A stretch of 64,000 nucleotides of DNA from Bacteroidales bacterium (GTDB lineage: Bacteria; Bacteroidota; Bacteroidia; Bacteroidales; WCHB1-69). Below, piece by piece: positions 1 to 64,000 of the stretch. A program made the position numbers and the translations under genes. Numbering within the stretch: position 1 is the first letter of the stretch; every line of letters begins with the position of its first letter. The stretch lies in assembly GCA_047638115.1 (NCBI GenBank), contig JBLJBB010000107.1, positions 2,808 through 66,807 on the forward strand, in the 5' to 3' direction. A model generated the notes under the pieces. It had not been told where the DNA came from. It saw only the letters and a list, made by a program, of their open reading frames with translations, and searched no databases.

Positions 1-381
1 GAAAAGATGAAATTACCCCCTTGTCATGTACTTTTTCAATTCTATGTTAGTAATGGTGAAATCTCCTGTCAACTTTACCAAAGAAGCGCAGATGTTTTTT
101 TAGGAGTTCCTTTTAATATTGCATCATATGCATTGTTATTAATGATGATAGCACAAGTTTGTGATTTAAAACCAAAACACTTTATACATACATTTGGGGA
201 TGTTCATATATACTCAAATCACATGGAACAAGTTGATCTTCAGTTATCAAGAACACCAAAAACATTACCTACAATGAATATAAATCCTAATGTTAAGTCG
301 ATTTTTGATTTTACATATGAAGATTTTGAATTGGTAAATTACAATCCTGATCCTCACATAAAAGGGGTGGTTGCAGTATAA
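1..381 (+). CDS. thyA: thymidylate synthase, C-terminal part (5' end upstream of window)
   Basis: Translation carries ThyA hallmark blocks [38 protein letters not shown] and ends ..KGVVAV. The frame is open back to base 1. Confidence 0.95.
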
Positions 382-383
382 TA

Positions 384-413
384 AAAAAGGGACTTGTTAA
401 GTCCCTTTTTTTA
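384..413. terminator. bidirectional intrinsic terminator between thyA and the convergent lipoprotein gene
   Basis: AAAAAAGGGACTTGTTAAGTCCCTTTTTTT: arms AAGGGACTT/AAGTCCCTT flanked by an A-run and a T-run. Confidence 0.8.
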
Positions 414-428
414 TAAAGTAAGAAAAAA

Positions 429-827
429 CTATTTTTTCTTAGTAGTTGTTTTTGTTGTTGTTCCAACTGCTGCGTTTTTCTTCTCTTCAACTTCTTTTAA
501 TACTGCTTTTTGTTCTTCTGGTGATAATTGATCAAATATTTTCAATTTTTCTTCTAAAGTAAGAACCTTTGGTTTTGCAGGAGCAGTTTTAACTTCCTCT
601 TTTTGAGTGGCAGTTTTTGCATCAATAGCTTTAGTTTCAGCAGGTTTTGCAGTCTCTTTTTTTGTTGGAGCAGGTGTTGGTGCTGGAGTTGCAACTGGTT
701 CAGGTGTTGGAGCAGGAGCAACTACTTCTTGAGGAGCTGGTGTTGGTTCAACTACTGGTTCAGCTTTTTTTCCACAGGATGCAAATACAAGTCCTGATAC
801 AGCTAAAATTAAAATTAATTTTTTCAT
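429..827 (-). CDS. lipoprotein with Pro/Thr/Ala-rich low-complexity linker, function unknown
   Basis: N-terminal signal peptide with lipobox (LVFASC). Contains PAPTPEPVATPAPTPAPT repeats and a Lys/Glu-rich C-terminus. Confidence 0.6.
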   Translation of the reverse strand: MKKLILILAVSGLVFASCGKKAEPVVEPTPAPQEVVAPAPTPEPVATPAPTPAPTKKETAKPAETKAIDAKTATQKEEVKTAPAKPKVLTLEEKLKIFDQLSPEEQKAVLKEVEEKKNAAVGTTTKTTTKKK

Positions 828-957
828 AGGTATTTTTTTTTAGGGTTAATATTTTGATTTTTTCAATCTGCAAATATACAATATTTCTTTTGTATTGGTT
901 TTAGTATAAGAAAATATTTTTTTTAAAAAAAAATGGAGTAAATAAAATTTTTTGATG

Positions 958-965
958 TATTTTTG
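958..965 (+). promoter_or_regulatory. Bacteroidota -7 box (TAnnTTTG) upstream of pyrB
   Basis: TATTTTTG lies 63 nt upstream of the pyrB start. Confidence 0.5.
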
Positions 966-1027
966 CATGTTTGTAAATATGGAAACAAAATCATTAAAGT
1001 ATTAATCATATATAAAAGGAGGACAAG

Positions 1028-1951
1028 TTGTTAAAAGGAAGAAGTTTGATAGATCCCTCAGATTTTACTCGTGAAGAATTTCGTGAAATATTCGATTTAG
1101 CTCATGAAATTGTAAAAAATCCTGAGAAATTTAGTAAGAGTTGTGAAGGTAAAATCTTAGCAACTCTTTTTTATGAACCGAGCACAAGGACAAGATTTAG
1201 TTTTGAAGCCGCAATGTTGAGATTGGGTGGACAAATTATTGGTTTTTCTGAACCAAACTCAAGTTCTGTTTCTAAAGGGGAAAGTATTTCTGATACGATT
1301 AAAACGATAGAATGTTATGCAGATATCGCCGTTATGAGACACCCTAAAGAGGGAGCCCCTAAAGTTGCTAGTCATGCTGTATCTTTCCCTGTTATTAATG
1401 CAGGAGATGGAGGTCATCAACATCCTACCCAAACTTTGACGGATATCTTAACCATTGAACGATTAAAAGGGAATGTAGAAAATAAAGTGTATGCTTTTTG
1501 TGGTGATTTAAAATTTGGGAGAACAGTTCACTCTCTGATTAAGTTTTTAAGTAACTATCAAGGTGTTCGTTTTGTTTTAATATCTCCTGAAGAATTACAA
1601 ATCCCTGAATATGTAAGAGAAGAGATTCTTAAAAAGAAAAACATCCCCTATGTTGAAGTAAAAAAAATGGAGCCATATTTGAAAGATGCTGATTTCATTT
1701 ATATGACAAGAGTTCAAAAAGAGAGATTCTTTAACGAAGAAGATTATATCAGACTTAAAGATCGTTTCATTTTAGATGCAGAAAAAATGACATTTGCAAG
1801 TCCTGAAACTTATATTTTGCATCCACTTCCTAGAGTAAATGAGATTAGTATTGAAGTTGATGAAGATCCAAGAGCTCAATATTTCCAACAAGCCAAAAAT
1901 GGAATGTATGTGCGCATGGCACTTATTATGAAACTATTAGGAATAAATTAA
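1028..1951 (+). CDS. pyrB: aspartate carbamoyltransferase catalytic subunit
   Basis: STRTR carbamoyl-phosphate motif ([11 protein letters not shown]), HPTQ motif (GGHQHPTQ) and HPLPR motif. TTG start in the ORF track. Confidence 0.95.
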
Positions 1952-1961
1952 ATCACTCGTT

Positions 1962-2393
1962 ATGTTAGAAATTACCAGTATAGAAAAAGGGATTGTTATT
2001 GACCATATTCCTGTAGGTTATGGAATTAAAATGTTTCATATTCTTAAACTTGAAAAAGCAGATTATACAGTTGCATTAATTAATAATGCATTTAGTAAAA
2101 AAATGGGTAGAAAAGATATCATCAAAATTAATAATAAAATCGATTTTGATGTAGAATTCTTAGGACTTATTAATGCAGATCTTACGATTAATATCATTGA
2201 AGGTGATAAAATTATTAGAAAAGTTAGACTTACTGTACCACAGAAAGTTACAAATGTAATTAAATGTCAAAACCCAAGATGTGTTACGTCTATCGAAAGT
2301 AATATTGAACACGTGTTTCATTTAGTAGATGCTGAAAAAAGATCTTATAGATGTGAGTACTGTGATGATATCATTATTCCGTATTCAAAATAA
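1962..2393 (+). CDS. pyrI: aspartate carbamoyltransferase regulatory subunit
   Basis: Lies 10 nt downstream of pyrB. The C-terminal Zn domain has a CxxxxC...CxxC pattern (CQNPRC...CEYC). Confidence 0.9.
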   Translation: MLEITSIEKGIVIDHIPVGYGIKMFHILKLEKADYTVALINNAFSKKMGRKDIIKINNKIDFDVEFLGLINADLTINIIEGDKIIRKVRLTVPQKVTNVIKCQNPRCVTSIESNIEHVFHLVDAEKRSYRCEYCDDIIIPYSK

Positions 2394-2516
2394 CAAATAA
2401 TTTATTACTGCTGTACTCTATATTGTTGATAATTAAATAATTGTCAATACTGATATTAACAATCCTTTGTTTATTAATAAATTTTCAAAAATTGTCAAAA
2501 TGTCATGCTTTTTCAT

Positions 2517-2524
2517 TAATTTTG
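2517..2524 (+). promoter_or_regulatory. -7 box upstream of ftsQ
   Basis: TAATTTTG. It favours the ATG at 2547 over the TTG at 2529 as the ftsQ start. Confidence 0.4.
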
Positions 2525-2546
2525 CTGATTGACAGAAAAGCTCATT

Positions 2547-3314
2547 ATGACTCATTTAAAAACCATTCTTAGAATTACATTGGTTTTAAGCATAATTATA
2601 TGCGCTGTCTTTGCTATTGTTAAAATGCAAAACCGAAATTGTTCAGGAGTGCAGGTTATTGTCGATTACCAAGGAGAAAACGAAATTATAAATGAACAGG
2701 ACTTTATTGAAATCCTAAACCAAAATAGAATCAAAACTACAGGAGAAAAACTAAATCAGATCCCTTTAGATTCAATTAAAAATGTTTTATCCAAAGAAAT
2801 TTATGTTCAAAAATTAAACAAGATATATTTTTCTGGGACTAAACTGATGATTGATATAACTTTAAGAGAAATCCTGATACATGTTTTTACAAAAAACGGA
2901 AATCAGTTTTTTGTTGACAATGAAGGCCTTATGCTCCCTTTTTCAACCAAAATTAAAGAGAATTTAATTATTGTAAATGGTAATTTTGAAATAAACTATA
3001 CTTTAAAAGGGGATGTTAAAAAGAATAAATCTATATTAAATTCAATCTATCAAATAGCTCTGGCATTACATAAAGATCCATTTTATTCAGAGAATTTTAA
3101 ACAAATATTTGTAAACGAAAATAATATCATTGAATTAGTACCTGTTGATGGAGCTTTAACCATACTATTTGGTGACGAAACTGATGTTGATCAAAAATTA
3201 TCAAAACTTAAAGAAATATATAATAGTGTTTTACCATATTCACCGAGTAAAAAATATTCGTTGATTGATGTTCGTTTTAAAAACAGAGTTATTGCAAAAA
3301 AAGTAAATATCTAA
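2547..3314 (+). CDS. ftsQ: cell division protein FtsQ/DivIB-like (alternative TTG start at 2529)
   Basis: Single N-terminal TM helix followed by a periplasmic domain. Sits immediately upstream of ftsA-ftsZ. Confidence 0.7.
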   Translation: MTHLKTILRITLVLSIIICAVFAIVKMQNRNCSGVQVIVDYQGENEIINEQDFIEILNQNRIKTTGEKLNQIPLDSIKNVLSKEIYVQKLNKIYFSGTKLMIDITLREILIHVFTKNGNQFFVDNEGLMLPFSTKIKENLIIVNGNFEINYTLKGDVKKNKSILNSIYQIALALHKDPFYSENFKQIFVNENNIIELVPVDGALTILFGDETDVDQKLSKLKEIYNSVLPYSPSKKYSLIDVRFKNRVIAKKVNI

Positions 3315-3320
3315 TCATTT

Positions 3321-4637
3321 ATGGCTAAGAAAAATAATACTTTATTAGAAAGTAAACCCAAAATTGTTGTTGGGTTAGACATTGGAACATCGAAAATTGC
3401 TACCATTATTGGATATGAGTCTTCTGAAGGGAAAATTGAAGTGATTGGCTCAGGAAAAGCTGAATCTACAGGAGTACAACATGGTTTAATCTACAATTTA
3501 AATAAAACCATTGAAGGGATCAAACTTTCTGTAAATATCGCATCAACCAGAGCAAATTGCGATGTACTTGATGTATATGTTGGTGTTGCAGGTCGTCATA
3601 TTAATAGCTCAGAGTATCGCCATAGTTTACTACGTAAAAAAGGGAAAGAGGAAGTAATTAGACAAGAAGAGATAGATGCAATGACCAATGAACTGAAAGA
3701 GATTTCTGTAAATATTGGGGAAACAATTATCGCAGTAATACCTCAAAAATTTATGATTGATGGAAACAGAGATCGTGAAATTACAGATCCTGTTGGTGAA
3801 TTAGGAGAAAGAATTGTTGGATTATTTCAACTCATCACCGGAAATGAACAAGAAATTAAGAAAATTGTTCGTTGTGTAGAAGATTCTGAATTAAACCCAA
3901 TCGATATTATTTTAGAACCACTTGCTTCTAGCTTAGTGTGTTTGACTCATGATGAAAAAAAACAAGGTGTTGCTCTCGTAGATATTGGTGGTGGAACCAC
4001 AGATATTGCCATCTACGTTGAAGGAAATCCAGTGTATACTAAAGTTATCCCTTTCGGAGGAAATGTGATCACTAAAGATATCTCAAGCGTTTGTCAAATT
4101 ACGGAAGAACTTGCTGAAAAACTAAAAATTAATCATGGTACTTGCGTAGTTGAAAAATGTAACCAGAATAATTATATTACAATTCCTCAATATCAACAAG
4201 CTAATCCAATACAAATTAGTGAACATTATCTTGCTAAAATTATCTACTCAAGAGTTCAAGCAGATATTTTAGATAATGTCAAAAGAGCCATTGATGAATC
4301 TGGATATTCCAGAAAAATTATGAATATCGTTCTCACGGGAGGAGGTGCAACCTTGAGACATATTAAAGAATTAGCTCAATTTACATTACAAAAACCTACT
4401 CGAATCGGAATCCCTGAAATTGGATTCACGACTCTTCCAGCTGAACTTAGACATCCAATGTATGCTACAGGATTAGGTTTGCTGAAACACGGAATTATGG
4501 AAAAAAATCCAGTAGGTAATAATCAACAAGTGGCAACACCACCATCAGAAGAAGAAAAATCAACTAAAAGTGTTTTTAAACAAGTTAAAAACTATTTCAA
4601 TAACTTACTGAATAATTTTTCAGAAAAAATTGATTAA
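3321..4637 (+). CDS. ftsA: cell division protein FtsA
   Basis: Actin-fold ATPase motifs (VGLDIGTSKI, VDIGGGTTD, LTGGGA). Positioned between ftsQ and ftsZ. Confidence 0.95.
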   Translation: MAKKNNTLLESKPKIVVGLDIGTSKIATIIGYESSEGKIEVIGSGKAESTGVQHGLIYNLNKTIEGIKLSVNIASTRANCDVLDVYVGVAGRHINSSEYRHSLLRKKGKEEVIRQEEIDAMTNELKEISVNIGETIIAVIPQKFMIDGNRDREITDPVGELGERIVGLFQLITGNEQEIKKIVRCVEDSELNPIDIILEPLASSLVCLTHDEKKQGVALVDIGGGTTDIAIYVEGNPVYTKVIPFGGNVITKDISSVCQITEELAEKLKINHGTCVVEKCNQNNYITIPQYQQANPIQISEHYLAKIIYSRVQADILDNVKRAIDESGYSRKIMNIVLTGGGATLRHIKELAQFTLQKPTRIGIPEIGFTTLPAELRHPMYATGLGLLKHGIMEKNPVGNNQQVATPPSEEEKSTKSVFKQVKNYFNNLLNNFSEKID

Positions 4638-4672
4638 AATCCAAACCATAAAAAATATAATATCCTACAAAT

Positions 4673-6283
4673 ATGACTGAGAAAAAATTTTTTGAACCCG
4701 ATTATGGCTCCAAATCATCATCTTCTATAATTAAAGTGATTGGAATAGGTGGTGGCGGTGGTAACGCTGTTAAACATATGTACAAAGATGGAATACAAGG
4801 CGTTGATTTCTTAATCTGCAATACCGATAGATTGGCTTTGGAAAGAAATCCAATTCCAGAAAAATTGGTCCTTGGGGAGTCAGGATTAGGAGCAGGTGCA
4901 AATCCAGAGGTGGCACGAAAACTTGCCGAAGAGAGTAAAGATTCAATTATTAAATTTATTGGAACTGATACAAAAATGCTTTTCTTAACCGCAGGTATGG
5001 GAAAAGGAACTGGAACTGGTGCAACTCCAATCATTGCGCAAATTGCCAGAGATTTAGGCATACTGTCAGTTGCCGTAGTTACTGAACCCTTCGCATTTGA
5101 AGGTGAAGTGGCAACCAAACTCGCAGAAGAGGGTATTAAAGAGTTAAAAAAACATGTCGATTCTCTCATTATTGTTAAAAATCAAAATATCTTAAAGTAT
5201 TATAATGATCTGGATTTTGATACAGCTTTTGGTTATGCTGATGATGTTCTTAAAAATGCAGTAAAATGTATTGCAGAACTAATTACCATAAATCTTGATC
5301 AAAATATTGACTTTAATGACATTAAGTCAATAATGGAAAATAGTGGCCCTGCAATGTTAGGATTAGCTGAAGCAGAAGGTGAAGATAGAGTTAAAAAAGT
5401 TGTAGAAGGTGCTCTAAGTTGTCCTCTCCTTTCTGGTGAACATATCACAAATGCTAAAAACTTCCTCTTCTCACTAAGCTATGGACCCAGTCAGAAGTTT
5501 ACAATAAATGAATTTGATGAACTTACACAACTATTATCTGAATTGAGATCTCACAATGCAAAAGTGATTTGGGGAAGAACGGAAGATAAATCTCTGGATA
5601 ATAAAATCAAACTAGCCGTAATTGTTACTAACTATGCAGTTGATGAAAGTAAGGTAATAACAAATATTGGAACTGGTACAGTTTCAGTTATTGGTGATCA
5701 AGAGACTACAACTACTCCACTATTCCAAAATGAACCAGAGATTTTTATAATTAATGAACCAAAAAGTGATATTGAAATCCCTGTTAATCAACCTACACCT
5801 TTTGATATCGACGACACCCCTTTTTATCCTCAAAAACAAAGTACAAATGAAAAAAACCCACTAGGATTTCTTGATCAAACAAATGCTCAATTGGGCTCAT
5901 CTACTCAAACGCAAATACAAGATCCTACCTATTCCTCTCCTAACTTAAATCAACCCTCCAGAATTGTTCAAGAAAATAAACCATCCTCTCACCATACCCA
6001 GAATCTACACCAAACTCAAAATGCAAGTAGAAATGATTTTGATTATCCAGATCTTCTTACTGCATCTTTTGATGTAAATGTTAAATCTCCTCAAAGAGTG
6101 AAGGTAAATGCTGATCCAAGATTTGAAAACGATATTACTTTTCAAGATTTGTACAATACTCCAGCAGTGCAACGCTTAAGAAATGAAAATTTAGTTGACT
6201 TTGCAGAAAAAAAATCATATAATGCTTATCCTTTTGAATTAGAGGATGATATGCAATATATATTTAAAGATAATCCAGATTAA
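4673..6283 (+). CDS. ftsZ: cell division GTPase FtsZ with long Q/N/S/T-rich C-terminal linker
   Basis: Tubulin signature GGGTGTGA (AGMGKGTGTGATP), N-terminal GIGGGGGNAV, and a disordered tail. Confidence 0.97.
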   Translation: MTEKKFFEPDYGSKSSSSIIKVIGIGGGGGNAVKHMYKDGIQGVDFLICNTDRLALERNPIPEKLVLGESGLGAGANPEVARKLAEESKDSIIKFIGTDTKMLFLTAGMGKGTGTGATPIIAQIARDLGILSVAVVTEPFAFEGEVATKLAEEGIKELKKHVDSLIIVKNQNILKYYNDLDFDTAFGYADDVLKNAVKCIAELITINLDQNIDFNDIKSIMENSGPAMLGLAEAEGEDRVKKVVEGALSCPLLSGEHITNAKNFLFSLSYGPSQKFTINEFDELTQLLSELRSHNAKVIWGRTEDKSLDNKIKLAVIVTNYAVDESKVITNIGTGTVSVIGDQETTTTPLFQNEPEIFIINEPKSDIEIPVNQPTPFDIDDTPFYPQKQSTNEKNPLGFLDQTNAQLGSSTQTQIQDPTYSSPNLNQPSRIVQENKPSSHHTQNLHQTQNASRNDFDYPDLLTASFDVNVKSPQRVKVNADPRFENDITFQDLYNTPAVQRLRNENLVDFAEKKSYNAYPFELEDDMQYIFKDNPD

Positions 6284-6313
6284 TTTGATCAAAAAACCCT
6301 TTAGTGGTTTGAT

Positions 6314-7846
6314 ATGGGAATAATAATTAGACAAAGCATTAAAGGAACCATCGTTAACTATTTTGGTGTCCTAATTGGAATATTTACAACTTTTTTTGTT
6401 CTAACAGATCTTCTAAAACCAGAAGAGATCGGTTTAACAAGAGTTCTTATTGATGCCGGAATGTTGTTTGCTGGCCTTGCTCAACTAGGAACAAGCTCAT
6501 CAATTATCCGATTTTTCCCCTATTTTAATAATAAAAACCAAAAACATAACGGTTTTTTCTTTTGGACTTTAATCATCCCAATCATCGGTTTTTTGGTGTT
6601 TCTTGCACTTTTTTTCATTTTAAAAACTCCAATTTGTAACATTTTTGGAGATAAATCACCGCTCTTCAATGAGTATTATTATCTTTTAGCGCCCCTCTCG
6701 TTTTTTATCCTTTACATGACTGTTTTTGAAACAAATGCCAATGTTTTAATGAGAATAGTTGTTCCAAAATTAGTTAGAGAGGTTATTGTAAGAGTTTTAA
6801 CTCTAGGAACTTATGTGTTGTATGGTTACAATATACTCAATTTTGATCAGTTTATCATCGCTTTCTGTGCTGTATATGGAGTTGCAGCAATTGTAAATAT
6901 TGTGTATCTTGTCACTTTGAAAGATTTCTCATTCAAACCCAATTTTTCAAAAATTGAACCACATTTAAAAAAAGAGTTTCTCTTCTATTCACTTTTTATT
7001 ATCACTACAACTTTAGTTGGAGCCATCACACCTAGTTTAAATACGTTTTTTATCAGCGCCAAAATGGGTCTTGTGTTCACGGGCATTTTCTCTATTGCAA
7101 ATTATATCACCGCTTTTATTGAAATTCCATACCGTTCGTTAGGAGCTATAGTTCAGCCACAGATTTCTCAAGCAATTAAAGATCAAGATATTAAAACAAC
7201 CAATTATTTGTGTCAAGGGGTTGCTCTCCATCAATTACTCGCTGGCTCATTTATTATTCTAGCTATCTGGATAAATATTGACTTATTGTTCGCTATTATG
7301 CCGAAAGGGGAAGAGTATGCTGCAGGAAAATATGTTGTTCTTATTCTCGGATTTAGTCGATTATTTAGTGCTACTTATAGTGTCGGAACTACCGTTCTTG
7401 GGTATTCAAAATATTATTACTATTCACTTTTTTTTACTATTCTATTAACAGGATTAGCAATCAGTTTAAACCTAATTTTTATCCCCACTATGGGTATTGA
7501 TGGCGCTGCAATGGCTTCTCTAATCTCTACTGTTGTCTATACTCTTCTTTTGTTATTGCTTATTAGAATTAAACTCCAAACTACACCATTTAATAAAAAA
7601 CAGCTTTATGTAGTAATAATCGTTGCTATTCTGTACATACTTTCATTACTTTGGGACGAGACAATTTCAGGTTGGATCATAAATCTACCTATAAAAAACA
7701 CTTATTCTCTATTAATTAATGGTGTACTAAAAACTTCAATACTTTTATTAATAGGAAGTATAACAGTAGTTAAATTGAAAATATCACCAGAAATTAATAA
7801 AATTTTAAACAATTTTTATCAAAATAAACGGCTTTTCAAAAGATAA
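6314..7846 (+). CDS. polytopic membrane protein, oligosaccharide/polysaccharide flippase (MOP/Wzx-like) family
   Basis: 510 aa with about 12-14 hydrophobic helices. Overall resemblance to polysaccharide biosynthesis flippases; no diagnostic catalytic motif. Confidence 0.55.
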   Translation: MGIIIRQSIKGTIVNYFGVLIGIFTTFFVLTDLLKPEEIGLTRVLIDAGMLFAGLAQLGTSSSIIRFFPYFNNKNQKHNGFFFWTLIIPIIGFLVFLALFFILKTPICNIFGDKSPLFNEYYYLLAPLSFFILYMTVFETNANVLMRIVVPKLVREVIVRVLTLGTYVLYGYNILNFDQFIIAFCAVYGVAAIVNIVYLVTLKDFSFKPNFSKIEPHLKKEFLFYSLFIITTTLVGAITPSLNTFFISAKMGLVFTGIFSIANYITAFIEIPYRSLGAIVQPQISQAIKDQDIKTTNYLCQGVALHQLLAGSFIILAIWINIDLLFAIMPKGEEYAAGKYVVLILGFSRLFSATYSVGTTVLGYSKYYYYSLFFTILLTGLAISLNLIFIPTMGIDGAAMASLISTVVYTLLLLLLIRIKLQTTPFNKKQLYVVIIVAILYILSLLWDETISGWIINLPIKNTYSLLINGVLKTSILLLIGSITVVKLKISPEINKILNNFYQNKRLFKR

Positions 7847-7871
7847 TCTTTGAATATAGTTTGCGAATAAA

Positions 7872-8987
7872 CTATTTTTTTTCTGTTAACTCCAAAATCC
7901 CTTTTACGATCTCGTGTATTGCATTGGGAAATCCAAATCTTCGCATCTCTTCACCCATTTTATTTGCTCCCACTTCATCTTCCATCAACGCTTCAATATT
8001 TGATATTAAATTGAGATGTACCTCTTGATCGGGAATCAAAATGGCAGCGCCATGATCCGATAAAGCGGCTCCATTTTTGGTTTGATGATCTTCAGCAGCA
8101 TAAGGAAAAGGAACCAGAATCGTTGGTGTGCCTACTAAAGTGAGCTCAGCAATCGCTAAGGCACCTGCACGTGAAACAATAATATCGGCTATGCTGTAAG
8201 CCAAATCCATCCTTTTGATGAAGGGAACTATTTTTATAGTTTCACATTGTTTGGCTTCCAACTCGGGCGATAACGTTTTGTAAAAAAGTTCTCCCGTTTG
8301 CCATAAAAGTTGCACCCCTTTCTCTTCAAAAAAATCAATATGGGCACCAATACACTGATTGATCGTTCTTGCCCCTAAACTCCCACCAACAACCAAAACG
8401 GTTCTCTTCTCTTTAGAAAAATTGAAATATTCATAAGCTTCCTCACTCTTTTTTGTAAAATTAAGGATTTCTGAACGAACCGGATTTCCAGCTTTCACAA
8501 TTTTTGATGCAGGAAAATATTTTTCTAATCCATCATACGCCACAAAAATTTTTTTCACATCGTTTGCCAACGCTTTATTGGTGACTCCAGGATACGAATT
8601 TTGCTCCTGAATAACGGTAGGAATTTTCATGTTGATCGCTGCTTTAAGGGCAGGACCACTAGCAAATCCACCTACTCCAATCACTACATCAGGTCTAAAT
8701 GCTCTAATAATTTGTTTTGCTTTTCGATAAGCTCTCATCAACACAAATGGGAGTTGTAAATTTTTCAAAATCCCTTTAGGAGAAAGATTTCTACTGATTC
8801 CATATATTTCTAACCCTTCAATAGGAAACCCCGCTTCAGGCACTTTGATCATCTCCATTTTATTTTTTGCCCCAATAAACAAGATATCCGCATCTGGCAC
8901 CTCTTTTTTAATTTGGTTAGCAATGGCTAAAGCAGGAAAAATATGACCTCCAGTACCCCCACCTGAAATGATAAAACGTTTGCTCAT
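7872..8987 (-). CDS. murG: undecaprenyldiphospho-muramoylpentapeptide beta-N-acetylglucosaminyltransferase
   Basis: N-terminal G-loop SGGGTGGHIFPALA, GT28 C-terminal domain (GGSLGA, SRAGA..ELT), 371 aa. Confidence 0.93.
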   Translation of the reverse strand: MSKRFIISGGGTGGHIFPALAIANQIKKEVPDADILFIGAKNKMEMIKVPEAGFPIEGLEIYGISRNLSPKGILKNLQLPFVLMRAYRKAKQIIRAFRPDVVIGVGGFASGPALKAAINMKIPTVIQEQNSYPGVTNKALANDVKKIFVAYDGLEKYFPASKIVKAGNPVRSEILNFTKKSEEAYEYFNFSKEKRTVLVVGGSLGARTINQCIGAHIDFFEEKGVQLLWQTGELFYKTLSPELEAKQCETIKIVPFIKRMDLAYSIADIIVSRAGALAIAELTLVGTPTILVPFPYAAEDHQTKNGAALSDHGAAILIPDQEVHLNLISNIEALMEDEVGANKMGEEMRRFGFPNAIHEIVKGILELTEKK

Positions 8988-9003
8988 GATTCAATAATTT
9001 GCA

Positions 9004-9011
9004 CAAAGATA
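9004..9011 (-). promoter_or_regulatory. -7 box upstream of murG
   Basis: Minus-strand TATCTTTG lies 17 nt upstream of the murG ATG. Confidence 0.45.
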
Positions 9012-9075
9012 CACAATATTGATGCGATAAATGAGGATAACTCAAAAAAATATTAACTAATCATAGTTATTTTTT

Positions 9076-9280
9076 TTTGGGCATTCCGGCACCACCCACC
9101 CACTATCCCACCCTGCTGCCGTCGGGCTTGTTCCGGGGTTCGCTTCGCTCCCGTGCTTCACTGCACTTCGCTTAATCCAACATCATGATAATATCAAAAT
9201 CATCGCGGCGCTCGTTCCAGTTCGCACCGGCTTCGCCGCCCTCCACATCCCTAATGCGTAAAACCGCAAGCGGTTTTTGG
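9076..9280 (+). repeat. GC-rich interspersed element, family B copy 1 (with 3' hairpin)
   Basis: Starts TTTGGGCATTCCGG and ends CCCTAATGC, followed by hairpin AAAACCGC-AA-GCGGTTTT. Shares GTCGGGCTTGTTCCGGGGTTCGCTTCGCTCCCGT and ACCGGCTTCGCCGCCCTCCACATCCCTAATGC with the copy at 12598. Confidence 0.85.
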
Positions 9281-9344
9281 GGATTTAGTTTGTTGCAAAT
9301 TCAACAATTTTGCATAAAAATTTGCTTTTGCGGTGAATTTGTTG

Positions 9345-9367
9345 TATATTTGCCGCAAAATTTGCGG
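9345..9367 (+). promoter_or_regulatory. -7 box plus adjacent operator-like palindrome upstream of fic
   Basis: TATATTTG (9345-9352) is directly followed by the palindrome CCGCAAA-A-TTTGCGG (9353-9367). The ATG is at 9374. Confidence 0.45.
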
Positions 9368-9373
9368 TGCATT

Positions 9374-10498
9374 ATGTATATCCATGAAATCGAAAACTGG
9401 ACTAACTTTACCTGGGAAAACGATAGAATTTATCCTTTGCTGGTAAAAACACGCTATTTACAAGGTAAATTACTTGGAAAAATGGCAAATATTGGGTTTC
9501 ATTTGAACTCAGAATCAACGTTAATTTCACTTACATTAGATGTAATTGATTCCTTTAAAATGGAAGGCGAATTTTTGAATTCCGATCAAGTTCGTTCATC
9601 TATTGCCCAACAATTAGGCATAGAAAATAACGATTTCATTAATTCTTCCCGTGATATTGAAACTATTGTATCTGTTTTTTTGGATGCAACACAGAATTTT
9701 TCAGATCCCTTAACTTCAGATCGCCTTTTTGGATGGCACCATTCATTATTTCCAAGTGGAAAATCAGGTATCCAAAAAATTGATGTTGCTCAATATCGTA
9801 CTGTTGGAATGAAAGTGGTTTCGGGTAGTTTTGGAAGAGAAAAAATCCATTTTATTGCCCCTCCTCCAGAGAAAGTTCCCCTTGAAATGGAACAATTCCT
9901 AAACTGGTTTAATAAAGATCAAGTATCTGTTGATCCACTTTTAAAAGCATTCATTTCCCATTTATGGTTTGTTACAATCCATCCTTTTGATGATGGGAAT
10001 GGTAGAATTGCAAGAGCCATTATGGATATGCAATTGGCTCGAAGCGATCAAAGTAAAATTCGTTTTTATAGTCTATCGAACCAGCTATATAAAGAACATA
10101 AAAAGTACAATCAATTGATTGAAAAAACCCAAAAGGGAAATTCAGATATTACTGAGTACTTAGAGTGGTTTTTGATTTCTTTTGAAAAAGCTTTACGCTC
10201 TAGTGAAATTCATCTTGGAATCGTTTTGGATAAAGCTAAATTTTGGGAATCTCATAATGGAAAAGATATTAATCCTCGTCAGAGATTTATCATTAATTAT
10301 TTATATGATCATTTTGACAAAGAATTGGGACTTTTACGTTCATCCAATTATGCAAAACTTCTCAAAATATCCACTGATACAGCTTTAAGAGATTTGAAAG
10401 ATTTGGTTGAGAAAGAGATGTTAATTGTTGAAGACCGTGGTAAGAAAACAAACTACTTGATTAATAGCCCATCAAGATTGAGAATTCCAAAACAATAA
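9374..10498 (+). CDS. fic: Fic family protein (class II, N-terminal inhibitory helix; DUF4172-type N-terminus, C-terminal wHTH-like region)
   Basis: Fic active-site motif HPFDDGNGRIARA and inhibitory motif S-x-x-x-E-G (SFKMEG). The ORF-track start 9185 runs through the GC-rich repeat, so the internal ATG at 9374 is preferred. Confidence 0.85.
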   Translation: MYIHEIENWTNFTWENDRIYPLLVKTRYLQGKLLGKMANIGFHLNSESTLISLTLDVIDSFKMEGEFLNSDQVRSSIAQQLGIENNDFINSSRDIETIVSVFLDATQNFSDPLTSDRLFGWHHSLFPSGKSGIQKIDVAQYRTVGMKVVSGSFGREKIHFIAPPPEKVPLEMEQFLNWFNKDQVSVDPLLKAFISHLWFVTIHPFDDGNGRIARAIMDMQLARSDQSKIRFYSLSNQLYKEHKKYNQLIEKTQKGNSDITEYLEWFLISFEKALRSSEIHLGIVLDKAKFWESHNGKDINPRQRFIINYLYDHFDKELGLLRSSNYAKLLKISTDTALRDLKDLVEKEMLIVEDRGKKTNYLINSPSRLRIPKQ

Positions 10499-10505
10499 TC
10501 CTTTT

Positions 10506-10539
10506 GCGGTGAAAACACCCCTTTTTCACCGCATATTTT
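10506..10539 (+). terminator. intrinsic terminator after fic
   Basis: GCGGTGAAAA-CACCCCT-TTTTCACCGC: a 10-bp perfect stem followed by ATATTTT. Confidence 0.7.
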
Positions 10540-10581
10540 GCGGTGAAAACTAAAAATTGCACACAAATTGAATGTTCTTTC

Positions 10582-11604
10582 TTAAACGAGGCACTTTTTT
10601 AGATTCTCGATAAACAGATTTACATCTTCGAGGGTGGTGTCCCAGGAGGTGACCAAACGGATCTCATGGGTGGATTCGTTCCAGATGTAGAAGAAATGAT
10701 GCTGTAACATCTCTTCTATGATTTGGGGCTCTAATGTGACTAAAATAATATTTCCATCTGTGGGTTGAGAAAACACAAAAGGATGTAAACCAGCCATTTC
10801 TGATCTTAAAACTTGGGCCATTTGGTTCGCATGTTGGGCATTTTTTAACCACAAATCGTTTTCAAAATAGGCCAGAAACTGGGCTGAACAAAACCTCATT
10901 TTGGAATATAACTGAGTAGATTGTTTGCGGATATATTTCATATTCTCCGCCAACTCTGGCTTGAAAGTGATCACCGATTCTCCCAGCATCATCCCATTTT
11001 TGGTGCCTCCAAAACTTAAAATGTCCACTCCAGCATCTGCGGTGATCTCTTTGAGGGTACATCCCAGCGTTGCGGCAGCATTGGCAATGCGAGCTCCATC
11101 CATGTGAAGGTACATGTTGTGTTGATGAAGCAGATCTGCTAAAGCTTTAATCTCAGCAGGAGTGTACAAGGTTCCCAACTCTGATAATTGAGAAATATAT
11201 AACACCTTGGGTTGTGAATGGTGTTCAAAACCGAGGTAATGGAACATCGAAGCCACCATCTCAGGAGTTATTTTTCCGTCGGTGGTTGGTATACTTTTGA
11301 TTGCTGCACCCGTAAGCCACTCGGGAGCACCACACTCATCCACAAAGATGTGCCCGGATTCGGGCGCCATGATGGCATGAAACGGTTGAACACAGGCACG
11401 CAACGCACAAATGTTAGCTCCAGTTCCATTAAACATAGGAAAAAATTGTGCCTCACTTCCAAATAGTTGTTTCACCTTTTCAGCAGCTAAAGTGGTGTAA
11501 GGATCATCCCCATAGGCGATAGTGTGATCTCTGTTGGCTTTATTTATAGCTTCAAGTATATCCGGATGGATTCCTGAGTGATTGTCGCTCCCAAAACTTC
11601 TCAT
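10582..11604 (-). CDS. ltaE: low-specificity L-threonine aldolase (beta-eliminating lyase family, PLP-dependent)
   Basis: N-terminal FGSDN, GTxAN, FGGTKNG (PLP-lysine region), 340 aa. Looks GC-richer than its neighbours by eye. Confidence 0.8.
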   Translation of the reverse strand: MRSFGSDNHSGIHPDILEAINKANRDHTIAYGDDPYTTLAAEKVKQLFGSEAQFFPMFNGTGANICALRACVQPFHAIMAPESGHIFVDECGAPEWLTGAAIKSIPTTDGKITPEMVASMFHYLGFEHHSQPKVLYISQLSELGTLYTPAEIKALADLLHQHNMYLHMDGARIANAAATLGCTLKEITADAGVDILSFGGTKNGMMLGESVITFKPELAENMKYIRKQSTQLYSKMRFCSAQFLAYFENDLWLKNAQHANQMAQVLRSEMAGLHPFVFSQPTDGNIILVTLEPQIIEEMLQHHFFYIWNESTHEIRLVTSWDTTLEDVNLFIENLKKCLV

Positions 11605-11624
11605 AAGTTAAATAATTTTAAGTA

Positions 11625-11632
11625 CAAAAGTA
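11625..11632 (-). promoter_or_regulatory. -7 box upstream of ltaE
   Basis: Minus-strand TACTTTTG lies 21 nt upstream of the ATG at 11604. Confidence 0.45.
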
Positions 11633-11674
11633 CAAAAAAGAGACGAGATGGCGCCTGTAAATTAGTTTACTTTT

Positions 11675-12520
11675 TTAAGAACAGCTACATTCGCTACAAG
11701 AACCACATTCAGGTTTTTCAGCATAAACGGTGATGCTATAGATTCCTGTTTTGGATTTGTTAAAATCTACCAATTCCTCTTCGGTAAGGTAATCCAGTAA
11801 AATCTCATCTGGAATGATAATCTGTTTCTCTTTTTGAAGTTTAATGTTGACAAAACCTTTATCTTCAATTAATTTCAAATAGGCATCTTTTTGAATTGCT
11901 CCAGAAACACAACCCGCATACATCTCGGCAGCGTTAACGATTGGGGCAGGGAGTTCCCCAATAAGCACGACATCAGAGATGGAGAAGTGTCCATTTGCTT
12001 TTAGAACTCTGAAAATTTCAGCAAATGCTTTTCGTTTATCTGGAACTAAGTTTAGAACACAGTTGCTGATCACAACATCTGCTTTATTAGCGCCAATGGG
12101 CATATTTTCAATATCTCCTAGTCTGAATTGAACATTCGTGAAACCATATTTATCGCAATTTTTGTTTGCTAAGGCGATCATGGCTTCGGTCATATCCACT
12201 CCAATAACCAAACCACTCTCTCCAACCATCGAGCGCGCTACAAAAGCATCGTTTCCGGCACCAGATCCTAAATCGATTACAGTGTCTCCCGGTTTGATGA
12301 AAGCAAATTCGGTAGGTAACCCGCACCCAAGACCGAGGTCAGCATCTGCGATATACCCTGCAATTTTGTTATAGTTATCACTAAAAATGGTATAGTCTAC
12401 ATTGCTACAACAACTAGATCCGGAGCCGCAGCATGATGATTGATTTTGCCCTTTGGTTTGATTGGCAATCTCAGTATATTTCTCTTTTACAATTTCTTTT
12501 ACGTCTTTCATGGGTTTCAT
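11675..12520 (-). CDS. arsM: arsenite S-adenosylmethionine methyltransferase-like (ArsM/AS3MT family)
   Basis: Cys cluster near the N-terminus (SSCCGSGSSCC), SAM motif I VIDLGSGAGND, conserved GCVSGA, and a Cys-rich C-terminus. The start at 12520 (MKPMKD) was chosen because a -7 box sits at 12533-12540. Confidence 0.7.
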   Translation of the reverse strand: MKPMKDVKEIVKEKYTEIANQTKGQNQSSCCGSGSSCCSNVDYTIFSDNYNKIAGYIADADLGLGCGLPTEFAFIKPGDTVIDLGSGAGNDAFVARSMVGESGLVIGVDMTEAMIALANKNCDKYGFTNVQFRLGDIENMPIGANKADVVISNCVLNLVPDKRKAFAEIFRVLKANGHFSISDVVLIGELPAPIVNAAEMYAGCVSGAIQKDAYLKLIEDKGFVNIKLQKEKQIIIPDEILLDYLTEEELVDFNKSKTGIYSITVYAEKPECGSCSECSCS

Positions 12521-12532
12521 TTTTATATTTCG

Positions 12533-12540
12533 CAAAAGTA
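12533..12540 (-). promoter_or_regulatory. -7 box upstream of arsM
   Basis: Minus-strand TACTTTTG. Confidence 0.4.
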
Positions 12541-12597
12541 CGAAATGTTTTTCATATAGAAGGGATAAAAAGATTTAAAAACTTTAAGTTTCATTTT

Positions 12598-12720
12598 TTT
12601 TGGGCATTCCCCCTCGCTTCGCTCGGGGTCGGGCTTGTTCCGGGGTTCGCTTCGCTCCCGTACTCCATTCCGCTTCGCTCCATTCCGTACCGGCTTCGCC
12701 GCCCTCCACATCCCTAATGC
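12598..12720 (+). repeat. GC-rich interspersed element, family B copy 2 (short form)
   Basis: TTTGGGCATTCC...CCCTAATGC. Shares two long blocks with the copy at 9076. Spurious ORFs 12433..12717, 12523..12711 and 12600..12830 run through it. Confidence 0.85.
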
Positions 12721-12734
12721 AAGTCGGGCTCAGG

Positions 12735-12750
12735 GCAAATGGCAAATGGC
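12735..12750. repeat. short tandem repeat (GCAAATG)x2
   Basis: GCAAATGGCAAATGGC directly after the element. A similar GGCCAATGGCCAAGGG follows the element at 34955. Confidence 0.6.
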
Positions 12751-12794
12751 TAAGGGGTTTCAGTTGTCAGATTTCAGTATTTGTTTTCTTAAAA

Positions 12795-12838
12795 ATTAAC
12801 CACAAAGTGCACAAAGTTTTAATAAAGTAACACAGAGG
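12795..12838 (+). repeat. AACCACAAAG-type repeat module, copy 1
   Basis: ATTAACCACAAAGTGCACAAAGTTTTAATAAAGTAACACAGAGG here versus ATTAACCACAAAGAACACAAAGTTTTAACAAAGTTATACAAAGG at 35096. Confidence 0.8.
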
Positions 12839-12852
12839 AATAGTGAATCGTC

Positions 12853-12878
12853 TCGCTGCAGAGCAGCGTTATATTTGT
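12853..12878 (+). repeat. 26-nt direct repeat, copy 1: palindrome CGCTGC-AGA-GCAGCG fused to TATATTTG
   Basis: TCGCTGCAGAGCAGCGTTATATTTGT, identical to 12906-12931. Period is 53 nt. Confidence 0.85.
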
Positions 12879-12905
12879 AGCAAACGAATTAACTGTCAAG
12901 TATTG

Positions 12906-12931
12906 TCGCTGCAGAGCAGCGTTATATTTGT
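12906..12931 (+). repeat. 26-nt direct repeat, copy 2
   Basis: TCGCTGCAGAGCAGCGTTATATTTGT. A third related -7-like box (TTATTTTTGTCGCAGAAATAA) lies near 12975-12995. Confidence 0.85.
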
Positions 12932-13063
12932 TGCAGAAATAATGAATAATTGAGTAGATAGAACATTTTTTTTCTTATTTTTGTCGCAGAAATAAAATTA
13001 GAACTATAAAAACCTCCCTCAACGCTCCCTCTTTAAACAGAATCAATTGTCAGGAATGAAAAA

Positions 13064-13231
13064 GTATCGATAAGGAATATAAATGTATTATTAAGGATAT
13101 CAGTTGTAACTATAAGGAAACTACATGTACTGAAAAGGAATTACAATGTAAGATAAAGGAATTAAATTACATATATAAGGAATAAAAGTGTACTCAAAAG
13201 GAATTTGATTGTAACTATAAAAATACAGATA
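13064..13231 (+). repeat. array of eight exactly phased 21-bp tandem repeats (consensus GTAnnnAtAAGGAAtnnAnnT)
   Basis: Units start at 13064, 13085, 13106, 13127, 13148, 13169, 13190 and 13211. Seven of eight contain AAGGA at the same offset and seven of eight start with GTA. The last unit abuts the ATG at 13231. Confidence 0.85.
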
Positions 13232-13848
13232 TGGCCACAAAAAGAACGATGAGTGACCTAAAGTTACTCGAAAGATGCAGAATAGAGATAGAAAACCTGC
13301 AGAAACAAACCGATATGGCCGCAACAATGGCCCAATTCGGGTACGATTCTGAAGCAATCCTCGAAGGGAAAGCACTGTTTGATACTGCGCGAGCCGCTTA
13401 TGATCATCATATAAAGTACAAGGATTTACTTAGGGAGAAAGTTTTTCAGTTTAAAGAAATACAGAATCGATTGAAAATGTTATATGGTTTACATCGCAAG
13501 AAGGCGAAGCTGCTATTCCGAAATGACCCGATGGCGCAGACCCAATTGGAACTCACCGGAACAGTACCCCGTAATTTTGTCCCTTGGTTGGAAATGGTTC
13601 GGACATTTTACAAGGTGCTTACTGAAAATCCCGATTTAGCACATCCCTTACTCCGACTAAAGGTAACACCGGACGAGATTCAAGAGGGACACACTCTGAT
13701 AACCAAACTCGAAGAACAACGTTCTGACTACTTTCGGGCAAAAGGGGATTGTCAGCTCTCCACCCTCACCAAAGAAGAAGCTCTTAACTCCTTACACCAT
13801 TGGATCTCCACACTACAAGCTACCGCAAAGATTGCCTTTATGGAATAA
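13231..13848 (+). CDS. hypothetical protein, predicted all-helical, no recognisable motif
   Basis: Clean 205-aa ORF with no signal peptide. Looks GC-richer than the flanks by eye. Followed by a shared terminator module. Confidence 0.55.
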   Translation: MATKRTMSDLKLLERCRIEIENLQKQTDMAATMAQFGYDSEAILEGKALFDTARAAYDHHIKYKDLLREKVFQFKEIQNRLKMLYGLHRKKAKLLFRNDPMAQTQLELTGTVPRNFVPWLEMVRTFYKVLTENPDLAHPLLRLKVTPDEIQEGHTLITKLEEQRSDYFRAKGDCQLSTLTKEEALNSLHHWISTLQATAKIAFME

Positions 13849-13975
13849 AAATGTATTTTTGACCAATGAAGCTTACACAACCCAAGATGACTACTATTGG
13901 ATCTACCCAAAATGTTTTGAAGATTTTAAGGAGGAGTTTGAGTGGAAAATGATTTAAAATTAATTACACTATCTT

Positions 13976-14034
13976 TTGATTTTTGATCCTGTAATAAATA
14001 TTACCGAACCCCTTGAATAAAGGGGTTTTTTATT
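13976..14034 (+). terminator. conserved ~60-nt terminator module, copy 1
   Basis: TTGATTTTTGATCCTGTAAT...AACCCCTTGAATAAAGGGGTTTTTTATTT. The hairpin AACCCCTT/AAGGGGTT is followed by a T-run. The same module occurs at 16541-16600. Confidence 0.8.
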
Positions 14035-14070
14035 TTATTTTTAGAAGTTTAATTATTTAAAAAAAAATAT

Positions 14071-14078
14071 TATATTTG
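14071..14078 (+). promoter_or_regulatory. -7 box 224 nt upstream of the 14302 lipoprotein gene
   Basis: TATATTTG followed by CGCAC. Implies a long leader that contains the hairpin at 14190. Confidence 0.35.
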
Positions 14079-14189
14079 CGCACTGAAAAACTGCACATTT
14101 CTTAAAAAACAGAAAAAAAATATTTATCACTATTAGAGATTTTTGAAATTAACAAATAAATTTATTAAATGGAGATTTTAATCTTTTAT

Positions 14190-14227
14190 TTTTTGATCCA
14201 TTAGGAATAATCCTAATGGATCAAAAA
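14190..14227 (+). other. perfect 17-bp hairpin in the 5' leader or intergenic region
   Basis: TTTTTGATCCATTAGGA-ATAA-TCCTAATGGATCAAAAA. Confidence 0.8.
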
Positions 14228-14301
14228 GAGTTATATAATCAGAAAAAAAATAAAAAAATAATAAGTTCGCTTTCTAAGGCGCACATTAAATATAGATTAA
14301 G

Positions 14302-15459
14302 ATGAAAAAAAAATTAAATTTAAAAATTATAATAGTATTATTTGTTTTTGTAAATTGTTGCTTTTTTATTGGATGTAATAATGAAACAGATTCTCAATTA
14401 AAAACTCTTAAATTGAGCAATGAACTTGCCTCCCTTTATGAGAATGTGCCCATTTATAATTTTGGGAACATTACACTGATTAATGGTGATATTTTGCGAT
14501 TTGAAAATGAGGATCACTATAACAATGTTTACAAAAATCTGATAAATCAATACGAAGCTTGGTCAAATCTTTTCTTTCAAAAATATAATAATGAATTGGT
14601 TTTAGATTCTATTATTGAGAAACTTGAATTTGATGATTATACACCATTAATTCTTTTTGAAGAAAATTATAGTTTCTCAAATAATCTCCGTTCAATTTGT
14701 TTAGAAAATGAAGAATTATGGTTACAAAATGAAGCTATTGGAAATTTCCCAGATGACGAAATCATACCATGTCCCATTGAACAAACTCTTTACTCAAAGT
14801 TTCATGAAATTTGTATAGGAGATACAATATATCAACATCGATCAGATGGTTCCATTGTTTACTTTCCAATATCTGAAATCGGTTATATTCAGTCTGTTAG
14901 AAATGCACTGTCAGAAGAGGAATTAAATAAATTAAAAATTGAAAATCCAAAAATTACTATTTGTCATGACATTACTGAATGTTATTGGAGCAGTTATTTT
15001 AAAAATGGGATGCAATACCATAGTGAAGCAGGAGAAAAGAAGTTTACTTGGACATATAAATATGATCAGGCTACCTCATATAGTCATCATAATAGAACAA
15101 AAGTAACCATGAGAAATTATATTAAAAAAAATGGAGAGTGGAAAAGAGATTATGCAATTTGTGCCCTTAGCTCAGAAGCGTCATTATATACATTTATGTT
15201 TCTAGCTAGAACTTGTACTTATAATAGTGAAAACCCTTCAATAATGCAAACACCTAACAAATTTTATTTAAGAACACAAATTTGGCAGACTCTCCATAAG
15301 CCTTGCACTATTACGGGAACAACTTCATATGGAGGTATATCAACAAATAATGAAATTATAGATGGAACATATACTGTGGACCCTTTTGAAAGCTATATTA
15401 AATGTCGACATGAAGGATGGACCTTTCAATTTAATGCAGGAACAGGAGTCACCGAATAA
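14302..15459 (+). CDS. hypothetical lipoprotein
   Basis: Signal peptide with lipobox (FFIGC). 385 aa, Cys-rich mature part, no recognisable domain. Confidence 0.55.
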   Translation: MKKKLNLKIIIVLFVFVNCCFFIGCNNETDSQLKTLKLSNELASLYENVPIYNFGNITLINGDILRFENEDHYNNVYKNLINQYEAWSNLFFQKYNNELVLDSIIEKLEFDDYTPLILFEENYSFSNNLRSICLENEELWLQNEAIGNFPDDEIIPCPIEQTLYSKFHEICIGDTIYQHRSDGSIVYFPISEIGYIQSVRNALSEEELNKLKIENPKITICHDITECYWSSYFKNGMQYHSEAGEKKFTWTYKYDQATSYSHHNRTKVTMRNYIKKNGEWKRDYAICALSSEASLYTFMFLARTCTYNSENPSIMQTPNKFYLRTQIWQTLHKPCTITGTTSYGGISTNNEIIDGTYTVDPFESYIKCRHEGWTFQFNAGTGVTE

Positions 15460-15597
15460 ATAACTAAAGTATTGTAAAAGCCTTCTTTTACTTTTAAAAA
15501 CAATCTAGGCATAAATAAAATATTAGTTTTAAAAATAGATTGTATCTTTTATGATTATATCCTTTTATTTATGTTTTACAATTTTTCTACATTATTA

Positions 15598-16521
15598 ATG
15601 AATAAAAAAATAATTAACATCCGTTTATTAATATTTGCACTTTTTTCGATGTTTTTTTTTAAAATTCACGCACAAAGTGTTCCATCTAAACAACCCTTTC
15701 AAGGTTTTCATATTGGACTTACCGGACAAACAGAATTTGTACAAAAATGTTCTTTTATTGCCCTTTCTGGCTCAGATCCAATACCTCGAGCAAGATGGAC
15801 AACAGGATGTGAAACAGGTTTGGAGTTTTCTTATCATTTTGGAAAATATTTCGGTATTGTTGCAGGTATTAATTATGGTACAGTTTTATCATTTAAAAAT
15901 GACATATACATGAGTACAGTCCCTGATGGCGCTGGTGGGTGGGAAGTTTGGAATGAATACGAGACCGCTTTGTCAACAGTTAGTGAAAATGGAATAATTA
16001 TTCCACTTAAGTTAGAATTTCATTTTCCTATGTATAGAAATATATTTTTTATGGCAGAAACCGGAATTAAAATAAAAGGTTTGTTGGAACGTCTAGCTTA
16101 TAGAGATGGTGGTATGGGTCTTTATTCTACTACTGTAGATTTTTCTTATTATCCTACTTCTGGCAATCAAATCGAAAATATTAGTTATTATTCTGATTTT
16201 GGAGAAAGAAATATGGGGGAAATCAGTTGCGATTTGCTTTTAGGATTAGGGTTGTATTATAAATTGCCTTATAGTGATTTGCTTCGTTTTTCAGCAGGTG
16301 TAAACATCTCTTTTAACAACATCATTGAGGGTTATTATAATTACCATCTCACAAACAGTTACGGTACTTTTGCAATTAAAAATGATTTTTTCTATACTCA
16401 ACTTTCTTATATTCATACACTGAATTATAAGAAAGCTAAAAAATATCTGAAAGCTCAAGGGATAACTTATTCAACTAAAAATGACCGAAGAAAGGCAATT
16501 ATTAATTTACTCAATAATTGA
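15598..16521 (+). CDS. hypothetical outer-membrane beta-barrel-like protein (ORF-track start 15571)
   Basis: Signal peptide ending KIHAQ. Alternating aromatic and small residues, with a C-terminal Y/F-rich region. Confidence 0.45.
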   Translation: MNKKIINIRLLIFALFSMFFFKIHAQSVPSKQPFQGFHIGLTGQTEFVQKCSFIALSGSDPIPRARWTTGCETGLEFSYHFGKYFGIVAGINYGTVLSFKNDIYMSTVPDGAGGWEVWNEYETALSTVSENGIIIPLKLEFHFPMYRNIFFMAETGIKIKGLLERLAYRDGGMGLYSTTVDFSYYPTSGNQIENISYYSDFGERNMGEISCDLLLGLGLYYKLPYSDLLRFSAGVNISFNNIIEGYYNYHLTNSYGTFAIKNDFFYTQLSYIHTLNYKKAKKYLKAQGITYSTKNDRRKAIINLLNN

Positions 16522-16540
16522 AACGCACACAATTTTCTAT

Positions 16541-16600
16541 TTGATTTTTGATCCTGTAATGGGAGCTACTAAACCCCTTGAATAAAGGGGTTTTTTATTT
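16541..16600 (+). terminator. conserved ~60-nt terminator module, copy 2
   Basis: TTGATTTTTGATCCTGTAAT...AAACCCCTTGAATAAAGGGGTTTTTTATTT. Confidence 0.8.
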
Positions 16601-17004
16601 GGTAAGTATTACAACTATTCTCGTTCCTTTATAAATCCATTAATTTACATAACTCGGACATGAAGAATTTTTAACACTAAACAAAGATTGACAAAGTAAA
16701 TATTAAAAATAGAAATTTAATTTTTAGAACTCAATTGTTTATGCCATAAGTTTGTTCAATATTTATTTTATATCTATTACATTATGGTCAAATGTCCCTT
16801 TAATTTTTCTTCCATTTTTCTTAGTATTTTTTATTACAAAACGACTAGTAAATAATGTGGAGTGGTTTTCGATAGTGTTCTTGACCTATAAAACTGAACT
16901 ATAATGCTAGAATCCACCATGGAATATTGCTCTGAAATATGCATTTTGTTCTGAATCGTTTTTTTTTCATTTATTGTATTATCTATTTTACTTTCAATTA
17001 TCAA

Positions 17005-17673
17005 TTACCTTTTTTTGATAGACTTTTTTAAAGCTTTATAATCAAACAAATAAGACAAACTGAATTCAGCAAATAAATTTTTTGAATAAGAAATATGAGA
17101 GACAGTTGTATTTTTGAAAATATCAGTTAAACTTGAAGAAATTCTAATTTCAGCTTGGAATAACCCCATTGAAGTATGTTGTGAAATTCCAAATCCTAAA
17201 CATAAACCAAATCCAGTTTTATTGTTTGATTTTTTTCTATAATAATCTTTTTCTTCTTCTCCTTCCAATAAGTTAATTTGCTCTTTTTCAGAAAGAAGAT
17301 ATGAAACATAAGGGCCCATATTCAATAAAAATCTTGTTTTTTGATTTTCTAAATTAACATGAGTCATAAAAGGTATTTGAATATAATTTAATCTTCTTTT
17401 ATAAGTATTTGTTGAATCTAAGTTTTCATTCCAACCAACTTGTTTAAAATTCAGTTCTATTTGGATTCCTAAACCTTGTTGTGAAATATGTTTAAATATC
17501 AAACCACTTGTCAATCCAGTATAAATTTTCTGTTTGATGATCGGATCAGAAATAATTCCAGAAATATTGCCACCTATTTTAATTCCAAAATATGTTTCTG
17601 TTTCAAAATCATTTTGTGAGTTTACATTTACAGTTAAAAATAAAGTGATTATAAATAAAATAGTTTTTTTCAT
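17005..17673 (-). CDS. outer-membrane beta-barrel protein (porin/PorT-like family)
   Basis: Signal peptide (LTVNVNSQ). 222 aa with alternating hydrophobic strands and a C-terminal aromatic-rich strand. Confidence 0.5.
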   Translation of the reverse strand: MKKTILFIITLFLTVNVNSQNDFETETYFGIKIGGNISGIISDPIIKQKIYTGLTSGLIFKHISQQGLGIQIELNFKQVGWNENLDSTNTYKRRLNYIQIPFMTHVNLENQKTRFLLNMGPYVSYLLSEKEQINLLEGEEEKDYYRKKSNNKTGFGLCLGFGISQHTSMGLFQAEIRISSSLTDIFKNTTVSHISYSKNLFAEFSLSYLFDYKALKKSIKKR

Positions 17674-17887
17674 TTTAAAATTAATTAATTTTTATACTTC
17701 TAGGATTTTTCAAAATGTTTGTCTAAATATAAAAGTTTAAATTTTTTTATTAAATTATGACTAACATCAATTTTCCTTCATTTTTTTTCAATTAAATTTG
17801 TTTGTTATATTAGATAATTCGACTTCTTGTTTTTCGCACAAGAAATAGTTTATTTGGCAAAAATAGTACATTTTTTACATATACAAC

Positions 17888-18061
17888 AAAAAAATGTAAA
17901 CTTTTGTATATCATTTGTATTAATAGAGAGTTTCACCCGTGAACCCAATGTATTACACCCGTATTACAAACGTATTACTCAATTTCAATTTTATCAATCT
18001 CTTTCATTAACCGATCTGTTTCACATAGGGCGATGATGATTTTTTGGTAGTGAACGATGTC
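17888..18061. repeat. 174-bp direct duplication, copy 1 (flanks the IS)
   Basis: Appears identical base-for-base to 19740-19913. Contains a detached copy of the last 29 codons plus the downstream region of the RM gene. Confidence 0.9.
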
Positions 18062-19739
18062 CTGACTTCGACACTGGGACACCCTAAATGGATTTCCAGA
18101 AATTATCATCAAAAAGCATAGCAATTGATTTATGTCTTGCTGTTATTAGCATAGTTTTTGTGAGTGTTGTGTCACTAATTGGTAATTTTACTTTTATAGT
18201 AGTTATTGTTTTAGCAATATTCAATACTTTGTCTACACTTAGTGGTGTATTGTTTGATTTCAACACTCTCTCCAGCTCTTTATATATTTTGTAAGCAACA
18301 AAGCAAATGCAAACATGTGCTTCTATTCTTCGTGGTGTAAAGTGGAACATGGGTCGTATTTCAAGAGTCCCTTTTGTTATTCTGAACGCTTTTTCAACAA
18401 CCCATAAACCATTATATTGTTCATATACATCTTTAGCTGAAAGCAATGTATTCGTAATGTATCCTTTTAACCCATCCCATTTTGCATCTTCATGTATTCT
18501 TTCTTGATTGATTACTACTTTTACATTATCGGATATCTCCAAAAACTTATTGTACCCTCGTTTATTGATGTTCTCTTTCGTAATATTGCCCGTTTTATAT
18601 GCTTTTTGAAGTCGTTTTACACCTTTTTCTCTGTTGTACTTGTCTTTCCTTGCTCTGACAGAAGAATAGCTTACAATTAACCGAGAATCACCTTTTTTAA
18701 GTTCATGAAATTCATTATCATGCTTTGCTAAAGACAAAATATTCCTTTTTACTACTTCTGTCTCATTTTTTATTCTTGCTCCCACAATGTATTTGTATCC
18801 ACCCGATTGCAATAGAGATATATTTGATTTACTCATTAACCCGGAATCAGCAACAACCACAAAATCATCCAAATTAAACCTTTGAACAAAATCTTCAACA
18901 ATAGGAAGCATTGTTCTGCCCTCGTATTGAGAACCATTGAATAACGAGTATGAAAGAGGATAACCATCTCTACTAACCAACAAACCAAGAACAACCTGTG
19001 GTTGACTGTGTTTTCCATCTTTTGAAAACCCATTTTCTCTCAGGTCATCGCTATAATCGGATTCAAAATAGAGCGTAGTCACATCATAAAACATTAAACC
19101 AATTTTACCACCTAAAATCTTACGGGTATGTTCTACACTTATTTGTTGGATCTTTTCTTGTTGTGTGTTATAAAGTTTATCCAAATAACGATAAATCTTA
19201 TACAACTGAACATCTTCATCAAAATATGATTTTAAATAATCCACTGTAGCTGATTTACTCAATGGTTGGCCTAACCGAGCAATCACCAATTGACGTAAAA
19301 TATCATCCTCTATGGCATCAAATCCCGTGATTTTAAACACTTCATCTAAAATTAATTGTGTGCCATTTATAAGCACGTTTTCAATACTAGACAACAAATG
19401 CTCTGTAACTTGTTTCTCTTCCTCTTCTCTTGCTTTTTGTTTAAACATATCTGGAGTCCCACTTTGAACTTCAATCCATTGACGACCCTTTTTAATAAGG
19501 TCATCAACAAAAAGTTCATCTTTACTACTCCCAATAGTATGAACGACCTTATACTTGCCTTTACTTTTATCAATAATTTGAACACTGATAACTCCGCTGG
19601 GATTCTTTTTCTTTCTAATAAACATACCACAAAAATACATAATTTTATGCTGGGACACCCATTTCGGTGTCCCAGAAATTATATGATGTTGTCTATTAAC
19701 CAGTTACAAATTTGTGTTAAAAAAAGTGTCAAAGTCAGG
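18062..19739 (-). mobile_element. IS1634-family (IS4 superfamily) insertion sequence, apparently intact
   Basis: Terminal inverted repeats CCTGACTTCGACAC (left) and GTGTCAAAGTCAGG (right). Single transposase ORF. Flanked by a 174-bp direct repeat. End coordinates are accurate to +/-2 nt. Confidence 0.85.
18084..19625 (-). CDS. IS1634-family DDE transposase (ORF-track start 19658)
   Basis: N-terminus MFIRKKKNPSGVISVQIIDKSKGKYKVV.. is typical of IS1634-group transposases. DDE-type core with VVADSG and a YxxR..E-like block (WVVEKAFRITK). Confidence 0.85.
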   Translation of the reverse strand: MFIRKKKNPSGVISVQIIDKSKGKYKVVHTIGSSKDELFVDDLIKKGRQWIEVQSGTPDMFKQKAREEEEKQVTEHLLSSIENVLINGTQLILDEVFKITGFDAIEDDILRQLVIARLGQPLSKSATVDYLKSYFDEDVQLYKIYRYLDKLYNTQQEKIQQISVEHTRKILGGKIGLMFYDVTTLYFESDYSDDLRENGFSKDGKHSQPQVVLGLLVSRDGYPLSYSLFNGSQYEGRTMLPIVEDFVQRFNLDDFVVVADSGLMSKSNISLLQSGGYKYIVGARIKNETEVVKRNILSLAKHDNEFHELKKGDSRLIVSYSSVRARKDKYNREKGVKRLQKAYKTGNITKENINKRGYNKFLEISDNVKVVINQERIHEDAKWDGLKGYITNTLLSAKDVYEQYNGLWVVEKAFRITKGTLEIRPMFHFTPRRIEAHVCICFVAYKIYKELERVLKSNNTPLSVDKVLNIAKTITTIKVKLPISDTTLTKTMLITARHKSIAMLFDDNFWKSI

Positions 19740-19913
19740 AAAAAAATGTAAACTTTTGTATATCATTTGTATTAATAGAGAGTTTCACCCGTGAACCCAA
19801 TGTATTACACCCGTATTACAAACGTATTACTCAATTTCAATTTTATCAATCTCTTTCATTAACCGATCTGTTTCACATAGGGCGATGATGATTTTTTGGT
19901 AGTGAACGATGTC
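19740..19913. repeat. 174-bp direct duplication, copy 2 (contiguous with the RM gene)
   Basis: Appears identical to 17888-18061. Confidence 0.9.
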
Positions 19914-22900
19914 TTCAAAGTTGAGGGTTCTCCCTTTGCGGTCTTTGAGCCACTTTTGAGCGGGTTGGTAGCCGCCAATATAGAAGTTCCAAGCTACTTC
20001 CGGAACGTGATCAAAATATTGGTTTTCGTTGATGAATACTTTTCCGTTTTCGTATATGGGCTTGATCACTTCATGTGAGCCCTCAATGGGATATTGGATT
20101 TGTGTTTTGTTGAGTATAGGACTATCTAATAAATGGATCTGCCTGATCTCTCTCCCTAATTTTACTAATTTCCAAAATGTTTTTTGATCCTTTGGATAGG
20201 GAACTCTAGGAAAATCAATTTTTAAAAACTCTTTGTGTTTTTCTCGGTAAGTGGGTGAATGTAAAACCGCATAAATGTAATCTAATATACTCAAAGGAGA
20301 AAAGATCCCATCAACCCCTGCAGCTAAATCACAATCGATATTTTCATCTTCTAAAAAAGCATGATTTATCTTTTTTGCTATTAAATCAACTATTCCCAAA
20401 TTTAAATTGGGGACTCTCTCTAAATCCTGATTAATGGTGTTTTGAGCTTTATTTTCGGGGTAAAGATAAAGAGGGAAAGTATAAGTAGTTTCTTTAGTTT
20501 GTAAACTGACCGTACAAACTTCTGATAAATCTTTAGATATAAGTATGTGCTGAAAATCAAATGTGCTTTGTTGTCTACAACATAGTAAAGCGATATTCTC
20601 CTTTAACATATGTTGCATAACTTTTTGGGCTGGACGACTGACAATTTGTGGGTCGTAATAAATGGAACGAATATCAAATGGACGGTAGAGAATATTTTTA
20701 ATAAAGTCTGAATTGTATTTTTTCCCTTTAATTCTTTCTGTAATTTTAAAACTTCCAGAATCAACAACTCGGTACTTATCTATAAATGATTTTGGAATTT
20801 CCCCACCGAGCAAAGTTTTAAATCTATTTTCAATATCTGTTTTCCTTTCACCTATGAATAAAGAATCACGATCAGTTTTTACTCCGTTATTTTTATTAAT
20901 AAATAGTTCATTTAATGAAAACCAACTTTCATATTTTTTGTCACTTAATTGCTTTGGTACAAAAAAGTAATAAGGTTGTTCATAGAGAAGTTTTTTAAAT
21001 CCAATTTTTAGTAAATTATTATCTTTTAGTGTTGAATATTTGAATTCTCGATTACCATATAAGTCAAAATGAAAAACTTGGCCTAATTCATTTTTCTTTT
21101 TCTTATCTGTTTTTACAAAAATGTTTATTGAAACACCCTGTTGAATGTCAAATACATTTTCATCTTTGCCTCCATCTAATGTCGTTTCATTCTTTTTGGC
21201 ACTTCCATGTAAGTCGAGAATATAGATTTTATCAAAGCTTTCCAATAAACTTTTTCGCATTTGACGATGGGTAATTCCGTCAATAAAACTGTTGTTAGAA
21301 ATATACGCTAAAACACCACTTCCATTTTTATCAATAAAGTGTTGGCCATACCGAATGAATTTAATATAATCATCATCAAGATTTATTTTCTTTTCGTTTA
21401 AATTCTTTTTATAATCGATTATTAAATTTTGAATCCACTCACTTTTATTTGTGCTACTTACCGCATAAGGAGGATTTCCTATAATACACATAACAGGGGT
21501 ATCTCGTTTAATATGGTTGGCTTCGTCGGCTTCAGCACTTAACCAGTTGGCAAAAAGCGTGCCAGTGTCTTGGTGGTATTCCTCTAAACTATTGGTGAGA
21601 TAAACTTTAAAACGTTGATTTTTGGTGGCTTTAAATCCTGTTTCTTTTAGTAATAGATCCAATTTTAAATGTGCCATAGCATAACTGGCCATGAGGATCT
21701 CAAATCCATTTAATCGGGGTAGTAAATGGGTTTCTACATAGTTGCTCCAAATCCCTTGTTGTCCTTCAAATTTTTTGTAAATCAATTTGATCACTTCAGC
21801 TAAAAAAGTTCCTGTTCCAGTGGCAGGGTCTAGGATCTGAACCTTATGAACCTCTTGATCCACCATCTTCCCTTGAACATTTACTTTGATTTTCGTTTTG
21901 CTTGTATCTGCTAATCCGTTGGGTAAATCAAACTCTGTTTTTATAATTTCATCTACTGCCCTCGTGATAAAATTAACTACTGGAGCTGGAGTGTACCATA
22001 CCCCTCTCGCTTTTCTTAATTTTGGATCATATTCACTCAAAAAGTCTTCATAAAAATGGATAATAGGATCTTCCATTTTTGAATTCTTTCCATAGTTTTT
22101 TAACATCTCTTCAACGTTGCACGCCAAAAAGATATTGACTAGATCATCTACAATCCATTTAATCCGATCATCAACATCTAAACCCGCAATATACCCAAAC
22201 AGTTTTTTTAAAAACGGGTTTGATTTGGGGATCAGTTCATACGCTTCTTGTCTGTTGAAAGTGGTTAAAGTCGGATCATTGGTTCTTGCTGCAAACATAC
22301 CATAAGCAATCGTTTGCGCATACACATCAGCAAATCCTTTGGACGTGATATCATGGATCAAAATCTGTTTAAAAGCTTTCATTTGATCCTGTAAAGTGCT
22401 GTTTTCACTATTCTCTTCATCAGACAACAACGCTTTTTCAATCACCTCAGAAAGTAAACGCGCTTTCCCTGCCATCATTTGAGCCAATTTTTTTGAACTT
22501 TTGATAGTTTGTCCAATATAGAGGCAAAAATCTTTCATTAAAAATTCAAAACGTTCAAAATTTTCGGGGAATGGTTTGATCCCTTTTTCTGTAACTTCAC
22601 CAATGGTAATTTTCAAAAGGAACTCCCCATCTCTATATATATGAAAGTTCAGATAATCGGTAAAGATCAGATTACTCAAAGAATCCTTATAACGGTCAAA
22701 TTGCTCTTTATTTCCGGTTTTTTTAAGTCCATCAAGATCGGAATCCCCAATATCTTTCGCTTCAATAAAACCTATAGGAATATCTTTTTTAGTAAGGATA
22801 TAATCGGGTGCACCACAACTTTGTCTTTTGGGTTCATTAGTTGCTCTGATACCGGGAACAAGATCCTCAATCAGTTGCTGTAAGTAACCTCTATAGGAAT

Positions 22901-22964
22901 GTTCTGTAGCGTTTCCAAGTTTATAAGTTTTGTTAATATTCTCAATATATTGGGCTGTGGTCAT
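19827..22964 (-). CDS. single-polypeptide restriction-modification enzyme (type IIG/IIL-like: PD-(D/E)xK nuclease + gamma-class N6-adenine methyltransferase + C-terminal specificity region)
   Basis: N-terminal GAPDY...IGFIEAKD (PD..ExK), SAM motif I ILDPATGTGTFL and catalytic motif IV IIGNPPY. The C-terminus (..YIGGYQPAQKWLKDRKGR..) resembles the specificity domain of ISP/IIG enzymes. No helicase domain and no separate M or S gene. Confidence 0.8.
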   Translation of the reverse strand: MTTAQYIENINKTYKLGNATEHSYRGYLQQLIEDLVPGIRATNEPKRQSCGAPDYILTKKDIPIGFIEAKDIGDSDLDGLKKTGNKEQFDRYKDSLSNLIFTDYLNFHIYRDGEFLLKITIGEVTEKGIKPFPENFERFEFLMKDFCLYIGQTIKSSKKLAQMMAGKARLLSEVIEKALLSDEENSENSTLQDQMKAFKQILIHDITSKGFADVYAQTIAYGMFAARTNDPTLTTFNRQEAYELIPKSNPFLKKLFGYIAGLDVDDRIKWIVDDLVNIFLACNVEEMLKNYGKNSKMEDPIIHFYEDFLSEYDPKLRKARGVWYTPAPVVNFITRAVDEIIKTEFDLPNGLADTSKTKIKVNVQGKMVDQEVHKVQILDPATGTGTFLAEVIKLIYKKFEGQQGIWSNYVETHLLPRLNGFEILMASYAMAHLKLDLLLKETGFKATKNQRFKVYLTNSLEEYHQDTGTLFANWLSAEADEANHIKRDTPVMCIIGNPPYAVSSTNKSEWIQNLIIDYKKNLNEKKINLDDDYIKFIRYGQHFIDKNGSGVLAYISNNSFIDGITHRQMRKSLLESFDKIYILDLHGSAKKNETTLDGGKDENVFDIQQGVSINIFVKTDKKKKNELGQVFHFDLYGNREFKYSTLKDNNLLKIGFKKLLYEQPYYFFVPKQLSDKKYESWFSLNELFINKNNGVKTDRDSLFIGERKTDIENRFKTLLGGEIPKSFIDKYRVVDSGSFKITERIKGKKYNSDFIKNILYRPFDIRSIYYDPQIVSRPAQKVMQHMLKENIALLCCRQQSTFDFQHILISKDLSEVCTVSLQTKETTYTFPLYLYPENKAQNTINQDLERVPNLNLGIVDLIAKKINHAFLEDENIDCDLAAGVDGIFSPLSILDYIYAVLHSPTYREKHKEFLKIDFPRVPYPKDQKTFWKLVKLGREIRQIHLLDSPILNKTQIQYPIEGSHEVIKPIYENGKVFINENQYFDHVPEVAWNFYIGGYQPAQKWLKDRKGRTLNFEDIVHYQKIIIALCETDRLMKEIDKIEIE

Positions 22965-23041
22965 GATGTAAATTTTTCCTGTGATGGGTTGATTCGTTTA
23001 AAAAGCAAAGAAAAGCAAAAATAGTAAAATTTAGTGAGAAT

Positions 23042-23263
23042 TTGGAAATAAAAAAAAATCTGCATCTTTCACATGAGAGTTTACTAATGCAATTATGTGA
23101 TTTAATTATGGGAGCTATCTCTTCAGATTTAAATGAAAAAACTACTGTACCAGCTAAAAGACATATAATAGAAAAAATAAAGCAACATACTAATCAGGGT
23201 TTCGATAAAACAACTTATGAAAACAACCCTAAAATTGATATTTTTTGTATAGAATTGAGATAG
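23042..23263 (+). pseudogene. possible C-terminal fragment of a DUF3800-like gene
   Basis: 73 codons with a TTG start. The LMQLCDLIMGAIS block resembles the conserved (Q)LADLIAGAI block of DUF3800 proteins. The N-terminal two-thirds are missing. Confidence 0.3.
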
Positions 23264-23264
23264 T

Positions 23265-23771
23265 ATGCCAACAAATTTACTTATAAAGTACAATAATTTA
23301 TTAGAAATTGATTCTCTACAAGAAGATCAAAGGGAGAATTCATTATTTCGTGTTTTTTCCAGAGATATTATTGACAATCAATCTTTTAGTTTTCTGAGCA
23401 AAAAAATTCATCCAACTCCTCAGGAAGGAGAAAATAAGATGGAAATTTTATTTAGACATTTAACAACAAAAGTAATTGACCCTTATACAAAAAAGAGAGA
23501 ATTTGAAAGAGAAAGATCAATTAGACTCCACTGGATTAAAACTCACATTGATTGCTGCATTCCAGAAGGGATTTTAATTTTTTCAGTTGATGAACCAAAT
23601 GGAATAAAAACTTACATTTTCAATAAAAAAGAAAACTATATAATTGTTTTAGAACCTCTTAGAAAGTGTGCAGCTTATTATTTATTAACTGCATTTTACA
23701 TTGAAGGTAAAGATAAAGAAAGAGAAAAGTATTTAAAAAAATTTAAAAGGAGATTATCTGATATTTATTAA
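23265..23771 (+). CDS. hypothetical protein (168 aa)
   Basis: Starts 1 nt after the preceding stop. ERSIRLHWIKTHI...YIIVLEP...LLTAFYIEGK weakly recalls small phage/toxin-type nuclease folds. No firm motif. Confidence 0.45.
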   Translation: MPTNLLIKYNNLLEIDSLQEDQRENSLFRVFSRDIIDNQSFSFLSKKIHPTPQEGENKMEILFRHLTTKVIDPYTKKREFERERSIRLHWIKTHIDCCIPEGILIFSVDEPNGIKTYIFNKKENYIIVLEPLRKCAAYYLLTAFYIEGKDKEREKYLKKFKRRLSDIY

Positions 23772-24468
23772 ATGCAGAAGACGCAGAACATCGAGGGTTT
23801 TGCGTCTTCCGATTTCCTTCCTCCGAACGGCAGGATGAACTCGATGCAAAAGTACATAAATTTTCATATAAAAAATCAAAATTCAAAAAAAAAAATGTAT
23901 TATTAAATCAATTCTATTTATCTGATATTCAATTATTTTTGTTTATTATATTTGACTTTTTAAAATTAAACTATATTATAAACTCAATTATTTTAGAAAC
24001 ATATTCTATATAAATTGCACCAATCAGGGAATACAATATTTATTGCAAAAGGTAAATACAATCGTTTATTATGAATTTTTGAGGTCATAAAATAATTCCG
24101 CTCTTTATACATTTTACAACTTATTTCCACTAGTTTGGTGATAAAAATACAACTTTTTTCCACTTTCTATCTTTTTTATAACATTTAATCCCTTTTTGGT
24201 TATAAAAATTACAGGATTTCTCAATATTCATACATCATTATTCATTACTATTGCAACCTCTTCGAGGTAGTAGATTGTCGTTGTTGTTCATTTTCAGTAG
24301 GTGGTGCTTCGCATACCTCTTTCCGTAGGTAGCTTCGCTTACCTACGGTTACTATACTGGAACCTCTTCGAAGTACTTTGGACTATGGACAACAGACTAC
24401 AGACTTGCAATTCGCTATATATTAACTAATTTGCAAAACTATTCACTCTTCACTATTAACTATTCACT

Positions 24469-24673
24469 CAAAACCGCATGTTTTGCTGCATTAGGGCGGA
24501 GCCGGAAAGCCCGCAAAGCGGAACGGCGATGTGATGCAGGGAGTAAAAGAGCGACCAACGGAAGCTCCTTTTACGACCATGCAGTCACACGGCGGAACGG
24601 TGCGGACTTGCAGGCGGAGACCGACGGTTGTAGAGACGCACGACTGTGCGTCTCTACAACCGGAATGCCCAAA
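24469..24673 (-). repeat. GC-rich interspersed element, family A copy 1
   Basis: Plus-strand reading: hairpin CAAAAC-CGCAT-GTTTTG, then GCATTAGGGC...CCGGAATGCCCAAA. Contains a 16-bp hairpin GGTTGTAGAGACGCAC/GTGCGTCTCTACAACC. Spurious ORF 24431..24715 runs through it. Confidence 0.9.
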
Positions 24674-24731
24674 AGAATGAAAAATAAAAAAGATTTTTAC
24701 ACAATTGTAGTTTAATAGTAAATTATTTTAC

Positions 24732-24739
24732 TATTTTTG
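24732..24739 (+). promoter_or_regulatory. -7 box upstream of the ORF6N gene
   Basis: TATTTTTG followed by CAC, 45 nt upstream of the ATG at 24784. Confidence 0.45.
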
Positions 24740-24783
24740 CACTAATATTTTTGATCTCTTTTGAAACAATTCAATTAATACTA

Positions 24784-25671
24784 ATGACAACTAATAATCC
24801 TATATTGACTTCTAGAAGCATCAAAGACAGAATAATTACAATACGTGATGTTCAAGTGATATTAGATAGTGATTTATCAGAAATGTATCATGTTGAAACT
24901 AGGGTATTAAACCAAGCAGTGAATAGAAATATTGACCGTTTCCCACTTGATTTTATGTTTCAATTGACTCAATATGAATATGATACTTTCTTGAAATCAC
25001 AAATTGTGATTTCAAGTTCAAAACATGGCGGTAGAAGAAAACTTCCATTTGTTTTTACCGAACAAGGCGTTTCCATGCTAAGTTCTGTTTTGAGAAATAG
25101 TATTGCAATTAATGTAAGTATTGAAATTATTAGAGCATTTGTTGAAATGCGAAAATTTATGATTCAAAATGCAGCAGTTTTTCAACGAATTGAATCTGTT
25201 GAACAAAAACAATTACAAACAGACTTAAAGATTGATCATATTTTAAATGCTTTAGAAGACAAAAGAGTGACTCCAAAACAAGGAATCTATTTCAATGGAC
25301 AAATTTTTGATGCATGGTTATTTATCTCTGAACTTATTAAATCGGCTGAAAAATCATTAATTCTTATTGATAATTACATTGATGAATCCGTTTTGAATTT
25401 ACTAGCAAAAAGAAAGGAAAATGTATTTGTAAAAATTTATACTGCAAATTTAACATCTCAATTAAAAACAGATATCGAAAAATATAATAAACAATATGGA
25501 ACAATTGAGATTAAATGTTCCAAAAATGCACACGACCGTTTTTTGATTATTGATGACCATCTTGTTTATCATATTGGGGCTTCACTTAAAGATTTGGGAA
25601 AAAAATTATTTGGATTTTCAAAAATGGAAATAGATGTAAATTTGATAATTAATTCATTAACAAATAATTGA
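24784..25671 (+). CDS. ORF6N (KilA-N-related) domain protein with C-terminal PLD-like domain (ORF-track start 24751)
   Basis: The N-terminal block IRDVQVILDSDLSEMY..TRVLNQAVNRN..RFP.DFMFQLT is typical of ORF6N. The C-terminal part (SLILIDNY...HDRFLIIDD..YHIGASLKDLG) resembles a single HKD motif with Lys replaced by Arg. Confidence 0.75.
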   Translation: MTTNNPILTSRSIKDRIITIRDVQVILDSDLSEMYHVETRVLNQAVNRNIDRFPLDFMFQLTQYEYDTFLKSQIVISSSKHGGRRKLPFVFTEQGVSMLSSVLRNSIAINVSIEIIRAFVEMRKFMIQNAAVFQRIESVEQKQLQTDLKIDHILNALEDKRVTPKQGIYFNGQIFDAWLFISELIKSAEKSLILIDNYIDESVLNLLAKRKENVFVKIYTANLTSQLKTDIEKYNKQYGTIEIKCSKNAHDRFLIIDDHLVYHIGASLKDLGKKLFGFSKMEIDVNLIINSLTNN

Positions 25672-25743
25672 TTAGTCGAATTTTAATTTCCTTTCTTTGT
25701 TTCACAGTAGGCACGGGCGGCATCAATGGAGCCGGGAGCGTAA

Positions 25744-26280
25744 CTAGTTGGGATTGATATCTCCCAGATCGGGATCTAAAGCTTTATTACGAACAGTACA
25801 AAAGTACGCTTTGGGCTTTTTCTTAGCGCACTCTTTGAGGATCGCTTGTTTAAAGTTGTATTTATCTGTTTGAGGATTAGAGGTGTCAAGAACTTTTACG
25901 CTGTTTTTGAAAAAATACTTGTTTAGTAAAGAGGGGCCGTTACTGAAGTCAATGATACCGCAAAGTGTACCAAAAGGATTCATATCTTCAAAAACAAGGG
26001 GATGAATTGAGGCAACCCACAACAACAAAAAGGCCTCCTGGGTTCCCGTTTTTGCGATGGTCTCCACAATTTTTTGTTGTTCAATCAATGATTTAGAAAG
26101 GAGTAGTGTTTTTACCAAACTATCTACATAATTTTTGGGGATTTCATGAAGAAACGTGAGTTGGTAGGGGTCGGTAATCGATGAAACATTTTCCGGAGTT
26201 ACCAAAATGGGTTTGGCACATTGACTCCAAGAGAAGTTAATCATCAAGGAAACGAACAAAAAGAATAGCAATTTTTTCAT
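25744..26280 (-). CDS. hypothetical secreted protein
   Basis: Signal peptide MKKLLFFLFVSLMINFSWSQ. 178 aa. Confidence 0.5.
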   Translation of the reverse strand: MKKLLFFLFVSLMINFSWSQCAKPILVTPENVSSITDPYQLTFLHEIPKNYVDSLVKTLLLSKSLIEQQKIVETIAKTGTQEAFLLLWVASIHPLVFEDMNPFGTLCGIIDFSNGPSLLNKYFFKNSVKVLDTSNPQTDKYNFKQAILKECAKKKPKAYFCTVRNKALDPDLGDINPN

Positions 26281-26283
26281 ATT

Positions 26284-26502
26284 TTATTTTTTGGGAACAG
26301 TGTCTATATGATGATTAAAGTAGAAATTGAGTTCCACTTTCTCCACTCCAGGAAGTAAACTTATTTGGTTGATTTTAGTATAGAATTCAATATCAACAAT
26401 ATCTAAACTATATTTGAAATATTTCAGATTTCTTGCAGGACGTTGAGCATCCACTTCGGTAAACCCCAATTTTTTAAGTTGGGCATAGATCTCTTCTTCC
26501 AA
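26284..26502 (-). CDS. probable detached C-terminal part of the upstream 678-aa ORF (frameshift)
   Basis: TTG start only and no internal Met. Overlaps the 3' end of 26424..28460 by 79 nt in the -1 frame. The junction is at a T6 run (plus-strand A6, 26501-26506). Confidence 0.4.
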   Translation of the reverse strand: MEEEIYAQLKKLGFTEVDAQRPARNLKYFKYSLDIVDIEFYTKINQISLLPGVEKVELNFYFNHHIDTVPKK

Positions 26503-28445
26503 AAAATGACGTATTCCTGTTTTGAGAATTGAATGGGAACTCTCCTTATGCCTTGAATTAAGTAAGGTTCCCCAGGTTTTAAAAAAAAGAGATCTGTTCC
26601 TGTATCATTCGTAGATGTAGCATAGTTGTAAGTACAGGAAGCGATTCCGGAATGGGTTTGAACTCTTATGGAATCCGTATTTTCAAGACAATACATTGAA
26701 AATCCATTGTAGGTTTTTATAAAATTTGGAACGATCCAATTTCCGTTAACATAAATTTCAGGTTGCGCATTTGACACGGAGGAATCTGGATTATTTATTA
26801 CGATGGAGTACTTTTTGCTGTACTCTTTCCCGAAATGTGAATGGTTATCATAATCATAATAGAGCCACGATCCTACTTTCTCTCCAGTAAGGATCGCCAC
26901 CTCGCCATAACCAGTGGGAAGGCGTTGCGCATTCACTTCAACTGTAAATGCGGAAAAACCATTTACGCTTGTATTTCTGAAAGAGGTGATCCTATTGGTT
27001 TGGGGATCTCTCAAGATGGTTTTGTGTCCAGCTACAAAATAGCGTAAAGTTCCCGTAACCAACTGTTCTCCCGAAGTATTAAAGTAGCACCCATATTCAA
27101 ATTGTTTTATTTGATCCTCAGGGACAGATTCTTGTTTATTGAAATAGACATTAAACCTTTTCAAAGGGGAGACCGATGTTGGAATGGAAAAGGAGGGAGC
27201 ATTTACTGTTGCAGATGTCAAAGTTAATCGTTCTCTGCAATTATTAATAAACTGCAAGGAATCAAAAATGGAGATGGTGTGGTTTAGGGAATCTTCAATA
27301 ATGAGAATCGGAAGAAGCTTTAGGTCAGCATCAACCCGTTGCACACATCTGTTTAGTATTTGTGATTCATTTATTGGGGACGGATTATTCAAAAGGGTAT
27401 CAATACGAATAATGACCCAACGATTATTTTTAAACAGATAGTTTTGAGTGATCTTATAGGGAGGTGAATCTATTATTTTTGTGAATCTGGGAATATGATT
27501 AGAATCGATAAAAACATTGGCAGGTTCACTTAATTCGCGGTTAAATTTATATTTCTGAGTGATGGAATCAAACAAATAAAAATCATAATAGCTTTCTCTG
27601 ATTTCACCAGCTTTGGTCGGTTCATTTACTTTTGTAAGAATTTTTAAATCAAAAATATTTGGAGGATTATCTCCAAAAAGATCCACCATTTGTATGTTTT
27701 TATGGTGAGTTCCGGCAGTAAAGAAATAATCACTATTTATGGGAAGGTGTTGAATTGTTTTGAATGTTTTAGTTTCAATAACTTCAAAATTGTCCAATAC
27801 TCTTCCCGAATTTGAAAAATCATCATTATGATAATTGTTCATTGGATTATTAAGATGATATTTAAAAATGTAAGGAGGATAGGAGTAGAAAGTGTACACA
27901 GAATCTTTAACTTTGTCGATAATGATTTCAAAGGGTTTAAAAAGGGACCCATCATCTGCAATAAAGGTTCTATCTTTAGAGTCCCACTCTTTATCCAGTT
28001 TATGCTCACAAACGTTCAAAGAGGTCTCGATAGGGAGATAAATAAAGGTGGTATCATGATTATAAACTATCATTGCAAAATAGAAAGGTAAACAGTTTTG
28101 AGGATATAAAGAAGTATAAAATTGAGCCCAATAATAGTTTTCTAATTTAGGGAATGGAGCATTTCTTTTTTTGGGATGATCTGAATTTTTCTGAAATTGA
28201 ATCGGAGATGCCAAGTAAACAGATTCGGGTTCAGATTCGTCAAGAATATTCGTAAATAATTGATTTTTTTTCGCATCAGCGAGATAAATAGTGCAAGATT
28301 TCGTGAACGGGTTCCCATTTTCGTCCACAACGTTCAATACGAAGACATTTTGAAAATGATAGGTACAATTTTGAGCAAATCCCAATAAAAAAAAGGTATC
28401 AAAAATGATAAAAAAGAATACTATTAACCATGTTTTTTGAGTCAT
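26424..28445 (-). CDS. hypothetical large secreted protein (ORF-track start 28460)
   Basis: N-terminal hydrophobic signal (WLIVFFFIIFDTFFLLGFAQ). About 670 aa with no recognisable domain. Probably continues into 26284..26502 after a frameshift. Confidence 0.5.
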   Translation of the reverse strand: MTQKTWLIVFFFIIFDTFFLLGFAQNCTYHFQNVFVLNVVDENGNPFTKSCTIYLADAKKNQLFTNILDESEPESVYLASPIQFQKNSDHPKKRNAPFPKLENYYWAQFYTSLYPQNCLPFYFAMIVYNHDTTFIYLPIETSLNVCEHKLDKEWDSKDRTFIADDGSLFKPFEIIIDKVKDSVYTFYSYPPYIFKYHLNNPMNNYHNDDFSNSGRVLDNFEVIETKTFKTIQHLPINSDYFFTAGTHHKNIQMVDLFGDNPPNIFDLKILTKVNEPTKAGEIRESYYDFYLFDSITQKYKFNRELSEPANVFIDSNHIPRFTKIIDSPPYKITQNYLFKNNRWVIIRIDTLLNNPSPINESQILNRCVQRVDADLKLLPILIIEDSLNHTISIFDSLQFINNCRERLTLTSATVNAPSFSIPTSVSPLKRFNVYFNKQESVPEDQIKQFEYGCYFNTSGEQLVTGTLRYFVAGHKTILRDPQTNRITSFRNTSVNGFSAFTVEVNAQRLPTGYGEVAILTGEKVGSWLYYDYDNHSHFGKEYSKKYSIVINNPDSSVSNAQPEIYVNGNWIVPNFIKTYNGFSMYCLENTDSIRVQTHSGIASCTYNYATSTNDTGTDLFFLKPGEPYLIQGIRRVPIQFSKQEYVIFWKKRSMPNLKNWGLPKWMLNVLQEI

Positions 28446-28550
28446 ACTATTACAATTCATTCATTTTTGATACACAAATATTAAACAACCCTGATTCTGT
28501 TTTTAGGAAAGAGCTTGTTTTCTGTATTATCTCAATGAAATTTTAATAAA

Positions 28551-29357
28551 TCAATGCGTTAATTGAACATCGTTGTAAGTAGTACCATTGATGGTAATAT
28601 CAACCAGGTTATCTAATGTTCCATCACCAAAATCGATAACAATATCTCTATTTCCAATTTCTAAATGGAGCACTCCTTGAACGATGTAGTGGTAAGCCAT
28701 TTTTCGAACTAAAGGAGTTGTTACTTCGTGAACATATGCAATATTGTTTCTATTTGTACCTGTAAAAGTACCCACAATTTCGTAAGTATTATCCCAGATA
28801 AGGTATGGTGTGTTCATCCCTTCAATTTGAGTTCTTGTTTTTTGTCCAGATCTGGTGTAAGTTGTCCCATCTGTAAAACTAATCATACAGTTTGTTAGCA
28901 AAATCGTATGGGTAAAAGGAGCTGTTTTGGTTATCGTTATCGATCCAGTAATCAAATTATTATCAATTGTGAAGTTGTTGAAAGTAATAAATTTTATAAA
29001 AGTTGAATCTGTTGGTGCTCCAATAATATGAATATTTATGATTCCATTTTTGACGTGTGAATTGGCAAAATTTGGGTTTGAATAGTTTACATAAGTAACA
29101 GTAACAGTAATTGACCCATCTGGATTGTTCACAATGGTGAAAGTTTTAGAACCATCTTTAGAACCATTTTTATCAATAGTTATGAAATCTGAAAACTCAT
29201 CAGCTTCTGCAACGATATCATCCATCATATTATCTACACGAATATCATCACGTGCAGCATTTTTTCTAAAGTCATCATTTTGATCTCTTTCACAAGAGGT
29301 AAAAACAGCGGTTGCAAAAAATGCAACTAAAATAAGCATTAAAGGAATTTTTTTCAT
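28551..29357 (-). CDS. hypothetical lipoprotein
   Basis: Signal peptide with lipobox (VFTSC). 268 aa, Thr/Asn/Ile-rich and beta-rich. Confidence 0.5.
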   Translation of the reverse strand: MKKIPLMLILVAFFATAVFTSCERDQNDDFRKNAARDDIRVDNMMDDIVAEADEFSDFITIDKNGSKDGSKTFTIVNNPDGSITVTVTYVNYSNPNFANSHVKNGIINIHIIGAPTDSTFIKFITFNNFTIDNNLITGSITITKTAPFTHTILLTNCMISFTDGTTYTRSGQKTRTQIEGMNTPYLIWDNTYEIVGTFTGTNRNNIAYVHEVTTPLVRKMAYHYIVQGVLHLEIGNRDIVIDFGDGTLDNLVDITINGTTYNDVQLTH

Positions 29358-29552
29358 ACTAACAAAATTTTATGTTTTAAAAAAATATCTTTTTTTCAAT
29401 TGAATATCAACTGAATGAGGTTTCATAAATAAGTAACTATCTATTTAGACATTTATTTTATGAAAAGTTAATTTTTAAAATGATTTTGTGCCCAAATTGT
29501 TTTCATATTTTTTTGTTCAATCTGGTTCACAATCTTGAGACCTAAATTAAAA

Positions 29553-30791
29553 TTAATCTAACCTATGAACATATCCAAAACTTAACTCTGAAAAATCAGC
29601 TTGTCCTAAGTTCGCATTCACATGTGCCCCTATAAAAAAATTGTGTTCAGGATCATCGGAAGCATTATATAAGTAAGCTTTTAAGCCAATCCTAGAATTC
29701 AAATTTTTCTTTAAGAAGTATTTTGTTGGATTTTCTGGACTATACAAATCACAGTATGTTTTATAAAAGGGTTTATATAGATTTAAACCACCTTCAAAGG
29801 TAAATCCAAAATGTCCATAAATAAATTCTAAGCCATTTAAGATGTAAAAGTTAGATGCAAAAGCTAATGCTGAACTACTTTTTTCGATATCTGCATGTTG
29901 TACAGTTTTGTAAAGCTCGCTAAAGTGCTCATAATAACGGTATCCAAAACCTACATAAAATTTAAACCCTCCGTTAAGAAACAATCCTGCCATAAAATTT
30001 GATCCATAAACGTTTCTTTTAGGACCATACTGTGGTCCCAAAGGGCCACCCAATTCGTGAAATCCAATGATGGGATTGATTTGTAAAAAATAGGTTATTT
30101 TTTTCTTTGAATTAGGTTTATTAAAAGTTTTTTTTGGATTAAAAGGTGTGGTTTGATCAAATTGTAGGAAAGAGAGATTGGCCACTAAAGCATTGATACC
30201 CATATTTGGTAATTGTGTGTGTCCATTGGAACTGTGTGCATATCCAATCCCTAATCTTAATATGCCATATCGTGAAGTTATAAGATTCTGACGAATATTT
30301 AATTCAAATGCCCAATTTATAGGTGATCCAAGTGAGAAATTTTGAATATTAGTTCTAAAATTTTGAGTAGTATAACTGACTCCTAATCCAATTTTAACTG
30401 TGGGTCTGTTTTTAAGCTGTTTCCCAACCACATATTCTACAAATGGGATCGCTTTCAATTCATAACCATACAGATTAGGGTCTCCTAGATTTGTGATCCC
30501 AAAAGTGATCCCAGTGAAAGGGTAGTTGTGGAACTTTGTCCAGTTTTTATGGGGGTCATTTTGGAGTTTTCCAAAACTTAGAAGTACAGAATAGAGAGGT
30601 CCTGGCTCGATAAAACGCTCATTGTTAGGAAATAGTTTTCCTGATCGTAACTCAAGTTCATAGAAACGAATGGTTGTACTATCTTCAGATCTTTGATCAA
30701 GAGGTGATGCTATATTGGTAAAACTTAATGATGTGCATAATATGAAGAGTAGCACTATTTTAGATTTCAAAAAGAGTTTTGTCGTTTTCAT
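29553..30791 (-). CDS. acyloxyacyl hydrolase (PagL-like lipid A deacylase family) outer-membrane protein (ORF-track TTG start 30878)
   Basis: Signal peptide after Met30. Conserved block GIGYAHSSNGHTQLPNMGINA (H-x-SNG ... N-x-G-x-N) is typical of the family. Confidence 0.6.
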   Translation of the reverse strand: MKTTKLFLKSKIVLLFILCTSLSFTNIASPLDQRSEDSTTIRFYELELRSGKLFPNNERFIEPGPLYSVLLSFGKLQNDPHKNWTKFHNYPFTGITFGITNLGDPNLYGYELKAIPFVEYVVGKQLKNRPTVKIGLGVSYTTQNFRTNIQNFSLGSPINWAFELNIRQNLITSRYGILRLGIGYAHSSNGHTQLPNMGINALVANLSFLQFDQTTPFNPKKTFNKPNSKKKITYFLQINPIIGFHELGGPLGPQYGPKRNVYGSNFMAGLFLNGGFKFYVGFGYRYYEHFSELYKTVQHADIEKSSSALAFASNFYILNGLEFIYGHFGFTFEGGLNLYKPFYKTYCDLYSPENPTKYFLKKNLNSRIGLKAYLYNASDDPEHNFFIGAHVNANLGQADFSELSFGYVHRLD

Positions 30792-30910
30792 TAAAATTGA
30801 ATAACATTCTTGATCAGTTTTTTGATGGGTATGCAAAAATAGTGAAAATGTTTGAAATGAACTTCTTATTTTTTCCAATTCTCTAGTTTCATTTTGCTCC
30901 CAAACCTAAT

Positions 30911-31366
30911 TTACATGGGAATATTAAGTGATTCTGATAACTTCTCCATTTGAAACTGTAGCTCGATTTGAGAATCAAATTTCATTAATGTCATAATGGG
31001 CATATCGTTTTGATCATATAAAATGAGTGCAAACTTGGTTTCTGAAACACTCACTTGTCTGTTAGAAAGACTCCTCATGGTAAAACCTTCGTTGATACTT
31101 TTATAACCTAAACTCATGTTAGAATCCACTGCAATCCACTTCCCGACAGGAATAATTCCACCATACACCTCCTGGGTTTTTACTCTTCTTTTGGTTGTAT
31201 CAATAATGGCAACTCTTTTAGAAAATCCAAAAAACATACCCGCCAAAATAATAAAAATTGCTTTCCATGTGCTAAAGATCGTTATAACTCCAATTCCAAC
31301 AAAAATTGATCCAATTATAGGAGAATTAGGCCCAAAAATATTTGATAATTTCGTTTTAAAAATCAT
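30911..31366 (-). CDS. hypothetical membrane protein
   Basis: Two N-terminal TM helices followed by a ~90-aa soluble domain. 4 nt downstream of the DUF4249 gene. Confidence 0.45.
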   Translation of the reverse strand: MIFKTKLSNIFGPNSPIIGSIFVGIGVITIFSTWKAIFIILAGMFFGFSKRVAIIDTTKRRVKTQEVYGGIIPVGKWIAVDSNMSLGYKSINEGFTMRSLSNRQVSVSETKFALILYDQNDMPIMTLMKFDSQIELQFQMEKLSESLNIPM

Positions 31367-31369
31367 TTT

Positions 31370-32257
31370 TTATTTATTTTTACCCCAAATCCACCCATCA
31401 GCTAATTTAGGAATAACAAAGTTTATACTAGAGTTAGAATAACCACCAAATATTCCTAGCCCATTATTAATATTGGTATACATCATTACGGGTTCAGCCA
31501 AAAATGAATTTTGAGCATCCCAATAAGAACTTAGTCGTAAATAATACAGATACATCTCTTTAGAAATCGAGTTACAACGAATTTGAATTGGGTTAATCTC
31601 CTCAGTAAAATTATTGATTTCTAAGTCAAATCCTAAAGTTTTAGATATCCCATTGATCAATTTGTCAGAAAATACAGCATAGTTTAGATATTGGTCATTT
31701 CCGTTCTCTACAACCTTTTCAGTACTATAAAAGGAGATCGGGTATTCGTACATAGATTGGTGAAATGTTACCATATAGTAATTTTCTTCATTGACAGGAT
31801 CGGAAACTTTAAGATTAAAACGTAAATATTCAGTGGTTTGCTCAAATTGTAAATGGTTCACTCTGGAAGTGTCAACAAATTCACATCCTATACTATTTGG
31901 AATTGAGGTTTGAGCAGAAGCCGTTTCACCAGTTTTAGTAACTTCAATAGTGTATGAAAACCCCTTTTCTGGAATATAATCATCCGTAGTATAAACCCCC
32001 AATTCGGTTTCATGTAAAGTGGCTACAACTGTTCCCTCTTTCGATAATCTTACAGTGGCTTGAATTATCGGTTCAAAATCATATGTTCCATCTAGAATAA
32101 ACTTACTCCGATGAAGAAAAACAACAGGATTCTCTTGATCGTTGATGATTGAATTTATGGTAATTTTTCTACCCTCATTCGGAATCTCCATATCAATAAA
32201 AGTTTCACAAGAAACAACGAAAATGGATGTTATTATAATTAGAATAATCTTTTTCAT
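31370..32257 (-). CDS. DUF4249 family lipoprotein
   Basis: Lipobox FVVSC. C-terminal NINNGLGIFGGYS block is typical of DUF4249. Immediately downstream of a TonB-dependent receptor, as is usual for this family. Confidence 0.6.
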   Translation of the reverse strand: MKKIILIIITSIFVVSCETFIDMEIPNEGRKITINSIINDQENPVVFLHRSKFILDGTYDFEPIIQATVRLSKEGTVVATLHETELGVYTTDDYIPEKGFSYTIEVTKTGETASAQTSIPNSIGCEFVDTSRVNHLQFEQTTEYLRFNLKVSDPVNEENYYMVTFHQSMYEYPISFYSTEKVVENGNDQYLNYAVFSDKLINGISKTLGFDLEINNFTEEINPIQIRCNSISKEMYLYYLRLSSYWDAQNSFLAEPVMMYTNINNGLGIFGGYSNSSINFVIPKLADGWIWGKNK

Positions 32258-32261
32258 GATA

Positions 32262-34688
32262 CTAAAATTTAAAAGAGTAAGAAAATGAAGGTATAATTGG
32301 AAAAAGACTAATTTGTTTTAATCTTGTTACTAATTCCCCCGTTTGAACATCAAATGTTTCATCGAATGTTAGCATATAAGGATTTTTTCTGTTATACACA
32401 TTGTAAATATTTATACTCCATGTTCTTTCACCTCTTTTCAATTTCTTATGAAAGTTGATCCCAAAATCGAGTCTGTGATATGATGGCATTCTAAATCCAT
32501 TACGCTCTTTGTAGTATTCTATAGGTTGAAAATTGGGATTTAATAAAGAGGAGAATTCTGAAAATCCGTTATACCTTTCAATAGGTAAATTCAATGCATT
32601 TCCTGATCCATACACCCATACTACCCCAATGTCAATGCGATCATTAAACTTATAGTTTCCAACTACTGAAACATCGTGTCTGCGATCATATTTATAGGGG
32701 AAAGGTTTCCCAAAGTTTAAGTTTTCAAAAGTTCTGTTCACCCAAGAAAGCGTATAGCCAATCCACCCTGTAAAATCTCCTTCGTTTCTGCGAATCAGTA
32801 ATTCCATACCATATGCGTTCCCATTGCCAACTTCAATTTCTGTTTCCCAAGATTCAGAAATACTTGCTGTCATAAAACTGGAACCCTCTTTGTATTCAAT
32901 GAGATTGGTCATATTTTTATAATACCCCTCTATGCCAATCTCGATCCCATACTTAAAATCGTGAAAAATCCCTGCAGCATATTGCCAAGAATCTTGAGGT
33001 TTAATGGTTTCTGTAACGGGCAACCACAAATCTGTTGGGAGTCCGATGCTGCTATTGGTTAACAACACAATATATTGTGTCATTTTCGAAACTGCCGCTT
33101 TTACAGACCAATTTTTCGCAAAAATATACCTGCCATTAAAACGGGGTTGTATAGAATAGTAAAATTGCCCTTTAACGGGAAACATACTCGCATGAATTCC
33201 ACCATTCAATTTTAATTTGGAATTCACAGTATATTCATCCTCAATATAAAACGATATTTCATGAGTATATACTAATTTGTTTCCAAAGGAGAGATCCAAA
33301 ACCTCATTGGTGTAACCATTTTTGGATTTAAAGCTTGCCTTGCCAGGTGTAAAAGTATGATAAATATCCGATCCTCCTAATAAAATACGATGTTTTGGGG
33401 AAGGCAAATACTCAAAATCTGCTTTTAAGCTCCAATCTTGAATTCCAGATAAATAATTCAAATTGTCATAAAATTCAAAAATTTGAGTTGGATAGGTTTC
33501 ACGCCTTTCCATACCTGTTCCTACATTAAAACGAAATCTACTGTAAGTAAAAGTTACATTTGAAAACCATTGTTTGTTAAAAATATGGTTCCACCGTAAA
33601 GCCGCAATCATATTACCCCAATCTAATCCCATATTATCATTGCTACTATATTTTATGTTGTCAAAATCGGTATATTCATAATACGATTTGACATAAGCTC
33701 TATCTTTTCCGCCGTACATGCTTAAATACAAGCGATCTTTAGGAGAAATGGTGTAGTTCAATTTGACATTCAGATCGTAAAAATAGTATCCCCCGGTGGT
33801 TCCACCATCTGGGTTGTTTTTATTATTGATCCAAAGTATAAAAGGTTGCGCTAAAACATCCAAGTAGGTTCTTCTGGCAGAGATGATAAAGCTCGCTTTA
33901 TTCTTGATAATGGGGCCTTCAATCGTCAATTTGGACGCAATCAAACCCACAGAAACCTCTCCATGGTATGTTTTGTTATTCCCCTCTTTCATGCGGATAT
34001 CCAAAACAGATGATAATCTTCCTCCATATCGAGCAGGAAATCCCCCTTTAATTAAGGAAACATGTTGTATTGCTTCTGGATTAAAAACGGAGAAAAATCC
34101 AAAAAGGTGATCTGCGTTATACACCGGTACACCATCTAATAAAATCAAATTTTGATCAGGACCGCCACCTCGGACGTACAATCCAGATGAACCTTCACCA
34201 CCAGAATGGACACCAGGAAACAGTTGAATCGCTTTAAAAAGATCTTTTTCTCCCAGAAACATTGGCATAGATTTTAATGTATGTAAAGGAATCTCCACTT
34301 CGGACATTTGTGTTTGTTCCACCTGACTCTCTTTTTGAGCAATGATCTCCACTTCTGCCAGTTTTGTAGACTTTTTCAGAGCCACCTGAATCAGTGTATC
34401 TCGTTGTAAAACAAACTCTAAGTATTTGTTTTCGAATCCAATATAAGAAAATCGAAGCTTAACTGGGGCTTTAGGTAAGGTTAAAGAGAAGTACCCATAA
34501 GCATTGGTAATGATCCCATTATTAGAAATTTCATCAAAGATCACGCCCCCAATTAATCGTTCTCCAGAGCTCTCATCCTCTATATATCCACTAACTGTAA
34601 ATTTCTGAGCATAAGCAAATTGAAAGAAAAGGATAGAGATGCAAACCAGAACAAATGTTCGAAGAATATTAAAATTTTTTTGTTTCAT
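32262..34688 (-). CDS. TonB-dependent receptor with N-terminal carboxypeptidase-regulatory-like domain (alternative start 34703)
   Basis: Signal peptide ..FAYAQ, CarbopepD_reg-like N-terminus (FTVSGYIEDESSGERLIGG), plug region, long barrel, and terminal aromatic residue (..SYSFKF). Confidence 0.88.
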   Translation of the reverse strand: MKQKNFNILRTFVLVCISILFFQFAYAQKFTVSGYIEDESSGERLIGGVIFDEISNNGIITNAYGYFSLTLPKAPVKLRFSYIGFENKYLEFVLQRDTLIQVALKKSTKLAEVEIIAQKESQVEQTQMSEVEIPLHTLKSMPMFLGEKDLFKAIQLFPGVHSGGEGSSGLYVRGGGPDQNLILLDGVPVYNADHLFGFFSVFNPEAIQHVSLIKGGFPARYGGRLSSVLDIRMKEGNNKTYHGEVSVGLIASKLTIEGPIIKNKASFIISARRTYLDVLAQPFILWINNKNNPDGGTTGGYYFYDLNVKLNYTISPKDRLYLSMYGGKDRAYVKSYYEYTDFDNIKYSSNDNMGLDWGNMIAALRWNHIFNKQWFSNVTFTYSRFRFNVGTGMERRETYPTQIFEFYDNLNYLSGIQDWSLKADFEYLPSPKHRILLGGSDIYHTFTPGKASFKSKNGYTNEVLDLSFGNKLVYTHEISFYIEDEYTVNSKLKLNGGIHASMFPVKGQFYYSIQPRFNGRYIFAKNWSVKAAVSKMTQYIVLLTNSSIGLPTDLWLPVTETIKPQDSWQYAAGIFHDFKYGIEIGIEGYYKNMTNLIEYKEGSSFMTASISESWETEIEVGNGNAYGMELLIRRNEGDFTGWIGYTLSWVNRTFENLNFGKPFPYKYDRRHDVSVVGNYKFNDRIDIGVVWVYGSGNALNLPIERYNGFSEFSSLLNPNFQPIEYYKERNGFRMPSYHRLDFGINFHKKLKRGERTWSINIYNVYNRKNPYMLTFDETFDVQTGELVTRLKQISLFPIIPSFSYSFKF

Positions 34689-34740
34689 ATAGATAAATTT
34701 CAATGTTTTAACTAAAATTATGAATTAAAAAATCAAGCAG

Positions 34741-34748
34741 CAAATATA
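34741..34748 (-). promoter_or_regulatory. -7 box upstream of the TonB-dependent receptor operon
   Basis: Minus-strand TATATTTG. Confidence 0.45.
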
Positions 34749-34787
34749 CAAAACATTATTCACTATTCGTTATTCATTATTCACTCA

Positions 34788-34955
34788 TTTTGGGCATTCC
34801 GGCTCGCTGCGCTCGCCGTCGGTCTCCGCTTCCAAGTCCGCGCTCGCCAGCCGTGTGACTGCATGGTCGTAAAAGGAGCTCCCGTTGGTCGCTCTTTTCC
34901 TCCCTGCATCACAACGTCTTTCTCGCTTGCGGGCTTTCCAGCTTCGCCCTAATGC
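34788..34955 (+). repeat. GC-rich interspersed element, family A copy 2
   Basis: TTTGGGCATTCCGG...CCCTAATGC. Collinear with the reverse complement of 24488-24673 and 58978-59160, except that the long hairpin is replaced by 13 nt. Spurious ORF 34785..34967 runs through it. Confidence 0.9.
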
Positions 34956-35012
34956 ACTTGGGCGCAAGGTTAAGGGCCAATGGCCAAGGGCTTTCAGCTG
35001 TCAGTTTTTTTT

Positions 35013-35052
35013 AAGGTTTAAAGGTTTAACGCTTCGCTGTTTAAGGGTTTAA
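35013..35052 (+). repeat. GGTTTAACGCTTCGCTG module, copy 1
   Basis: AAGGTTTAAAGGTTTAACGCTTCGCTGTTTAAGGGTTTAA here versus GGGTTTAAAGGTTTAACGCTTCGCTGATTCAGGGTTAAT at 57538. Confidence 0.8.
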
Positions 35053-35095
35053 TTCAATTGCCTTATACTTTAGTGCAAGGCAATTTTGAGTAAGA

Positions 35096-35139
35096 ATTAA
35101 CCACAAAGAACACAAAGTTTTAACAAAGTTATACAAAGG
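35096..35139 (+). repeat. AACCACAAAG-type repeat module, copy 2
   Basis: See 12795-12838. Confidence 0.8.
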
Positions 35140-35202
35140 AGTTCAGTCTTTATTCACTAATTTATTTGCATGTAAATAAGTTAGTTGCACATTCCCCTCC
35201 AC

Positions 35203-35240
35203 TGGAGGGGTGGCCGCAGGCCAGGGTGGTTTCTTATAAA
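35203..35240 (+). repeat. GC hairpin module CCCCTCC-ACT-GGAGGGG followed by GTGGCCGCAGGCCAGGGTGG
   Basis: 7-bp G/C stem. Only one copy in this window. Confidence 0.5.
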
Positions 35241-35277
35241 AAACGGCAAAGCTCGCAAAGAACTTTGTGATCATTTC

Positions 35278-35345
35278 TTACTAACAAATACCCAAAACTC
35301 TAACCGCAAAGTTCGCAAAGATTTTTCGCAAAGCTTGCAAAGAAC
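35278..35345 (+). repeat. CGCAAAG repeat module, copy 1
   Basis: TAACAAATACCCAAAACTCTAACCGCAAAGTTCGCAAAGATTTTTCGCAAAGCTTGCAAAGAAC, collinear with 57791-57853. Confidence 0.85.
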
Positions 35346-35370
35346 TTTTTTGAAATTTTTCTTAGAAAAG

Positions 35371-35412
35371 ATCACAGTGTTTCACAGTGTTAAAAAGAGT
35401 CTCACAGTGTTT
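35371..35412 (+). repeat. CACAGTG repeat module, copy 1
   Basis: ATCACAGTGTTTCACAGTGTT..CTCACAGTGTT. Related to 57707-57783, which is partly inverted. Confidence 0.75.
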
Positions 35413-35474
35413 TTTAAGAAAAAATCTGTGTAAATCTGTTTCATCAGCGTCATCTGTGTGCTATTAGGGCCAAT

Positions 35475-35509
35475 GGCAAAAGGTAAAAGGCAAAAGGCAA
35501 AAGGCAAAA
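35475..35509. repeat. heptanucleotide tandem repeat (GGYAAAA)x5
   Basis: GGCAAAA GGTAAAA GGCAAAA GGCAAAA GGCAAAA, preceded by ATTAGGGCCAATGG. Confidence 0.85.
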
Positions 35510-35535
35510 AAAAAGGAACAACTTGCGTTATTCCT
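35506..35535 (-). terminator. intrinsic terminator downstream of tRNA-Asp
   Basis: Minus strand: AGGAAUAAC-GCAA-GUUGUUCCU (9-bp stem including one G-U pair, GNRA loop) followed by a T run. Confidence 0.8.
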
Positions 35536-35541
35536 TTTCTG

Positions 35542-35616
35542 CGGACCGGACGGGACTCGAACCCGCGACCCCGTGCGTGACAGGCACGTATTCTAACCAA
35601 ACTGAACTACCGATCC
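35542..35616 (-). tRNA. tRNA-Asp (anticodon GUC)
   Basis: Hand-folded cloverleaf. Acceptor GGATCGG/CCGGTCC, D-arm GTTC..GAAT, anticodon stem CGTGC/GCACG with loop CTGTCAC, T-arm GCGGG-TTCGAGT-CCCGT, discriminator G. CCA is not encoded. Confidence 0.93.
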
Positions 35617-35623
35617 TTGCTTA

Positions 35624-35645
35624 GTTTGAGGGTGCAAAAATACAA
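35624..35645 (-). promoter_or_regulatory. tRNA promoter module (contains -7 box TATTTTTG at 35635-35642)
   Basis: Plus-strand GTTTGAGGGTGCAAAAATACAA is identical to 40079-40100, upstream of tRNA-Phe. Confidence 0.65.
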
Positions 35646-35825
35646 CTTTTTTAATTACAAACTTCACCGTTTTTGATTATTTTTTGTTTTTTTATCAATT
35701 TTTACGCTTTTTATTATTAATTTGTTGATTATCAAGATTAAAAAATTTGATTTTTCTAATATTTTAATTTAAAGTAAAAAAATTAACATTTATTAGTAAA
35801 ATGCACGCTGTTTAGAAAAAACTTG

Positions 35826-35833
35826 TATCTTTG
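35826..35833 (+). promoter_or_regulatory. -7 box upstream of gapA
   Basis: TATCTTTG 45 nt upstream of the ATG. Confidence 0.5.
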
Positions 35834-35841
35834 TACCCTGA

Positions 35842-36882
<1,041 letters not shown>

Positions 36883-36890
36883 TTACTCTA

Positions 36891-39389
36891 ATGTCAGACC
36901 AAACTTTTTTTGCTGATATTCTTCTCCCACTGCCCCTCCCTGCCACATACACTTACAGAATTCCTAGAGAGATGAGTGATGCCCTTTCATTCGGCAAAAG
37001 AGTTGTGGTTCCTTTTGGAAAAAATAAACTCTATTCAGGGTTAGTAGTGGCGGTGCATGAAAATGTGCCGCCCTTCTCATTTGTAAAGTATATCGTAGAT
37101 GTTATTGACGACCTTCCTGTGGTTACTCCCCAACAGTTTGAACTGTGGCAGTGGATCGCACAATACTACATGTGTACTCTTGGAGAAGTGATGTCTGTAG
37201 CGCTTCCATCAGCTCTAAAACTCGCCGGAGAAACCCAGGTGATGCTCCATCCTGACTTCACAGGGGATATCACTCCCCTGAACGAAAAAGAGGTGAGAGT
37301 GGCCGAAGCACTCACCTATCGGGATAAGCTAACCGTTGCCGAGATCGCTAAGATTGTGGAAGTGCAAAAAGTGTTCCCTATCATCAAAAATTTGGTGGAG
37401 AAAAAAGTGGTGATCGTTGCGGAAGAGATCCATAACCTTTACAAACCAAAACAGGAGACCTATATTTCCCTCACCCCTCAATATCAAGAGGATTTCAATC
37501 AATTTATGGAGGTGATGGATAAGTTTAGTTCTTCTAAAAAAACTGAAAAACAAGCACAACTGTTGCTTGCTTTTTATATGATGCAACAAAAAAGTGATCC
37601 AAAACTTCCGTTTATGATCAAGAAAAGTGAATTGATCAAGATGGCGGATGTTTCCGCCTCATCCCTTCAAACACTGATCCAAAATGGAATACTCATGCAA
37701 GTTCAGAAATCGATCAGCAGATTGATCGATTTTGATGCACAATATACCGTTGAAGAGATCCTTTTTTCAGAAGTTCAAGAGCAAAAGATCGCAGAAATTA
37801 AAGAACTATGGAATCAGTTTTCTACCGTTTTGCTCCACGGAGTTACCGGAAGTGGGAAAACGGAGATCTACATCAAACTGATCGATGAGGTGCTGGCACA
37901 AGGGAAACAAGTGTTGTATTTACTTCCAGAGATTGCACTTACTTCTCAAATAATTAATAGGTTAAGAAAATATTTCGGAAATAGGGTAGGGGTGTATCAT
38001 TCCAAATTTAATGAACTGGAAAGGGTAGAGATCTGGAATCGGGTACTGCCTCAAACGGAGTTAAGTACAGAGCATTACGATCTGATTTTGGGAGCTCGCT
38101 CCTCTTTGTTGCTTCCGTTTAGCAATTTGGGATTAATTATTGTGGATGAGGAACATGATGGTTCATACAAACAGATGGATCCCGCTCCTAGATACCATGC
38201 CAGAGATTCAGCTATTGTGTTGTCAAATATTCACAAAGCCAAAACACTACTTGGAACAGCAACCCCATCTTTAGAGTCCTATTTCAATGTAAGAAATCGG
38301 AAATTTGGTCTGGTGGAATTGAAAGAGCGGTTTGCACAGAGTTCGCTCCCTGAAATCTGGATTGAGAATTTAGTTCAGGCAAAAAAACAACATAAAATGG
38401 AGGGGTATCTTTCCCATTTTCTGCTTGAAATGATCAAGGAAGCGCTGGAAAAGGAGGAACAAGTGATTCTGTTTCAAAATCGGCGTGGATATTCGGTTCG
38501 GATGTTGTGTAACACCTGTTTTGCGATGCCCACTTGCGAGCACTGTGATGTTACTTTGACGTATCACAAACACTCCAATCTTCTCAAATGTCACTACTGT
38601 GGATATGCCATTGAGGTTCCCAAAGTGTGTCCCTATTGCCAAAGTCATGACATCGAGATGAAAGGATTTGGGACAGAGTTGGTGGAAGAGAAGTTGTCCG
38701 AGCATTTCCCAGAAGCAGTAGTTGCTCGTATGGATTTGGATACGACACGTAATAAGTATTCGTATCAGAAGATTATTGCCGATTTTGAACAACATAAAAT
38801 TGATATTTTGGTGGGGACTCAAATGGTAACCAAAGGGTTAGATTTTGATAAGGTTTCTGTTGTGGGAATTTTAGATGCCGACAATCTGTTAAGTTATCCC
38901 GATTTTAGAGCTTTTGAGCGTGCCTATCAGATCATCGCACAGGTGAGTGGGAGAGCGGGGCGAAAAGATATTCCAGGGAAAGTGGTGGTTCAGACTCATC
39001 AACCTAACCATCCGGCTTTACAGTACGTAGTTGCCAACAACTATTGGGATATGTATGTAAATCAAATTGAGGAGCGGACGGCATTCCGGTATCCTCCGGT
39101 TTTTCGGATGATTAAAATCACTCTTAAACATCATGATGTAAATATTTTAAATAAAGGGGCCACAGATTTTGGCAATATTTTAAAAGCTCAGTTTCCAGAT
39201 GCAATATTGGGGCCAGAGTTTCCGTTAGTATCTAAGATACAGAACCAATTTTTGAAGGAGATCTACATCAAATTTGCAAAAGATGGACAAGTGGAACACA
39301 AGAAGAGGATTCTCCAACATATTGTAACTAAGTATCGCACAGAATCTGTTTTTAAAGTTATACGAATTATTATTAATGTTGATTGTTAA
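36891..39389 (+). CDS. priA: primosomal replication restart helicase PriA
   Basis: Walker A GVTGSGKTE, DEEH box (VDEEHD), Cys-rich Zn-binding insert (CNTC..CEHC..CHYC..CPYC), 832 aa. Confidence 0.95.
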   Translation: MSDQTFFADILLPLPLPATYTYRIPREMSDALSFGKRVVVPFGKNKLYSGLVVAVHENVPPFSFVKYIVDVIDDLPVVTPQQFELWQWIAQYYMCTLGEVMSVALPSALKLAGETQVMLHPDFTGDITPLNEKEVRVAEALTYRDKLTVAEIAKIVEVQKVFPIIKNLVEKKVVIVAEEIHNLYKPKQETYISLTPQYQEDFNQFMEVMDKFSSSKKTEKQAQLLLAFYMMQQKSDPKLPFMIKKSELIKMADVSASSLQTLIQNGILMQVQKSISRLIDFDAQYTVEEILFSEVQEQKIAEIKELWNQFSTVLLHGVTGSGKTEIYIKLIDEVLAQGKQVLYLLPEIALTSQIINRLRKYFGNRVGVYHSKFNELERVEIWNRVLPQTELSTEHYDLILGARSSLLLPFSNLGLIIVDEEHDGSYKQMDPAPRYHARDSAIVLSNIHKAKTLLGTATPSLESYFNVRNRKFGLVELKERFAQSSLPEIWIENLVQAKKQHKMEGYLSHFLLEMIKEALEKEEQVILFQNRRGYSVRMLCNTCFAMPTCEHCDVTLTYHKHSNLLKCHYCGYAIEVPKVCPYCQSHDIEMKGFGTELVEEKLSEHFPEAVVARMDLDTTRNKYSYQKIIADFEQHKIDILVGTQMVTKGLDFDKVSVVGILDADNLLSYPDFRAFERAYQIIAQVSGRAGRKDIPGKVVVQTHQPNHPALQYVVANNYWDMYVNQIEERTAFRYPPVFRMIKITLKHHDVNILNKGATDFGNILKAQFPDAILGPEFPLVSKIQNQFLKEIYIKFAKDGQVEHKKRILQHIVTKYRTESVFKVIRIIINVDC

Positions 39390-39424
39390 TTCACCCTTTT
39401 ATTTACACACAAATATTTAAAATT

Positions 39425-39892
39425 ATGCAAAAGTTATTTTTAGTTTTAGCTGTTCTTTTTGTAACAGTTACTGGGTTTTCCCAACAAGAGAAGTATGAAC
39501 TGTCTGCTAATCAACATTATCGTACAAATGATACTTTCAGAACATATACCATAATTTCTGGAGATATAGATCAGATCAAAACCATTGTTACAGAAAAATA
39601 TGGAAAACCTAAGGGTTCTGGTGGCGTTTTAACATGGAAAAAAATCGCTATTCCTGGAATAAAAAGAAAGGTTAATATTATGTTATACGATGGTATAGCT
39701 ACCTATGGAGAAGATTATGTTGAGGTAGTTTATAAAAATATTGATGTTGATAAAACAAACTTAAAAGAGAATCAGGCAAGACATGTTGAGTTTCGTGTTC
39801 TTACAACTAAAAATGAAATTTTTGTTAATAATGTTGAATTGGAAATCTTAGTTAAAGATTTTCTTACGAAAATTCTAAATAAAATTGAATAG
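39425..39892 (+). CDS. hypothetical secreted protein (ORF-track start 39383)
   Basis: Signal peptide MQKLFLVLAVLFVTVTGFSQ. 155 aa. Confidence 0.5.
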   Translation: MQKLFLVLAVLFVTVTGFSQQEKYELSANQHYRTNDTFRTYTIISGDIDQIKTIVTEKYGKPKGSGGVLTWKKIAIPGIKRKVNIMLYDGIATYGEDYVEVVYKNIDVDKTNLKENQARHVEFRVLTTKNEIFVNNVELEILVKDFLTKILNKIE

Positions 39893-39967
39893 ATAAAAAC
39901 AACTCTTTTTTGCAAGAATTGAACGAAGTCTGTTTTTATAAAAAAATATCTCTAAAATACCAGAAAC

Positions 39968-39998
39968 AAAAAGGCCCGAACGATGTTCAGGCCTTTTG
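39968..39998. terminator. bidirectional intrinsic terminator (serves the 39425 gene and tRNA-Phe)
   Basis: AAAAAGGCCCGAAC-GAT-GTTCAGGCCTTTTG: 9-bp stem with one wobble pair, flanked by A and T runs. Confidence 0.8.
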
Positions 39999-40071
<73 letters not shown>

Positions 40072-40078
40072 GCTCGTT

Positions 40079-40100
40079 GTTTGAGGGTGCAAAAATACAA
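40079..40100 (-). promoter_or_regulatory. tRNA promoter module (contains -7 box at 40090-40097)
   Basis: GTTTGAGGGTGCAAAAATACAA, identical to the module upstream of tRNA-Asp. Confidence 0.65.
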
Positions 40101-40299
40101 TTTTTTTTTTAATGGAACCGTGATTTTTGAAATTTTTCTCAAAAATATTTTAAATTCATATATATCAGCATGATATAATAGAAAATATAATTTATAAAGA
40201 GTTAAAATCAAATAATATTGCGTATTCCTTGTTTATAAAATGGTTTTAAAAAGCACGGACAAACAGTTTATTAGTCCATATGAAGTAAACAAAGAATCG

Positions 40300-42666
40300 T
40301 TAACGTATGAGTGATACGGTTCCTGTTTTACGAAGTTCAGTTTCAGGGGCAGAATACTTAATATAGGTAATAATCCAAGTATAAGTACCTGGAAGACATT
40401 TTTCCTCTTTGTGAGTTCCATCCCAAGGTTCATCGGGGTTTACTGATTGGAAAATACACTCCCCATTTCTATTAAAGATTGTGAAATGATATTTTAATAC
40501 ATCAGCAACTCTTGGGTGAAATAAGTCATTGACACCATCATTGTTTGGCGTGAATGAATTGGGAACATAAAAGGCATAATTATCAACGATAGTGATCTGT
40601 TTAATGGTATCATGAGCACATCCATAACTATTGGTAACCCTGAAAAATACATTGTAAGTTTCATCTGATGTGATGTGATAAGAATGGGTAGGATTTTCTA
40701 AAACAGATGATGCTCCATTCCCAAAATTCCAATAAAATTCAGTGATGTTGTCACCACTTGATAGATTCGTAAAATTGATAGGTCTTCCATTGGTTGGTTC
40801 ATCTGGAGTCCATGAAAAATCAGCAACTGGAAAATCGGAAACATAAATATAATTGTTGTTGTAAATCCATTTTTCACAAGCTTCTGCATCTGTGGTTTTT
40901 GAGAAGTATGATACAGAATAATGACCTGGAGAATTAAAGATATAAGAGAACGTTTGATCATAAATTGTGTCATTTACCAAACCAAACTCATCGGTAATAA
41001 TAAACAAGAATGAGGCATCTTCTGGCTCTGTTGTGGATGTAAATCTTACACTTAAAGGAACACACCCCGTTGTTTTATCAACAGTAAATGATGGAACTGG
41101 AGGGTCTGTTACATTAACTGTGATGGTAGCTGTATCTCTTCTACAATTGATATCATCGTAAGCAATAACCGTATAAACAATAGTATCGGTAATGTTACAA
41201 TTGGTGTTTAATTGATTGGGTGTATTTATGTTCGTTGTAGGTGACCACGTAACATGTTGTACATCACCACCACCAATTTCATCAACAGTGATTTGATTTA
41301 CAAGCTCACAACCATTGATCACGGCATCACTGAGAATAATTTGGTTATTATTTTTTAAATAATAAACCAAAGTATCATATTTTGGTTCAAAAGGTGAGCC
41401 ACACAAAGGGTCCAATTCAAGAACTAAGCTCAATTGCTTAATTTCGCCTGGTGCAAAAATAGCATTGTCAGAAACTTTAACAACCATGTAGGTGCTTAAT
41501 GAATCAGCAGGAATTTGGGTTGTTCCAGTTTGGTTGGTTAATTGGGTGAAAACATGAGTGACTGGATGAAAGTAAAAAATTTCATAATCTTGATTCAGTG
41601 TAACTCCAGGATTAGGGATTCTATTGGTATAAATGGTATATGAGTAAGCTCTGGAGGGGTCTCTCTGAGAGATGTTAAATGTAACTGTGTCTATATTACA
41701 TGCTTTAATTAAGGTATCGTGACCCATTTGTGTATTATGCTCTGTTTCAATAGTAGGTGCTCTAAAACTACCCTCTTTCAAGAAAACACCAGAATCATAT
41801 GAATAATCAGATACGTTTGCAATTGATAATCTCATAGTATAAGTAGCACAAGGTACGATTCTTGCTTTGGCATATAGTCCAGAACGTTGTCCATTGACAG
41901 CTAAAGGTGAAGTAGCTGGGATTACAGTATATCCATCAAACTGGATATGTGGTGAACTACTATTTGCTTGATAAAAACTAGAATATATTGTATAACAAGG
42001 AGTTACACTTCCAGCACTAACACCTCCATTTAAGTTGTTGATGGCTACAGGTAAAGTAGTCCCTGGAATTAATGCAATATTTCTAGTGGATACATTGCCA
42101 TTCAGAGCTGGATCTGGTCCAGTAAGATAAAATGCAAAAACATCATTAAAACTAGTGCAAACAAATTCTGGATACTCTTCTGATGCAAAAACATATTCAA
42201 AACTAACCATTCCAGAAATAGAAACAAAGTTAAATTCAAGAACTGAAGCACCATCAGGCCCTAAATTATAGGGTGCAGCAATAGAAGAAAGCCCTGCATC
42301 AGGAATTCCTCCATTAAGTGAGTCAGTTTTACTTCCAGTATTATTTGGCCCTTCTGCAACTGTTATTTTCCCTGTTGTCATAATGATTCCACTGTTAAAT
42401 GGGAAATCAGTATAAGTTGTTCCATTTTGAAATCTACCAATTCTGGATGTTGTAGTGGTGGGTAATGTGGCCGAAGAATTACAAAAAGTTGCATTGTCCA
42501 AATAAACCCCTGAAATTGCTGGAGGTAAAACTAATGATTGGTTTAATAATTGTAACGGAGTCAAACCATTTGGACTTTGAACTGTGATCTGAGCATGGAG
42601 AGGGTGAATAGATAAAAGTAGTATTGAGATGAAACAGAAACGAATAACTTTTGTAAATCTAAACAT
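40300..42666 (-). CDS. large surface protein with T9SS type-B (gliding motility-associated) C-terminal sorting domain and PKD-like repeats (ORF-track start 42801)
   Basis: Signal peptide ..HPLHAQ after Met46. The C-terminus (YVPNSFTPNNDGVNDLFHP..F.IFNRNGE.IF...WDG) is typical of the CHU_C/type-B CTD. The N-terminal region resembles a choice-of-anchor L domain. Confidence 0.8.
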   Translation of the reverse strand: MFRFTKVIRFCFISILLLSIHPLHAQITVQSPNGLTPLQLLNQSLVLPPAISGVYLDNATFCNSSATLPTTTTSRIGRFQNGTTYTDFPFNSGIIMTTGKITVAEGPNNTGSKTDSLNGGIPDAGLSSIAAPYNLGPDGASVLEFNFVSISGMVSFEYVFASEEYPEFVCTSFNDVFAFYLTGPDPALNGNVSTRNIALIPGTTLPVAINNLNGGVSAGSVTPCYTIYSSFYQANSSSPHIQFDGYTVIPATSPLAVNGQRSGLYAKARIVPCATYTMRLSIANVSDYSYDSGVFLKEGSFRAPTIETEHNTQMGHDTLIKACNIDTVTFNISQRDPSRAYSYTIYTNRIPNPGVTLNQDYEIFYFHPVTHVFTQLTNQTGTTQIPADSLSTYMVVKVSDNAIFAPGEIKQLSLVLELDPLCGSPFEPKYDTLVYYLKNNNQIILSDAVINGCELVNQITVDEIGGGDVQHVTWSPTTNINTPNQLNTNCNITDTIVYTVIAYDDINCRRDTATITVNVTDPPVPSFTVDKTTGCVPLSVRFTSTTEPEDASFLFIITDEFGLVNDTIYDQTFSYIFNSPGHYSVSYFSKTTDAEACEKWIYNNNYIYVSDFPVADFSWTPDEPTNGRPINFTNLSSGDNITEFYWNFGNGASSVLENPTHSYHITSDETYNVFFRVTNSYGCAHDTIKQITIVDNYAFYVPNSFTPNNDGVNDLFHPRVADVLKYHFTIFNRNGECIFQSVNPDEPWDGTHKEEKCLPGTYTWIITYIKYSAPETELRKTGTVSLIR

Positions 42667-42891
42667 AAAAGTATTTTTTTTTTGTATAATTTTCTTTAGA
42701 ATCTTTAAATATATTACTTTAGAAGTATTTTTATCTAAAATGTTGCCTGAATTAGGGGAGTTTTGTGAGAAATTTTGCAGAATAGTGGCTATAATATGCA
42801 TAATTTGTTAAAAAAATTACATTTTTTTAACATTTGACAAAAATATACAAAAAATGGGAACGATCAAAAATTATCTTATAAATATTTTTGG

Positions 42892-42899
42892 TATATTTG
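42892..42899 (+). promoter_or_regulatory. -7 box upstream of tatD
   Basis: TATATTTG 18 nt upstream of the ATG. A second overlapping candidate TATTTTTG lies at 42883-42890. Confidence 0.45.
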
Positions 42900-42916
42900 C
42901 AGGAAATTGATTTCTT

Positions 42917-43690
42917 ATGAGCTACATTGATACCCATAGCCATTTATACGAAGAGTATTACCCACAACATTTTGATCAAGTTGTTGATAGAGCTATTGCT
43001 GCAAATGTTAAAACCATTCTCTTACCTTGTGTTTCTTCAGAAACACTACCTTATATTTTTGATGCAGCAAATAAATATCCAGATCATCTTTTCCCTATGA
43101 TTGGATTACATCCTACTGATGTTAATCAAAATTATAAAAATGAACTTTTAAAATTAGAATCATTTTTAAATGATGATGCCATCGTTGCAGTGGGTGAAAC
43201 CGGAATTGATTTGTATCATGACAAAACGTATCATAAAGAACAATTGGATGCATTTGAGATTCAATTACAATGGGCAATTGAAAATGAACTTCCTTTATCG
43301 ATTCATGTGAGAGATGGCTTCCAAGATGCTATTTCAGTTTTGAAAAGGTTTTCAGGAAACCCCTTTTCAGGAGTTTTTCATTGCTTTTCCGGAGGGATCC
43401 AAGAAGCCAAATGGGTGATCGATCATGGTTTTTTGTTGGGAATTAGTGGTGTTATCACATTCAAAAAGAATAAATTACAAGATGTTGTAAAAGAGGTTGG
43501 TATAGAGCATATTGTTTTAGAAACAGATGCCCCATTTTTAGCGCCAGAACCATATAGAGGGAAACAGAATGAGAGTTCTTATATCCCTTTTATAGCACAA
43601 AAAATTGCTTCAATATTTGAAATAACTACAGATGAAGTGATGGAGATCACAACTGCTAATGCTAAAAAGATTTTTACCAAATTACCCTAA
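42917..43690 (+). CDS. tatD: TatD family metal-dependent hydrolase/DNase
   Basis: N-terminal DTHSH, with GE.GID, H.R and DAP motifs. 257 aa. Confidence 0.9.
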   Translation: MSYIDTHSHLYEEYYPQHFDQVVDRAIAANVKTILLPCVSSETLPYIFDAANKYPDHLFPMIGLHPTDVNQNYKNELLKLESFLNDDAIVAVGETGIDLYHDKTYHKEQLDAFEIQLQWAIENELPLSIHVRDGFQDAISVLKRFSGNPFSGVFHCFSGGIQEAKWVIDHGFLLGISGVITFKKNKLQDVVKEVGIEHIVLETDAPFLAPEPYRGKQNESSYIPFIAQKIASIFEITTDEVMEITTANAKKIFTKLP

Positions 43691-44304
43691 TCTAAAACGC
43701 CTAAAGTTTGTCTGATTTTTGAGGTGAGAATATCTATCCCTTTTTCATTGTGTCCACCAACTGGGATAATGATATCCGCTAATCTTTTAGTGGGTTCGAT
43801 AAACATTTCATGCATCGGTTTTACATACGTTTCATAATGTTTAATAGATTTGTCCAAACCACGCCCCCGTTCATTAACATCTCTTTGAATAATTCGAATA
43901 ATTCGATCATCCGCACCGGTATCAACAAAAACTTTTAAATCGAGAAGTTCACACAACTCTGGACAAGTAAAAATCAAAATTCCTTCAACAATGAGAACTT
44001 CACTTGGTTCAACAGGCATTGTCTCTTTTCCTCTACTACAAGTTACATAAGAGTACGTGGGCATTTCTACACCTCTCCCTTCTAAAAGTTGTTTGATGTG
44101 ATCAACCAATAATGAAAATTCAATAGATGAAGGGTGGTCAAAATTGATCTGTTCTCTCTCCTCTTGGGAGAGGTTCCCATTATCCCAATAATAAGCGTCC
44201 TGAGATAATACTCTAACTTTTTCAGTAGGGAGTGCTTTGATCAGCTTTTTTACAACAGAAGTTTTTCCTGAGCCAGAGCCACCTGCAATTCCAATGATAT
44301 ACAT
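43687..44304 (-). CDS. udk: uridine kinase (ORF-track start 44379)
   Basis: P-loop IGIAGGSGSGKTS directly after Met26, plus DHP and DxR motifs. 4-nt overlap with the convergent tatD stop. Confidence 0.9.
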   Translation of the reverse strand: MYIIGIAGGSGSGKTSVVKKLIKALPTEKVRVLSQDAYYWDNGNLSQEEREQINFDHPSSIEFSLLVDHIKQLLEGRGVEMPTYSYVTCSRGKETMPVEPSEVLIVEGILIFTCPELCELLDLKVFVDTGADDRIIRIIQRDVNERGRGLDKSIKHYETYVKPMHEMFIEPTKRLADIIIPVGGHNEKGIDILTSKIRQTLGVLD

Positions 44305-44331
44305 AATTGTAGTTTTTATAATATGAAAGTA

Positions 44332-44339
44332 CAAAAATA
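44332..44339 (-). promoter_or_regulatory. -7 box upstream of udk
   Basis: Minus-strand TATTTTTG 28 nt upstream of the ATG at 44304. Confidence 0.45.
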
Positions 44340-44395
44340 CAAAAAAAGGGATCATGATTTTAAAAAGAGCTCTTTCCATGCACTGAATTTTTAAC

Positions 44396-44403
44396 TATTT
44401 TTG
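44396..44403 (+). promoter_or_regulatory. -7 box upstream of the 44421 ORF
   Basis: TATTTTTG followed by CAC, 18 nt upstream of the ATG. Confidence 0.45.
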
Positions 44404-44420
44404 CACTATCAATAATCATT

Positions 44421-45029
44421 ATGACAAAATTTGAATTTATTGATCACTATTTATATAGTTTTGATCAAGATTTTGCGAGTAATAATAGAGATCGAATCAT
44501 CTTCGATAATACCATTGAACTATTGCTTGAAGTGATGAGCGATGGTATTCATTATGATCATTTAAATTTCAAAGATAGACGTACAGATTATTATGGTTAT
44601 CTTACGGTTCAAGGTCCTATGAAAAGGCAACAAATTGTGTTCAGGTCTGCTTATATTTTTGAGAAACTCTATTTTGCCCATTCAGAAATTCTGAACCATC
44701 CCAAGTTAAAATTTTTAGAATTGGTTTTTATAGTTAAGAATGAGAGTGCGATGCGTCATTTTAGTAAAATAATAGCGGATGCTCTAGAAAGAGGGATCAT
44801 TAGGTTAACTGAGCAGGATGAGTTTCAGTTGCTATCAGTATTAACCTTATGGTGTACTGATCCAAAGATTAAAGTGGCAGTAAAGGTTTGGGCTTTTGAG
44901 TCGATTATGATTTTAAGTAAAAAAAATAATACCGCACAAGAGTGTTTGCGCGGTATTATGGATCTTTTTTTAGAGAATCCAGGGCCTGCCATTCGTTCAA
45001 GAATGAAAAAATGGCACAAATTTATATAG
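44421..45029 (+). CDS. hypothetical protein (202 aa, helical)
   Basis: Clean ORF with its own promoter box. No recognisable motif. Confidence 0.5.
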   Translation: MTKFEFIDHYLYSFDQDFASNNRDRIIFDNTIELLLEVMSDGIHYDHLNFKDRRTDYYGYLTVQGPMKRQQIVFRSAYIFEKLYFAHSEILNHPKLKFLELVFIVKNESAMRHFSKIIADALERGIIRLTEQDEFQLLSVLTLWCTDPKIKVAVKVWAFESIMILSKKNNTAQECLRGIMDLFLENPGPAIRSRMKKWHKFI

Positions 45030-45031
45030 TA

Positions 45032-47773
45032 TCATCCACATTTAGAATACCCACAATTTGAACAGGTGAGGCATCCTTCTTGGAAGAAAATGGTTTCTTC
45101 GTTACAGTTAGGGCATTTTTTTCCTTTTTGTTTAGTTCCATCTTCGATAAAGCTTTTTAAAGCTCTCACTACACCGCTTCTCCAGGAATTGATGGTTTCT
45201 TCTCTGAAATTTAATCCATCGATAATGTTAACAACACTTTCGATTGGAATTTCGTGTCTTAGTAGTGCTGAAATCATTTTGGCATAATTCCAAAATTCGG
45301 GGTTAAAACAACGGGAAAGTCCACGCATAATCACTTCATAACCATCTTTATCATAGTATTTAAAGTCATACTGTTTACCACCTTTTGGATTTTTATTTTT
45401 GATAATAATCCCTTTTTCCAGCCATTGAGGTATTGGAAAACGATCCTCTTCGGTTTTTCCTGTGAAGATTTCATAAGGTCTATTATCTCTGGTTCCAATA
45501 AAAGCGACCCAATCTTCATTATTATTTTTAAATCTAACGATGTTTGCTTCAAGTTCTTGAGGTCTTTTAAGATCTTTAGTTTCAGGTTTTGGTTTTTCAG
45601 AAGCCGTAGTAGAAACGAAGATTCCATCTCTTGAACCCTCTCTATAAACGGTCATCCCTTTGCAACCAGATTCCCAAGCTTTGATATAAACTGCCCCAAC
45701 GGTTTCTTCGGAGGTGTTTTCAGGGAGATTGATTGTTACAGAGATAGAATGGTCAACCCATTTTTGAACAAGACCTTGGAGTTCCACTTTTTTGATATAG
45801 TCTGTATCTGCAGATGTTGATTTATAGTATGGCGATTTTTCAACGAGTGTTTGTACTTGGTTGTCATCCATATCAGCAAGAGTGGTACGTGAGATTCCTT
45901 GAGTTTCGGCCCAAACTAAAAATTTTGGATGGAAAACGTGGTACTCTTCAAAGTAGTCTCCATTAATATCACGGGTAGCTTTACGGTTGTTTAAGTCATT
46001 AGGATTTACTTTTCTTCTTCTTTTATAAACAACATTAAAAGCGGGTTCAATTCCAGAAGTAGTTTGCGTACAAATACTAACGCTTCCTGTTGGAGCAATA
46101 GTAAGAAGGGCAATATTTCTTCTTCCAAAGCGAACCATATCTTCGAATAATTTTTCATCAGCTTCTTTGAGGCGAAGAATAAATGGATTATGCGCTTCTT
46201 TTGTACAGCTATAGATTGGGAAAGCGCCTCTTTCTTTAGCTAATGTAACCGAAGAGCGATAAGCGGCTAATGCCAGTTGTTTATGTACTTCTTCAGAGAA
46301 TGCGTTTCCATGGTCAGATCCATAGCGAATATTTAAAGCGGCTAACATATCCCCTTCAGCAGTAATTCCAAGACCAGTACGACGACCTTTAAGAGTTTGT
46401 TTTTTGATTTTGTGCCAAAGATCAATTTCAACTCTCTTTACATCATCTGTTTCTGGATCACTCATCACTTTTTGTATAATTTGATCTATTTTTTCAATTT
46501 CTAAATCAATGATATCATCCATCAAACGTTGTCCATATTGAACATGTTGTTTGAAAAGGGGCATATCGAAAGTAGCATTTTCCGTAAATGGATTTTTAAC
46601 ATAAGAGTATAGATTCAAGGCAATCAATCTACAGCTATCGTATGGACAAAGTGGAATTTCGCCGCATGGATTTGTAGAAACGGTTTTAAAACCCTCATCT
46701 GCATAACAATCTGGAATCGCTTCTTGGCTGATTGTGTCCCAAAAAAGGATACCAGGTTCGGCGGATTTCCATGCATTGTATATTATTTTATTCCAAAGTT
46801 TTTTAGCATCAATCTCTTTTTTGAATTTAGGGTTTTCGCTATGAATTGGATATTGTTGAAGATATGGAGTGCCGTTTTTGACAGCATTCATAAATTCATT
46901 ATCAATTTTAACAGATACATTAGCTCCAGTTATTTTTCCAGGAGTCATTTTAGCATCAATAAAATTTTCTGAATCGGGGTGTTTGATTGATATTGATAGC
47001 ATAAGAGCACCTCTTCGGCCATCTTGAGCTACTTCACGTGTAGAGTTAGAGTATCTTTCCATAAAAGGAACAACTCCAGTTGATGAGATCGCACAATTTT
47101 TCACTTGACTACCAGAGGGGCGAATGTGAGAAAGATCGTGCCCAACGCCACCACGACGTTTCATCAATTGTACTTGTTCTTCATCCATTTTCATAATTCC
47201 ACCATAAGAATCGGAACGAGCATCATTGCCAATTACAAAACAATTAGATAAGGATGCTATTTGATAGTTGTTTCCAATTCCTGCCATTGGGCTTCCTTGA
47301 GGAATGATGTAACTAAATTTTTTGAAAAGATTATAAATCAACTCTTCATCCATAGGATTTGAGTATTTCTTTTCGATTCGGGCAAACTCTTTTGCCAAAC
47401 GACGGTGCATTTCATCTGGGCCTCTTTCAAGAAGATCCCCATTTTCATTTTTTAGGGAGTATTTATCAATCCATACTCCTGCTGCTAATTCATCTCCATC
47501 AAAATAAGCAACCACTTCTTCAAAAATCTCTTTTTTTGCATAAATTTGTGGTTTCCCACTCTCTGGCTGTTCTTCACTTTTCTCCATAATCATTTCTTCA
47601 GATTTTCCCTTTTCCTGTATTTCAAATTCATCCTCTATAAGTCCATTAAGTCTGTCTAAGACTTCCTCTCTAGATTCAATGAATTTCTGACCTATTAATG
47701 GTGTTGTTTCTGAAATTTTTTCGTCAACAAAAAGTTCTGAAATAAAGCCGGAAGAAGAAAATTCATTATTCAT
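45032..47773 (-). CDS. nrdJ: adenosylcobalamin-dependent (class II) ribonucleotide reductase
   Basis: Active-site block TNPCGEIPL, a long alpha/beta barrel, and a C-terminal CxxC...CxxC Zn-ribbon tail (CPNCNEE..CLTCSNCGYSKCG). 913 aa, with no adjacent beta subunit. Confidence 0.85.
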   Translation of the reverse strand: MNNEFSSSGFISELFVDEKISETTPLIGQKFIESREEVLDRLNGLIEDEFEIQEKGKSEEMIMEKSEEQPESGKPQIYAKKEIFEEVVAYFDGDELAAGVWIDKYSLKNENGDLLERGPDEMHRRLAKEFARIEKKYSNPMDEELIYNLFKKFSYIIPQGSPMAGIGNNYQIASLSNCFVIGNDARSDSYGGIMKMDEEQVQLMKRRGGVGHDLSHIRPSGSQVKNCAISSTGVVPFMERYSNSTREVAQDGRRGALMLSISIKHPDSENFIDAKMTPGKITGANVSVKIDNEFMNAVKNGTPYLQQYPIHSENPKFKKEIDAKKLWNKIIYNAWKSAEPGILFWDTISQEAIPDCYADEGFKTVSTNPCGEIPLCPYDSCRLIALNLYSYVKNPFTENATFDMPLFKQHVQYGQRLMDDIIDLEIEKIDQIIQKVMSDPETDDVKRVEIDLWHKIKKQTLKGRRTGLGITAEGDMLAALNIRYGSDHGNAFSEEVHKQLALAAYRSSVTLAKERGAFPIYSCTKEAHNPFILRLKEADEKLFEDMVRFGRRNIALLTIAPTGSVSICTQTTSGIEPAFNVVYKRRRKVNPNDLNNRKATRDINGDYFEEYHVFHPKFLVWAETQGISRTTLADMDDNQVQTLVEKSPYYKSTSADTDYIKKVELQGLVQKWVDHSISVTINLPENTSEETVGAVYIKAWESGCKGMTVYREGSRDGIFVSTTASEKPKPETKDLKRPQELEANIVRFKNNNEDWVAFIGTRDNRPYEIFTGKTEEDRFPIPQWLEKGIIIKNKNPKGGKQYDFKYYDKDGYEVIMRGLSRCFNPEFWNYAKMISALLRHEIPIESVVNIIDGLNFREETINSWRSGVVRALKSFIEDGTKQKGKKCPNCNEETIFFQEGCLTCSNCGYSKCG

Positions 47774-47921
47774 ATTTTTTTGTGTTTATTGTTTGTTTTT
47801 AATTCTAAAAATCATTTGTAAGTAATGCTTTCAAGCGTGAGTTGGGTTAAGTAAAGGAAGAAACATCTAAATGATAAGATTTTAGAAAGGACGGCAACCC
47901 TCCATTCTGAGTCTGCTAAAA

Positions 47922-47957
47922 TAAAAAATGGTTCTCAATTAGGAACCATTTTTTTTC
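47922..47957. terminator. bidirectional intrinsic terminator downstream of fabD
   Basis: AAAAAATGGTTC-TCAATTAG-GAACCATTTTTTTT. Confidence 0.75.
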
Positions 47958-48032
47958 ATATAATATTAACAAAATGACGTTAATATTTTTTTCTCTTGAC
48001 AGTTAATGAATTAGAAAATTGTTTTTTTGTTT

Positions 48033-48917
48033 TTATTTTTTTCCACTTAACTGTGCCACGGGATTTATTTTTTTGATAAGTCCTTGCAATACTTCACCAG
48101 GACCAAACTCTACGTAGTCATTAAACCCATCTGCACTCATATTTTGAATGGTATTTGTCCATAAAACAGGAGCCGTGAGTTGTCTGATGAGGTAGTTTTT
48201 GATCTCTATAGGATCAGTTGAAGGTAAAGCATTATAATTTTGATAAATAGGACAAATTGGGGTTTTAAAAGCTGTATTTTGAATCGCATTAGCAAGCTCT
48301 TCTTGTGCAGGGAGCATTAGAGGAGAGTGAAAAGCACCTCCCACATTTAACATCATAACTCTTTTAGCACCAGCGTTTTTAATTGCTTCACTAGCTAATT
48401 CTAGCCCTTTAAATGAACCCGAAATAACAATTTGCCCAGGACAATTGAAATTAGCTGGCACAACAACTTCATCAATAGATGCACAAATCTCTTTTACTTT
48501 TTCATCATCAAAACCGATTATTACTGCCATTCCTGATGGATTTAAAATGCATGCTTTTTGCATTGCATTGGCTCTTTTTGAAACTAATAATAAACCATCC
48601 GCAAAATCTAAAGTTTGATTAGCAACAAGAGCAGAAAATTCACCTAATGAGTGACCAGCTACTCCGTCTGGGATTAAGCCATCATTCAACATTTTAAATG
48701 CAATGGTAGAGTGAATAAAAATGGCAGGTTGCGTAATATGGGTTTCTTTTAAATCGGCATCAGTACCAAAAAACATCTTATCAGATATCGAAAAACCAAG
48801 AATGTCGTTCGCTTGTTCGAACATCTGTTTTGCTTCAGGATACAAATCATATAAGTTTTTTCCCATGCCAATAAATTGGGATCCTTGTCCAGGAAATACA
48901 CACGCTTTTTTGTTCAT
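48033..48917 (-). CDS. fabD: malonyl CoA-acyl carrier protein transacylase (ORF-track start 48983)
   Basis: FPGQGSQ, nucleophile elbow GHSLGE, and GAFHS. Start at Met23 (MNKKACVFPGQGSQ). Confidence 0.95.
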   Translation of the reverse strand: MNKKACVFPGQGSQFIGMGKNLYDLYPEAKQMFEQANDILGFSISDKMFFGTDADLKETHITQPAIFIHSTIAFKMLNDGLIPDGVAGHSLGEFSALVANQTLDFADGLLLVSKRANAMQKACILNPSGMAVIIGFDDEKVKEICASIDEVVVPANFNCPGQIVISGSFKGLELASEAIKNAGAKRVMMLNVGGAFHSPLMLPAQEELANAIQNTAFKTPICPIYQNYNALPSTDPIEIKNYLIRQLTAPVLWTNTIQNMSADGFNDYVEFGPGEVLQGLIKKINPVAQLSGKK

Positions 48918-48945
48918 AATTATCTTTAATAAGTGAATAATGTTG

Positions 48946-48953
48946 CAAAAATA
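48946..48953 (-). promoter_or_regulatory. -7 box upstream of fabD
   Basis: Minus-strand TATTTTTG 29 nt upstream of the ATG at 48917. Confidence 0.5.
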
Positions 48954-49061
48954 CGCAATTTTCTTAATATTTTCAGAATTCAAATTGTTAATTTGATTTT
49001 CTGTTTAAAACTTTCATAAAATTTGAATATATTTTATGTACGATAATATAAAAAAATCGTT

Positions 49062-49069
49062 TATCTTTG
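49062..49069 (+). promoter_or_regulatory. -7 box upstream of pyrH-frr
   Basis: TATCTTTG 14 nt upstream of the ATG. Confidence 0.45.
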
Positions 49070-49082
49070 CAGGCAAATTAAA

Positions 49083-49793
49083 ATGATGAAATATAAACGT
49101 ATTTTATTGAAATTGAGTGGTGAATCTCTTATGGGTTCCGATCATTATGGTATTAATTATGATGCAGTGTTACATTATGCAACAGAAATTAAATCTGCAA
49201 TTGATCTTGGAGTTCAAGTGGGTGTTGTAATTGGAGGTGGAAATATCTTTAGAGGTGTTAAAGGTTCCACCAAAGGATTTGATCGAAGACAAGGTGATTA
49301 TATGGGTATGCTTGCAACCATGATAAATGGTTTGTCATTACAAACAGTTTTAGAAGAGATTGGGATACCCTCAAAAGTTTTTTCGGCCTTAGCCATTGAT
49401 GGTGTTTTTGAAAAGATCCATTTTGCTAAAGCAGAGTACCATCTTTTAAATCAGAATGTAGTAATTTTTGCAGCAGGTACAGGAAATCCTTTTTTCACTA
49501 CTGATTCAGCAGCAGCTTTACGTGCAGTGGAGATTAAAGCTGACTTGTTTCTAAAAGGAACCAGAGTTGATGGTGTTTACACTTCTGATCCAGAAGTTAA
49601 TCCTTCTGCTACTAAATATTCTGAACTTACTTTTGATGATGCCTATTCAAAAAATCTAAATATTCTTGATCTCACCGCTTTTACGCTTTGCAAAGAAAAT
49701 AATATGCCCTTGTATGTTTATGATGCCAATACAAAAGGTAATCTTAAAAAAATATTAACAGGGGAGCACATTGGTACAATAATAAATAATTAA
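49083..49793 (+). CDS. pyrH: UMP kinase
   Basis: KRILLKLSGE, GGGNIFRG and TGNPFFTTDSAAALRA blocks. Confidence 0.96.
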   Translation: MMKYKRILLKLSGESLMGSDHYGINYDAVLHYATEIKSAIDLGVQVGVVIGGGNIFRGVKGSTKGFDRRQGDYMGMLATMINGLSLQTVLEEIGIPSKVFSALAIDGVFEKIHFAKAEYHLLNQNVVIFAAGTGNPFFTTDSAAALRAVEIKADLFLKGTRVDGVYTSDPEVNPSATKYSELTFDDAYSKNLNILDLTAFTLCKENNMPLYVYDANTKGNLKKILTGEHIGTIINN

Positions 49794-49797
49794 AAAT

Positions 49798-50358
49798 ATG
49801 GAAGAAACAGTACAGTGTTTAAATTCAACGAAGGAAGGGATGAATCTTGTAATCAATTTTTTTGAAAAAGAGATTCAAAAAATTAGAGCAGGGAAAGCTT
49901 CTCCTCAAATGTTAGATGGATTAAAAGTTGATTATTATGGAAATCCTACACCTATTGAACAGATAGGCAATATTAGTACACCTGATGCCAGACAAATTAT
50001 AATCCAACCTTGGGAGCGCAATATGCTTCAACCTATAGAAAAAGCAATTTTAGCAGCTAATTTGGGCTTTACTCCTCAAAATAATGGTGAATTTATTAGA
50101 ATAACAGTACCTTCTCCTACCGAAGAGCGTAGAAAAGAGTTGGTTAAAAAGACAAAACAAGAAGCTGAACAAGCCAAAGTTGGAGTGAGAAATGTGAGAA
50201 GAGTTTCTAATGAGACTGCAAAAAAATTAAAAGATAACGGAACTCCTGAAGACGAAATTAAAAAATTAGAAAATGATATCCAAAAAGTAACAGACGAATT
50301 TATTGCCAAAATCGATAAATTGTATGATGTTAAAGAAAAAGAGATAATGACCATTTAA
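49798..50358 (+). CDS. frr: ribosome recycling factor
   Basis: 186 aa with IRAGKASP..L and TEERRKELVK blocks. Downstream of pyrH. Confidence 0.96.
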   Translation: MEETVQCLNSTKEGMNLVINFFEKEIQKIRAGKASPQMLDGLKVDYYGNPTPIEQIGNISTPDARQIIIQPWERNMLQPIEKAILAANLGFTPQNNGEFIRITVPSPTEERRKELVKKTKQEAEQAKVGVRNVRRVSNETAKKLKDNGTPEDEIKKLENDIQKVTDEFIAKIDKLYDVKEKEIMTI

Positions 50359-50386
50359 TTATTTAAAAACCTTAAAAAATACTATT

Positions 50387-50764
50387 ATGAATGTACCTAG
50401 TAATTTAAAGTACACAAAAGATCATGAATGGATCGTATGTGATGGCGAGTTTGCCACAATCGGAATCACTGCATACGCAGTAGAACAACTTGGAGATATC
50501 GTTTTTGTTGATATTGATACAGTTGGTGAAAATCTAGCAGCAGAAGAGGTTTTTGGAACTATCGAAGCTGTAAAAACAGTTTCAGATCTTTACATCCCAA
50601 TGGGTGGAGAAGTTTTAGAGTTCAACACAGAACTTGAAGGAAATCCAGGATTAATTAATTCTGATCCTTACAACGCAGGTTGGATTATCAAAATTAAAGT
50701 TTCAAATATGGATGAAGCTGCACATTTATTAACTCCAGAACAATATATTGAAATTATAAAATAA
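50387..50764 (+). CDS. gcvH: glycine cleavage system protein H
   Basis: YTKDHEW and the lipoyl-lysine block IEAVKTVSDLY. 125 aa. Confidence 0.95.
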   Translation: MNVPSNLKYTKDHEWIVCDGEFATIGITAYAVEQLGDIVFVDIDTVGENLAAEEVFGTIEAVKTVSDLYIPMGGEVLEFNTELEGNPGLINSDPYNAGWIIKIKVSNMDEAAHLLTPEQYIEIIK

Positions 50765-50837
50765 TTCAATAGAGTTCCTCTCTTTTTTACAATGATTTTT
50801 TTGTTCAAAGTACAATAAAATAAATAAAAAAAAGTTA

Positions 50838-50845
50838 TATCTTTG
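50838..50845 (+). promoter_or_regulatory. -7 box upstream of the first tonB-like gene
   Basis: TATCTTTG followed by CAAAC, 46 nt upstream of the ATG. Confidence 0.45.
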
Positions 50846-50890
50846 CAAACTATATTAAAGTAATAAAGAACCGTTATAATATTAGTAAAA

Positions 50891-51577
50891 ATGATTGAGA
50901 AAAAATCAGTTAAAGGGGATATAGACAAAAAACGTAACACATTCTTATTGATGGGGTTGGTTATTGTTTTAGCATTCGTTTATGCAGGATTTGAACTGTT
51001 TGCAACATCTGATCTTAGCCAGGATATGACAATGGCTGATGATGAAGATATTGTAATCGTTGATGATCAAATTCTGAATACTGACGTACAACCCCCACCT
51101 CCACCTCCAGAAGTTCAACAAAATCAAGATGTAGTTCTTGAGATCGTAGATGACAATATTAAAGTTGAAACAACTTTCGACTTCAGCCAAGATTTTAATC
51201 AAGATGAAGCCATTACAGATTACACGCCTGTGGATATTATCCAAGAAGAAGAGGATGTTGCACCACCAGTGAGATTTGTAGAAGATATGCCAGAGTTCCC
51301 AGGTGGAATGGAAGCACTTCCTGCTTACTTGAAAAGAGAGGTTAGATATCCAGAAGTTTGTCGTCAATTAGGAGTTACTGGTGTTGTTTTAGTTGAGTTC
51401 GTTGTTGAAAAAGATGGATCTATCTCTAATGTAAAAGTATTAGTTCCTGCTTATCCAGAACTAGATGCTGAAGCAGTGAGAGTTATTACCAATTTCCCTA
51501 AATGGAAACCAGGTAAACAAATGGGTAAAGCAGTAAGAGTTTTCTTCCAAGTTCCAATTCGATTCTCTCTAAGTTAA
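50891..51577 (+). CDS. energy transducer TonB family protein
   Basis: N-terminal TM anchor, Pro-rich spacer (QPPPPPPEVQQ), and TonB C-terminal domain (MPEFPGG..YP..GV.G.V.V.F.V.KDG...V.V). Confidence 0.85.
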   Translation: MIEKKSVKGDIDKKRNTFLLMGLVIVLAFVYAGFELFATSDLSQDMTMADDEDIVIVDDQILNTDVQPPPPPPEVQQNQDVVLEIVDDNIKVETTFDFSQDFNQDEAITDYTPVDIIQEEEDVAPPVRFVEDMPEFPGGMEALPAYLKREVRYPEVCRQLGVTGVVLVEFVVEKDGSISNVKVLVPAYPELDAEAVRVITNFPKWKPGKQMGKAVRVFFQVPIRFSLS

Positions 51578-51604
51578 CACTGTTTTTCCATAAAATCATA
51601 TATA

Positions 51605-51640
51605 AATCCTTGTCAATGAATTTGATAAGGATTTTTTTTT
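51605..51640 (+). terminator. intrinsic terminator after the first tonB-like gene
   Basis: AATCCTTGTCAA-TGAAT-TTGATAAGGATT (12-bp stem with one G-U pair) followed by T9. Confidence 0.75.
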
Positions 51641-51708
51641 GAATATAATTTTTAGGTTTTTAATAACGTTTTAATAATAAAGAGTTATTCACATTAAAAC
51701 CTAAAGTC

Positions 51709-52386
51709 ATGGAACCAAAGAAAAAATTAAAAGGGGATCTCGAGAGTAAAAAGAGATCTTATTTACTACTTGGCATTGTATTAGTTCTTTCAATAGTCTA
51801 TGCTGGGTTTGAACTCTATGCAACTTCTGATATTCAAAAAACTAAAAGTATAAATGATGAAGATGTTGTTTTTTATATAGAACCTGAGGTTCCACGAACA
51901 GAACCACTACCTCCAAAACCTATAAAAGATATTTTTAAAGATATTGTAATAGAAGTGGTTTCTAATGAAAAAATACTTCTAAATGATCCAAATATTTTTA
52001 ATATTGAAGTGGGAGAGATTGATACAACAACATACATTATTCCTATCATCATTGAACAAGAAGTTGATGATAAGATTGTAGATTTTGTTCAAGATATGCC
52101 GCAATTTATTGGAGAGGATGGTACTTTTGAGAATTATATCAAAAAGAATGTAAAATATCCTGATTATGCTAAACTATTGGGTGTTACAGGTGTAGTATTA
52201 TTAGAGTTTGTTGTTGAGAAAGATGGATCTGTTTCTAATGTTAAAGTTTTACAAAGTGTATATCCTGATTTAGATGCAGAAGCCATTAGAGTAGTCTCAT
52301 CTTCCCCAACATGGAAGCCCGGAAAACAATCATTTATCCCTGTTAGAGTTAAGCAAATTGTACCCATTAGATTTGTGTTAAATTAG
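51709..52386 (+). CDS. energy transducer TonB family protein (tandem paralogue)
   Basis: Same architecture as 50891..51577. The N-terminal anchor and C-terminal domain align closely (LGVTGVVLLEFVVEKDGSVSNVKVL). Confidence 0.85.
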   Translation: MEPKKKLKGDLESKKRSYLLLGIVLVLSIVYAGFELYATSDIQKTKSINDEDVVFYIEPEVPRTEPLPPKPIKDIFKDIVIEVVSNEKILLNDPNIFNIEVGEIDTTTYIIPIIIEQEVDDKIVDFVQDMPQFIGEDGTFENYIKKNVKYPDYAKLLGVTGVVLLEFVVEKDGSVSNVKVLQSVYPDLDAEAIRVVSSSPTWKPGKQSFIPVRVKQIVPIRFVLN

Positions 52387-52482
52387 AGGTTTATAATCAA
52401 TTCAAAATAGGGGAGTATAACCTTTCCTGTTGACATTCCAAATTCTTTCTTAAATAAGTTTCAATAATTGAAAAATTTGGTG

Positions 52483-52490
52483 TAATTTTG
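52483..52490 (+). promoter_or_regulatory. -7 box upstream of nusB
   Basis: TAATTTTG followed by CAC, 26 nt upstream of the ATG. Confidence 0.45.
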
Positions 52491-52515
52491 CACACTTAAA
52501 AATTAGAAAGATAGA

Positions 52516-53463
52516 ATGGTAAGCAGACGTTATTTGAGGACTAAGGTGATGCAAGCAGTTTTTGCATATGAAGCCAATGAAAAAGAGGATATAATCCTGG
52601 GTGAAAAAAAATTAATAGCTTCTGTTGAAGGGTGTTATAGGTTATTTTGTTATTTTCTTTCTCTATTTCCAGAGTTAAAAAGAAATAGACTTAACAAAAT
52701 TGAAGATCTAAAAAGCAAGAACACGTTAACGTATGATGACTTACATCCCAATACAAAATTTGTCGAAAATCAAGTCATTGCTCAAATTGAAGATAATATT
52801 ATTCTGAATCAATTATGGAATAAATATAGAATTCATTGGAATGATCAATCAGATTTTATTGTACAAATCTTCAATGAGATTGCACTAAATCTTGACTTTA
52901 TTCAATACATGGAAAATCCTGAAAGAAGTTATGAAGAGGATAAAAAAATAGTATTGAGTATTTTGGAAAATGTATTTGCTAAAAGTGAACTTTTGCATTG
53001 GTTTTTAGAAGAGATGAATGTACATTGGTTTGATGATTATAACGAAGCTCTTCTTATGGTGTATAAAAATATACAGCAATTTAGCTTGAAAAAAGGGGAT
53101 TCTAATAAGATTTTACCGATGTATAAAGATCCCATTGAAGATTTAAAATTTTATAAAACATTATATCATCAAACGGTATTAAATTCTGAAAAATTTTCCA
53201 CTTTAATTGAAAATAAACTTCAAAATTGGGAACTCGAAAGGATTATGGGAATAGATATGATTTTGATGAAAATGGCCATTTGTGAATTTGTTGAATTTCC
53301 AGAAATACCAGTTAAAGTTACTATTAATGAGTATATTGAATTAGCAAAATGTTACAGTTCTGCAAAAAGTGGTCTTTTCATAAATGGGATGCTCGATAGA
53401 ATTGTCGTAGAACTCAAAGATGAAGGGAAATTGAATAAAATGGGAAGAGGTCTTATCAACTAA
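52516..53463 (+). CDS. nusB: transcription antitermination factor NusB (long Bacteroidota form)
   Basis: N-terminal RR.LR.KVMQ..FA and C-terminal NusB fold block (INEYIELAK.YSS..S..FINGMLD). Confidence 0.8.
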   Translation: MVSRRYLRTKVMQAVFAYEANEKEDIILGEKKLIASVEGCYRLFCYFLSLFPELKRNRLNKIEDLKSKNTLTYDDLHPNTKFVENQVIAQIEDNIILNQLWNKYRIHWNDQSDFIVQIFNEIALNLDFIQYMENPERSYEEDKKIVLSILENVFAKSELLHWFLEEMNVHWFDDYNEALLMVYKNIQQFSLKKGDSNKILPMYKDPIEDLKFYKTLYHQTVLNSEKFSTLIENKLQNWELERIMGIDMILMKMAICEFVEFPEIPVKVTINEYIELAKCYSSAKSGLFINGMLDRIVVELKDEGKLNKMGRGLIN

Positions 53464-53491
53464 TATAATAATTACAATAAATTAAAATTTC

Positions 53492-53938
53492 ATGAAAAAT
53501 CTGGCACTATATCTATTCTTGTCAATTTTTATTTTAGCATGTGGTAACTCCAAAAAAGATGGCATTGATGCTGATATCATTAATAATCCAGCTACTGCAG
53601 ATGGTATTGATCCAGCTAAAGCAGATAAAATGCCTGTTATAACTTTTGAAAAAGTTTTACATGATTTCGGGTATGTTACTAAAGGGGAACGATTAAGCTA
53701 CTCATTTAAATTTAAGAATAGTGGAAAATCAAATTTGATCATATCATACGTTGAATCTTCCTGTGGATGTACCACTTCATCACCTCCAAAAGCACCCATA
53801 AAACCAGGTGAATCCGGTGAAATTAAAGTTACTTTTGATTCTAAAACAAAAAATGGCAAAACTTCAAGCCAAGTATTAGTTACTGCAAACGCATACCCTG
53901 TTAAAACATTATTAACCGTAAATGCAGACGTTAAATAA
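53492..53938 (+). CDS. DUF1573 domain lipoprotein
   Basis: Lipobox ILAC plus HDFG.V.KGE...F.F.N.G...L.I..V..SCGCT..S.P..PI.PGE.G.I.V.F, the typical DUF1573 signature. Confidence 0.8.
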   Translation: MKNLALYLFLSIFILACGNSKKDGIDADIINNPATADGIDPAKADKMPVITFEKVLHDFGYVTKGERLSYSFKFKNSGKSNLIISYVESSCGCTTSSPPKAPIKPGESGEIKVTFDSKTKNGKTSSQVLVTANAYPVKTLLTVNADVK

Positions 53939-53969
53939 CCATATATAACCTTATTAAAAAACAAAGATT

Positions 53970-54293
53970 ATGAACATGCAAACAATTTTATTATTAGCTC
54001 AACAATCGGGTGAAAAACCAGCAGGTGGTGGATATCAAATGCTAATTTTCTTAGGACTAATGATTTTAGTTTTCTATTTCTTTATGATTCGTCCTCAACA
54101 AAAAAAACAAAAACAGATCAAAGAGTTTAGAGAAAACATAAAAAGAGGTGACAAAATTATTACTATCGGTGGTATTCATGGTAAAATAGTTGATGTACAA
54201 GATGCAACTTTTACTGTTGAAATTAGTGATAATGTTAAAATTACTATTGAAAAAGCAGCCGTTGCTATTGATGGTAATGAAACTAAAAAATAA
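53970..54293 (+). CDS. yajC: preprotein translocase subunit YajC
   Basis: Single TM helix followed by RPQQKKQK..F...L.KGD.I.T.GG..G.I. Confidence 0.9.
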   Translation: MNMQTILLLAQQSGEKPAGGGYQMLIFLGLMILVFYFFMIRPQQKKQKQIKEFRENIKRGDKIITIGGIHGKIVDVQDATFTVEISDNVKITIEKAAVAIDGNETKK

Positions 54294-54297
54294 TTAA

Positions 54298-54720
54298 ATG
54301 CCAGAAAGGGAGGATAAAAAAATTAAGCCAAGAATAACATCTGGGACATTTCTCATTTGTTTAACCATTGCTTTTTTGGGATGGATTATTGTTACATTCT
54401 CAAAAGAGTATGTGCAAACACTTGAGTGTAAAGTAACTTATTCTGCTCTTCCCAAAGGTATAAAATCGATAACATCTTCGGATACTATTGCTTATATTAC
54501 TTTTAAATCAAAAGGATTTAATTATTTAAAATACAGTTTTACTGATAAATACAAAACATTGGATCTCTCAATAAAAGAACTTACTCAGAAAAAAGGGAAA
54601 AGAAATGTATATTCCTTTTCAAAAAAGGAACTTTCAGAATATATTCGAGAAAGTGCTATTTATGGCTCAACTTTTGTAGAGATTCAAAAACCAGAATCGT
54701 TGACGATTTACATGAAATAA
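54298..54720 (+). CDS. hypothetical membrane-anchored protein (possibly a short YbbR-like protein)
   Basis: One N-terminal TM helix. Lies between yajC and coaE. Confidence 0.45.
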   Translation: MPEREDKKIKPRITSGTFLICLTIAFLGWIIVTFSKEYVQTLECKVTYSALPKGIKSITSSDTIAYITFKSKGFNYLKYSFTDKYKTLDLSIKELTQKKGKRNVYSFSKKELSEYIRESAIYGSTFVEIQKPESLTIYMK

Positions 54721-54725
54721 TTGCT

Positions 54726-55250
54726 ATGTTAAAGATTGTCTTAACTGGCGGAATAGGAACAGGAAAAACCTATCTATCTAAGCACTTTATAGATATGGGG
54801 ATTCCTGTTTTTTATGCAGATGAGGAAGCGAAAAAATTGTATAATGACCCAGAGGTGATTCAGTTTTTTTATCATCGTTTTGGGGAATCCATATTTTCAA
54901 ATCAAAAATTAGATTTTCTTAAATTAGCAAACCTTGTTTTTTCGGATCCAGCATTAAGATTGGAAGTAAACCAATATATTCATCCCCTCGTGTTTCAAAA
55001 GTTTGAAAAATGGGCTTTAGAACAAGGTACACCCAGCGTAATGATGGAGAGTGCTATCATCTTTGAAGCAGGGCTAGATCATTTTTTCGACAAAATTATT
55101 GTAGTGGATGCACCTTTAGAAGTTAGAATCTCCAGAATACAAAAAAGATCTCCACATCTGAGTCATGAGGAGATCATGGAGAGAATAGCTGCTCAAATTT
55201 CTCAAGAAGAGAAGTGTAAAAGAGCAGATATTGTTATTTCAAATCCATAA
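54726..55250 (+). CDS. coaE: dephospho-CoA kinase
   Basis: P-loop LTGGIGTGKT. 174 aa. Confidence 0.9.
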   Translation: MLKIVLTGGIGTGKTYLSKHFIDMGIPVFYADEEAKKLYNDPEVIQFFYHRFGESIFSNQKLDFLKLANLVFSDPALRLEVNQYIHPLVFQKFEKWALEQGTPSVMMESAIIFEAGLDHFFDKIIVVDAPLEVRISRIQKRSPHLSHEEIMERIAAQISQEEKCKRADIVISNP

Positions 55251-55251
55251 A

Positions 55252-56193
55252 TTATCTTGTAAGGGCAGCTGCTCCTAAAATAGCAACATCGTTTTCTGGA
55301 AGGGAGGAGAGTAAAATGGGGATCTCTCTTCTATAGATGAAAAGTTTATGTTTTAAAAATGATCTTTTTATAGGTTCCAAAAATACATCACCTGCCTGAA
55401 TAGGGCCACCCATAATAAAAATCGCTTCTGGTGATGAGAAAGTGACTGCATTGGCTAAAGCAATTCCTAATAAATACCCAGTTCTTTCATAAGTAGCTAT
55501 GGCTAGTGGATCACCATTCTTGGCAGCATCTGCAATGGTCTTCCCAGTCATATCATGGTATGGGATTCTCGTAATTTCACTTTGTGGATAGAGAGGCATC
55601 AATTCAAGACAATTCCAAACAATACCACTTGATGATGCATATTTTTCAACACACCCTTTATTTCCGCAGCCGCACTGACGACCTTCAGGGATTAAGATGG
55701 CGTGTCCCATCTCTCCCGCTAAGCCATCGTAACCATAAACTAGTTTACCATCTACAACTATGCCTGTTCCAATACCTGTTCCCAAAGTGAACATCATAAA
55801 GTTTTTCATATCTTTAGCTCCACCATAAATCATTTCACCATATGTGGCAGCATTAGCATCATTTGTAACTACAACATTGAATGGAAGTTGCGCTTGGATC
55901 ATCTCTTTAAGGGGGATAATCCCTTTAAAATTCAGATTTGCTGCATTTTCAATACTTCCTGTATAATAATTAGCGGCAGGTGCACCTATGCCAACCCCTG
56001 TAATCTCTTGAGGATTAAGGTCTTTGATGATTGAAGAGATTGTTTTCACTAAATCATCAACAAAGAGTGTTGGATCATTATATTGTGAAGTTTTAAGGTT
56101 CGTTCGATTGATTACGTTTCCGTTCTCATTGATTAACCCAATATCGGTATTGGTACCACCAATATCGATGCCAATGGAATATAGATTGTTCAT
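55252..56193 (-). CDS. ROK family sugar kinase (glucokinase-like)
   Basis: DIGGTN N-terminal motif and ROK Zn-binding signature GE.GH......CGCG..GC.E. Confidence 0.85.
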   Translation of the reverse strand: MNNLYSIGIDIGGTNTDIGLINENGNVINRTNLKTSQYNDPTLFVDDLVKTISSIIKDLNPQEITGVGIGAPAANYYTGSIENAANLNFKGIIPLKEMIQAQLPFNVVVTNDANAATYGEMIYGGAKDMKNFMMFTLGTGIGTGIVVDGKLVYGYDGLAGEMGHAILIPEGRQCGCGNKGCVEKYASSSGIVWNCLELMPLYPQSEITRIPYHDMTGKTIADAAKNGDPLAIATYERTGYLLGIALANAVTFSSPEAIFIMGGPIQAGDVFLEPIKRSFLKHKLFIYRREIPILLSSLPENDVAILGAAALTR

Positions 56194-57464
56194 TTTTTGA
56201 TTGTTAAGTTATAAGATCCAATTAATTTATCATAGGAAGTTCCCTCTTCTTGAAGATACATCAAGATTGTATACCCATTTGAAGTTTGCCAATGGCTCCC
56301 TTCAATATAGGCTTCATCAATAATTTTTGTACCCTTAGGGACATACACATATTGATAGTTGTAAAATCCTTGTTTCAAAAACAGAGATGTTTCCCAATAA
56401 TTTGTTTCTTTATTAAATTCAAGTAACGCATCAGGGATAATTCTCCAATCTGTGAGCTCTCCAAAAACATAAAGATCTCCTCCAGTTACTTTAAAATCAC
56501 AGCGTAATGAAAAATGAGTGAGTACATAATCTTCATTGTTTTCTCCTTCATAATCATCATTCAGCCAATAACATGCCCCTTTTAAAGTTGTATTTGTTTC
56601 ATAGGCACCATAAGGACGAGCAATATCTTCCATTACATATGCTTGATTAATTTTATCTTCAAAATTAATGGAAACAATGCGATCAGCTAAAGTTCTAAGG
56701 GTTCTTGTATCAAAAGTTCTAAACTCAGAACCACCTGTAAATAGAGTTTTATTCATGTTTTCATAAACAAAACTAAACTCACCAGGTTTTAAGGATCTGT
56801 AGGTAAGCCCCATAATGGCATTATCCCATCTCCCATTTTGAATGATTGATGCATGTAGATAGAGAGCAGGATTGCGAACGGCATAATTCCCGGAAAAAAG
56901 TGTAAAGTCCACTTGTTGTTTTTTCTCTCTGAAATTAACATCAGAAGCTGGATTAACAGTTCCAGAGATCGCAACAGATGATGGTTCTTCAATCATGATT
57001 CTGCGTGTCAGGATCGGTTTATCGGGAGTGTCATCATATACAAAAAGAAGATAATTCCCAGATTTTGTTAAACGCATCATATCTGTTGGGAAAATCAATT
57101 GATAGTGAGTATAATGTTGAATTGTATTGAAAGAGTAGCTATAATCGGTAATTTGATCCTCTAAGAATCCATCAATATACTCAATCGGATTAAGGGGAGA
57201 AAAATTCCAATCATGAGAACAGTGAATCAGCGTATATTTGAGATAACGATCCTCTTGGTTCAAATCATCAAAAACAAGCTTTAATTTTTCTGAACTGTTC
57301 AGTTTTATGATAGGCAATCCAAAGTCGGCCCCATTTTTGGTGATTTTAACACTTTTAATTGCCTCATCAAAAACGTAATTTTCAGCACTAACTCCGTATG
57401 AAGTTTGCGAAAACAAACTCCAGGTAAAATAAAGTAGAACTGCAGTTAACAAATATCTCTTCAT
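56190..57464 (-). CDS. DUF5103 (T9SS plug-like) domain protein (ORF-track start 57524)
   Basis: Signal peptide after Met21 (MKRYLLTAVLL..FSQ). C-terminal GELTDWR...WETSLFLKQGFYNYQYVY is typical of DUF5103. 4-nt overlap with the ROK gene. Confidence 0.55.
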   Translation of the reverse strand: MKRYLLTAVLLYFTWSLFSQTSYGVSAENYVFDEAIKSVKITKNGADFGLPIIKLNSSEKLKLVFDDLNQEDRYLKYTLIHCSHDWNFSPLNPIEYIDGFLEDQITDYSYSFNTIQHYTHYQLIFPTDMMRLTKSGNYLLFVYDDTPDKPILTRRIMIEEPSSVAISGTVNPASDVNFREKKQQVDFTLFSGNYAVRNPALYLHASIIQNGRWDNAIMGLTYRSLKPGEFSFVYENMNKTLFTGGSEFRTFDTRTLRTLADRIVSINFEDKINQAYVMEDIARPYGAYETNTTLKGACYWLNDDYEGENNEDYVLTHFSLRCDFKVTGGDLYVFGELTDWRIIPDALLEFNKETNYWETSLFLKQGFYNYQYVYVPKGTKIIDEAYIEGSHWQTSNGYTILMYLQEEGTSYDKLIGSYNLTIKK

Positions 57465-57480
57465 AATTAAAAATAATTTG

Positions 57481-57488
57481 CAAATATA
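57481..57488 (-). promoter_or_regulatory. -7 box upstream of the DUF5103-ROK operon
   Basis: Minus-strand TATATTTG 17 nt upstream of the ATG at 57464. Confidence 0.45.
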
Positions 57489-57500
57489 CAAAAAAAAGAT

Positions 57501-57541
57501 GCAGGGTGCAAGGTGCAAGGTCAAGGATCAGGGTGCAGGGT
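57501..57541. repeat. degenerate heptanucleotide tandem repeat (GCARGGT)n
   Basis: GCAGGGT GCAAGGT GCAAGGT CAAGGAT CAGGGT GCAGGGT. Confidence 0.75.
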
Positions 57542-57575
57542 TTAAAGGTTTAACGCTTCGCTGATTCAGGGTTAA
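57538..57575 (+). repeat. GGTTTAACGCTTCGCTG module, copy 2
   Basis: See 35013-35052. Confidence 0.8.
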
Positions 57576-57706
57576 TCTTCAATTTTTATTTGCTAATATG
57601 CAAATTTAAATATTTAGCCACGAATTCACGAATTAAAAACGAATTAATTTTTCAATTCTAATTTTATTATTCATTATTCACTATTAATTATTCATTCTTC
57701 TGGAGT

Positions 57707-57783
57707 TTCACAGTGTTAATGTGTCCTGTTTTTCAATTTCAAACACTGTGAAACACCTTTTAACCCTGTGGTACACTGTGATC
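57707..57783. repeat. CACAGTG repeat module, copy 2 (contains a 13-bp inverted repeat)
   Basis: GTTTCACAGTGTT...AACACTGTGAAAC plus GTACACTGTGATC. Confidence 0.75.
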
Positions 57784-57790
57784 TTTTCTC

Positions 57791-57853
57791 ATTAACAAAT
57801 TCCTAAAACTCTAACCGCAAAGAGCGCAAAGAACTTTCGCAAAGTTCGCAAAG
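57791..57853 (+). repeat. CGCAAAG repeat module, copy 2
   Basis: ATTAACAAATTCCTAAAACTCTAACCGCAAAGAGCGCAAAGAACTTTCGCAAAGTTCGCAAAGAA. Confidence 0.85.
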
Positions 57854-57903
57854 AAAAATTAACAAAATTCTGATTTAGCCATTATTTTATTTGGATAGTA
57901 GTT

Positions 57904-58533
57904 TTAAAAATTAACACCAACTTTAAAAATTCCTTGTGCTCCATATCCAATCTCCATATTCAAAACCTTTGATTTAGTAAAATTTAATCCAAGGAGGCAT
58001 ATATGTAAGTCTGGGAAAATGTAATTTGTGTGTCCGGTAAATGAAAAACTCTCTCTCTTACCCAATCTATTTGTATAATTTATGCCAATTCCAACTGAAG
58101 AATAAAGTGACAGGTTATCTTTATTAATGTAGGTGAATTTGTTTGAAATGAAAAGTGAGTATACATGAATGTTTGTCCCATACTCAGTTGATAAAAGGTA
58201 TTCAGTTTTTTTTAAAGAATATACACCATTAATACCTAAACTATATTTAGAGCTAAAATTATAATAATAACTAAAATTAAATGAGAATGGGATTGAATAG
58301 GATGTATATTCGGGTTTATTATAAAAACCAAAGAAGTAACCAGAAAAATAAAAAGTTTCATATACTAAATTATATGGATTAAGTGGTATTGGAAATATCC
58401 CCACCGATACATTAAACTCATGTTTTTTAAATGTTGGCTTTGTTGGGGTTTGGTTTTCTTGAGAGAACCCTTCATTGGTGGCAAAAAGTAGCATAACCAT
58501 TGCCATAAATAATTTTATATAATGCTTCTCCAT
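57904..58533 (-). CDS. outer-membrane beta-barrel protein (ORF-track start 58608)
   Basis: Signal peptide after Met26 (MEKHYIKLFMAMVMLLFATNEGFSQ). Alternating Y/F/S strands and C-terminal ..FKVGVNF. Confidence 0.5.
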   Translation of the reverse strand: MEKHYIKLFMAMVMLLFATNEGFSQENQTPTKPTFKKHEFNVSVGIFPIPLNPYNLVYETFYFSGYFFGFYNKPEYTSYSIPFSFNFSYYYNFSSKYSLGINGVYSLKKTEYLLSTEYGTNIHVYSLFISNKFTYINKDNLSLYSSVGIGINYTNRLGKRESFSFTGHTNYIFPDLHICLLGLNFTKSKVLNMEIGYGAQGIFKVGVNF

Positions 58534-58600
58534 AATATTGTGTTTTTGATTACTATTTTCTGTTTGCAAATACTTTGCAATAATACAACAAATAATTTGA

Positions 58601-58640
58601 ATTAGCAAATTAGCAAATTAGCAAATTAGCAAATTAGCAA
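58601..58640. repeat. perfect octanucleotide tandem repeat (ATTAGCAA)x5
   Basis: Five exact units located 68-107 nt upstream of the ATG of the minus-strand beta-barrel gene. Confidence 0.9.
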
Positions 58641-58856
58641 ATGTATAGTATTGTATATCAACAGTATAAAAATTTAGACAGGATGTGATATAATGTGATT
58701 TTGAGCTAATTATTTATCCAATTTTTGGTTTTTAAGCTCAAACTTATGAAAAAAAATAAGTTGTTTTGGAAGGAATATTAACAATTGTTAACAATTAGCA
58801 AAAATTCATTTATTCTATTATCCGAGTGCCCTTAGCCTTTAGCCCTAATGCAAGGA

Positions 58857-58884
58857 GCTGTCAGCTGTCAGCTATCAGCTATCA
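58857..58884. repeat. heptanucleotide tandem repeat (GCTRTCA)x4
   Basis: GCTGTCA GCTGTCA GCTATCA GCTATCA, preceded by an orphan CCCTAATGCAAG element end at 58843. Confidence 0.85.
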
Positions 58885-58958
58885 GTTTTTGTATTTTGTT
58901 GGATTATTGTTGATTGCAAAAAATGGAACGCGGATGACGCAAATTTTCAATAGCAACT

Positions 58959-59160
58959 CAAAACCGAAGGTTTTGTTGCATTAGGGCGAAGCCGAGAAAG
59001 CCCGCAAAGCCAGAAAGTGATGGGATGCAGGGAGTTAAAGAGCGACCGAAGGAAGCTCCTTTAACGACCATGCAGACCACACTTGATGGCTGCGGACTTG
59101 AAGGCGGAGACCGACGGTTGTAGAGACGCAAGCATTGCGTCTACAACCGGAATGCCCAAA
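58959..59160 (-). repeat. GC-rich interspersed element, family A copy 3
   Basis: Hairpin CAAAACC-GAA-GGTTTTG, then GCATTAGGGC...CCGGAATGCCCAAA. Collinear with 24469-24673. Confidence 0.9.
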
Positions 59161-59167
59161 TTAATAA

Positions 59168-59190
59168 GCTAATGTGCTAATGTGCTAATT
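59168..59190. repeat. octanucleotide tandem repeat (GCTAATGT)x2 plus a partial unit
   Basis: GCTAATGT GCTAATGT GCTAATT. Confidence 0.75.
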
Positions 59191-59210
59191 GAATGAATAT
59201 ATTAAAAAAT

Positions 59211-59250
59211 GACTTTAGACTTTAGACCTTTGACTTTAGACCTTAAACCC
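59211..59250. repeat. degenerate tandem repeat (GACTTTA/GACCTTT)
   Basis: GACTTTAGACTTTAGACCTTTGACTTTAGACCTTAAACCC. Confidence 0.7.
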
Positions 59251-59289
59251 AAACGTGTTCCGAACTGCTGTCTGTTTCAAATATTTTCG

Positions 59290-59297
59290 TACTTTTG
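59290..59297 (+). promoter_or_regulatory. -7 box upstream of the nifU-like/ychF genes
   Basis: TACTTTTG 27 nt upstream of the ATG. Confidence 0.45.
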
Positions 59298-59323
59298 CAG
59301 GTTAATTTTTAAACAATAGACAA

Positions 59324-59572
59324 ATGGAAAATATTTCTTTAAAAGATCAAGTTATAGATATTATTGATCAACTTCGTCCCTTTTTACAACAAGATGGTGG
59401 GGATATTCAATTTATGGAACTTACTGCAGATAACGTAGTTAAAGTCAAATTACAAGGCGCTTGCGGCTCTTGTCCTCATGCTAAAATTACACTTAAAAAT
59501 GGTGTGGAATCTACCATCAAAAAATATATTCCTGAAATAGTTAGCGTGGAAGACGATAGTTTGGGCTTTTAA
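59324..59572 (+). CDS. NifU-like Fe-S cluster assembly protein (Nfu C-terminal domain)
   Basis: 82 aa with DGGD..F and the CGSCP motif (GACGSCPHA). Confidence 0.85.
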   Translation: MENISLKDQVIDIIDQLRPFLQQDGGDIQFMELTADNVVKVKLQGACGSCPHAKITLKNGVESTIKKYIPEIVSVEDDSLGF

Positions 59573-59584
59573 TAAAAATAATTT

Positions 59585-60682
59585 ATGGGATTAAAATGTG
59601 GAATTATTGGTTTAACCAATAGTGGTAAAACAACTTTATTTAATTGTATATCAAATACAAAAGCAGCCATTACCGACTTTGCTTATAGTACAAATAAATC
59701 AAATATTGGGGTGTGTAATGTGCCTGATCCAAGATTGGAACATATAAACACTTTCATTAGAGCTGAGAAATTGGTGTATGCTACCATGGATATTATTGAT
59801 ATCCCTGGATTGGCTAAAGGGGCTAGTCATGGAGAAGGAATTGGTAACGGTTTCTTAGGCGATGTGCGTTTGTGCGATGCTTTGATTCACGTTTTACGTT
59901 GTTTTGACAACCCAAACCTACCTCACGTGGAAGGATCTATTAATCCTGTACGTGATATCGAAATTATCGATTTTGAGTTGCAAATCAAAGACTTAGAGCA
60001 AATTGAAAGAAAAATGCTCAAAGTAGAAAAAGCGATGAAAGTGGGAGAACGGAATGCAAAAAGGGATTATGAAGTTCTTCAAAAATATAAAGCTCATATT
60101 GAAGATTTTCAAAATGTTAGAACTTTGGAAGTTACTCCTGAAGAACACGAAGTGGTAGCAGACTTGTTACTCTTAACCGAAAAACCCCAATTGTACGTTT
60201 GTAACGTCAATGATGACGATGCTGTAAAAGGGAATAAATATGTGGATCAAGTGGCTGAATATTTGAAAGATCATGCGGTTGATATGCTTGTTGTTGCGGG
60301 AAAAATTGAATCAGAAATTGCAGAACTTGATGATGAAGAGGAAAGAATGGCGTTTTTAGAGGATGTTGGTCTTTCGGAAGCTGGCGTTCGTAAAGTGATT
60401 CGTGCGGCATATAAACTCTTAAACCTGATCTCATTCTTTACAGTTGGTGGAAAAGAGAATCGTGCCTGGACTATCAGAAACGGAATGTTTGCGCCTCAAG
60501 CTGCTGGAGTTATTCATAGTGATTTAGAAAGAGGGTTTATCAGAGCAGAAGTGATCAAATATGATGATCTAGTATCTCTGGGATCTGAACTCAAATGTAA
60601 GGAAGCTGGGAAACTCTCTGTTGAAGGGAAAACGTATGTTGTTAAGGACGGAGATATTCTTAATATCAGATTTAATGTTTAA
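59585..60682 (+). CDS. ychF: redox-regulated ribosome-binding ATPase YchF
   Basis: G1 GLTNSGKTTLFN, DIPGL, and the C-terminal TGS-like block (W.I..G..A..AAG.IHSD.ERGFIRAEV). 365 aa. Confidence 0.95.
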   Translation: MGLKCGIIGLTNSGKTTLFNCISNTKAAITDFAYSTNKSNIGVCNVPDPRLEHINTFIRAEKLVYATMDIIDIPGLAKGASHGEGIGNGFLGDVRLCDALIHVLRCFDNPNLPHVEGSINPVRDIEIIDFELQIKDLEQIERKMLKVEKAMKVGERNAKRDYEVLQKYKAHIEDFQNVRTLEVTPEEHEVVADLLLLTEKPQLYVCNVNDDDAVKGNKYVDQVAEYLKDHAVDMLVVAGKIESEIAELDDEEERMAFLEDVGLSEAGVRKVIRAAYKLLNLISFFTVGGKENRAWTIRNGMFAPQAAGVIHSDLERGFIRAEVIKYDDLVSLGSELKCKEAGKLSVEGKTYVVKDGDILNIRFNV

Positions 60683-60698
60683 TATTCAATCATAACCC

Positions 60699-62336
60699 AT
60701 GAAACGACTTTTTATTGTTACTTTTCTTTTTAGCATATCCCTTTTGGGAGTTGCTCAAGATCCAAATTGTTACAGAGTCTATTTATCTAACAAGAACAAC
60801 TCTCCGTTTAGTATAAATACACCATCTGCTTTTCTATCACCTCGAGCAATTGCCAAAAGAACGACGTACAATATCCCCATTACAACTCAGGATTTACCTG
60901 TTAATGAGTCATATATCAATCAGATAAAAGCATTTGATGCTAATATTCAAGTGTTATCAACTTCTAAATGGCTCAATACAGTAGTTATCTATTGTCCGAA
61001 TTCTGCTCATATTCCTGGAATTCAAAATTTAGGATGTGTGCAACATATTGTACCTGTGGCTAACTTGCCTTTTACCAAAGAGGGGGGATTTGTAATTCCT
61101 CAAACCGTGGCAAATGATAAGTTTGGAATGAGTGGAACTAAAGATTTCAGTTATGGTGACAGTTACGATCAGATCAAAGTGCATCGTGGCGATTCTCTTC
61201 ATAACAGAGGTTTTCGTGGAGAGGGGATGTTGATTGCCGTTCTTGATGCTGGGTGGAATGGATTTGATACCATTTCCCATTTTCAGCCACTTTATGCAAA
61301 TGGACAAATTTTGGGAACGAGAGATATGATCCCTGGTGTAAACAATGTGTATACGGGTCATGGACATGGAACTGCTGTTACATCAATTATTGCTTCAAAT
61401 ATAGAGGGACAATTGGTTGGGACGGCTCCTATGGCGAACTATTTCTTTATTCGTTCTGAAAACCCTTGGAGTGAACAACCCATTGAAGAGGATTTTTGGG
61501 CAGCAGCTGCTGAATTAGCGGATAGTTTGGGTGCAGATGTGATCAACTCCTCTTTAGGATACACTACATTTGCTGATTTTCCTCAAGGGGATATGACCCC
61601 TCAACAAAATGATGGCATCTCCAGTGTAGCATCACAAGCTGCAACCATTGCTGGTCAAAAAGGGATTGTTGTTGTGATAAGTGCGGGTAATGAACGTGGC
61701 TCCGATTGGGGCTTTATTGGAAGACCGGCTGATGCATTTGATGTAATCTCTGTTGGTGCTATGGATAAAGATAGTGTTATTGCACCTTTTTCATCTTATG
61801 GGCCAAGTGCTGATATGAGAGTAAAACCAGATGTAACATCTGTGGGTTGGAATACTTGGTATTCTAGTACTGATGGCTCTATTTATCAAGGGAATGGTAC
61901 CAGTTTCTCTGGGCCAGTTATAGCAGGGCTTTCTGCTTGTTTGTGGCAATCATTACCTCACTTAAATGCTATAGAAATAATGGAAGTGATTCGACAACAT
62001 GGTCATATTTATAATAATCCAGATAATGATTTTGGATATGGAATTCCCGATTATTTTCAAGCATTTTTAGATAATATTAGTTCCGTTTCAGAATTTTCAA
62101 CTCCAATGGATGTTCTTGTTTTTCCAAATCCAACAGAGGATCAAATTACGTTCCAATCCATGAATGAGGAGATTCTCTCGATTCAAATTGTAGATCTATC
62201 TGGAAAAATTTTGTATCATAATTCTGACAAGCAGTTTAAAAATACAATTTCAGTTTCTTTCTTACCTTCTGGCATCTATTTTGCACATCTAAAAACTGCT
62301 ACATCGAAAGGAACAATAAAATTTGTAAAAAGATAA
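60699..62336 (+). CDS. S8 family (subtilisin-like) serine peptidase with T9SS C-terminal sorting domain
   Basis: Catalytic triad blocks AVLDAGW (Asp), GHGTAV (His) and GTSFSGP (Ser). C-terminal VFPNPTEDQITF...KFVKR is typical of a type-A CTD. Confidence 0.9.
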   Translation: MKRLFIVTFLFSISLLGVAQDPNCYRVYLSNKNNSPFSINTPSAFLSPRAIAKRTTYNIPITTQDLPVNESYINQIKAFDANIQVLSTSKWLNTVVIYCPNSAHIPGIQNLGCVQHIVPVANLPFTKEGGFVIPQTVANDKFGMSGTKDFSYGDSYDQIKVHRGDSLHNRGFRGEGMLIAVLDAGWNGFDTISHFQPLYANGQILGTRDMIPGVNNVYTGHGHGTAVTSIIASNIEGQLVGTAPMANYFFIRSENPWSEQPIEEDFWAAAAELADSLGADVINSSLGYTTFADFPQGDMTPQQNDGISSVASQAATIAGQKGIVVVISAGNERGSDWGFIGRPADAFDVISVGAMDKDSVIAPFSSYGPSADMRVKPDVTSVGWNTWYSSTDGSIYQGNGTSFSGPVIAGLSACLWQSLPHLNAIEIMEVIRQHGHIYNNPDNDFGYGIPDYFQAFLDNISSVSEFSTPMDVLVFPNPTEDQITFQSMNEEILSIQIVDLSGKILYHNSDKQFKNTISVSFLPSGIYFAHLKTATSKGTIKFVKR

Positions 62337-64000
62337 TGAAAAAGTTTTTCATACTTTTTTTTCTTTCACTAATCACCTTAAAATCGATACCTTCACCACC
62401 ACCTCATGAAGGGTTATGGTTACCTTTGTTTATCAAAGATTACAATTACAACGAAATGAGAAGGGCAGGTTTGAAACTTTCAGCAGATCAACTGTATAAC
62501 ATTAACAAACCATGTATCAAAGATGCAGTGGTTGCCATTGGAGATGGGAATGGTTCAGGAACCATAATCTCAAATAAAGGGTTGCTATTAACAACGTATC
62601 AGTCGGCTTACCCATTTATCTCAAAATTATCTTCAAAAGAAACTAACTTTATTAAAAACGGATTTTGGGCATCTAGTCAAAAAGAGGAGATCCCCTGTTT
62701 GGGTTTGGAAGTAACTTTTCTCATTGAAATGCAGGATGTTACAGAAGATGTACTCTTTGCAATACCTGAAAATATTTCTGAAAGTAAAAGAGAAGAGTTG
62801 ATTCAAAGGAAGATCGATAAGATTTTGGCAAAATATAATAAAGAGGAACGATACCAGGCAAAAATTGAGTCTTTTTCATACGGGAACCAATATTTTCTCT
62901 TTGTTTATCAAACTTTTCAAGATATTCGTATAGTGGGAGCACCTCCCAGTGAGATTGCACAATTTGGAGGAGAATCTGAAAGATGGTCGTGGCCAAGACA
63001 CAATGCAGATTTTGCCATATTTAGAATTTATTCATCACCAGATGGTGCACCCTCAAAATTTGATCCAGAGAACATTCCATTTGTTCCTAAATACTATATT
63101 CCAATCAGTTTAAAAGGGTTTCGAATGGAAGATTTTGCTATGGTTTGGGGATATCCTCAAGCATCTAAAAGATCTATCAGTTCTCAAGAGGTAAAGTATT
63201 GGACAGATATATACGCAAAAGCTTATGTAGAAGCGAGTGCGCCTTTTCTTTCACCTTTCAGAAATTCCATTAATAGTAGTGATTCGTCGAAATTATATTA
63301 TGGTGACTTTTTTAATGTACTCACCAATCAGTATATCAGAAGTAAAGGGGAGATTGATAATATTTTTGCTTTAGATATATCAACTGAAATTCAAAATAGA
63401 GAGCGTAAAATGCAAAAGTGGATAACCTCTGAAACTCAGAGTAACAAAAAATTCCATTCTCTGTTTCTCAATATGGATTCCATATACTCAAAAGTTGATC
63501 CCAATTTGATCAAGTGTTTTTGGTATGGAAATATTACCCTTCAAAGTTCCAAATTCTTAATGATCCCTTACCTAATTCAAGAATTTTCACCATCAACAAA
63601 AACTACCATTGAAATAGAAAATATTGTAAATCAATACAATAAAATCATCTTGACTGTTGATAAGGATTTGGAAATTAAATTAATTGAAGCATCATTCTCT
63701 TTATGGGAAAAACTTCCAGAATCAGTTCGCCCCAAGATGAGTGCATTTATTACAAAGTATTTTGGTAATAGTTCTAAGTTGTTTGCAACAAATGTTGTAA
63801 ATAAGTCAATTTTCTCTTCTGAGGAGAGATTAAGGAAGTTTTTAGCGCATCCCAAAATGGCTATCTATCAAAAAGATCCATTAGTTAGGTATTATCAAGA
63901 ATTGATTAAAATTATTGAGTTGGGTAATAGAGAGTTGCTTAAATTTGAAACTGCCATGATCCCATTACGGAGAGATTATGCATCGATTTTGCTTCAAATG
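62336..64000 (+). CDS. S46 (dipeptidyl-peptidase 7/11-like) family protein, 3' end beyond the window; catalytic His apparently substituted
   Basis: Translated by hand, because the ORF track omits it (no stop codon in the window). ATG overlaps the S8 stop (TAATG). Signal peptide present. S46 blocks EGLWLP, GFWA, VGAPP..IAQFGGESERWSWPRHNADFAIFRIY. The expected TNHHCG is TTYQSA. Confidence 0.7.
   Translation, partial: MKKFFILFFLSLITLKSIPSPPPHEGLWLPLFIKDYNYNEMRRAGLKLSADQLYNINKPCIKDAVVAIGDGNGSGTIISNKGLLLTTYQSAYPFISKLSSKETNFIKNGFWASSQKEEIPCLGLEVTFLIEMQDVTEDVLFAIPENISESKREELIQRKIDKILAKYNKEERYQAKIESFSYGNQYFLFVYQTFQDIRIVGAPPSEIAQFGGESERWSWPRHNADFAIFRIYSSPDGAPSKFDPENIPFVPKYYIPISLKGFRMEDFAMVWGYPQASKRSISSQEVKYWTDIYAKAYVEASAPFLSPFRNSINSSDSSKLYYGDFFNVLTNQYIRSKGEIDNIFALDISTEIQNRERKMQKWITSETQSNKKFHSLFLNMDSIYSKVDPNLIKCFWYGNITLQSSKFLMIPYLIQEFSPSTKTTIEIENIVNQYNKIILTVDKDLEIKLIEASFSLWEKLPESVRPKMSAFITKYFGNSSKLFATNVVNKSIFSSEERLRKFLAHPKMAIYQKDPLVRYYQELIKIIELGNRELLKFETAMIPLRRDYASILLQM

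Follow-up and report, generated by a model that had tools for sequence, protein, structure and literature searches.

A divergent subfamily of the Flavo-1 motif and its physical link to an unannotated clade of IS1595-type transposons

Flavo-1 was described in 2010 as a bioinformatic motif with 239 instances, no gene association and no assigned function (Weinberg et al.; PMC2864571). Nearly all of these instances lie in Flavobacteria, and the rest in Bacteroidetes or Spirochaetes (PMC2864571). Rfam files the motif, RF01705, as ‘Gene; sRNA’, and it counts among the most abundant of the Rfam sRNA families (PMC9029176). Published evidence on transcription is equivocal. In F. psychrophilum, Flavo-1 matches occur in either orientation, sense or antisense, relative to transcribed regions, and many of them are not transcribed (PMC9723704); in a long-read study of Leptospira, Flavo-1 appears among the unannotated transcripts (bioRxiv 10.1101/2023.03.29.534852).

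Several other kinds of repeat resemble the element that we describe here. REP/REPIN-RAYT systems and the ‘PATEs’ of IS200/IS605 are likewise abundant, structured and intergenic, make no duplications, and follow a strand-specific hairpin logic. The present element is much larger than these, however, and its predicted form is a three-way junction, not one hairpin or two; it has no GTAG-type head and no fixed target tetranucleotide, and it does not flank a cognate Y1 gene. The genome from which it comes contains a classical REP family as well, one that is linked to a Y1 transposase. Correia/NEMIS, ERIC, RUP and BOX repeats are, like the element, interspersed, intergenic, stably folded, mosaic or modular, and found near promoters and gene ends. 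They differ from it in their clear terminal inverted repeats and target duplications (e.g. TA for Correia), and none has sequence in common with it.

Insertion sequences (ISs) of the IS1595 family, and the MITEs derived from them (PF12762 / NCBIfam NF033547), are comparable in another way: some copies of our element stand as inverted pairs around a gene for a protein with a zinc ribbon and an IS1595-type catalytic domain. Members of the IS1595 family normally make 8-bp target duplications. None was found around the element, and its solo copies lack true terminal inverted repeats. The arms, too, are unlike IS1595 MITEs, being structured modules of 165–215 nt that belong to a different subfamily on the two sides, and the associated transposase clade is without Pfam annotation and mostly goes under the name ‘hypothetical’.

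We refer to the stretch of DNA that was analysed, 64,000 nt from a Bacteroidales bacterium (contig JBLJBB010000107.1), as ‘the window’. The family that it contains is known but without a function, and occurs here in a form that is invisible to the public model. To our knowledge, both the three-way-junction extension of Flavo-1 and its tie to an IS1595-type clade that lacks annotation are new; searches of the published literature on the sequence strings, on repeats in Flavobacterium and on MITEs of IS1595 gave nothing relevant. On the analysis that follows, Flavo-1 is much broader than its Rfam model, with at least three further sequence subfamilies; its true architecture is a closed three-way junction with paired ends; and its members behave as strain-variable repeats physically tied to the IS1595-type clade. 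If this is true, hundreds of Bacteroidota annotations that now read ‘sRNA’ would have to be reinterpreted as repeats of transposon origin, and the elements would explain assembly breaks and promoter-proximal strain variation. The 341-aa transposase and the defined ends are, moreover, testable candidates for an old orphan motif.

Anatomy of the window elements and their relation to Flavo-1

An initial annotation, made from the sequence of the window, reported three copies of the element, ‘family A’, and the sequence bears it out. The cores lie at positions 24488–24673 (copy 1; + strand, 186 nt), 58978–59160 (copy 2; + strand, 183 nt) and 34789–34955 (copy 3; − strand, 167 nt), and share a mean column identity of 80% in a three-way alignment. 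All of the conserved blocks listed earlier are present in that alignment, except that GGAAGCTCC reads GGGAGCTCC in the third copy. Two compensated changes between copies can also be read directly in the sequence, as had been proposed: the hairpin GTAAAAGAGC/GCTCCTTTTAC is exchanged for GTTAAAGAGC/GCTCCTTTAAC, and the top pair GCAC..GTGC for GCAA..TTGC. Insertions and deletions between the copies are indeed not multiples of three. The 94-aa ORF that runs over copy 1 has no Pfam match, and reading frames break between the copies, in agreement with the proposal of a non-coding, structured element rather than a peptide.

The earlier boundaries need correction at the 5' side. The extra 19 nt in the starts first given, 24469 and 58959, are an upstream hairpin, CAAAAC-N5-GTTTTG, which had been described as a conserved flanking part; it lies outside the core, and is one of several alternative upstream modules. 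At copy 1 this optional module is a terminator-like hairpin, CAAAAC-CGCAT-GTTTTG, followed by CT (24469–24487, + strand). It is adjoined in turn by a heptamer array, 4.4 units of ACTATTC (24438–24468, + strand; TRF). At copy 2 the hairpin module occupies 58961–58977. An AAAACCG..CGGTTTT hairpin stands at a fixed upstream position in about 17 of 60 related elements.

A repeat scan, combined with a search for the terminal words, brought out two further relatives in the window. Both are ‘B-type’: one (9076–9257, − strand) has the common termini, another P2 arm and a G-rich P3 hairpin, and the other (12599–12720, − strand) is a short form of 122 nt whose P3 is CCCCGAGCGAAGCGAGGGG. All five window elements have the ends 5'-GCATTAGGG ... 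CCGAC-hairpin-GGAATGCCCAAA-3', so that up to five elements occur per 64 kb. The terminal words are strongly over-represented in the window, GCATTAGGG occurring six times (0.31 expected) and GGAATGCCCAAA five times (0.52 expected). The consensus ends of the superfamily are 5'-GCRTK-A-GGG ... (A/C)CCGAC-[hairpin]-G-MAYGC-CCA-3', and its members are GC-rich, intergenic and 120–215 nt in size. The two ends of an element have only GCATT/AATGC in common (5 bp; 7 of 9 positions when neighbours are included), and proper terminal inverted repeats are absent.

Rfam itself does not find these elements. At the gathering threshold (42 bits for Flavo-1) the whole window yields two tRNAs only and no Flavo-1, and at E <= 10 there is no Flavo-1 match around copy 1 or the two B-type copies. 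The kinship emerges from relatives elsewhere. In one genome from each GTDB species, a scan for the termini, GCATTAGGG-N135-165-GGAATGCCCAAA, gave 66 loci where chance alone predicts about 8. About 60 of the 66, from Bacteroidota, Leptospira and Spirochaetales, have the CCGAC-hairpin architecture ...(A/C)CCGAC-[hairpin]-GGAATGCCCAAA. Their interiors fall into types that we call A (the window family), B and C (both in the same genomes as A), Bacteroidales, Leptospira and ‘canonical’. Among 18 of the scan loci tested, RF01705 matched in seven, with 43.7–53.2 bits, exactly at elements with identical termini.

A covariance model, ‘R1’, built from ten published Flavo-1 sequences and their flanks (2010 supplement) and from no others, recovers all five window elements over model positions 1–111, on the correct strand and with exact ends, at 17.3–27.3 bits. 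Three of them stand out in a search of the whole window (E = 1.4e-4 to 7e-3): the B-type short form (27.3 bits, E = 1.4e-4), the longer B-type element (21.2 bits) and copy 3 (20.0 bits, E = 0.007). With filters off, copy 1 (17.3 bits; match at 24488–24676) and copy 2 (18.6 bits) are recovered as well, both full-length, and background matches reach at most 6 bits. Since a model made from published members finds all five, we take family A to be a divergent subfamily of Flavo-1 that Rfam's own model misses. The initial annotation had recognised no named RNA family, and here it was mistaken: the element belongs to the Flavo-1 (RF01705) superfamily, though the Rfam model passes over the window copies. 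The significant Rfam match that it had named as evidence against its claim was obtained indirectly, by way of related elements and R1; a direct match is absent.

The likeness to Flavo-1 extends to the individual blocks. Both have a 5' block of the GCRUKAGGGAU type, a P2 base with GNA/GGA internal loops, and the 3' block ...AGCCCGAC; the published members carry P1, P3 and a CCCA tail in their flanks, and GGAAAGCCCGCA is common to the F. johnsoniae members and family A. Both occur in Flavobacteriia, other Bacteroidota and Spirochaetes, in intergenic DNA without a consistent gene neighbour. In the core of Flavo-1, 5' ..UAGGG-A-UN-[GNA]-GC.. is paired with ..GC-[GGA]-N'A-G-CCC-GAC; the family-A variant is GGG-C-[GGA]-GCC / GGC-[GGA]-G-A-CC-GAC. 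Family A thus differs in having a single C-G pair in place of the UU/AA pair, GACCGAC in place of GCCCGAC, and, as P2, a different and longer arm.

A predicted three-way junction

Comparison of 24 copies of types A and C, which come from five genomes (that of the window and four others), strongly supports a predicted fold in the shape of a three-way junction: P1, in which the two ends of the element pair; P2, which is a long arm; and P3, a hairpin that varies. P1 is a helix of 5 bp, and in copy 1 its 5' strand, GCATT (24488–24492, + strand), has its partner, AATGC, at 24664–24668. The internal loops of P2 are purine-rich and conserved, and its distal part is replaceable; in copy 1 it is a long, irregular arm (24495–24622, + strand; RNAalifold) with the loops CGGAG/CGGAGA and a conserved apical module, AGAGCGACC..GGAAGCTC. 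P3 is short and replaceable, and is swapped between subfamilies and strains. In copy 1 it is the hairpin CGG-TTGTAGAGACGCAC..GTGCGTCTCTACAA-CCG (24625–24662, + strand), which directly precedes the 3' strand of P1, and in copy 3 a short form, CGGCGAGCGCAGCGAGCCG.

Standard pairs occupy 92.2% of the cells in this 24-copy alignment, compared with 78.0% in shuffles, none of 500 of which was as high. Both sides have changed in 26 of the 54 pairs, P2 accounting for 42 pairs and 25 of those changes, and the covariation score is 0.33 against 0.11 in shuffles. Controls in which the partner strand was slid are 31–42% paired. The co-varying helices that the initial annotation had proposed from three copies are, with 24 aligned, strongly supported.

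The energy of the fold does not by itself choose a strand, since either strand folds better than shuffled sequences by almost the same margin (z = −6.9 on the + strand, z = −6.8 on the − strand). What places the fold on the GCATTAGGG strand is the excess there of G-U over A-C combinations (36 cells against 9), the G-U count being somewhat inflated by the use of RNA energy rules on that strand in predicting the structure.

P1 is invariant within the set selected by pattern, for which the termini were the means of selection. Outside that set it co-varies. L008, L054 and L164 have GCGTT...AACGC, and among the published Flavo-1 sequences with their flanks we find GCGUG/CACGC (six), GCGUU/AACGC (one), GCAUU/AAUGC (one) and one mismatch. 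P1 is followed by CCCA in most of the ten. The Rfam model of Flavo-1 omits P3 and the 3' strand of P1, and so covers only part of a closed three-way junction, a form that the published description does not include.

The IS1595-type link and variation between strains

Further copies, found with nhmmer on the complete chromosome OW818690.1 and in other MAGs, form inverted pairs whose 5' ends are face to face. In the loci L019 and L024 the pair encloses a 341-aa ORF; L045 has a degraded copy of it, and L025 its C-terminal part. The window encodes no transposase of this type. Against the NCBIfam IS1595 transposase the ORF scores below the curated cut-off, with E-values of 1e-15 and 3e-13, whereas its match to the IS1/IS1595 zinc domain exceeds the cut-off for that domain. 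Its close protein clusters, about 50 in number, have no annotation or are named ‘hypothetical’, and more distant ones carry PF12762.

Copies of the A-, B- and C-types adjoin the tips of the transposase cassette, always with the 5' end inward. Elements form both outer arms in L019, L024, L045, L084, L085 and L086, the right arm in L024 being an A-type that is 82% identical to the window copies. An element occurs on one side in L025, L082, L087, L089, L090, L144 and L170-174, and IS ends are bare in L083, upstream in L087, and in L088. One composite (C arm, IS, 11 nt, C' arm) is present at two positions of one chromosome (L019 and L045). The association also appears in a set of loci collected by scanning metagenomes with the transposase alone for relatives at least 55% identical: here the element stands in the same orientation at 11 of about 15 assessable IS ends, one of the 11 being a 24-nt mini form, GCATTAGGGAGAAGCCGGAATGCC. 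A clade of 46–48% identity, from samples that also contain the window's species, has a hairpin and a B-type element on the downstream side at two different loci. IS1595 relatives of 28–35% identity have no such elements, and the link is therefore confined to one clade.

The cassette has inverted repeats of its own, about 50 bp long, that end ...GCTCCGTCGGG-(T)AATGA-CCCC. Its tips begin GGGG..., presumably as in the IS1016 group. The tip ...CCGTCGGG-TAATGA-CCCC resembles, in a way that is suggestive only, the element's ...CCGACGG[P3]CCGG-AATG-CCC. Between ISs with transposases of only 58% identity, the arms still agree at about 92%, so they may be independent insertions at IS tips, or may have been homogenised; independent insertion would favour a single-strand, HUH-type mechanism. 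Target-site duplications are absent among the 66–67 elements compared: at fixed offsets, no offset gives more than 3 matches of 67, and when a variable 3' tail is allowed, none of at least 9 nt occurs within 260 nt downstream.

The elements differ between closely related strains, most plainly at copy 2, which lies in a ‘repeat island’ (57540–59290) that holds several 7–8-nt arrays and a 234-aa ORF. Strains with 100%-identical YchF/NifU differ at this locus. Some have 134 nt where the window has the 1.75-kb island, and some a B-type element, or an element with a different P3; one has a perfect palindrome of two 3' ends, and other contigs end inside the element. The site upstream of nifU is empty in L067, L068, L075 and L076, and has varying contents in the window, L072, L074, L164 and L169; what differs is the whole island, which is not the clean gain or loss of a single element. 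The GAPDH contigs stop before the repeat island. At the locus of copy 1, all that is left of the element in other strains is its 3' 75 nt, beside a different gene set. A search for other contigs with the window's methyltransferase or TonB receptor, with either start codon, gave no match. Between species, sub-subfamilies are intermixed at non-orthologous loci, with identities as high as about 96%, which suggests selection at the level of sequence. One orthologous locus retains its element, in two Hyunsoonleella species (L008 and L054), with a P2 tip that diverges. Copy 1 has no blastn match among PLSDB plasmids and INPHARED phages, nor the termini pattern any in IMG/VR viral contigs.

With its copies capping IS ends, the element may be a piece of mobile DNA and not a gene for a small RNA. 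The reading that we tentatively favour, with a confidence somewhat short of even, is that family A is a non-autonomous, structured, selfish DNA repeat linked to the unannotated IS1595-family (DDE) clade. It builds on the repetition, the fold and its strand, the membership of Flavo-1, the lack of a gene association, the variation among strains and the physical tie to the IS, each described in its place. Copies cap the tips of ISs, with the 5' end toward the IS and GGAATGCCC outermost, and travel with ISs to new loci; solo copies, far commoner than IS-linked ones, reside in strain-variable repeat islands among 7–8-nt tandem arrays. As to the mechanism of transposition, we infer that an IS1595-like transposase, or another enzyme acting in trans, would move the solo copies, and that the fold would work while single-stranded, whether as DNA or as read-through RNA, by bringing the ends together and marking them, and not as a free regulatory sRNA. 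Against this reading, the strand-specific G-U bias, the conservation at the L008/L054 orthologous locus and the conservation of the core across phyla fit an RNA. Against it, too, stand the lack of target-site duplications, the mere 5-bp terminal repeat of solo elements, the cassette's own inverted repeats and bare IS ends, the near-identity of arms on divergent ISs, the absence of such a transposase from the window, a single empty site that involves the whole island, and the selection that the sub-subfamilies suggest.

A bolder proposal, distinctly improbable in our judgement, extends from family A to the whole Flavo-1 superfamily. By analogy with IS110 bridge RNA and IS605 omega RNA, the superfamily would be the structured nucleic-acid part of a transposition system, a module at IS1595-type DDE ends and not a free sRNA. 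The right arm is sense-oriented in the 3' UTR of the transposase mRNA, and the fold, as RNA or ssDNA, would be read by the transposition machinery. Such a role would explain both the duplication-free insertion and the replaceability of P2 and P3.

Rival readings

The selfish-repeat reading has to be weighed against several others. A genuine structured ncRNA, Flavo-1 as it stands in Rfam, is somewhat unlikely, though a serious contender; the three-way junction would then be the functional form, derived from read-through transcripts, and the IS adjacency and multi-copy state would be secondary. Covariation around asymmetric, conserved, purine-rich internal loops is what such an RNA would show, and so is the preponderance of G-U over A-C on the GCATTAGGG strand, even if the energy rules raise the G-U count somewhat. 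P1 co-varies at two positions in published members, the core is kept from Flavobacteriia to Leptospira, where Flavo-1 is among the unannotated transcripts, and the L008/L054 element persists while the tip of its P2 diverges. Nearly every copy has C or T at position −1, and CCA directly follows P1 in 8 of 10 published members; a possible variant is therefore a tRNA-like substrate of RNase P, with a pyrimidine at −1, G at +1 and CCA right after P1. An RNA gene accords poorly, however, with the loss and rearrangement of copies between near-identical strains, with as many as five copies per 64 kb, with the absence of orientation bias relative to genes, and with matches in F. psychrophilum that are sense, antisense or untranscribed. 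Nor is there a conserved upstream promoter: the upstream flanks are not conserved among related elements, which therefore share none, and no conserved neighbour gene was found in low-copy genomes. An unlikely alternative is an HUH-type ssDNA element, comparable to an IS200/IS605 PATE or to REP/RAYT, that a Y1 transposase would insert in trans and without duplication, next to hairpins or pyrimidine runs that include the ...CCCC tips of ISs. The lack of target-site duplications, the strand-specific fold, the subterminal hairpin some 10 nt before the 3' end, and a 5' flank of hairpin plus TTTTC, or of CCCC, all suit it, as does the younger age of the arms compared with the ISs at whose tips they stand. 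The elements contain GNA triloops and GCGAAGC mini-hairpins, both characteristic of stable hairpins in DNA, and a related strain has a Y1_Tnp gene. In L077, however, what flanks that gene is another REP family, and there is no pattern with respect to replication strand among the 14 copies on the complete chromosome OW818690.1. The ends of IS200/IS605 carry similar hairpins, whereas P2 and P3 are dissimilar, and in place of a fixed target tetranucleotide there is only the pyrimidine at −1. Of the features by which PATEs and REP-RAYT elements are known—similar end hairpins, a fixed tetranucleotide, a flanked cognate Y1 gene, and no duplications—the element has the last alone. The initial annotation had left the choice between a structured RNA and a MITE/PATE-like DNA structure; the evidence still falls within that alternative, but the features of PATEs proper (IS200/IS605) are mostly missing.

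We consider it very improbable that the element is a SINE-like retro-element, a structured RNA copied into DNA, with the 7–8-nt arrays at its 3' side as tails made by slippage of reverse transcriptase. The 5' end is precise, the fold is strand-specific, and tandem ‘tails’ of variable length and recurring type do follow the 3' end; arrays also lie upstream of elements and apart from them, however, target-site duplications are missing even when a variable tail is allowed for, and reverse transcriptase was not seen in any context. There is next to no chance, finally, that the element is a cis-regulatory leader (a riboswitch or attenuator) or a small protein gene, in spite of its position in the window, where all five copies lie 64–166 nt upstream of a co-oriented gene and the 94-aa ORF spans copy 1. 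The genes downstream are unrelated (ORF6N, TonB receptor, NifU/YchF, MurG and methyltransferase), and a Bacteroidetes −7 box (TAnnTTTG), read directly for all five, stands between each element and the start codon. Over 52 elements, moreover, the downstream gene is co-oriented in 27 cases and opposed in 25, which amounts to no orientation bias. A leader or riboswitch is effectively refuted by these data on orientation and gene content, and a coding element is rejected, its ORF being without a family match and its frames broken between copies.

A further observation concerns the distance from the element to neighbouring gene ends. Where the neighbouring gene is on the opposite strand, the 3' end of the element lies at most 40 nt from its stop codon in 13 of 25 cases; in the sense arrangement this is so in 2 of 22.

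B-type, apparently degenerate and rearranged elements

Two further elements of the window, 9076-9257 (-) and 12599-12720 (-), are of the B interior type: their termini are as in the GC-rich intergenic element (family A), and their long arm, P2, is different. P3, the variable hairpin before the 3' end, is G-rich and quadruplex-like in one of the two (GGGTGGGATAGTGGGTGGG); in the other, a GCGAAGC mini-hairpin is found. The sequence ccacccctccagtggaggggaatgtgc (35190-35240, -) resembles, in degenerate form, the P3 hairpin and 3' end of this element family.

Upstream of nifU in one related strain (locus L074, about 2530-2590), all that remains of the element is TTTGGGCATTCCGG-hairpin-CCGGAATGCCCAAA, a perfect palindrome comprising two element 3' ends inverted with respect to each other, as if it had originated by strand switching at P3. 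Canonical Flavo-1 elements form a head-to-head pair in Hyunsoonleella (locus L008, 1847-2007 (-) and 3364-3485 (+)), and the gene between them encodes a heavy-metal-associated membrane protein, not a transposase.

Repeat islands

The GC-rich elements lie in 'repeat islands', where tandem arrays of 7-8-nt units gather (12734-12750, 24438-24468, 34754-34783, 34972-35029, 35475-35509, 57496-57541, 57666-57700, 58600-58642, 58828-58885 and 59168-59245 in the window). Unit number varies by strain (e.g. GCAGGGT, 2 versus 6 units), and the array types GTGAATA, GGACAAC, GCTAATGT, GAGTTAA and GGTTTTAG are seen again beside element 3' ends in other genomes. Further shared intergenic modules of the window (35091-35412, 57741-57855 and 12790-12839) are composed of repeats of the short words CACAAAG, GCAAAG and CACTGTG; between islands, the modules are met in both direct and inverted orientation. 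Inside the strain-variable island near nifU lies a 234-aa ORF (57904-58608, -) that has no Pfam match; strains with a 134-nt intergenic region in the island's place are without it. Elsewhere in the window, some seven copies of a 21-nt unit, AGGAATATAAATGTATCGATA, occupy 13052-13204, upstream of an ORF (13231-13848), and look like an iteron or binding-site array.

Repeats associated with transposase genes

REP-like hairpins with GCGAAGC loops (ggtagcttcgcttacctacgg and tgcaacctcttcgaggta) occur at 24230-24380 of the window and at 1-1000 of locus L077, from a related strain. There, the window's REP-like repeats stand on either side of a gene for a 149-aa Y1_Tnp (IS200/RAYT-like) protein, and together hairpins and gene look like a REP/RAYT system of their own. 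In the window, a DDE_Tnp_1 transposase gene (524 aa; ORF 18084-19658, -) is enclosed by the two copies of a perfect 174-nt direct repeat (17888-18061 and 19740-19913), and is adjoined by a Type ISP restriction-modification gene (19827-22964).

Follow-up and report, generated by a model that had tools for sequence, protein, structure and literature searches.

An exchangeable hairpin arm in GC-rich intergenic elements of Bacteroidota that appear to be a diverged branch of Flavo-1

The five GC-rich elements found in the window, i.e., the whole 64,000-nucleotide stretch of DNA analysed here, are, judging from their sequence and architecture, a diverged, GC-rich and high-copy branch of the Flavo-1 family (RF01705). 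The segment that an earlier, sequence-only reading of this DNA had described as a hypervariable insert is one hairpin arm of the three-way fold of these elements, shuffled among copies, and not a guide. The fold displays covariation, the copies are mosaic, and the loci that carry them differ in structure from one strain to another. As for their role, the elements could be REP/BIME-like structured DNA repeats and recombination hotspots, a reading that we believe about as much as we doubt it.

The GC content of the window is 33.6%, and the elements appear in it as five islands of ~60–67% GC, all of them intergenic. They share the layout GGGCATTCC-[insert]-GTCGG-[body]-CCCTAATGC and, as had been noticed earlier, a common start: TTTGGGCATTCC occurs exactly five times in the window, on the plus strand at 9076, 12599 and 34789 and on the minus strand at 24673 and 59160, the orientation of the copies thus being mixed (three on plus, two on minus). 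CCCTAATGC, the closing end of every copy, occurs 6 times in the window vs. 0.30 expected, showing that the frame and its variable segment are real and far beyond chance. The TTT preceding GGGCATTCC belongs to the flank and not to the scaffold (T in ~90% of copies); GGGC is the first invariant word, and element spans, which range from 119 to 183 nt in the window, are counted from it. The variable segment, located between GGGCATTCC and the invariant GTCGG, measures 17–36 nt and varies among copies; it is bounded by TTCC-GG and CC-GTCGG in four of them, and by TTCC and GTCGG in the copy at 12602.

The elements fold into a three-way junction on one of their strands, in all likelihood the complement, rich in purines, of that first read; the order on the Flavo-1 strand is GCAUU-A-GGG[P3]CCC-GAC-[P2]-GG-AAUGC-CC. 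P1 is the helix joining both termini (GCAUU/AAUGC), P3 a long hairpin whose base corresponds to the published Flavo-1 motif, and P2, between GAC and GGAAUGCCC, the hairpin initially seen as an insert. The sequence is fixed at the junction and termini alone; P2 and the inside of P3 merely have to remain hairpins, and therefore drift, acquire small palindromes and pass from copy to copy. The features of the window are the following, the strand given for an element or its parts being the probable folded strand:

9079–9257, minus strand: copy of body type B, whose P2 has a GGCA/TGCC stem and a 23-nt C-rich loop (class 3)
9260–9278, plus strand: terminator-like hairpin AAAACCGCAAGCGGTTTTT, directly after the CCCTAATGC end
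12602–12720, minus strand: short copy of body type B, with the class 2 P2 CCCTCGCTTCGCTCGGG
24469–24485, minus strand: terminator-like hairpin adjoining the copy at 24488–24670
24488–24670, plus strand: copy of body type A with a 16-bp palindromic P2, at a site allelic with L229
34792–34955, minus strand (Flavo-1 strand): copy of body type A, whose plus strand reads GGGCATTCC...CCCTAATGC
34794–34798, minus strand: P1 half GCATT, pairing with AATGC at 34951–34955, with P1 covariation
34801–34817, minus strand: P2 arm, the "insert" GGCTCGCTGCGCTCGCC, class 1, giving a stem, a tandem G·A and a short stem-loop on the minus strand
34818–34822, minus strand: invariant junction GTCGG, CCGAC on the folded strand, matching the 3' GCCCGAC of the Flavo-1 seed
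34823–34946, minus strand: long hairpin P3, with the conserved apex GGAGCTC-loop-GTCGCTC and with covariation
34947–34955, minus strand: invariant end CCCTAATGC, contributing one P1 half (AATGC) and, through its CCC, pairing with GG(G) in GTCGG(G)
58959–58975, minus strand: terminator-like hairpin adjoining the copy at 58978–59157, with a UUCG loop on the minus strand
58978–59157, plus strand: copy of body type A with a palindromic P2, within the 1.73-kb segment 57514–59242

The small hairpins that follow three of the window copies, already pointed out by the sequence-only reading, each carry a T-run. Apart from the elements, genuine REP-like hairpins bearing TTTGTAGCA are present at 12853–12935. 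A scan of 13 window ORFs found a single recombination enzyme, a DDE transposase at 18084–19658.

The variable segment had been said to differ completely in each copy, which is not the case. The insert CTCGCTGCGCTCG (34803–34815; its start had been placed one nucleotide off, at 34802) differs from CTCGCTTCGCTCG (12613–12625) at 1 of 13 nt, and both palindromic inserts belong to the same family, with the common arms GTTGTAGAGACGCA...TGCGTCTCTACAAC. Two near-identical inserts and two palindromes of one family thus make three kinds of insert in five copies, and not five. In a table of the inserts of 77 real copies from Bacteroidota, including the five of the window, they are distributed as follows:

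GGCTCGC-n3/4-CTCGCC: 18 of 77 copies
CCCTCGCTnnGCTCGGG: 8 of 77 copies
GGCA-[C-rich loop]-TGCC, with some variable positions: 18 of 77 copies
GGCTTTCC-[C-rich loop]-ACGCC: 8 of 77 copies
Other hairpins: 25 of 77 copies

In particular, the tract at 9090, previously described as C-rich and unstructured, is the loop of a GGCA/TGCC stem that recurs in 18 of these copies. The inserts of 75 of the 77 copies fold, and the GC-rich bodies, which are of types A, B and C, each occur with all four classes. These combinations of class and body identify the segment as an exchangeable hairpin arm and not as a set of unique sequences. The proposal of a fixed frame with an exchangeable segment is thus borne out, and a different insert, or a different insert and body, is indeed present in closely related strains at two orthologous sites (see below).

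Covariation is found in both P1 and P3. P1 has become GCGUU/AACGC in five further copies (L089, L091, L101, L086 and L137), which include two short ones of Hyunsoonleella and representatives of each of the three body types. In the seed alignment of 2010 for Flavo-1, the flanks have GCGUG/CACGC, which makes three P1 forms in total. Together with the hairpin present in the seed flanks, these variants indicate that P1 and P2 are general to this Flavo-1 subtype. In P3, compensatory changes affect 16 of the 41 predicted pairs among 24 type C copies. As regards the strand, the single-side changes seen on the purine-rich strand comprise 11 G·U and 0 A·C cells, and on the strand first read the helices common to both folds have 13 A·C vs. 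1 G·U cells (types A and C). Furthermore, the pyrimidine-pyrimidine internal loops of the latter are tandem G·A on the purine-rich strand, its GCTTCGC is GCGAAGC on the complement, a sequence that forms a very stable mini-hairpin in DNA, and each of the five window copies has its lower folding energy on the purine-rich strand. One invariant U·G pair on the strand first read is counter-evidence. As the mismatch pattern favours the complement, the folded strand is probably the purine-rich one, and not the one on which the sequence-only reading was based.

A pattern fixing the three invariant words was run on viral contigs and on a collection of species-representative genomes. In the latter, 74 loci with 76 pattern matches were obtained, of which ~72 are real, nearly all in Bacteroidota; the termini are invariant in the fetched set by construction, being fixed in the pattern. 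One 3.47-Mb metagenome chromosome is the source of ~30 of the 74 loci, and further ones come from several genomes from soil, sludge and biofilm. The carriers also include Hyunsoonleella and Aureivirga isolates, and Flavobacterium, Lutibacter and Mucilaginibacter genomes. In the viral contigs, all 74 pattern matches were chance ones devoid of the 3' end, and a literature search with the sequence strings of the element returned nothing relevant. One Bacteroidetes genome, CTSoil_032, is 82–91% identical to the window at the nucleotide level over genes. The loci contain truncated copies and a 24-nt "solo" form, GGGCATTCCGGCCCACCCTAATGC; when a master element, long, with the same ends and an enclosed ORF, was sought in them, only truncated, solo and degenerate copies were found. 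The inverted part of the ends is limited to the 5-nt GCATT/AATGC, with no long terminal inverted repeats, and no target duplication was seen at the flanks of the copies, where the flank is WTTT in ~90%.

Flavo-1 is a motif of Bacteroidota found by comparative genomics, for which no function was proposed (Weinberg et al., 2010; PMC2864571). Of the families that Rfam lists as "sRNA", it is one of the most abundant, with no known role (PMC9029176; PMC9723704). Rfam scans of the window, at the gathering threshold and at E <= 10, detected two tRNAs and chance matches, and no Flavo-1. The homology of the window copies, devoid of an RF01705 match, is therefore drawn from their termini, their architecture and the existence of intermediate forms. 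Four copies with the same termini (L082, L086, L124 and L137), from Hyunsoonleella, Aureivirga and a Flavobacteriaceae genome, score as Flavo-1 at 46–53 bits, for a gathering score of 42 bits, on the strand opposite to that first read. The score of L188 reaches 76.5 bits, and that of the Flavobacterium copy L115 is 34 bits.

The seed alignment of 2010 itself contains GCGUUAGGG...GCCCGACC, and its flanks contain a short hairpin and, after it, G(G/U)AACGCCCAAA. The flanking words GCRUUAGGG (5') and GCCCGAC (3') are common to the Flavo-1 seed and to the elements: the copy at 34792–34955 reads GCATTAGGGCG...GACCGAC on the minus strand, and GCCCGAC is found in types B and D. At the apex, 26 nt of the window (24546–24571) are shared with the Flavobacterium psychrophilum seed NC_009613.1/1377002-1377143. 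The word of the hairpin base, GAUUGNAGCGGAAAGCC on both arms in Flavo-1, is represented by GAAGCUGGAAAGCCCGC and GGACUUGGAAGCGGAGACC on the arms of type A, degenerate yet recognisably related. Both groups are multi-copy in the same phylum, of unknown function, with what appears to be the same hairpin base and purine-rich, pseudo-symmetric internal loops, and the apical motif AGAGCGACCAACGGAAGCUCC is present in one seed. They differ in that the window copies are below any reportable score, have 60–67% GC and fall into three diverged body types. The Rfam model ends after GAC, without P2 and the 3' strand of P1 (GGAAYGCCC), although these are visible in the seed flanks. What is new is that the published Flavo-1 model covers only part of a larger fold, to which P1 as closing helix and P2 as free arm also belong, and that a diverged, GC-rich branch is missed altogether by this model.

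Allelic comparisons were made with conspecific contigs encoding proteins identical to window proteins. At the 24.6-kb site, the flank in L229 is 99.5% identical to the window up to GCATTAGGGCGGAG; beyond it, the body is of type C and P2 of class 2 in L229, the window has a type A body with a palindrome, and the window contains an extra ORF6N gene. At the 59-kb site, L240, L241, L248 and L249 lack the segment 57514–59242 of the window (empty allele), which has TTAAA on both sides. At the same site, L245 carries a different P2, of class 2, and L247 a head-to-head fusion, GGGCATTCC-palindrome-GGAATGCCC, the product to be expected if recombination took place inside the palindrome. Moreover, several contigs terminate inside elements. 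The allelic changes, the fusion and the contig ends point to the elements being sites of both recombination and assembly breaks. In the sole clean comparison between an empty and a filled site, the unit is 1.73 kb with ends that differ from those of the element, and the right breakpoints of both indels (at the L229 site and at the 59-kb site) lie outside any element. No clean empty site was found in the synteny with CTSoil_032, whose neighbourhood is rearranged. Exact-protein look-ups with three other flanking genes gave no match, and with a fourth one only contigs starting just upstream of the gene. The neighbouring genes are of accessory types: Fic/DOC, ORF6N, a DUF3800-linked ORF and unknown ORFs. 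These data come close to an alternative put forward by the sequence-only reading, an insertion hotspot in a mobile element. It is also new that the elements are found at strain-level breakpoints, with their arms exchanged between copies.

On the reading that we favour, at even confidence, the element would be an intergenic repeat of the REP/BIME kind that acts as DNA. We infer that it would multiply or move as folded single-stranded DNA, possibly by means of an HUH Y1 (IS200-like) enzyme. Being repeated and partly palindromic, it is proposed to serve as a recombination breakpoint, and recombination there would yield mosaic copies, allele replacement and the gain or loss of adjacent genes. The presence of five copies in 64 kb, the lack of orientation bias and the existence of truncated and solo copies speak for such a repeat. 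The observations against it include the following: (i) the ruvB-queG intergenic site is occupied by a copy in two Flavobacterium genomes, with different interiors, which a functional RNA kept by vertical descent would explain as well as a repeat that moves slowly, and (ii) a hairpin recognised by an enzyme is not expected to vary to the extent that P2 does.

The elements are reminiscent of the REP/BIME and REPIN-RAYT systems of Proteobacteria, i.e., high-copy intergenic hairpins kept by compensatory change, arranged in mosaic clusters with other motifs, with slow turnover and vertical persistence. They differ from REPs in forming a 120–190-nt three-way junction instead of a 20–40-nt palindrome and in having neither a GTAG nor a CGTC tag. 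The BOX elements of Streptococcus pneumoniae are modular (boxA-boxB-boxC) and, like the present ones, folded, intergenic, high-copy and noncoding, with conserved terminal modules around variable internal ones. No sequence similarity is found between the two, and alternative hairpins at fixed positions replace here the variable unit number of BOX. The elements also share with the PATEs of IS200/IS605 the lack of long terminal inverted repeats and of a clear target duplication, hairpins near both ends and a conserved T-rich word beside one end. Unlike in PATEs, the end-proximal P2 is not conserved in sequence (four classes and 25 other hairpins), no copy was observed to form the end of a unit carrying tnpA, and the orientation in the window is mixed.

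A search for an IS200/IS605 partner had been suggested by the sequence-only reading, and its outcome is mixed. All the ORFs of the loci were searched for Y1 enzymes, using as a query an IS200 transposase sequence. Five ORFs matched and were confirmed by Pfam Y1_Tnp (83–88 bits) and NCBIfam transpos_IS200 (61–73 bits); the window itself contains no Y1 gene. Four of the five are located ~200–560 nt from an element (4 of ~70 loci). In L083 and L133, the Y1 gene lies between two inverted elements, an arrangement reminiscent of REPIN-RAYT, and in L096 and L107 an element is present on one side; the CCCTAATGC end is turned toward the Y1 gene in 6/6 elements. The motifs DH[VIC]H, WQ and YI.NQ..HH assign these enzymes to subclass 1.2, which is described as low-copy and without REPs (Quentin et al., 2018; PMC6006769). 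Unlike in REPIN-RAYT, the genes are of the IS200-like subclass 1.2 and immediately flanked by other short REPs. In the reverse test, performed on 80 metagenome loci with the same Y1 subclass, the flanking repeats are short hairpins with TTATATTTGTAGC, in opposite orientation on either side and frequently arrayed; the end motif was found in 2/80 and a Flavo-1 match in 1/20 scanned, so that the protein side gave no confirmation of the Y1 transposase as the cognate enzyme. Given this outcome, the proximity observed when starting from the elements may come only from both being housed in intergenic islands rich in repeats, and the connection with Y1 transposases of the IS200 type is no more than suggestive.

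The alternative that survives best, unlikely as we hold it to be, is that the elements are stand-alone structured small RNAs of ~120–190 nt, transcribed from the strand rich in purines, which is how Flavo-1 is filed in Rfam. A protein would then bind the three-way junction, or the junction would make up a catalytic core, and the arms P2 and inner P3 would be expendable. The strong covariation of P1 and P3 and the conservation of the junction nucleotides across Bacteroidota classes are what such an RNA would show, single-side changes restricted to G·U on the purine-rich strand fit RNA, and a ruvB-queG site kept in spite of a different interior is in agreement with it. Other observations speak against it. 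No promoter motif is present at a fixed distance; in particular, the −7 box TAnnTTTG, whose 3' half the sequence-only reading had recognised in the first bases of the element, overlaps the element start in 4/72 copies only, and position −6 is T (55/75), and not A. The purine-rich strand ends with CCC and then an A-run, without a terminator, and a terminator-like hairpin is often present immediately upstream. In the F. psychrophilum transcriptome, some Flavo-1 matches lie in sense or antisense to transcripts and others where nothing is transcribed (PMC9723704). The density of five copies in 64 kb and the truncated, solo and head-to-head forms also argue against a small RNA. Known self-cleaving ribozymes, retron ncRNA and TnpB/IscB guide RNAs were rejected, as they have no Rfam support and do not fit the copy number.

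Markedly less probable is a cis-acting role on the strand first read, as a terminator, insulator or 3'-end protector comparable to E. coli REP on mRNAs. When the 3' flanks of 75 copies were scanned, a hairpin with a T-run was found directly after CCCTAATGC in 21 of them, with UUCG, UGCG or UCCG loops ~14 times on the strand first read vs. once on the other (flanks read by eye). These UNCG-loop hairpins look like transcription termination in the direction first read, and the invariant U·G pair of the same strand goes with them. The earlier suggestion that the element carries its own stop is partly right; the hairpin is absent from most copies. The orientation relative to the upstream gene is, however, random, i.e., the same for 31 copies vs. 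opposite for 38, and 8 vs. 10 for the hairpin-bearing ones, and the helix mismatches favour the other strand. A cis-regulatory leader was rejected as well, as the orientation relative to downstream genes is unbiased.

It is very unlikely that the elements are attC-like sites, in which a folded single strand is used by a site-specific recombinase and the adjoining accessory genes are cassettes. As in integron attC, the conserved ends pair mutually, the centre is free to vary in length and sequence, the neighbours are accessory (Fic/DOC, ORF6N, DUF3800-linked ORF), and the homology between L229 and the window stops inside a conserved end, with the element and the ORF6N gene differing beyond. The ends, however, are GCATT...AATGC, unlike the R boxes of integrons (RYYYAAC/GTTRRRY), and the elements are dispersed in both orientations and not arrayed. 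The 13 window ORFs scanned include the DDE transposase and no integrase, integron integrases included, and an attC-like site does not account for right breakpoints that are outside any element in both indels.

That the insert is the guide or recognition segment of an RNA-guided system, set in a constant scaffold, is hardly credible: the fixed boundaries around a variable segment and the few freely varying positions of the C-rich loops would suit it, but the inserts are self-complementary hairpins of classes that recur across genomes, the window has no sequence complementary to them, the viral contigs have no real match, and the neighbouring genes are unrelated, with no effector, be it a nuclease or a recombinase, consistently adjacent.

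Coming back to the elements as REP/BIME-like DNA repeats, a broader proposal, rather improbable as a whole, is that Flavo-1 is the Bacteroidota counterpart of REP/attC-type elements. It would be a three-way-junction single-stranded DNA site for an HUH (Y1) or another recombinase, which multiplies, has its arms swapped and marks the gain, loss or replacement of accessory genes. This would include, by extrapolation from the five copies in 64 kb, an estimated copy number of at least 100 per genome in some lineages. At the level of metagenomes, the elements break assemblies, many contigs ending inside them. If the DNA-level reading were true, a large Rfam family now counted as an "RNA gene" would have to be reclassified as a "genomic repeat or recombination site", and Bacteroidota would possess a REP-like system that is testable using existing genomes and the neighbouring Y1 proteins.

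At the 24.6-kb site, window positions 23065-24516 are 99.5-100% identical to many metagenome contigs (L229-L238), the flanks reaching only 89-93%, and a DUF3800 gene that is complete in one of these contigs (L229) is reduced in the window to its last ~200 nt. Together, the identity step and the DUF3800 remnant suggest that 23065-24516 was exchanged recently, in which case the tract would end on its right inside the GC-rich element.

A second site with allelic differences is found at 59 kb. Comparison of contigs shows that a 1.73-kb segment (window 57514-59242) is missing in four conspecific contigs (L240, L241, L248 and L249). This segment contains a 234-aa ORF (57904-58608, minus strand), several arrays and one GC-rich element. 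The empty site, as read in the contigs without the segment, is GGGTTAAACCC; in the window the segment is flanked on either side by TTAAA, and its ends are weakly inverted (GGTTTAAC... / ...TTAGACC). In another conspecific contig, L247, the site allelic to window 59115-59160 holds GGGCATTCC-GGTTGTAGAGACGCAAGCATTGCGTCTCTACAACC-GGAATGCCC (2026-2085), a mini-element in perfect head-to-head arrangement. The upstream neighbourhood of this mini-element is unlike that of the allelic window site, implying a rearrangement whose breakpoint would be the centre of the palindrome.

Copies of the element are also present in other genomes. In two Flavobacterium genomes, the ruvB-queG intergenic site, its genes named by reading the translated flanks, holds an element copy (L146, position 5612; L115, position 4438), the first G of which completes the TAG stop codon of ruvB. 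The interiors of these two copies are unrelated to each other. Furthermore, a 24-nt 'solo' form, GGGCATTCCGGCCCACCCTAATGC, in which the two termini are joined with almost nothing in between, is observed at 2259-2282 of locus L109.

Elsewhere in the window, region 17888-19913 contains a DDE transposase gene bracketed by two identical direct repeats, the second of which overlaps the end of a restriction-modification gene:
17888-18061, 174-nt direct repeat
18084-19658, minus strand, DDE_Tnp_1 transposase gene
19740-19913, 174-nt direct repeat
19827-22964, minus strand, Type ISP restriction-modification gene

The intergenic islands of the window are densely shared by the GC-rich elements and degenerate tandem arrays of 7-8-nt units, the unit differing from place to place; unit families such as TAGTGAA, CAGCTGT, AGGGCTA and GGAGACG are seen again beside elements of other genomes. 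One array, (TTAGCCC)n, continues into a solo CCCTAATGC (58843-58851), and about seven repeats of a longer, 21-nt unit, AGGAATATAAATGTATCGATA, occupy 13052-13204, directly upstream of the ORF at 13231. A module, TTAACCACAAAGnnCACAAAGTTTTAAyAAAG, lies ~70-135 nt past two of the window elements and, in locus L133, forms an inverted repeat around a Y1 transposase gene (4055-4100 / 4800-4850).
Repeats in the window
12734-12750, 24438-24468, 34754-34783, 34972-34991, 35009-35029, 35475-35509, 57496-57541, 57666-57700, 58600-58642, 58828-58846, 58856-58885, 59168-59189, 59211-59245: degenerate 7-8-nt tandem arrays
12790-12839, 35091-35140: module
35266-35344, 57777-57855: related module, rich in CGCAAAG
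12853-12882, 12906-12935: REP-like hairpins, adjoining the element at 12602-12720

These REP-like hairpins, CGCTSC-nnn-GSAGCG followed by TTATATTTGTAGC, are found in other loci on both sides of IS200-like Y1 transposase genes of subclass 1.2, as inverted arrays with a period of ~53 nt (L107 5990-6240 and 6750-7500; also L168, L184 and L159). No REPs are listed for this subclass in a 2018 survey of the Y1 transposase superfamily (PMC6006769). Another REP-like variant adjoins a Y1 transposase gene in L096 (2114-2560), where a 52-nt unit that includes a GGGCTAACGCCC hairpin and CTGCTACGAAG occurs roughly eight times in an array.
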